Source: Arcobacter sp. | Lineage (GTDB): Bacteria; Campylobacterota; Campylobacteria; Campylobacterales; Arcobacteraceae | DNA: 27,924 bases | Reading direction: 5' to 3' | Assembly: GCA_965662175.1 (NCBI GenBank) | Contig: CBFIGT010000007.1 | Coordinates: 1 to 27,924, forward strand | In this document: positions 1 to 27,924 of the stretch, piece by piece | Layout of the letters: every line of letters starts with the position of its first letter | Position numbering within the stretch: position 1 is the first letter of the stretch | Program-made: the position numbers and the translations under genes | The notes under the pieces: generated by a model | Seen by the model: the letters and a program-made list of their open reading frames with translations, nothing else | The model's database searches: none | Told to the model about the DNA's origin: nothing

Positions 1-1
1 A

Positions 2-280
2 TATAAAAGCGGCAAAAAATGGCACACGTCATCTTTTGTCGCTTTTTTTAGGTCTGATGAAAAGCTCTCTTTAGCTTTTGTTACTTCAAAAAAAGTGGGC
101 AATGCTGTCCAAAGAAACAAAGCTAGAAGAAGACTTAGAGCCATTGTTTTAGAAAATGAAGAAAAAATCATTTCAGGTAAATATATTTTTGTTGCCAAGC
201 AAGAATTACTTGGAAAAACATATACAGAGCTCAAAAAAGATTTTAATTTTGCATTTAAACGTTTAGAACTGTACAAATGA
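2..280 (+). CDS. rnpA: Ribonuclease P protein component (5'-truncated by window edge)
   Basis: Frame is open from position 2 (YKSGKKWHTSSFVAFF...FVTSKKVGNAVQRNKARRRLRA); RNR motif; lies upstream of yidD-yidC. The GTG at 95 is internal. Confidence 0.95.
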   Translation, partial: YKSGKKWHTSSFVAFFRSDEKLSLAFVTSKKVGNAVQRNKARRRLRAIVLENEEKIISGKYIFVAKQELLGKTYTELKKDFNFAFKRLELYK

Positions 281-609
281 AACTAATATTTAAGTATCTT
301 TTAAAATTTTATCAAACGTTTATTTCTAAATTTACTTATCCAAGTTGTAGATTTTACCCAACTTGTTCAGAATATGCCATATGGCAGTTTGAAAACAACT
401 CTTTTTTTAAGGCGTTTTATTTTACAATAACACGGATATTAAAATGTAATCAGCTTTTTGATGGAGGAATAGATTATCCAAAAGTAAAAAAAGTTCCTTA
501 TAAGAGTATTTTATTTAAAAAGATTAAGGTTAAATATTGGTTAATACCAACAAAAGACAATAAATACATTGTAATTAAAAATTGGGAGAATAAGAAGAAT
601 AATGAATAA
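277..609 (+). CDS. yidD: Membrane protein insertion efficiency factor YidD
   Basis: YQTFIS...CRFYPTCSEYA...RILKCNQLFDGGIDYP motif; between rnpA and yidC; ATGA overlap with rnpA. Confidence 0.95.
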   Translation: MKLIFKYLLKFYQTFISKFTYPSCRFYPTCSEYAIWQFENNSFFKAFYFTITRILKCNQLFDGGIDYPKVKKVPYKSILFKKIKVKYWLIPTKDNKYIVIKNWENKKNNE

Positions 610-2248
610 CGTAAACGGTAATCAAGGTATGCAAAAACGAATGTTAATTATGACATTAGTTGTTTTTGTATTTTTTATAGCATATGAGTTTTTAGTTTTA
701 AAGCCACAACAAGAGGCAAAAGCTGCAAATCAAACTCAAGAGACAAAAGTTGACAATCAAGCTCCAGCAGTTGTAAATAGTTCTAATCCTGCATCAGCAC
801 CACAAAGTACAGATGGAGCAACACCTTCAAATGTTGTTGATGCTTTATCAAGTAAGACAATTGCACCAAATGATATTATTTCAACAATTACTACTGGTAA
901 AAACCTTATTGAAATAGATAAATTAGGTAGAATTGCACAAGTTACACTATTAGAAGAACAGTATATTAATGAAGATAGTTCTCATATTAAACTTTTTGAA
1001 TCAAATCAATTAAGACCATTAGAAGTAAGATTTGCTAATTCAAATATCAATAATCAAGCTTTTAAAGTAAGTGTTATTGCAAGTAGTAGTAAAGTTGATG
1101 CAACTAAAGAAATACAAAAATTAGTTTTAACTCAAAATTTAACTGATACTGTTTTAACAAAAACTTTAACATTTTATCCTGATGGACATTATGATATTGA
1201 TGTAAAAGCTACAAACAATCAACAGTTTTTTATTACACAAGGGTTTAGACCAAATGTTTTAGCTGATATGTATGCTGATCATGGAGTATTAGTTAAACAA
1301 GCTGATGGAATTTTAGATTTAACAGTAGATGAGAATTTAGATAAATCTAAAACATATACTGGTACAAACTTTGTAAGTTCATTTGATAGATATTATGCAA
1401 CAGTAGCTTATAATTTTAATAAAGCACTTCAAGTTTCTTTAATGCCTGACAAAGAATCAAATCCACAAGCTTTTATTCATTCTTATAATAGTGCTATTGA
1501 TTTTTCTGGTTATATTGGACCAAAAGAGTATAAAACTTTAGCTGCCTTAAATAAAGGTTTAACAGATGTTATTGAGTATGGTTGGTTTACATTTATTGCA
1601 AATCCAATGTTTTTATTCTTACAATTTATTCAATCATATGTTGGTAACTGGGGATGGACAATTGTAATTGCAACAATATTAATTAAATTAGTACTTTATC
1701 CATTGTCTTATAAGGGTATGGTATCTATGCAAAAGCTAAAAGATTTAGCTCCAAAGATAAAAGATATTCAAGCTAAATATAAAGATGATAAACAAAAACA
1801 ATCAGCACATATGATGGAATTATATAAAAAACATGGTGCAAATCCTATGGGTGGATGTTTACCATTGATTTTACAAATTCCTGTATTCTTTGCTATTTAT
1901 AGAGTTTTATTAAATGCGATTGAATTAAAAGGTGCTGAGTGGATTTTCTGGATTCAGGATTTGGCAGAGATGGATCCATATTTTGTATTACCAATTTTAA
2001 TGGGTGCAACAATGTTCTTACAACAAAAAATTACACCTAATACATTACAAGATGAAACGCAAAGAAAAATCTTCCAAATGTTACCTGTTTTATTTACGTT
2101 CTTCTTCTTGTGGTTCCCTGCAGGTTTAACACTTTACTGGTTTATTAATAACTTGTTTACAATTGGACAACAATTTTATATTAACAAACTATTTGATAAA
2201 AAAAGAGAAATGGAAAAAGTTAGTAAGAAAGCAGTTAATAACAAATAG
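602..2248 (+). CDS. yidC: Membrane protein insertase YidC
   Basis: N-terminal TM, periplasmic domain, GNWGWTI, NPMGGCLPLILQIPVF, DPYFVLP, FPAGLTLYW motifs. Confidence 0.98.
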   Translation: MNNVNGNQGMQKRMLIMTLVVFVFFIAYEFLVLKPQQEAKAANQTQETKVDNQAPAVVNSSNPASAPQSTDGATPSNVVDALSSKTIAPNDIISTITTGKNLIEIDKLGRIAQVTLLEEQYINEDSSHIKLFESNQLRPLEVRFANSNINNQAFKVSVIASSSKVDATKEIQKLVLTQNLTDTVLTKTLTFYPDGHYDIDVKATNNQQFFITQGFRPNVLADMYADHGVLVKQADGILDLTVDENLDKSKTYTGTNFVSSFDRYYATVAYNFNKALQVSLMPDKESNPQAFIHSYNSAIDFSGYIGPKEYKTLAALNKGLTDVIEYGWFTFIANPMFLFLQFIQSYVGNWGWTIVIATILIKLVLYPLSYKGMVSMQKLKDLAPKIKDIQAKYKDDKQKQSAHMMELYKKHGANPMGGCLPLILQIPVFFAIYRVLLNAIELKGAEWIFWIQDLAEMDPYFVLPILMGATMFLQQKITPNTLQDETQRKIFQMLPVLFTFFFLWFPAGLTLYWFINNLFTIGQQFYINKLFDKKREMEKVSKKAVNNK

Positions 2249-2257
2249 GAAAATATT

Positions 2258-3124
2258 ATGAAAAAATTTGAAGCAAAAACTTTAGAAGAAGTATACGAAT
2301 TAGCGTCAAATGAATTTAGATGTTCAATCACTGATTTAAGCATAGAAATAATCCAACAGCCAAGTAAAGGTTTCCTTGGCTTTGGTAAAAAGAGTGCTAT
2401 TATTAGTGTAGAACTAAAAAGAAAATTTAAAAGAGATAATAAGCCTAGAGAACAAAAATATAGAAAAACTAATATTAATATTGAAGATGTTTCTGAAAAG
2501 ATAGCAAATAGTAATATTGAAAGAAAAAAAGAGCCAAAAAAAGTAGAAGAGAATATTTCAGTACCTAATGTTGAGGGGAAAGAGCAAATATTTGATAAAT
2601 TTTATACTAATGAAAATGACAAAGAAGATGTTGCAAAAATTATTATAAAAAAAGATAAGCAAGAGATTTTAGATGAAGTTAGAGAAAATATCAATAATCT
2701 TTTCTTAAATACATGTTATGAAATAAGTGAAATAAAAGTAGAATTTTATGATGAAGAGACTCTTTATATAGAGTTTAATGGAGAAGATTCAGCACTTTTA
2801 ATTGGTAAAGAGGGATATAGATATAAAGCTTTATCTTATATTTTATTTAACTGGATTAATGAAAAATATAATCTTATGCTAAGACTTGAAGTTGCTGAAT
2901 TTTTGAAAAATCAGGAGCAATCAATTTATAACTATTTAGAACCTGTTATTGAAACTATTAAAGAAACAGGTAGTTTTAAAACAAAACCCCTAGATGGAAT
3001 TTTAGTACATATTGCACTTAAAAAATTAAGAGATGAGTTTCCTAATAAATATGTTGCCGTTAAAACAAATGTTAAAGGCGATAAATATGTATTAGTAAAT
3101 GAGTATAGAAGTAAGCAAAACTAA
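2258..3124 (+). CDS. jag: Jag/KhpB (EloR) family RNA-binding protein
   Basis: Jag N-terminal domain (EIIQQPSKGFLGFGKK), KH domain GxxG (LLIGKEG); canonical position between yidC and mnmE. Confidence 0.9.
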   Translation: MKKFEAKTLEEVYELASNEFRCSITDLSIEIIQQPSKGFLGFGKKSAIISVELKRKFKRDNKPREQKYRKTNINIEDVSEKIANSNIERKKEPKKVEENISVPNVEGKEQIFDKFYTNENDKEDVAKIIIKKDKQEILDEVRENINNLFLNTCYEISEIKVEFYDEETLYIEFNGEDSALLIGKEGYRYKALSYILFNWINEKYNLMLRLEVAEFLKNQEQSIYNYLEPVIETIKETGSFKTKPLDGILVHIALKKLRDEFPNKYVAVKTNVKGDKYVLVNEYRSKQN

Positions 3125-3126
3125 TT

Positions 3127-4467
3127 ATGTTTAATGAAACTATTGCTGCAATTGCAACGGCCAATGGAATTGGTTCTATTTCTATTATTAGAGTAAGTGG
3201 TAAAGATGCTTTATCATTTGCTTTAAAACTTTCAAAAAAAGATAACTTAACTCCTAGATATGCTACATTATCAAATATTTATAACTCAAATGGTGAGATA
3301 ATTGATGAGGCATTACTTATATATTTTAAAAATCCTTACTCATTTACAGGTGAAGATATAGTTGAATTTCAGTGTCATGGTGGAGTTGCTATTTCAAATA
3401 TTATGCTTGAAGAGCTTATTAAATTAGGAGCTAGATTAGCAAATCCAGGTGAGTTTTCTAAAAGAGCATTTTTAAATAATAAAATTGATTTATCAAAAGC
3501 AGAAGCAATTGCTAAACTTATTGAAGCTAGAAGTGAAGATGCTGTTAAACTTTTAGCTAGGCAATTAAAAGGTGAATTAACAAATTTTGTAAACGATATT
3601 AGGGATGATTTACTCTTTATGTTAGCTTACACTGAGGTAAATATTGATTATGCAGAAGAGGATTTACCAGCTGATATTTTTGAGCAAATTGAAAATAAAC
3701 TTGAAAAAATTCTTATAAAATTATCTGATACTTTAGAATCAAGTAAAAGAAGAGAGGGTTTAATAGAGGGTTTCAAAGTAGCAATTATTGGTAAACCTAA
3801 TGTTGGTAAATCATCTTTATTGAATAAGCTTTTAAATTTTGACAGGGCTATTATAAGTGATATCGCAGGAACTACTAGAGATACAATTGAGGAGTCAGTT
3901 AGAATTGGCACTCATATTATAAAAATTGTTGATACAGCAGGAATACGTGAAGCTAGTGATGTTATTGAAAAAATTGGAATTGAGAAATCATTAAGTGCTG
4001 TAAATGAAGCTGATATTATAATTTCATTATTTGATAACTCAAAAGAGTGTGATAGTGAAGATAAAAAAATATTATCTATTTTAAATGATATTTCAGATAA
4101 AGAAAAAATTGTTGTATTAAATAAAATTGACTTAGAGAATAAGTTTGATAAATCAGTTTTAAAAGATGAATATGTTGAGTTAAGTACAAAAAACAGTATT
4201 AATGAATTAATAGCAAGAATAGAGAAAATATTAGATAATAATTCCCATGATGATAATATGACTCTAATATCAAAAAGACAAGTTGATGCTGTAGAGAAGA
4301 CCCTTTATCATATTTTAGAATCTAAAACACCACTTATTACAGGTGAATTAGAGTTTTTTGCACATCATATAAATGAATCTATTGAAAATATCTCTATGAT
4401 TACAAGGCCTTATGAGAATGATCAGATGTTAGATATTATGTTTGGCTCTTTCTGTTTAGGAAAATAG
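3127..4467 (+). CDS. mnmE: tRNA modification GTPase MnmE (TrmE)
   Basis: TIAAIAT, SFTGEDIVEFQCHGG, GKPNVGKSS, GTTRD, DTAG, NKID, C-terminal FCLGK. Confidence 0.99.
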   Translation: MFNETIAAIATANGIGSISIIRVSGKDALSFALKLSKKDNLTPRYATLSNIYNSNGEIIDEALLIYFKNPYSFTGEDIVEFQCHGGVAISNIMLEELIKLGARLANPGEFSKRAFLNNKIDLSKAEAIAKLIEARSEDAVKLLARQLKGELTNFVNDIRDDLLFMLAYTEVNIDYAEEDLPADIFEQIENKLEKILIKLSDTLESSKRREGLIEGFKVAIIGKPNVGKSSLLNKLLNFDRAIISDIAGTTRDTIEESVRIGTHIIKIVDTAGIREASDVIEKIGIEKSLSAVNEADIIISLFDNSKECDSEDKKILSILNDISDKEKIVVLNKIDLENKFDKSVLKDEYVELSTKNSINELIARIEKILDNNSHDDNMTLISKRQVDAVEKTLYHILESKTPLITGELEFFAHHINESIENISMITRPYENDQMLDIMFGSFCLGK

Positions 4468-4944
4468 TTAAGGTTTTTCTATCCAGATTAATTTAGCATT
4501 CTCTTTTGCTATGTTTATCCAAGTATTAGTATCAAACTCTATTTTTAAAACTTCACCTGGTTTTATCTCCTCTTTATAAACATCTAAAACTATTGTTAAT
4601 GCTGTCAATGATGGATTGTGTCCAATTAAAAACATTTCATTGACACTATCAAATGTATAAGTTATAGTTTCAAATAATTCATTTACAAAGGCTTGAAAAA
4701 GTACTTCATTGTACATTATATTTTTATCATATTTTAAAATTTTAGATACAATTTCAGCTGTTTGTCTTGTCCTAGAAGCAGGACTAGCTACAATTAAATC
4801 AGGCTTTATTTTTAAAGAGTATAAATTTTCAGCAATTATTTTTGCCTCTTCTAATCCCTCTTTTGATAATTTAATATCAAAATCATCTTGATTAGGTATT
4901 GCAATCTCTTTGTGAGGATGTCTCATTATATAAAGTGTTTTCAT
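4468..4944 (-). CDS. sixA: SixA-like phosphohistidine phosphatase (histidine phosphatase superfamily)
   Basis: MKTLYIMRH, SPASRTRQTA, LIGHNPSL motifs; 158 aa. Confidence 0.85.
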   Translation of the reverse strand: MKTLYIMRHPHKEIAIPNQDDFDIKLSKEGLEEAKIIAENLYSLKIKPDLIVASPASRTRQTAEIVSKILKYDKNIMYNEVLFQAFVNELFETITYTFDSVNEMFLIGHNPSLTALTIVLDVYKEEIKPGEVLKIEFDTNTWINIAKENAKLIWIEKP

Positions 4945-5090
4945 CTATTTAGTCCAAATATTGATTTATAAAATTATTTGTTATATTGTAAGGAATTTTA
5001 CCTAGAAAAAAAATAAAATAGAGATTATTTTTATTGATTAAATATTTATTAATATTAAAGTAATAAAATTATAAAAATAAAAGGAGATTT

Positions 5091-5942
5091 ATGGAACAAA
5101 TTAAGACTATTTTCTTTCTTACGCTTTTAACGGTATTATTTGTATTTATTGGTTTTTCTTTTGGTGGTGCAAATGGTGCATTAATTGCATTTTTACTTGC
5201 CGCTGGAATGAACTTTTATGCATATTATTATTCTGATAAGCATGTATTAAAACATTATAATGCTGTTCCAATTGAAGATAGAACAAACTATATTTATAAA
5301 ATTGTTCAAAAATTAACATATAAGGCAAATTTACCTATGCCAAAAATATATATTATTCCAGATAGTGTACCAAATGCTTTTGCAACAGGAAGAAATCATA
5401 ATAATTCAGCAGTCGCTGTAACTCAAGGTTTGGTAAATTTATTAAATGAGAAAGAGATTGAAGCTGTTATTGCTCATGAATTATCTCATATAAAACATTA
5501 TGATATTTTGATTGGTACAATTGCTGCTGTTTTTGCAGGAGCTATTGCTATGATAGCAAATATGATGCAATTTTCTTCAATGTTTGGAGGAAATAATCGA
5601 CAAGGTGTAAATCCTATTGTTATGCTTTTACTAGCAATTATAGTTCCTATAGCAGCTTCAGTTATACAAATGACTGTAAGTAGAAGTAGAGAGTTTTTAG
5701 CAGATGAAGGGGCTGCTAGAATTACAAATAATCCAGCAGCTTTACAAAGTGCTCTTTCAAAGCTAGAAAGCTATGCTAAAAGAGGTGATTTACATGAAGC
5801 AACAGAAGAGACCGCACATATGTTTATCATAAATCCTTTTTCAGGAAGAGATATAAAGTTTGGAAATTTGTTTAGAACACATCCTACAACGGAAGATAGA
5901 ATCGCAAGACTTGAAGAGTTGAAGTTTGAATTAGAGAAATAA
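5091..5942 (+). CDS. htpX: Zinc metalloprotease HtpX (M48)
   Basis: PNAFATG, AHELSH (HExxH), [12 protein letters not shown] motifs; AAGGAG SD upstream. Confidence 0.97.
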
Positions 5943-5966
5943 GTAAAGATAAAAAGAGTTAATATT

Positions 5967-7025
5967 TTATTTAAATATTAACTCAATAATAGTACCTTTA
6001 TTTTCTTGTGAGTTGATTTTTATTTCCATTTCTAATTCTAAAACTAATCTATGAACAATATGCATTCCAATACCGTGACCTAGTTCATTTTCAGTGTATG
6101 ATCTTTCAAAAACTTTTTTTGGGAACTTTATTCCTTTTCCATTATCTTTTATATTTAAGATATTGTTATTAAAACTTATATCTATTTTTGGATTTTCACT
6201 TGAATATTTACAAGCATTTGATAAAATATTTTCTATAATTCTTGAAATTGCTTTTTCATTTGAGTCTACAAGCATATCTTTTTTTTCGATATTTATTTTA
6301 ACTTCTGGAAATAATATTTTAAAATTTTCTTCTTTTATTTTAAGTATTTGATATAAGTTTAGTTTCTCTTTTTTTATATCTTTATTTAAAAAGATTTCAA
6401 GGTTTTCATACAGTGAAGCTATGTTTTTTGCACTTTGTTCAATTCTATAAATCTTTTTCTTTGCTTTTTCATCTTTTATTTCACGACTTAAAATTTTGCT
6501 ATTTAGTAAAATTGCAGTTGAGGGGGTATTTAAATCATGAATCAAATCTTTTATAAATCTATCAAGATGAGTTATTGTTTCATTCATAGGTTTTAAAGAT
6601 ATTTTTGCAAGAATAAAACTAATAATCAAAAAAACTATATGAGAAATAATTTGCCAAAAGAGTACAAAATGTTTCGCTTTTTTTATTTCATTATCAATAA
6701 TAGTTGCATCTATTTTTACTAAAATATTATGATTATCTATTACAGAGGGAAATACTTTTGTATAAAAATTACCTTCTTTAATTGGGAGTTGGTATTTTAC
6801 GATATCTTTTTTTATACGCTCAAAACTATAAGATTTTTGAACATATGTGAAGTTTTTCTGTTTTTGAGTAATAATATACTCATGCATTTTCATAGCATGT
6901 TTTTGAAGAATAAATGTTTTTTGTTGTCCATGATAAATATACCCTAAAATAAGTATAAAAATAGCAGTTGATAAAAAGTATATCAATGTAAATTTTATAA
7001 GGGATTTTTTTTCATAATTGTTCAC
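5967..7025 (-). CDS. Two-component sensor histidine kinase
   Basis: Two TM segments, H-box IHDLNTP, N-box NILSNACKY, DNGKG, GHGIGM; GTG start overlaps the response regulator 3' end. Confidence 0.95.
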   Translation of the reverse strand: MNNYEKKSLIKFTLIYFLSTAIFILILGYIYHGQQKTFILQKHAMKMHEYIITQKQKNFTYVQKSYSFERIKKDIVKYQLPIKEGNFYTKVFPSVIDNHNILVKIDATIIDNEIKKAKHFVLFWQIISHIVFLIISFILAKISLKPMNETITHLDRFIKDLIHDLNTPSTAILLNSKILSREIKDEKAKKKIYRIEQSAKNIASLYENLEIFLNKDIKKEKLNLYQILKIKEENFKILFPEVKINIEKKDMLVDSNEKAISRIIENILSNACKYSSENPKIDISFNNNILNIKDNGKGIKFPKKVFERSYTENELGHGIGMHIVHRLVLELEMEIKINSQENKGTIIELIFK

Positions 7026-7665
7026 ATTTATATCCTATTCCTCTTAAGTTTATGATATTTAATCCAAGTTTTTTTAGCTTTGAAATTTGTACTCTCAAAG
7101 CTGCTTCACTTCCCTCTTCACCTTCATGTATATGGTATAAAATCTCCTCTTTAGAGATGATTTTATCAATATTTTTAATAAAAAGTTCAAAAAGTTTGAA
7201 CTCAAAAGGAGATAAATGAACTTCTATATTATCTTTAAAAATTAGCTCTTTTTTTATATCAAATCTTAGGTTTTTATATACAATAGACTCTCCATAAGAT
7301 TTAAAAGATTTCTTAATTTGAGCATTTATTCTAATAATAAGTTCATCTAAATCAAAAGGTTTTTTTATATAATCATCTGCTCCAATTTTAAAACCTTTTG
7401 AAAGTGATTCTATATCAATTCGTGCTGTTATAAAAATAGCAGGGGTTAAATCCCCACTTTGTCTTAAATCATTTAATAATTCAAAACCATTTAAAAAAGG
7501 TACATTTACATCAAATAAAAATATATCATAGTTTTTTATAAAGCTTTTTTCTAAAGCTAATTTTCCATCTTTTACCCAAGTTGTTTCAAAGCCCTCAGCC
7601 TCTAAGATATCAAAAATTGTATCTCCTAAGATTAAATCATCTTCAAGTAAAAGTATTTTATACAT
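7012..7665 (-). CDS. OmpR/PhoB-family response regulator
   Basis: Receiver domain (LLEDD, FDVNVP, ITAR, KPF) plus winged-helix (LSPFEFKL, LRVQISKLK, RGIGY). Confidence 0.96.
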   Translation of the reverse strand: MYKILLLEDDLILGDTIFDILEAEGFETTWVKDGKLALEKSFIKNYDIFLFDVNVPFLNGFELLNDLRQSGDLTPAIFITARIDIESLSKGFKIGADDYIKKPFDLDELIIRINAQIKKSFKSYGESIVYKNLRFDIKKELIFKDNIEVHLSPFEFKLFELFIKNIDKIISKEEILYHIHEGEEGSEAALRVQISKLKKLGLNIINLRGIGYKCEQL

Positions 7666-7689
7666 CTTATTTCCTTCGATTAAAATATG

Positions 7690-7698
7690 ATTATATCA
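7690..7698 (-). promoter_or_regulatory. Extended -10 promoter (TGaTATAAT) for the response regulator/kinase pair
   Basis: Minus strand reads TGA-TATAAT, the TGA being the RND stop codon; 24 nt upstream of the regulator ATG with an AAGGA SD between. Confidence 0.6.
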
Positions 7699-10600
7699 AC
7701 TTTTAGATTTATGCATCCAAACAAAAAATAGAGGAATAAAAATTAGCGTTAAAAATGTTCCTACTATCAATCCTCCAATTACAACAGCACCCAAAGGAGC
7801 TAATCTCTCTAATCCAATTGCCCAGCCAAGAGAAACAGGAATCATCCCAACGCTTACACTAATAGCTGTCATTAAAACAGGTCTTGTTCTTGTTTTGATA
7901 CTTTCAATCATTGCCTCTTTTGCATCAAGTCCATTATGTAATTTTTCTAGTGCAAAGTGAATCAATAAAATAGCATTATTTACAATTACTCCTGCTAGCA
8001 AAATAAAGCCAATCATAGCACTCATAGAACTATGATAATCAAGTAATATAAGTATCCATGAAGCACCACCAATAGTCAAAGGAATTGATAAAATTATCAA
8101 AATTGGTATTTTCAAAGAGTTAAACATAGGAATCATAACTAAAAATATTAATACAATTCCAATTCCAACTGCTTTTACTATTCTAATTGAAGAGTCTTGA
8201 AACTGTTGTATATCTCCTGTATGTATTAGTTTTATATCATTTGGTAATACTATATCTTTTGAAGCCTCCTCGAAGTTTGCCATTAGATGAGAGATAGAAG
8301 CTTTCTCTCTAAAACCTAAAATATCAATAGTATAATCTAAATTCTCTCTTGTGATAATATTTGGTTCTAACTCTTTACTAAGTGTTGCGATTGCATTTAA
8401 AGGAATTTTACCTTTTGGTGTTGTTATTAAAAGTGTCTCTAAAGATTTGATACTTTTAATACTTTTTTTCTCAACCCAAACTCTAACTGGAAAATCAATA
8501 CTATTATTAATAGGAAATAAAGAGATATTAGCACCTCTTAAAACAGCTTGAACTTGTGCTACTATATCTTTTTCTTTTATTTCATAATTGAAAGCTTTTT
8601 TCTTATCTATATTTAAAATATATGAAATATTATCAATCTCCCAAGATTTACTTACATTTACAATTCCTTTTGTTTCATACATAGCTTTTTCATACTCTAA
8701 AGCTTTGTCATAAAGCTTATTTAAATCATTTCCATATAAAGTAACATCAATATTAGCTTTAATACTAGCCATCGCTGTAGCACCTGAATCACTCACTTCT
8801 AATCTTTTTATATTAGGAATTAAAGCTAGTTTTTCTCTTAAGTCTCTTTCAATATCCCAAATAGTGTTTTTTCGCTCGAACCTATTTACATAGTTTGCAA
8901 CTATTAAAATAGTATTAACTCCACCACCACTTCCGATACTTAAAACAGATGCTTCTCCTCCTATTGAAGAGGAAATTGTTTGAATCTGTTTATCTTCTAA
9001 AAGTATCTTTTCTGCTTGATTTAAAATCTCTTCTGTTTTTTCAATTGCTAAGTTTGAATCTGTTTGAATTTTTATTTTAACAGCACCTGTGTCCATTGCT
9101 GGCATTAACTCTTGTCCTGCCATTGGCATTACTATTTTTGCACTTACAAGAAAAAGAACAAAAAGTCCAAAAAGATAGAGTGTTGCAATAGATTTTTTTT
9201 CTAAAGCTAATTCTGTAGAACTTACAAAAAATTTAGCAAAAAAGTCATTTAGTTTTTTACTTAAGATATTGAATTTTTCTTCTAAATTTAGAAGATGTTT
9301 GTTGTTTATTGCTAAAATTTTTGTAGAAATAAGTGGAACAAAAGTAATAGATACAAAATATGAAGCAATAAGTGCTAAAAGTAGAGTTCCAATAAGTGGA
9401 CCAAATACTGTTTGTGGATAATCTCCTACAAACAAAATAGGAAGTAGAGCAATAATAGTTGTCAAAGTTCCAGAAAAATCTGCAAACATAATTTCACTTG
9501 TTCCATCTTCAACGGCTTTTCCCATAGGTTTTTTTAAAGAGCTAAAATGTCTTTCAATATTTTCAACAACTACAACTGTATCATCAAGTAATAGTCCTAA
9601 AGCTAGTATAATAGCTGTCAAAGTGATGATATTAAATTCAAAATCAAAAAGCCACATTAAAGCTAAAGTTGAGATATAAACCATTGGAATAGTAAAAAGA
9701 ACTACTAAAAGTTGTCTAAATGAAGCTAAAAAAATAAAGACAACAATCATAGACATAATAATAGCATCCCTTAAAGATTCAAACATATTTGAAGTACTTT
9801 GAATAATAGTTGTTTTTTGAGTATCTGTTATTTCAAAAGATAAATTTGGATACTCATTTTTAACTCTTTCTAACTCTTTTTCAACAGCTTCAATACTTGA
9901 AATTACATCAGCATTATCATTTCTTTGTATACTCAAAGCGATAGCTTTTTTACCATTTCCATGATAAATAGCACTATTATTATAGTGCCCAAAATAGATA
10001 TTTGCTACATCTTTAAGTTTTAAATCTTTTGAAATTTGTATCTCTTGTAACTTATGAATAGCATCTTTTTGCTCTTTTATTTTTAATAAAAATCTATTTG
10101 TTTTATTATCAACAGTTCCTAAAGCATAGTCTTTATTATTTTGTTTTACGATATCCATAACTTCTAAAAGTGTAAGATTATATCTATCAAGCTTACTTTT
10201 ATCTACTATTATTTGTAGCTCTTTTTTATAGCCTCCAAAAATATCTACATTTGCGATACCTGGAAGTTTTAAAAACTCTTTTGAGATATCATTTTGTAAA
10301 ATCTGTCTGATACTTTCAAGTTCTAAACTATTTTTTGATGAAACTGATATCGTAATAATAGGTGCAGTTGATTCTGATATTTTATCTATTTGTGGCTCTA
10401 AAATATCACTTGGAAGTGAAGATTTTATTTTATCAATTGCATTTCTTACATCACTAGTGGCATCTATTAAACTTTTTTCATAGTTAAATTCAGCCTTTAT
10501 TACACAAACTTCATCAATAGTTGAAGAGTAAACTCTTCTTATTTTATCAATTGTATATAGTTCGCTCTCAACAGCAATAGCGATATTTGAAGCCATATCT

Positions 10601-10773
10601 TTTGCAGAAGCACTAGGTTGAACTATGATAATAGCTACTTCAGGTCTATTTGAGTTTGGAAATAGTTTTTTATCTAATTTAAAATATGCATTTACTCCTA
10701 AAAATAAAAAGAGTGCCAAAATTGAGTAAATAAAAAATGGACGAGCTAATATTGCTCTTACTAAAGTTCTCAT
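7696..10773 (-). CDS. RND efflux transporter permease subunit (AcrB/AcrD/AcrF family)
   Basis: 1025 aa; GLLLDDTVVVVENIER, GVIVNNAILL, RTRPVLMT, APLGAVVIGGL motifs. Confidence 0.97.
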   Translation of the reverse strand: MRTLVRAILARPFFIYSILALFLFLGVNAYFKLDKKLFPNSNRPEVAIIIVQPSASAKDMASNIAIAVESELYTIDKIRRVYSSTIDEVCVIKAEFNYEKSLIDATSDVRNAIDKIKSSLPSDILEPQIDKISESTAPIITISVSSKNSLELESIRQILQNDISKEFLKLPGIANVDIFGGYKKELQIIVDKSKLDRYNLTLLEVMDIVKQNNKDYALGTVDNKTNRFLLKIKEQKDAIHKLQEIQISKDLKLKDVANIYFGHYNNSAIYHGNGKKAIALSIQRNDNADVISSIEAVEKELERVKNEYPNLSFEITDTQKTTIIQSTSNMFESLRDAIIMSMIVVFIFLASFRQLLVVLFTIPMVYISTLALMWLFDFEFNIITLTAIILALGLLLDDTVVVVENIERHFSSLKKPMGKAVEDGTSEIMFADFSGTLTTIIALLPILFVGDYPQTVFGPLIGTLLLALIASYFVSITFVPLISTKILAINNKHLLNLEEKFNILSKKLNDFFAKFFVSSTELALEKKSIATLYLFGLFVLFLVSAKIVMPMAGQELMPAMDTGAVKIKIQTDSNLAIEKTEEILNQAEKILLEDKQIQTISSSIGGEASVLSIGSGGGVNTILIVANYVNRFERKNTIWDIERDLREKLALIPNIKRLEVSDSGATAMASIKANIDVTLYGNDLNKLYDKALEYEKAMYETKGIVNVSKSWEIDNISYILNIDKKKAFNYEIKEKDIVAQVQAVLRGANISLFPINNSIDFPVRVWVEKKSIKSIKSLETLLITTPKGKIPLNAIATLSKELEPNIITRENLDYTIDILGFREKASISHLMANFEEASKDIVLPNDIKLIHTGDIQQFQDSSIRIVKAVGIGIVLIFLVMIPMFNSLKIPILIILSIPLTIGGASWILILLDYHSSMSAMIGFILLAGVIVNNAILLIHFALEKLHNGLDAKEAMIESIKTRTRPVLMTAISVSVGMIPVSLGWAIGLERLAPLGAVVIGGLIVGTFLTLIFIPLFFVWMHKSKS

Positions 10774-11918
10774 TTTTCTTCTACTATTTTATAGTTATTA
10801 CTACTTGGTAAAGTAGCAAGTTTAGAAGCACTTGCAAGGGCAACTTTTTGATTTACTCTCTCTTTTAAGACTACAAATTTATCATCTTGAAGTACTACTT
10901 CAACTTTTTTAAATTTAAACAATTCATTCTCATAAACTACAATATAAGTTCCATCTTTTTTATGTAAAATTGTATTTATAGGAAGTGAAAAATCATTAGT
11001 TTTTTTTGTGATAACTTTTATATTCACAAAACTATCAATTGGTAAATCTAAGTTTGTATCTAAATCAATTTCGGCTTGATATAAAGAGTTGTTGGCACTT
11101 TTTAAGATTTTTGTGATTTTCGCTTTTGTTAAATTATTAGAATCATTTATAATAACTTCTAAACCTTTGATAATATCTTTTGAAGCAAAAGAGAAAGTAA
11201 GTTTTTGTTTATTATCAAGAATAGTTAAAATAGCTTTATTTGCTGTTATTAAATCTCCTTCATTTACAAATATTTCTCCAGCTATTCCATCTTTTGAAGC
11301 TTTTATATTATAGTAATCCAAGCTAGCTTTTTTTGAATCATAAGAGTTTTTCATAGCTTTAAGTTCATACTCTTTTGCTTCTATACTTTTTAATGTAGAG
11401 TCAAGTTTTGATTTTTTTATTTCGTACTCTACATTTGAGAGTTCAAAGTTCTCTTTTGATAAACCACCTGCTTTATAAAGGATGCTATTTCTATTTAATC
11501 TATTTTTTGAAGCATTCAAATCGTTTTCAAGTGAACTAATATTTGCTTTTATACTTTGAAGTGATGATTGAATTGATTTTATTGAATTTTTTATCTGTTT
11601 TAAAGATTCATTTAACTCTTTACTATCAATTTTTATAATCAAATCACCTTTTTTTATAATATCATTTTCATTTACATAGATTTTTTCTATAAAGCCTGTT
11701 ACTTTAGTAGCTAAATTAATAGACTTAGATGATTCTAACTTAGCTGTAAATGAGCTACTTTGTTCTATATTTCTTCTTTTTTCTTCTACAACATTTAGAC
11801 TAAAAATAGGTTTTTGTGCTGTTTGTAAAGATGATAAATCATCTTTTTTGTTTTTGATTAATTTTATTGCACCTAAAATTATTGTGATTAGTATCACAAA
11901 TAAAACTATTTTTTTCAC
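10770..11918 (-). CDS. RND efflux periplasmic adaptor (MFP)
   Basis: N-terminal anchor, lipoyl half-motifs (KVTGFIEKIYVNENDIIKKGD; IKASKDGIAGEIFVNEGD), long coiled coil; GTG start overlaps the tolC stop. Confidence 0.95.
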   Translation of the reverse strand: MKKIVLFVILITIILGAIKLIKNKKDDLSSLQTAQKPIFSLNVVEEKRRNIEQSSSFTAKLESSKSINLATKVTGFIEKIYVNENDIIKKGDLIIKIDSKELNESLKQIKNSIKSIQSSLQSIKANISSLENDLNASKNRLNRNSILYKAGGLSKENFELSNVEYEIKKSKLDSTLKSIEAKEYELKAMKNSYDSKKASLDYYNIKASKDGIAGEIFVNEGDLITANKAILTILDNKQKLTFSFASKDIIKGLEVIINDSNNLTKAKITKILKSANNSLYQAEIDLDTNLDLPIDSFVNIKVITKKTNDFSLPINTILHKKDGTYIVVYENELFKFKKVEVVLQDDKFVVLKERVNQKVALASASKLATLPSSNNYKIVEEK

Positions 11919-13195
11919 TTTGACTCCTTGAGTATATAATCAAGATAAAAGTATGATTTTAAAAGATTATATTTTGCTAATATTTTTTTTGATTTAACAA
12001 TCGCATTTGAACTTTTTGCATAAAGATAGGTATAAATATCAATTGCTTCTTGTTCATATCTTATTTTTTCTATTTTTTCACTCTCACTTGTAAATAAAAA
12101 CTCTTTTGAACTACCTAAATATAAATCATTGTTTTGTTTTATCTTATTTATAGCTTCTGTTATATTTTGTTTTATTTCAAGCCTTCTTTTTTGTAGTTCT
12201 AAAGAGGCTTGTTGTTGTGCAATTTTTGCTTTTTGTACTAATAAGCTTGTTTTCCCAAAATCAAAAATATTCCAATTTAGTGTAACTCCTGCTTGCCAAA
12301 TTTTATCCTCATCTCCCTCATTTGAGTATACTTTGCTATATTGTGTATTTGCAGTGATTTTTGGATAATAAGATGATTTTGCTTTTTGGTACTCATTTGC
12401 TGTTTTTTGATAATTTAGAAAGCTAATTTTATATGTAGATAAGTTTTCAATTTTATCAAAGTAGTGTTTGTTATCTAAAAGTCTATTTTTTAAAATCTCT
12501 TTTTTAGACTCTTTGATATCTTCTATTTTCAACTCTTTTAAATCATCTTCATAGTTTATTAATATAGCTAATGAAGATTTTAAAATATCTATATTTGAAG
12601 ATAAGGTATTTATTTGAGTAATTATATCTTGAAGCGTAGCATCTACTTTTAGAAGTTCAATTTTTGCTCTTTTGCCTACTTTAAGCTCTTGAGCAATATT
12701 CTCTTTTAAAATATTTAAAGCCTCTTTTAACTCCTCTTTTGCATCTTTTTGTTTTTGTAAAGATAAAATATCTAAATAAATCGCTTGTACATTATAAACT
12801 ATTTGATTTAGAGTAAGTCTTAAAAAGTTATTTTGTATCTCATTTTGGATTTTTGAAATACTAATCTCTTTTGTATCACTAAAACCATTAAACAAAACTA
12901 CACTATAACTTACACCAATATTTGAAATATCAGTACTTGTAGCAACAGATGGAGAGATAGGTGGGGCTAAAGGTTTTAGTGTTCTAGCACTATCATATTT
13001 TGTATATGAAGAGTGTAAGTCAACTGAACCATAATTTTTTGCTTTTGTAGCTTCAAGAGTTGAGTTTAAAGCTTTTTTTATACTTTTTTGTATGAGTATA
13101 TCTCTATTTTCATTTCTAGCTTTTTCTTCTGCTTCTTCTAAAGTGAGAGCAAAAAGAGTAAAACAAAAAGATAATAAAATCAAAACTATTTTCAC
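11915..13195 (-). CDS. TolC-family outer membrane efflux protein
   Basis: Signal peptide (LFA-LTLEEA), two OEP repeats (YYPKIT, GVTLNWNIFDFG); first gene of the efflux operon; AAGGA SD. Confidence 0.95.
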   Translation of the reverse strand: MKIVLILLSFCFTLFALTLEEAEEKARNENRDILIQKSIKKALNSTLEATKAKNYGSVDLHSSYTKYDSARTLKPLAPPISPSVATSTDISNIGVSYSVVLFNGFSDTKEISISKIQNEIQNNFLRLTLNQIVYNVQAIYLDILSLQKQKDAKEELKEALNILKENIAQELKVGKRAKIELLKVDATLQDIITQINTLSSNIDILKSSLAILINYEDDLKELKIEDIKESKKEILKNRLLDNKHYFDKIENLSTYKISFLNYQKTANEYQKAKSSYYPKITANTQYSKVYSNEGDEDKIWQAGVTLNWNIFDFGKTSLLVQKAKIAQQQASLELQKRRLEIKQNITEAINKIKQNNDLYLGSSKEFLFTSESEKIEKIRYEQEAIDIYTYLYAKSSNAIVKSKKILAKYNLLKSYFYLDYILKESK

Positions 13196-13220
13196 TTTAA
13201 TTTCCTTGTATTAAAATGAA

Positions 13221-13252
13221 ATAGTAAAAAAAGAGTGTTAATATAGTATTAA
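13221..13252 (-). promoter_or_regulatory. Putative efflux-operon promoter: OmpR-type direct repeat TTAATAC-N4-TTAACAC and -10 TACTAT
   Basis: 11-bp-period direct repeat at 13235-13252, 8 nt upstream of the -10 hexamer at 13221-13226. Confidence 0.5.
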
Positions 13253-13266
13253 TAAATTTTCATATT

Positions 13267-13857
13267 TTATTGGAAAATACTAACCAAAGAATCCTTATCA
13301 ACACTATCTTGTAAAATAGGGTATATCCCTTTTGCAATAAGAGAAATTTTTAAATCATAGTCAATATTTTTTATTAAAAAATAGTTTACCTTATAATCAT
13401 AAAGTAAATCAGGTAAAAGATTACATGCTATTTCATCTTCATTATTAAATACTGGATTTTTAATACAGTTTTGAGATTTTAATTTATAATCTTTTATAAA
13501 ATATATCCAAATAAACTCAGCATTTTCATCAGCATAATCAAGCTCTTTATTTGAGTTTGAACAAATTGCTAAATGAAACTCATTATTTATTTCATGTACT
13601 TTAATATTACTTCCCGTAACTAAAGCCAATGAAATCTTTTTTCTAGCACTTTTCACAATTCTTGCAAAAGTAGCTCTTGATACATTCATTTTTTTAGCAG
13701 CATCTTCTTGATACATACAAAATGAATCCATTAAATGTATTGCTTCTAACTCTTCATGCAATAAAACAATGTCAGCTTTAGCCTCAATATCTTTTGGACC
13801 GAAATATTTACACACAGGAACTAATTCTAGTTTTCTTTCTAATTTATCTCTTGCCAT
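13267..13857 (-). CDS. DUF134 HTH DNA-binding protein with C-terminal degenerate NifB/NifX-like domain
   Basis: MAR...YFGP...EELEAIHLMD...YQEDAAKKMNVSRATFARIVKSARKKISLALVTG matches DUF134; C-terminal ~105 aa has NifX-like spacing (LAICSNS...AEFIWIY...IKNP...KVNYFL...KGIYPI). Confidence 0.88.
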   Translation of the reverse strand: MARDKLERKLELVPVCKYFGPKDIEAKADIVLLHEELEAIHLMDSFCMYQEDAAKKMNVSRATFARIVKSARKKISLALVTGSNIKVHEINNEFHLAICSNSNKELDYADENAEFIWIYFIKDYKLKSQNCIKNPVFNNEDEIACNLLPDLLYDYKVNYFLIKNIDYDLKISLIAKGIYPILQDSVDKDSLVSIFQ

Positions 13858-13880
13858 TAACTACCTTAATAATTTAACTA

Positions 13881-13889
13881 ATTTTATCA
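13881..13889 (-). promoter_or_regulatory. Extended -10 promoter (TGaTAAAAT) of the DUF134 gene
   Basis: Reverse complement of ATTTTATCA; 23 nt upstream of the ATG with an AAGGT SD between. Confidence 0.6.
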
Positions 13890-13907
13890 TATTTTTAATA
13901 AATATAC

Positions 13908-13936
13908 TTGACATATGTTCACTAATTTGATATTAT
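13908..13936 (+). promoter_or_regulatory. Sigma70 promoter TTGACA-N17-TATTAT (with TGn extension)
   Basis: TTGACA 13908-13913, 17-nt spacer ending TGA, TATTAT 13931-13936; predicted start about 13943. Confidence 0.75.
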
Positions 13937-13951
13937 TCTGTCATATGTTCA
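13908..13951. promoter_or_regulatory. Tandem operator-like repeats TG(A/T)CATATGTTCA, probable DUF134 binding sites
   Basis: TTGACATATGTTCA (13908-13921) and CTGTCATATGTTCA (13938-13951), 30 bp apart, each with a palindromic CATATG core, overlapping the -35 and the +1. Confidence 0.65.
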
Positions 13952-14187
13952 TTACGTTAGATTTATAAATTAAAGTTTATTATTCACTTTTTTTACAGTA
14001 ATTATAAATCGTTCCGCTCCTTTTTGTTAACTATTTATAGTCTAACTAATTAACATTTTATATTAAACTTATTGCCCCTCCTCTTTTATTTAAAGATTAT
14101 AAGTTTAGTAAAATGCCCCTTCTTTTTGTAAAAACCAACTTTTATATATATCTTATACTTTATTGGTTTTTACAATGTTTTAAAACA
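13943..14187 (+). ncRNA. Candidate structured ncRNA or long 5' leader with three C/U-rich motifs
   Basis: Promoter upstream; stems 13956-13970/14033-14046, 14064-14072/14099-14107, 14126-14138/14163-14175; motifs TTCCGCTCCTTTTT, GCCCCTCCTCTTTT, GCCCCTTCTTTTT. Confidence 0.55.
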
Positions 14188-14210
14188 AATTTCTAATATA
14201 GGAGTATTCT

Positions 14211-14543
14211 ATGAGAATAGTTTTCCCAACAAAAGACAATCTAAGTTACATCTCAAAAACATCAGAAAATTTTGAAGATGCTGTTTATTTAACTGTTTTA
14301 AATGTAAAAGGCCAAAATATAATCGAAGTTGAAACATTTAAAAATCATCACTATAATGATGAACTAGAGATGATTAAAGAGTTTAAAGATAATAAATTTA
14401 AAGTACTAATGGTACCAAATGAAGATTTATTACCTTTAGACAAACTAAAAGAAGAGGGTATATCAATTTATAAAGATAGCTCTTCTAAGCCTGTATTAAA
14501 CATATTCAGCGAGTTTGTTCAAGATAAACTTGTAAAACTTTAA
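14211..14543 (+). CDS. NifB/NifX family (dinitrogenase FeMo-cofactor-binding-like) protein, degenerate
   Basis: MRIVFPT...S.NFEDAVYLTV...ETFKN...LKEEGISIY...FVQDKL follows the family layout; AGGAG SD at 14200-14204. Confidence 0.75.
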   Translation: MRIVFPTKDNLSYISKTSENFEDAVYLTVLNVKGQNIIEVETFKNHHYNDELEMIKEFKDNKFKVLMVPNEDLLPLDKLKEEGISIYKDSSSKPVLNIFSEFVQDKLVKL

Positions 14544-14545
14544 TC

Positions 14546-14574
14546 AAAAAAAAAGCTGGTTAAAACCAGCTTTT
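14546..14574. terminator. Bidirectional intrinsic terminator
   Basis: AAAAGCTGGTT/AACCAGCTTTT inverted repeat; 9 U on the minus strand, 4 U on the plus strand; between convergent NifX-like gene and aroC. Confidence 0.85.
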
Positions 14575-14603
14575 AACCTTTCAACTTGACCAAAGTAAAG
14601 GTT
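14546..14603 (-). ncRNA. Candidate ~58-nt two-hairpin small RNA (UGGUC loop + terminator)
   Basis: Minus-strand -10 TAATAT (14610-14615) predicts +1 at 14603, the first base of the AACCTTT/AAAGGTT stem; ends in the terminator. Confidence 0.45.
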
Positions 14604-14640
14604 TTGAATATATTACAAAACTTTACATTAAACTATACTT

Positions 14641-15714
14641 TTAGTTGTAAATCTTTTTTAAATTTTTTATATTAGAACTCATATTTAACATTAACATATC
14701 AGCAATTACAATAGCCATCATAGACTCAGCAACCACACTTCCTCTAACAGCAACACAAGGATCATGTCTTCCTTTTAATTCACAACTTACTTGATTATTA
14801 TAAATATCAACAGTATCTTGTTTTATAAAAACTGATGGTGTTGCTTTAAAGTGAACTTTTACATTAATATCATCACCATTTGAAATACCACCTAAGATAC
14901 CACCTGAATGATTTGTTTTAAATCCATTTGAGTCTATTTGGTCATTATTATCATAACCTTTTACTTTACTAGCTTCAACACCATCACCTATTTCAACTGC
15001 TTTAACAGCATTAATACCCATCATAGCAGCTGCAATTTGTGCATCAAGTCTATAATAAAGTGGTTCACCTAAACCAATAGGTGCATTTTTTACATTTACA
15101 AGGGCAACACCACCAACACTGTTATGTGAGTTTTTAGCTTTTAATATTGCCTCTTTTTGAAAATCCTCTTTGTTTTTATCAAGTGAATAAATTGCTGAAC
15201 TTTTTGCATGTTCAAAATCAAAACTAGAAGCTTCAATTCCATCAATGGCAGCAATTCCACTTCTTATTTCAATTTCAAGTTCAGCTAATATTAGTTTTGC
15301 AATAGAACCAGCCGCAACTCTAGCTGCTGTTTCCCTAGCACTACTTCTTCCTCCACCTCTATAATCTCTAATTCCATATTTATTAAAATATGTAAAATCA
15401 GCATGTCCAGGTCTAAATAAGTCTTTAATATTTGAGTAATCTTTACTTTTTTGATTCTCATTAAATACTACCATTGCTATTGGAGTACCTGTTGTTAATC
15501 CCTCAAAAACACCTGAGAGTATTTCAACTTTATCTCCCTCTTTTCTAGCTGTTGCAAACTCATTTTGTCCCGGTTTTCTTCTATCCATTTCTGCTTGTAT
15601 AAATCTCTCATCAACTTTTATACCAGCTGGAACACCATCAACAATACATCCTAATGCATTACCATGACTCTCACCAAAAGTAGAGAATCTAAACTTCTGT
15701 CCAAACGTATTCAT
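14641..15714 (-). CDS. aroC: Chorismate synthase
   Basis: FGESHG, RPGHAD, GGGRSSARETAARVAAG, GRHDPC signatures. Confidence 0.99.
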   Translation of the reverse strand: MNTFGQKFRFSTFGESHGNALGCIVDGVPAGIKVDERFIQAEMDRRKPGQNEFATARKEGDKVEILSGVFEGLTTGTPIAMVVFNENQKSKDYSNIKDLFRPGHADFTYFNKYGIRDYRGGGRSSARETAARVAAGSIAKLILAELEIEIRSGIAAIDGIEASSFDFEHAKSSAIYSLDKNKEDFQKEAILKAKNSHNSVGGVALVNVKNAPIGLGEPLYYRLDAQIAAAMMGINAVKAVEIGDGVEASKVKGYDNNDQIDSNGFKTNHSGGILGGISNGDDINVKVHFKATPSVFIKQDTVDIYNNQVSCELKGRHDPCVAVRGSVVAESMMAIVIADMLMLNMSSNIKNLKKIYN

Positions 15715-16392
15715 TTAATTTTTAACCTTTAATTTATCTAAAGCAATTTTAGCAACAGCTTGTTGAGCAAGCTTTTTACTTTTTCCAATTGCCTGTCCGT
15801 GGTGCTCATCATTTATCCAAATTGATACTTCAAACTCTTTTTTATGATCAGGTCCATAAGAACCCTCTATTTTATACTCAGGAATTGAACCAAATTCAGC
15901 TTGAGTTATCTCTTGTAAAGCAGTTTTATAATCACTAAATAGTACATCTAAATTTATTTTATCGTATGATTTTTCTAATAAGTCTAAAATTATTGGTTTT
16001 AGAGTATCAAGTCCTGATTCTAAATAAATTGCACCCATAATAGCTTCAAACGCATCTGATAATATAGAAGCCTTACTTCTTCCTTTATTTCTCTCTTCAG
16101 CAGTTGATAGGTATATGTAATTGCCTAACTTAATCTCATTTGCAAGTTTCGTAAAACCCGTTTCATTAACCAATGAAGCTCTGATTTTTGATAAATCGCC
16201 TTCATTAGAATTAGGAAATTTTTTATATAAATATTCCCCCACAATTAGATTTAAAACAGCATCACCTAAAAACTCTAATCTTTCATTATTATAAGGCTTC
16301 TTATAACTTTTATGCGTAAGTGCTTCGACTATCAGATCTTTATTTTTAAACTGATAATCCAGGCACTTTTCTAAATTTGAATAATCACTCAT
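15715..16392 (-). CDS. rnc: Ribonuclease III
   Basis: [12 protein letters not shown] signature, DAFEA, C-terminal dsRBD (DYKTALQE...GKSKKLAQQ). Confidence 0.99.
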
Positions 16393-16832
16393 TATATTCC
16401 TTTCAATTTTTCTGCAAATTGTTTTGCAAGTATATCACATCTTTCATTCTCTTCATGCCCTGCATGACCTTTAACCCATGAAGCTTCGATTTTATGGTTT
16501 TTTGAAACCTCACTGTACTCTTTCCACAAATCATCATTTTTTACAGCTTTTTTAGAAGCTGTACGCCAATTGTTTCTAATCCAAGATGCTAACCACTCAT
16601 TTATTCCTTTTACAACATAAGTTGAATCAGAAATAACATGAACTTCACAAGGCTCTTTTAAAGCTTTTAAACCCTCAATTACACCTTTTAATTCCATTCT
16701 ATTATTTGTTGTATTCTCTTCACCACCACATAACTCTTTCTCTTTACCATTATATTTTAAAATAGTACCATAACCACCAGGTCCTGGATTACCTAAAGAT
16801 GAGCCATCACTGTAAAGATTGATTTTCTTCAT
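16392..16832 (-). CDS. rnhA: Ribonuclease HI
   Basis: [43 protein letters not shown]. Confidence 0.99.
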
Positions 16833-17859
16833 TAAACCCCTTAATTAAACTATGCCTAACTTTAAATGTAAGAATACTATGACAATGGGGACATCTTGTA
16901 CTATAAATAGGGTGGGATTTTTTGCATGATGTACATAAGTATTCAAAATTTAAATCAGCTTTTATTTTTGTTTCATTTCTATTTACAAGCATTAAAATTT
17001 CAAAATTAAAATTTTCACTCTCTTTTAAATTATTTAGAAATCCTTTTGCATTATAAAGCTCTTTTAATATTGGATTTTGTTCAACTTTATCAAAATCTAT
17101 ATCATTAAAATCCAAATACCATAATCTATCTATTATTTTACTAATATCAAAATCATCTAAATTTTTCCAGAAAAAATCTTTGTTATATTGAAGTAGAAAT
17201 TCTAAAAATATTCTTTCAATAACTCTATTCATTTTAAAAAATGAGTAAAGTTTTTCTGTTTTTTTCTCAAAAGATATAATTGGATCATTTAAAATAATTA
17301 ATGTTTCTATATAAACTCTATCTCTAATCGTATCAACTTTTAACTCCTCAAGAGAGTTTATTACATCAATTGCCTTATCATAATCTTTTAATTTCTCATT
17401 TATTAAAAGTAGATATTTTAAAGCCTCTTTATTTCTTGGAGAAAATTTTAATATTTTTAAAAATATTTCTCTAGACCTTTGTAAAAATCCACCTTTGAAA
17501 TAAGTTGAGCCTAAAAGTTCTAAAAGTTCCTCTTTTTTAACCCTATCTTTTACATGTTCTAAAAGGGCTAAATAGACTGTTATTGCTTTAGTATAATCAC
17601 CTTTATGCAAAAATGTAGAAGCTAAAAGTAAAATTGAATCAAAGGGTAAATTATATGTTTTATATAAATGAACATAATCATCCTCTTTTAGTTTTCCAAG
17701 TTCAAATCTTTTTAAAAGTTTTCTATACTCTCTTCTTGCCAACTTCTCTTTATAGGCACTAAAAGTATATGTTAAAAAAGAGATTATAAATATCAATGAA
17801 AAAATAAAGATTATCCCAAATAAAGGATCTCTATACTCAAATGCAAATTGATTCAACAA
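16807..17859 (-). CDS. LapB (YciM)-like TPR membrane protein with C-terminal rubredoxin-type Zn ribbon
   Basis: N-terminal TM, TPR-like helices (LLASTFLHKGDYTKAI, LGSTYFKGGFLQRS), CTSC-x10-CPHC; TTG start with AAGG SD. Confidence 0.8.
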   Translation of the reverse strand: MLNQFAFEYRDPLFGIIFIFSLIFIISFLTYTFSAYKEKLARREYRKLLKRFELGKLKEDDYVHLYKTYNLPFDSILLLASTFLHKGDYTKAITVYLALLEHVKDRVKKEELLELLGSTYFKGGFLQRSREIFLKILKFSPRNKEALKYLLLINEKLKDYDKAIDVINSLEELKVDTIRDRVYIETLIILNDPIISFEKKTEKLYSFFKMNRVIERIFLEFLLQYNKDFFWKNLDDFDISKIIDRLWYLDFNDIDFDKVEQNPILKELYNAKGFLNNLKESENFNFEILMLVNRNETKIKADLNFEYLCTSCKKSHPIYSTRCPHCHSILTFKVRHSLIKGFNEENQSLQ

Positions 17860-17888
17860 TTAACCTTATATTTTATATTTAGGCAAAT

Positions 17889-17897
17889 ATAATATCA
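17889..17897 (-). promoter_or_regulatory. Extended -10 (TGaTATTAT) for the LapB-like/rnhA/rnc/aroC operon
   Basis: Reverse complement of ATAATATCA, about 30 nt upstream of the TTG start. Confidence 0.5.
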
Positions 17898-17960
17898 TAA
17901 GTGAACATATAAAAATCTAAATTGATTAAATCAAAGAGTATAAATTGTATAATGTTCTTT

Positions 17961-19595
17961 ATGATAAATAAAGATTCAATAGAAAACCTAAAAAACCATT
18001 TAGATATAGTAGATACAATCTCCCAATTTTTAGAGCTTAAAAAATCAGGTGCAAACTTTAAGGCTTGTTGCCCTTTTCATGGAGAGAGTACACCCTCATT
18101 TGTAGTAAGTCCAGCAAAGCAAATATATCACTGTTTTGGATGTGGAGTTGGTGGTGATGCAATTAAGTTTGTAATGGAGTATGAAAAACTCTCTTATCCT
18201 GAGGCCATAGAAAAACTAGCTTCCATGAATAACTTTTCACTTAGTTATGATGATACAAAAGAGAAAAAACAAGATACTAAGGTTTTAGAAGAGATAAATA
18301 AGTATTATCAAAAAAGATTAGTTGAAAATAGTGTTGCAAAAGAGTACTTAAAAAGTAGAGGAATATATGAGTCTTCAGTTGAAAAGTTTGAAATAGGTTA
18401 TGCACCTAGTTCTAATGAAACAATTAATTTTTTAAAAGGAAATTTTTTAAATCTTTCAGATGCAAAAGAGTTAGGAATTATTGATTCAGGTACAAATGGA
18501 TTATATGCTAGATTAATAGAAAGAGTTACATTTCCAATTTATTCACTAAATGGAGGAATTGTTGGTTTTGGTGGTAGAACTATCTCAGGACATAGCGCAA
18601 AATATATAAACTCTCCCCAAACAAAACTATTTAATAAATCAAGACTTTTATATGGATATAATTTAGCAAAAGAGAAGATTTACAAGAAAAAAGAGCTAAT
18701 TATTACAGAGGGTTATTTAGATGTAATTATGCTTCATCAAGCAGGTTTTAATAATGCAGTTGCAACTCTTGGAACAGCTTTAACAAAAGAGCATTTACCT
18801 ATATTAAAAAGAGGAGAACCAAAAGTAATTGTTGCTTATGATGGTGATAATGCGGGATTAAATGCTGCATACAAAGCTTCACTTCTTATGGCTTATAGTG
18901 ATTTTGAGGGTGGTGTTATAATTTTTGGAAAGGGTTTAGACCCAGCTGACATGGTAAAAGATGGAAAAGTTGAAGAGTTAAATAAGATTTTCTCTAAACC
19001 TAAACCTTTTGTTCCTTTTGTAATAGATTATATTGTTTCCCAACATGATATAAGTGACCCACAACATAAGCAAAAAGCACTACAAGAGGTAAATGAATTT
19101 TTAAATAGTTTAAATCCAATTTATCATGATGAATATAAAAGATATATTGCTCAAAAATTAGGAATTAGAGAGAATTTAATTAAAGTAAAAAGCGATAATA
19201 GAAGAGCTTCAAATCTTGAATTATCAAAAATAGATATTGGAGAGCTTTGTATTATAAAAGCAATATTATCTGATAAAAAAAGATTAGAGAGAGTTTTGGA
19301 TATTATTGATTTATCAATGTTTGAATACCATAAAAATGAGTTTGAACTAATGTTAAATGATATAAATGATATGAGATTAAACGCTGTTTTACTAAATGAT
19401 AGATTAGAAGATTATGATGATGAAAGGTTAAATGCTGAACTTTTGGTTTTATTAGGTAAGTTTTATAACAATAAATTAAATGAAATACTTTACAACAAAA
19501 ACTATAGTTTTAATGAAAAAACATCTTTAATTAGAAAAATAAGAGATAATATTGCTCAATTAAGAAGTGGTAAATTAATAAGTTATAATTTATAA
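17961..19595 (+). CDS. dnaG: DNA primase
   Basis: CPFH...CFGC zinc finger, FGGR, KYINSP, EGYLD, YDGD Toprim motifs. Start placed at ATG 17961 (MINKDSIE) rather than TTG 17922, based on the typical DnaG N-terminus and a -10 at 17948-17953. Confidence 0.97.
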   Translation: MINKDSIENLKNHLDIVDTISQFLELKKSGANFKACCPFHGESTPSFVVSPAKQIYHCFGCGVGGDAIKFVMEYEKLSYPEAIEKLASMNNFSLSYDDTKEKKQDTKVLEEINKYYQKRLVENSVAKEYLKSRGIYESSVEKFEIGYAPSSNETINFLKGNFLNLSDAKELGIIDSGTNGLYARLIERVTFPIYSLNGGIVGFGGRTISGHSAKYINSPQTKLFNKSRLLYGYNLAKEKIYKKKELIITEGYLDVIMLHQAGFNNAVATLGTALTKEHLPILKRGEPKVIVAYDGDNAGLNAAYKASLLMAYSDFEGGVIIFGKGLDPADMVKDGKVEELNKIFSKPKPFVPFVIDYIVSQHDISDPQHKQKALQEVNEFLNSLNPIYHDEYKRYIAQKLGIRENLIKVKSDNRRASNLELSKIDIGELCIIKAILSDKKRLERVLDIIDLSMFEYHKNEFELMLNDINDMRLNAVLLNDRLEDYDDERLNAELLVLLGKFYNNKLNEILYNKNYSFNEKTSLIRKIRDNIAQLRSGKLISYNL

Positions 19596-19652
19596 ATTAA
19601 TAAATAAAAAATAAAACTTAATGTAAAATTATCAAAAAATTAGGAAAATACT

Positions 19653-20042
19653 ATGACGATTGTACAAACAGAAAATGCACCAGCTGCTATTGGACCTTAT
19701 TCTCAAGCTATAAAAGTAAACGGTATGGTTTATACATCAGGACAAATTGCAATTACACCTGATGGAAAATTAGTTGAAAGAGATATAAAAAAACAGACAC
19801 ATCAAGTTTTAACAAACTTAACAAATGTTCTTGAAGAGGCTAGTTCAGGTCTTGATAAAGTTGTAAAAGCGACAATTTATTTAGAAAATATGGATGATTT
19901 TGGTGTTGTAAATGTAATTTATGCTGAATATTTTGGTGAGCACAAACCAGCTAGAAGTACTGTTGCTGTAAAAACATTACCAAAAAATGTTTTAGTGGAG
20001 ATTGATGTAATCGCAACTTGTGAAGATTTAATAAATCTTTAA
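19653..20042 (+). CDS. ridA: RidA/YjgF/UK114 family reactive intermediate deaminase
   Basis: APAAIGPYSQA, YTSGQI, KPARSTV, LVEIDVIA motifs. Confidence 0.95.
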   Translation: MTIVQTENAPAAIGPYSQAIKVNGMVYTSGQIAITPDGKLVERDIKKQTHQVLTNLTNVLEEASSGLDKVVKATIYLENMDDFGVVNVIYAEYFGEHKPARSTVAVKTLPKNVLVEIDVIATCEDLINL

Positions 20043-20080
20043 TATTTAGTTTTCGCTTAAAGTTAATTTAAACTAAAGTT

Positions 20081-20098
20081 TGGTAACATTCCGTCCCG
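20081..20098 (+). promoter_or_regulatory. rplU-rpmA promoter: extended -10 TGgTAACAT with GC-rich discriminator
   Basis: TGGTAACAT at 20081-20089 followed by TCCGTCCCG in AT-rich intergenic DNA. Confidence 0.6.
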
Positions 20099-20144
20099 TT
20101 AAATGAAAAAGTTATAAAAGAATTGATAAGTTAGAGGAAAAAAT

Positions 20145-20462
20145 ATGTATGCAATTATTAAGTGTGGTGGTAAACAGTATAAAGTAGCTGAGGGTGATAT
20201 CTTAGATATTGATTATACTGGTAAAGCTGCAAAAGAAACTCTTGAAATTACTGATGTATTAGCAGTAAATGATGGTGAATTAAAATGTGGTGCTGATGTA
20301 TCAACTGCTAAAGTAGAAGCTGTAGTAGTATTAGATGGAACTGGTGTAAATAGAGATAAAAAAGTTATCATTTACAAAAAAAGAAGAAGAAAAGATTCTA
20401 AATTAAAAAAAGGTTTCAGAAGAAGCTTTACAAAAATTAGAATTACTAAAATCGCTGCGTAA
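20145..20462 (+). CDS. rplU: 50S ribosomal protein L21
   Basis: [14 protein letters not shown]...YKKRRRK...[12 protein letters not shown]. Confidence 0.99.
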
Positions 20463-20473
20463 GGAGATAGAAG

Positions 20474-20728
20474 ATGGCTCACAAAAAAGGTCAGGGTAGT
20501 ACACAGAATAATAGAGATTCAGCTGGTAGAAGACTTGGTGTTAAGAAATATGGTGGTGAAGTAGTTAGAGCTGGTAACATCATTATTAGACAAAGAGGAA
20601 CTAAAGTACACGTTGGAAACAACGTTGGTATTGGTAAAGACCACACAATTTATGCTTTAATTGACGGAGTTGTAAAATTCGAAATTAAAGATAAAAATAG
20701 AAAAAAAGTTTCAGTTTACGCTTCGTAA
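20474..20728 (+). CDS. rpmA: 50S ribosomal protein L27
   Basis: [24 protein letters not shown]; no N-terminal extension and no prp gene between rplU and rpmA. Confidence 0.99.
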
Positions 20729-20752
20729 TCACGAAATTTTTTCTAGTTTATT

Positions 20753-20786
20753 AAGGGTGTATGGCGAATTGCCTACACCCTTTTTT
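20753..20786 (+). terminator. Intrinsic terminator after rpmA
   Basis: AAGGGTGTA-t-GGC-GAATT-GCC-TACACCCTT hairpin followed by a T run. Confidence 0.85.
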
Positions 20787-20863
20787 AGTTTATAACTATT
20801 ATTAAGTGTATTAAATATTTTTAATAATGGTTATAATAAAATCTGTATATAAAAAGGTTTATA

Positions 20864-21955
20864 ATGTTTATAGATAGCGTAAAGTTCACTGTAATATCAG
20901 GGAAAGGTGGACAGGGTTGTTCATCATTTAGAAGAGAAAAGTTTGTTGTTAAAGGTGGTCCTGACGGCGGAGATGGTGGAAAAGGTGGAGATGTATATTT
21001 CTTAGTTGATAATAATACAGACACTTTATCATGGTACAAAGGAAGAGCTGTACTAAAAGCTGAAAAAGGAAGACCTGGTGAGGGAAGACGAAGAACTGGA
21101 AAATCAGCTGATGCTTTAGTTTTAGTTGTTCCTCCAGGAACTCAAGTAATTGATGATGAAACAGGAGAGGTTCTTCTTGATTTATTGGTTGAGGGACAAA
21201 AAGAGTTATTTATGGAGGGTGGAAAAGGTGGACTTGGAAACTATCACTTTAAAAACTCTAGAAACCAAAGACCAACTTATTTTCAACCAGGACTTCCAGG
21301 GGCTAGCAGAACTATTAGATTAGAGTTAAAATTAATTGCTGATGTTGGATTAGTTGGATATCCAAATGTTGGTAAATCAACACTTATTTCAACTTCATCA
21401 AATGCTGAACCTGAAATTGCAAATTATGAGTTTACAACTTTAACACCAAAACTAGGTGTTGTTGAAGTTGGTGAGTATAACTCTTTTGTAATGGCTGATA
21501 TTCCAGGAATAATTGATGGTGCAAGTGATGGAAAAGGTTTAGGTTTAGAGTTCTTAAGGCATATTGAAAGAACAAAAACTCTATTATTTATGATTGATAT
21601 TGCAAATTATAGAAAAACAATTGATCAATTTAATGTTTTAAAAGAGGAGTTGAAAAAATTCTCTGAAGAGTTAAGTGGTAGAAATTATGCTATTGCATTA
21701 ACAAAAATTGATGCATATTATGGTGAAGATTTAAATGGTGATATTAAACAATTTATCGAAGATTTAGGTTTAAATGTTACTAGTTCAAATGAGTTTGGTT
21801 TTGATAAAGAGTTACCATACTATATGCAAGATACAACTTTTGAAAGATTTGATAGTAGTAAACCATTTTTTGTTTTACCAATTTCATCAGTTACACATTT
21901 AAATACAAATCCGATAAAATACGCTTTATATAATTTAATAGGACAAGGCAAATAA
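20864..21955 (+). CDS. obgE: GTPase ObgE/CgtA
   Basis: Gly-rich Obg domain ([12 protein letters not shown]), [23 protein letters not shown]; own -10 (TATAAT 20832-20837) and AAGG SD. Confidence 0.99.
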
Positions 21956-22720
21956 GTGAAAAGATTAGTTATCAAAGTTGGAAGTGCTGTTTTAACACAA
22001 GATGGAAAACTAGCTCTTGATAGATTAAATAATTTAGTTCAATTAATTTCTAAATTAAAAAACGAAAAAAAGCTAGAGGTAATTTTAGTATCATCAGGTG
22101 CTGTTGCAGCTGGTTATACTTCAATTCAATTGGATAAAAAATTAGTTGCAAATAGACAAGCTTTAGCTTCTATTGGTCAACCATTATTAATGAAGCATTA
22201 TAAAACAGCATTTAGAGAAAATGATATAATTTGTGCTCAAATGCTTTTGATTGCCGATGATTTTGACTCTAGAAAAAGAACAGCTTTTGCAAAAGGTGCT
22301 ATTGAGATTTTATTAGCAAATAATGTATTACCAATTATAAATGAAAATGATGTAACAGCTACAGATGAACTTTTATTTGGTGATAATGATCAACTAGCAG
22401 CTCATGTTACTTACCATTTTGATGCTGATATGCTAGCAATATTGACTGATATTGATGGATATTATGATAAAAATCCACATCAATTTGATGATGCAGTTAT
22501 TCAAAAAGAGGTAAATGAAGTATTACCTGAAATGTTAGATATGAAGCACACTCCAAATACTGAGTTTGCTACAGGTGGAATTGCTACTAAATTAAAAGCT
22601 GCAGATTTTTTAATTAAAAATAGTAAGCCAATGTTTTTAACAAGTGGATTTGATTTGGAAAATGCTTATGAATTTTTATTAAATGGAAACCACAAAAGTG
22701 GAACACTTTTTAAGGCTTAA
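21956..22720 (+). CDS. proB: Glutamate 5-kinase (no PUA domain)
   Basis: VIKVGS, VSSGAV, IINEND, FGDNDQL, TGGIATKL; 254 aa; GTG start. Confidence 0.98.
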   Translation: MKRLVIKVGSAVLTQDGKLALDRLNNLVQLISKLKNEKKLEVILVSSGAVAAGYTSIQLDKKLVANRQALASIGQPLLMKHYKTAFRENDIICAQMLLIADDFDSRKRTAFAKGAIEILLANNVLPIINENDVTATDELLFGDNDQLAAHVTYHFDADMLAILTDIDGYYDKNPHQFDDAVIQKEVNEVLPEMLDMKHTPNTEFATGGIATKLKAADFLIKNSKPMFLTSGFDLENAYEFLLNGNHKSGTLFKA

Positions 22721-22722
22721 TA

Positions 22723-23643
22723 TTGAATAAAAAAATAGTTTTTATGGGAACACCTGATTATGCAACAATAATCTTTGATGAGATTTTAAAGCATAATTAT
22801 GATGTTCAAGCACTTTTTACACAACCTGATAAAAAAGTTGGTAGAAAACAGATTTTAACTCCACCTCATATAAAACAGTATTGTATTGATAATAGCTTAG
22901 AAATCCCTATTTTTCAACCTGAAAAATTAAGGGGAAATAGTGAAGTTTTAAATGAGTTAAAATCTCTAAGTCCTGATTATATTATAGTTGCAGCTTATGG
23001 TCAAATTTTGCCAAAAGAGATTTTAGATATAGCTCCTTGTATAAATTTACACGCTTCATTATTACCAAAATATAGAGGTGCTAGTCCAATACAAGAGTCT
23101 ATTTTAAATGATGATACCTTTACAGGTGTAAGTTCAATGTTAATGGAAGAGGGCTTGGATAGTGGAGATATTTTAGGATTAAAATATTTTAAAATTCCAC
23201 AAAACATGGAAGTTGCTGAACTATTCTCTGAACTCTCTAAAATAGCTGCTAAATTAACTATTGAAACCTTAGAAAATTTTGAAAATATAAATCCTAAAAA
23301 ACAAAATGAAAGCGAAGTATCATTTTGTAAAAAAATTAAAAAAGAGTATGGTGAAGTAAAATTTGATAATGCAAAAAAACTATATCAAATATATAAAGCA
23401 TACTCATATTGGCCTGGTGTTTATTTAGAATCAGGTTTAAAACTAAAAGATATTACATTAGTGGATAAAGACTCTTTAAATAAAAAGGGAGAAATCATTT
23501 CAATAGAAAAAGATGGAATTATTATTGCTTGTAAAAAAGGAAGCTTAAAACTCTCTACACTTCAAGCCCCATCTAAAAAGGCTGTAAGTGCAGTTGATTA
23601 TATAAGAGGTCAAAGAATCAAAGAGGGTGATATTTTAATTTAG
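22723..23643 (+). CDS. fmt: Methionyl-tRNA formyltransferase
   Basis: FMGTP, TQPD, AAYGQIL, NLHASLLPKYRGASPI; TTG start. Confidence 0.99.
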   Translation: MNKKIVFMGTPDYATIIFDEILKHNYDVQALFTQPDKKVGRKQILTPPHIKQYCIDNSLEIPIFQPEKLRGNSEVLNELKSLSPDYIIVAAYGQILPKEILDIAPCINLHASLLPKYRGASPIQESILNDDTFTGVSSMLMEEGLDSGDILGLKYFKIPQNMEVAELFSELSKIAAKLTIETLENFENINPKKQNESEVSFCKKIKKEYGEVKFDNAKKLYQIYKAYSYWPGVYLESGLKLKDITLVDKDSLNKKGEIISIEKDGIIIACKKGSLKLSTLQAPSKKAVSAVDYIRGQRIKEGDILI

Positions 23644-23644
23644 T

Positions 23645-24538
23645 TTAGGCTAAGTAGTAATAAAACCCTGTTACACTTAATAATGAAATTAAAACACCTA
23701 ATACTAGTGAATTAATTGCTAATCTTTCATCTAATCCACCCTGAATAGCTAAAATAACAGCTGTTGTCATAGGTGGCATTGCAACCTCTAAAATAGTAAC
23801 CTTACTCCATGTATCATCTAAATTATAAAAAATAGAAAAACCAATCATAACCAATATTGGCATTACAAACATTTTTACACTTAAAAGTAAAGTTGTAGTT
23901 TTAAATTTATAAAAGATATTTTTTAGTTCTAATTTCATACCAATTGCAATCATTGCAAGGGGAACTAAAGTAGCACCAATAGTCTCAGCTGTATTTGTAA
24001 TAAACACAGGTACAGTAAAAAACTTTAGAAATAGGGTAATAAAAAACATAATTATTGGTGGAAAAAATATCACTTTTTTTGTCATAGCTTTAAACTTAAC
24101 AGTTTGCCCGCTACCCCAATTTATTATAATAGTCCCAATTGATACAACCAATAAAAATGAACCAAAGAGATCATATATAAGGGCATATACAACATAATCT
24201 TGCCCATAAAAAGCATCAATATAAGAAAAACCTATAAATGAAGTATTTCCAAATGTACCAACAACAACAAAGGTAGCTAAAGTCTTTTTATCAAATTTAA
24301 AAAACTTTCCAATATAGTATGTCAATATTAAATTTACTATGATTATAGTGTTGAACATAAAAATTAGATTTAATATTTTTAAATCTAAAGTAAGAGGATA
24401 AATTTTAACAAATACCATAGCAGGTAATGAAAAATAGATAACAAAATCCACAAGAGCTTGTGAATTATCTTTAATAAAAACTTTGAAAAAATATCCAAAA
24501 ACTAAATAAAAAGCTATTGGTAAAACAGGGTCTAACAT
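23645..24538 (-). CDS. AEC (auxin efflux carrier) family transporter
   Basis: About 10 TM; FSLPA, GNTSFIG, PLAMIAIG, AMPP motifs; GGAG SD. Confidence 0.9.
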   Translation of the reverse strand: MLDPVLPIAFYLVFGYFFKVFIKDNSQALVDFVIYFSLPAMVFVKIYPLTLDLKILNLIFMFNTIIIVNLILTYYIGKFFKFDKKTLATFVVVGTFGNTSFIGFSYIDAFYGQDYVVYALIYDLFGSFLLVVSIGTIIINWGSGQTVKFKAMTKKVIFFPPIIMFFITLFLKFFTVPVFITNTAETIGATLVPLAMIAIGMKLELKNIFYKFKTTTLLLSVKMFVMPILVMIGFSIFYNLDDTWSKVTILEVAMPPMTTAVILAIQGGLDERLAINSLVLGVLISLLSVTGFYYYLA

Positions 24539-24619
24539 TTTATCTCCATATAAAAAGTATATATTATATATTTAAGATTATTAATATGAACTTGTATTTT
24601 AATTAAGTATAATCAAATT

Positions 24620-25255
24620 ATGGAAATTAGATATTTAAAAAGTGTTGACTCAACACATACTTACCTTAAAAATTATATTAAAAATAATGGATATATCAAT
24701 CCCCTTTGTATAGTAACAAACAATCAAACTTCTGGCATTGGAAGTAGGGGAAACTCTTGGATTGGAGTTGAGGGTAATCTTTTTTTCTCTTTTGTAATAG
24801 AAAAAAATAGTTTACCTAATGATTTACAAATACAAAGTGCATCAATTTATTTTTCTTATATTTTAAAAAAAATATTAAAATCACTAGGTTCTAAACTTTG
24901 GTTAAAATGGCCAAATGATTTTTATATAGAAAATTCAAAAATAGGTGGAACAATTACTACTTTATCAGGCAATTTATTATTCTGTGGCATAGGCTTAAAT
25001 TTAAAAAGTGTTAATGATGATTTTTCAAAATTAGATATTAATATAGATATGGAAAGTTTATTGAATAACTATTTTGCGAAAATTGAAAATAAACTATCAT
25101 GGGAGGATGTTTTAAAAGAATATATGGTAGAATTCGACAGAAGTAAAAGTTTGTACGCAACTATAAATAATGAACGAATACCCTTAATCAACGCACAACT
25201 AAATAGTGATGGTTCGATAAATATAAACAACAAAAAGGTTTTTAGTCTAAGATGA
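24620..25255 (+). CDS. birA: Biotin--[acetyl-CoA carboxylase] ligase (monofunctional, no HTH)
   Basis: VDSTH, QTSGIGSRGNSW, LKWPND, KIGG, GIGLN motifs. Confidence 0.96.
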   Translation: MEIRYLKSVDSTHTYLKNYIKNNGYINPLCIVTNNQTSGIGSRGNSWIGVEGNLFFSFVIEKNSLPNDLQIQSASIYFSYILKKILKSLGSKLWLKWPNDFYIENSKIGGTITTLSGNLLFCGIGLNLKSVNDDFSKLDINIDMESLLNNYFAKIENKLSWEDVLKEYMVEFDRSKSLYATINNERIPLINAQLNSDGSININNKKVFSLR

Positions 25256-26031
25256 TAGCAGAAGTAATAACAATAGCAAATCAAAAAGGTGGAGTTGGTA
25301 AAACAACAACCGCTGTTAATTTAAGTGCGGCTTTAGCCTTGCAAGGTAAGAGGGTATTGTTAATAGATGCAGATCCTCAAGCAAATGCAACTACAAGTTT
25401 AGGATTTCATAGGGATACTTATGAGTATAATATTTATCATGTAATGTTAGGGACTAAAGAGTTAAATGAAATTATTTTAGATTCAGAGATTGACAATTTA
25501 AAAGTAGCTCCATCTAATATTGGTTTAGTAGGAATTGAAAAAGAGTTTTATAAAAACACAAAAGATAGGGAATTAGTATTAAAAAGAAAGATTGATCCTA
25601 TAAGAAAAGATTATGATTATATCATTATAGATTCACCTCCAGCCTTAGGTCCAATTACTATTAATACCCTAAGTGCTTCAAACTCAGTTTTAATACCAAT
25701 TCAATGTGAATTCTTCGCATTAGAGGGTTTAGCACAACTTTTAAATACAATAAAACTTGTAAAACAAACAATTAATAGACAACTACAAATAAGAGGTTTT
25801 TTACCTACAATGTATAGTTCTCAAAATAATCTTGCAAAACAAGTATTTGCAGATTTAGCTCAACATTTTGAAAGTAAATTATTTAAAATTGATGGAAGTT
25901 CTTATGTAGTAATTCCACGAAATATTAAATTAGCAGAGAGTCCAAGTTTCGGTAAGCCTATAATGTTATATGATGCATCAGCAATAGGTACAAAAGCATA
26001 TACAAATTTAGCAAGAGCAATAGCAGGATAA
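25252..26031 (+). CDS. parA: Chromosome partitioning ATPase ParA/Soj
   Basis: NQKGGVGKTTT, DADPQAN, DSPP, PIQCEFFALEG, LAESPSFG. Confidence 0.99.
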   Translation: MIAEVITIANQKGGVGKTTTAVNLSAALALQGKRVLLIDADPQANATTSLGFHRDTYEYNIYHVMLGTKELNEIILDSEIDNLKVAPSNIGLVGIEKEFYKNTKDRELVLKRKIDPIRKDYDYIIIDSPPALGPITINTLSASNSVLIPIQCEFFALEGLAQLLNTIKLVKQTINRQLQIRGFLPTMYSSQNNLAKQVFADLAQHFESKLFKIDGSSYVVIPRNIKLAESPSFGKPIMLYDASAIGTKAYTNLARAIAG

Positions 26032-26034
26032 AAA

Positions 26035-26916
26035 ATGGCAAAATCAGCATTAGGTAGAGGTTTAGGCGAATTATTAGGTGAGGTTGAAACAGCTTATGAA
26101 AACAATAATGCACCCACAAATAAAAAAGGTGGTGAAGTTTATTTAGATGTTAATACAATTGTACCAAATCCTAATCAGCCAAGGAAAATTTTTGATGAAG
26201 AGAGATTAAGAGAGTTAAGTGAATCTATTAAAGAGTATGGCTTAATTCAAGCTATTACTGTAATAGAGTCTAATAATAATGATGATGAATATATATTAAT
26301 TGCAGGGGAGCGAAGATTAAGAGCTCATAAATTAGCAAATATAGATAAAATTAAAGCAAATATTATCACAATAGAAGAGAATAAAATGAGAGAAGTTGCT
26401 TTAATAGAGAATATTCAAAGGGATGATTTAAATATTATTGAATTAGCTTACTCTTATGCACAACTTATAAATGAACACTCTTTAACTCATGAAGAGTTAT
26501 CAGCTAAAGTATTTAAAAGTAGAACCTCAATCACAAATACTTTAAGACTTTTGCAGCTATCTTCTTATGTTCAGCAAATGTTAGCTAATGAAAAAATTAC
26601 AGCAGGTCATGCAAAAGTTATGATTGGACTTGAAGATGAAGTGCAAAGAAAAGTTACAGATAGCATAATAGGGCAAAAACTATCAGTAAGAGAAACAGAA
26701 ACACTAATTAAAGAGCTTAAAAAACCTGAAGTAATTGCTAATAAAATAACTAAATCAAAATCAAAAACTTATAATTTTGAACCTTTAGCTAATATAGTTA
26801 GCAATTTATCAAAAGATAAGCTAAAAGTTAAAGCTGAAAAAAACTATTTTAAAATAGAAATCAGGTCTCAAGAGGATATTGAAAAAATTTCTAATTACTT
26901 TCGTAACACTTTATAA
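26035..26916 (+). CDS. parB: Chromosome partitioning protein ParB/Spo0J
   Basis: LGRGL, PNPNQPRK, IAGERRLRA, LIENIQRDDL, KSRTSITNTLRLL. Confidence 0.99.
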   Translation: MAKSALGRGLGELLGEVETAYENNNAPTNKKGGEVYLDVNTIVPNPNQPRKIFDEERLRELSESIKEYGLIQAITVIESNNNDDEYILIAGERRLRAHKLANIDKIKANIITIEENKMREVALIENIQRDDLNIIELAYSYAQLINEHSLTHEELSAKVFKSRTSITNTLRLLQLSSYVQQMLANEKITAGHAKVMIGLEDEVQRKVTDSIIGQKLSVRETETLIKELKKPEVIANKITKSKSKTYNFEPLANIVSNLSKDKLKVKAEKNYFKIEIRSQEDIEKISNYFRNTL

Positions 26917-27019
26917 AATTTGTTTAACATTTTAACTCATTTAATAAATATTTATATAAATATTCGATAAAATTAATCAGTTTTAGTCAAACTAAACTGT
27001 AAAAAATATGGAGGAATGA

Positions 27020-27442
27020 ATGTTAGACATAAGTCCTGTATTGTTGCTTAGCTCTGGAATTATTTTCTTATTAGTACTTGCCAGACTAAACAGTTGTCTA
27101 TTTAAACCTCTACTTAAGCATATGGATGATAGAACTGAGTCAATTAAAAATGATTTAGTTAATGCAAAATCAAACGCTGCTGATGTAGATGGAATGCTGG
27201 CTGAAGCAAATGATGTTATTGCAAAGGCGAAAAAAGAAGCTGCTGCAATTAGAGAAGAAGCTTTCAATGAAGCAAAAAAAGTTGCTGATTCAAAATTAGA
27301 GACTGCAAAATCAGATTTAGAAGAGAGATATGCTGATTTTAAAGTTACTTTAGAGAATGATTCAAAAACTTTAAGAGATTCGTTAATTGCTTCAATGCCT
27401 CAATTTAATGAGAGCTTAAAAGCTAAATTAAGCTCGATATAA
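27020..27442 (+). CDS. atpF': F0F1 ATP synthase subunit b'
   Basis: N-terminal TM (LFKPLLKHMDDR) plus Ala-rich coiled coil; GGAGG SD; follows parB as in other Campylobacterota. Confidence 0.95.
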   Translation: MLDISPVLLLSSGIIFLLVLARLNSCLFKPLLKHMDDRTESIKNDLVNAKSNAADVDGMLAEANDVIAKAKKEAAAIREEAFNEAKKVADSKLETAKSDLEERYADFKVTLENDSKTLRDSLIASMPQFNESLKAKLSSI

Positions 27443-27451
27443 GGAGAAGAA

Positions 27452-27924
27452 GTGAACAAATTATTATTAGCTTTATTAGCTTTAGCTCCAGTTGCATTAT
27501 TTGCTAGTAGTGAAGGTGCGGAAACAAACTATGATATAGTTCAAAGAACCGTTAACTTTGTGATTTTTGCTGGAATTTTATGGTATTTATTATCAGATAA
27601 AATTAAAGCATATTTTGCAAACAGAACTTTAGAAATTCAAGCAGAATTAGATAAAGTACAAGATACATTAAAAGCTTCTCAAGCAAAAGTTGACGAAGCT
27701 GCTGCAAAACTTGAAGCAGCTAAAAAATTAGCAGCTGAAACTGTTGAGTTAGCAAAATCAGAAGTTGGTGCATTAAAACAAAAAGTTGCAAATGCAGTTG
27801 ATGCTGAGATTGCTCAATTAAACAGAAACTTTGATGAAAAAATTGAAGTTGAAAATAGAAAGGCGCAACGAGAAATTGTTGAAGAAATTCTTGAAGAGCT
27901 ACTAAAATCAGACAATATTGCAAT
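27452..27924 (+). CDS. atpF: F0F1 ATP synthase subunit b (3'-truncated; missing from the ORF track)
   Basis: GTG at 27452 after AAGGAG; translates MNKLLLALLALAPVALFASSEGAETNYDIVQRTVNFVIFAGILWYLL...; open to the window end. Confidence 0.93.
   Translation, partial: MNKLLLALLALAPVALFASSEGAETNYDIVQRTVNFVIFAGILWYLLSDKIKAYFANRTLEIQAELDKVQDTLKASQAKVDEAAAKLEAAKKLAAETVELAKSEVGALKQKVANAVDAEIAQLNRNFDEKIEVENRKAQREIVEEILEELLKSDNIA

Follow-up and report, generated by a model that had tools for sequence, protein, structure and literature searches.

A predicted three-domain RNA beside a DUF134-NifX regulator in Arcobacter and its likely pairing with acetate kinase mRNA

The locus described here raises the question of what a DUF134 regulator controls when it stands divergent from a promoter that is followed by a long untranslated stretch. 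We analyzed 27,924 nucleotides (the window) from an Arcobacter sp., a genome of 28% GC within the Arcobacter family; the named homologues of its DUF134 protein belong to Halarcobacter, Malaciobacter, and Arcobacter. Of 184 genomes of the family, 93 gave a DUF134 match, and 51 orthologous and 25 more distant paralogous DUF134 loci were read. Genomes are given below by G numbers and genera by g codes, where g1 is the window's own genus and G000 its genome. The reading that we favor, with a probability of roughly 0.6, is that a DUF134-NifX fusion protein represses both an RNA and the pyruvate dehydrogenase (PDH) operon, and that the RNA would block translation of the acetate kinase gene, ackA.

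The predicted repressor is encoded on the reverse strand at 13267 to 13857. It is a helix-turn-helix protein of the DUF134 (UPF0251) family, the sole DUF134 match in the assembly (PF02001, E 5.5e-15, 56.2 bits against a gathering score of 27). A Pfam profile search of the protein gave no PF02579 match for its NifX part, and PF02579 is carried by 4 of the DUF134 homologues listed. In an AlphaFold model of the C-terminal half (pLDDT 76.6), the best Foldseek matches were PH0822 (E 4e-6), TM1816, NafY, NifX, and MTH1175, with E values up to 7e-4; together with the PF02001 match, these NifX/MTH1175-type matches confirm the fusion that the initial annotation had proposed from the letters. The fused domain has a single invariant cysteine among 14 orthologues, C99, which is also found in all 24 homologue rows among the matches listed. 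According to the available part of one report, Fe-S species are bound by members of IPR003731 (NifB/NifX/IssA), and sulfide together with iron induces IssA (PMC5524996). The fold is shared with the C-terminal domain of the DUF134 protein, but here the NifX domain is either fused to the DUF134 helix-turn-helix or, in the stand-alone open reading frame described below, degenerate. No Mrp/NBP35 or Fe-S MinD-type ATPase adjoining the locus was recognized in the open reading frame list, read by eye, in agreement with what had been noted before. However, the accompanying statement that DUF134 usually sits with Mrp/MinD genes does not describe the Arcobacter family, in which DUF134-NifX genes accompany cydAB instead. 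Upstream, an RND efflux set (AcrB-like, adaptor, OEP family) and a two-component pair lie at 7696 to 13195, between htpX and the DUF134 gene; in same-genus relatives htpX directly abuts DUF134, and this block thus looks inserted in the window.

Divergent from the DUF134 gene, a sigma70 promoter of the form TTGACA-17-TG-TATTAT lies at 13908 to 13936 on the forward strand (11 of 12 matches). One palindrome, operator 1 (TTGACATATGTTCA, 13908 to 13921), covers its -35 box, and operator 2 (13938 to 13951) covers the predicted transcription start at about 13943. These are the two best matches genome-wide, operator 1 being the top one, to a matrix that was built including these sites. Promoter-like matches as a class occur at chance level (18 found, 16 expected), so that support for the promoter rests on conservation: the same layout was found in 50 of the 51 orthologous loci. 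The two CATATG-core repeats that the initial annotation had seen over the promoter proved equally persistent, twin sites with a conserved spacing of 29 to 31 bp being present in 49 of the 51 orthologous and 23 of the 25 paralogous loci. From this co-occurrence we predict that DUF134 binds the CATATG palindrome, and their overlap with the -35 box and the start would point to repression. Elsewhere, near-perfect operator pairs 32 to 33 bp apart were seen at G124:C1:259927-259972 and G142:C1:969743-969789, not at cydA, aceE, or DUF134. At the predicted start, an ATG opens a leaderless frame of 7 codons (13945 to 13968) inside the P1 stem, and the length and sequence of this frame differ among genera.

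Between the promoter and the NifX-like open reading frame are 268 untranslated bases, whose fold consists of three domains. The region from 13943 to 14213 folds at -42.7 kcal/mol (z -4.3), and none of 200 shuffled sequences was as good. From fold and conservation we predict a regulatory RNA of about 240 nt on the forward strand, with presumed ends at 13943 and 14180. Domain I carries a C/U loop (14016 to 14028), the predicted seed for the ackA ribosome-binding site (RBS). The hairpin of domain II (14060 to 14110) has a C/U-rich loop at 14074 to 14087, the counterpart of which holds the ackA seed in g20 and g16. A third C-rich motif, single-stranded (14115 to 14123), may serve as a seed for pta or for a rhodanese of the Sox cluster. 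Finally, hairpin III (14123 to 14175) has a long A/U stem, conserved in g1, g4, g14, and g16, and a variable loop, and may act as a terminator or RNase III site. Thus, both the structured untranslated region of about 270 nt and the three anti-SD-like motifs described earlier are borne out. Among 22 loci tested, all 17 of the intact type gave z between -2.3 and -5.5, two decayed g20 loci gave +1.0 and +1.3, and three g10 loci gave -3.3, -1.0, and +0.7. In five g10 loci (L005, L006, L069, L070, L072), the place of the RNA ahead of the NifX-like gene is taken by a short leader and a third copy of the operator. No small open reading frame in the RNA region was common to the 22 loci, Rfam gave no match at gathering score and none within 13943 to 14200 at E up to 5, and a blastn search for a long antisense partner elsewhere in the genome gave nothing beyond chance.

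In the 20 loci of g20, 97.6% of cells are paired; of the 29 base pairs, 7 are compensatory, changed on both sides, as counted on a structure derived from that same alignment; none of 500 shuffles was as good, and slid controls gave 0 to 3 pairs. Beside variable stems, these loci share a loop of about 45 nt that shows almost no variation. In g1 (8 sequences), 4 of 50 pairs covary. In both genera, base pairing joins the end of domain I to the first bases past the predicted start, in line with transcription beginning at about 13943. These results bear on the possibility that the region is neutral debris of an ancestral DUF134-cydAB-NifX operon left after loss of cydAB, its hairpins being AT-rich noise and its RBS matches a matter of shared ancestry. 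The cydAB genes do occupy this position in paralogous loci, and the RNA sequence can be aligned only poorly between genera; however, the consistently low z of the intact-type loci, the compensatory pairs, and the near-invariant loops beside variable stems make such an origin very improbable. We consider it very likely that the RNA is real.

If so, is it a separate product or the leader of the gene that follows? The NifX-like gene (14211 to 14543, forward strand) encodes a degenerate protein of 110 aa that scores 23.1 bits against PF02579, below the gathering cut-off of 26.3, and is 35% identical to a paralogue scoring above that cut-off. No invariant Cys or His was found across 22 orthologues, in keeping with the stand-alone degenerate gene of the first description. 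A complex prediction for the DUF134 and NifX-like proteins scored 0.01, which is evidence neither way. The gene is intact in 36 of 50 parsed loci and appears dispensable: all 7 same-genus genomes gave no match to it and yet keep the promoter, the operators, and the three hairpins up to the terminator (in the window a bidirectional intrinsic one at 14546 to 14574, beyond which lies aroC on the other strand); 3 of 4 g16 loci likewise keep promoter, operators, and hairpins without the open reading frame. This retention suggests that the RNA is the likely main output, as in the repressor-to-RNA logic put forward at the outset, and the operators and hairpins are kept beside DUF134 homologues. A cis-acting leader, an attenuator or protein-binding switch of the NifX-like gene, is accordingly improbable. 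It would explain why the region lies between promoter and open reading frame in most loci and why the two g20 loci with a decayed RNA lose the open reading frame along with it, but besides the loci without a downstream gene, g10 keeps the open reading frame behind a short leader that was unstructured in two of three cases tested, and the loops are conserved in sequence and unpaired with the NifX RBS in folds. Expression was looked at as contigs from four of 7 listed runs. In X1, a run that we guess to be RNA and that may be DNA, one contig stops at 13945, close to the predicted start, and another spans 14052 to 14391, as a leader would; the RNA runs X4 and X6 have contigs that continue across the promoter, only X1 having a contig stop at 13945, and those of X7 cover only the upstream gene. 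Taken together, these contigs are compatible with the presence as well as the absence of a discrete RNA.

On the opposite strand, a second small unit occupies 14546 to 14613, with a hairpin topped by UUUGGYCAAG, a terminator, and a conserved TAnnAT -10 box at about 14613 to 14608. The initial annotation had counted this convergent sRNA as part of the module. As a conserved and folded unit it stands: the part from about 14601 to 14546 folds with z -3.2, and the motif (-10 box, hairpin, terminator) follows aroC in 33 of the 51 loci. Its membership in the module does not. The long form occurs in 38 of 184 genomes, and a short-form pattern in 72 of 184, some possibly by chance; the short form is present in 35 of 44 g11 genomes, which have at most a distant DUF134 paralogue, and in G124 and G128 the motif sits 17 and 23 kb from DUF134. 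Rfam gave no match for it, and a target search gave nothing consistent. It looks like a real and separate element, an sRNA or aroC 3' end, independent of the DUF134 module.

Which mRNA would the three-domain RNA act on? Ribosome-binding regions, taken from crude gene calls, were ranked by duplex plus opening energy for 2566 genes in the window's genome and for 1914 genes (2.0 of 2.68 Mb) in G127, whose loops differ from those of the window. The gene ackA (TIGR00016; G000 C104:6896-8092), which follows pta, had rank 3 among the 1914 genes of G127 and rank 4 among 1187 in the joint ranking. In the window's genome its rank was only 174 of 2566 (-11.5 kcal/mol), and the pairing there, 9 bp, a bulge, and 3 bp, is among the weaker ones; in same-genus genomes the helix of ackA with the seed has 11 to 12 bp in 6 of 6. 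Across 30 further genomes the ackA RBS varies by genus and mirrors the RNA loop: AGGGAAAAGAC against GUCUUUUCCCU in g20, AACAAAGGAGU against ACUCCUUUGUU in g1, and AAUUAAAGGAA against UUCCUUUAAUU in one g16 genome. In g1 the seed itself is part of domain I; g20 and g16 have it in domain II. We compared each genome's own RNA with the RNAs of all foreign genera in a test that leaves out G000 and G127, and from which G130 (contig end) and G195 (short variant RNA) were dropped; the G195 (g16) pairing is weak, at -7.4. The own RNA paired best with ackA in 18 of 24 genomes (D -3.5 kcal/mol), which are kin and represent about 3 clear lineages (3 to 5 related) rather than 24 independent tests. By genus, the counts were 9 of 9 in g20, 3 of 6 in g1, 3 of 5 in g14, 2 of 2 in g16, and 1 of 2 in g4; the distinction is poor in g14 and g4, whose ackA pairs about equally well with foreign RNAs. 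For 11 comparison genes, not a random draw, the own RNA was best in 43 of 214 cases, with D from -1.6 to +1.6.

Helix length tells a similar story. With a filter of three GC pairs, a contiguous ackA helix of at least 11 bp was found in 6 of 7 g1 and 8 of 10 g20 genomes, in 0 of 5 g14 (8 to 10 bp) and 0 of 2 g4 genomes, and in 0 of 3 g16 genomes, the 13-bp duplex of G022 (g16) having two GC pairs. None of 4 genomes in which the RNA is absent or decayed has such a helix, and two genomes each gave a background of 12 of 500 genes. The upstream ackA paralogue has it in 1 of 17 cases and tandem copies of the target type in 3 of 3; in G124, G128, and G142, a 12-bp seed site is also retained by a third copy of ackA, some 2.4 kb away from the target gene. 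Taken together, the sequence comparisons make ackA the likely target, which the RNA is predicted to repress.

The C/U loops match many SD sequences, and we have to weigh the reading in which the RNA is a genuine trans-acting sRNA under DUF134 but ackA is a minor or chance partner, the RNA being a multi-target anti-SD RNA with its main targets elsewhere (nuoG, ilvB, the Sox rhodanese), possibly for metal or Fe-S sparing. One of the three C/U motifs is explained by ackA, whose rank in the window's genome is modest. Furthermore, nuoG is the top-ranked gene for the domain I loop in G127 and forms 10 to 11 bp with this loop in 3 of 6 held-out g20 genomes, the own-RNA energy of ilvB is -12.1 in g20, and the rhodanese pairs best with its own RNA in 4 of 4 g1 genomes, in g1 only. 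However, nuoG pairs equally well with the foreign g16 RNA, ilvB has a D of +0.7, and covariation across several genera was seen for ackA only. The same test was able to reject candidates, as panD, rank 2 in G127, collapsed in it (D +0.4). The gene pta (rank 15 of 2566 in the window's genome) fits only this genome and fails across genomes, cbb3 oxidase, a copper-sparing candidate, is represented by ccoN at about rank 300 to 500 of 2566, and degenerate seed patterns in g20 and g14 gave matches that either lacked conservation or came close to the control level. We therefore regard this many-target reading as unlikely. Nor did the ranked lists lend support to a metal-sparing output of Fur-RyhB type: Cu and Fe-S enzymes are not among the top-ranked targets, no enrichment of metal enzymes was seen on reading the lists, and the best target is acetate kinase.

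The distribution of operators would place the regulator near pyruvate metabolism. An intergenic scan of G127 revealed twin sites upstream of aceE, 58 bp apart and located between aceE and divergent genes that we take to be lipoate ligase and lipoyl synthase. The pair is present in 6 of 7 genomes read (G000, at C4:40531 and 40589 within C4:40531-40593, G001, G127, G124, G142, and G143) and was not found in G020; as background, at least two CATATG within 300 nt upstream occur at 12 of 2432 and 11 of 1914 genes. A single copy of the distal site, flank included, was found in 8 of 8 g1 and 25 of 25 g20 genomes, its position beside aceE having been checked in 6, and in none of the other 151 genomes, including g14, g4, g16, and g10, for a pattern that includes lineage-specific flanks. 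The paralogous loci (L075-L099) have DUF134-NifX paralogues divergent from an operon of the form small ORF-cydA-cydB-NifX, with cydA in 23 of 25, NifX-like genes in 22 of 25, and a twin operator in 23 of 25; L083 and L084 lack cydAB and have a single operator. In the window's genome the matrix scan found no operator at the cyd operon, and in G001, G124, and G142 cydA is far from consensus sites. Control thus appears to be divided, PDH and the RNA falling to the window's regulator and cytochrome bd to the paralogue. It is likely that the PDH operon (aceEF-lpd, with the divergent lipoylation genes) is under the DUF134 repressor in g1 and g20, and that DUF134 paralogues repress cytochrome bd operons. 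A single operator at the actP/DUF485 promoter (G000 C141:4625) was rejected, as it is absent in G127. Single sites were also seen upstream of a lactate-permease-like gene (operator-like, G000 C22:19564) and, in G127, upstream of the suf operon, nuoA, and a TRAP binding-protein gene (C1:1836125, 333397, and 79205); the latter three are not conserved at the orthologues in the window's genome. These genomes also have a gene that, from motif matches, is presumably a pyruvate:flavodoxin oxidoreductase-like gene. The available text of one source lists the PDH of A. butzleri as a more oxygen-stable enzyme (PMC2147049), and another, in the part at hand, states that cytochrome bd supports sulfide-resistant respiration (PMC4815019).

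The proposed circuit would operate as follows. DUF134-NifX, bound to the twin CATATG operators, would keep the RNA and PDH low while AckA is made. When a signal lifts repression, PDH would rise and the promoter would yield the RNA of about 240 nt with its three domains, a C/U loop of which would cover the ackA RBS and shut off acetate kinase translation, so that AckA falls. Pyruvate would then be directed to acetyl-CoA and respiration, with acetyl-CoA kept for the TCA cycle, away from acetate turnover. Both DNA binding by DUF134 and transcription of the RNA are presumed in this scheme. As for the signal, our best guess is oxygen or Fe-S damage, read by the predicted NifX-fold sensor domain, a role in oxygen or Fe-S sensing to which we give somewhat less than even odds; sulfide, or pyruvate in a PdhR-like manner, are alternatives. 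The sensor or anti-repressor functions that the initial annotation put forward for the NifX-like domains are candidate roles.

In E. coli, the GntR-family pyruvate sensor PdhR represses aceEF-lpd and a terminal oxidase operon. The arrangement here is alike in that one repressor stands over aceEF-lpd and, in the paralogues, over a terminal oxidase operon, but the regulator is DUF134 with a NifX fold and has an RNA arm. In the Fur-RyhB system, a repressor binds the promoter of an sRNA, which blocks translation once released. The same logic is described, in the accessible part of the report, for NikR-NikS of Helicobacter pylori (PMC8322730). In contrast to both, the repressor here belongs to an unrelated family, and acetate kinase is predicted as the target in place of metal enzymes or virulence factors. 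A precedent for repression of ackA by an sRNA is the enteric SdhX (RybD), which, as far as the consulted portion of the paper goes, pairs with ackA mRNA and links respiratory metabolism to the acetate node, is Hfq-dependent, and derives by RNase E cleavage from the 3' end of the sdh-suc mRNA (PMC6393394). The RNA described here, in contrast, has its own operator-gated promoter, three domains, and no Rfam match, and Hfq (PF17209) was not found in G000, a 94% complete genome. Within Campylobacterota, CJnc190 of Campylobacter jejuni also pairs a C/U-rich stem-loop with a G-rich RBS; per the sections seen, it has another locus and target (ptmG) and an overlapping antisense antagonist (PMC8687705), whereas the convergent RNA here does not overlap. 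Thus, the circuit logic is known (NikR-NikS, SdhX-ackA, CJnc190), and the parts appear to be new. No description of the DUF134 regulator, the RNA, or the PDH/bd link was found in the literature, as judged from titles and the beginnings of abstracts, with few subscription journals or regulon databases covered.

DUF134 is widespread, with no described function found, and this locus supplies an operator, a regulon of pyruvate/acetyl-CoA/acetate and terminal oxidase genes, and an RNA arm with a named target. It would give the DUF134 family a regulatory RNA with a target, none having been found in print. A broader and more doubtful possibility is that DUF134-NifX senses oxygen/Fe-S (or sulfide) as a one-component regulator not described so far and controls an aerobic switch in Arcobacteraceae. 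PDH and cytochrome bd would then be gated directly, and acetate kinase by way of a multi-domain RNA that is independent of Hfq and whose seed would have been rewritten, and moved between domains, from genus to genus while its target mRNA stayed the same. The natural covariation of seed and target among genera would be a clean case of Hfq-free sRNA evolution. Arcobacters tolerate air better than campylobacters, and the circuit, if it operates as predicted, bears on this difference.
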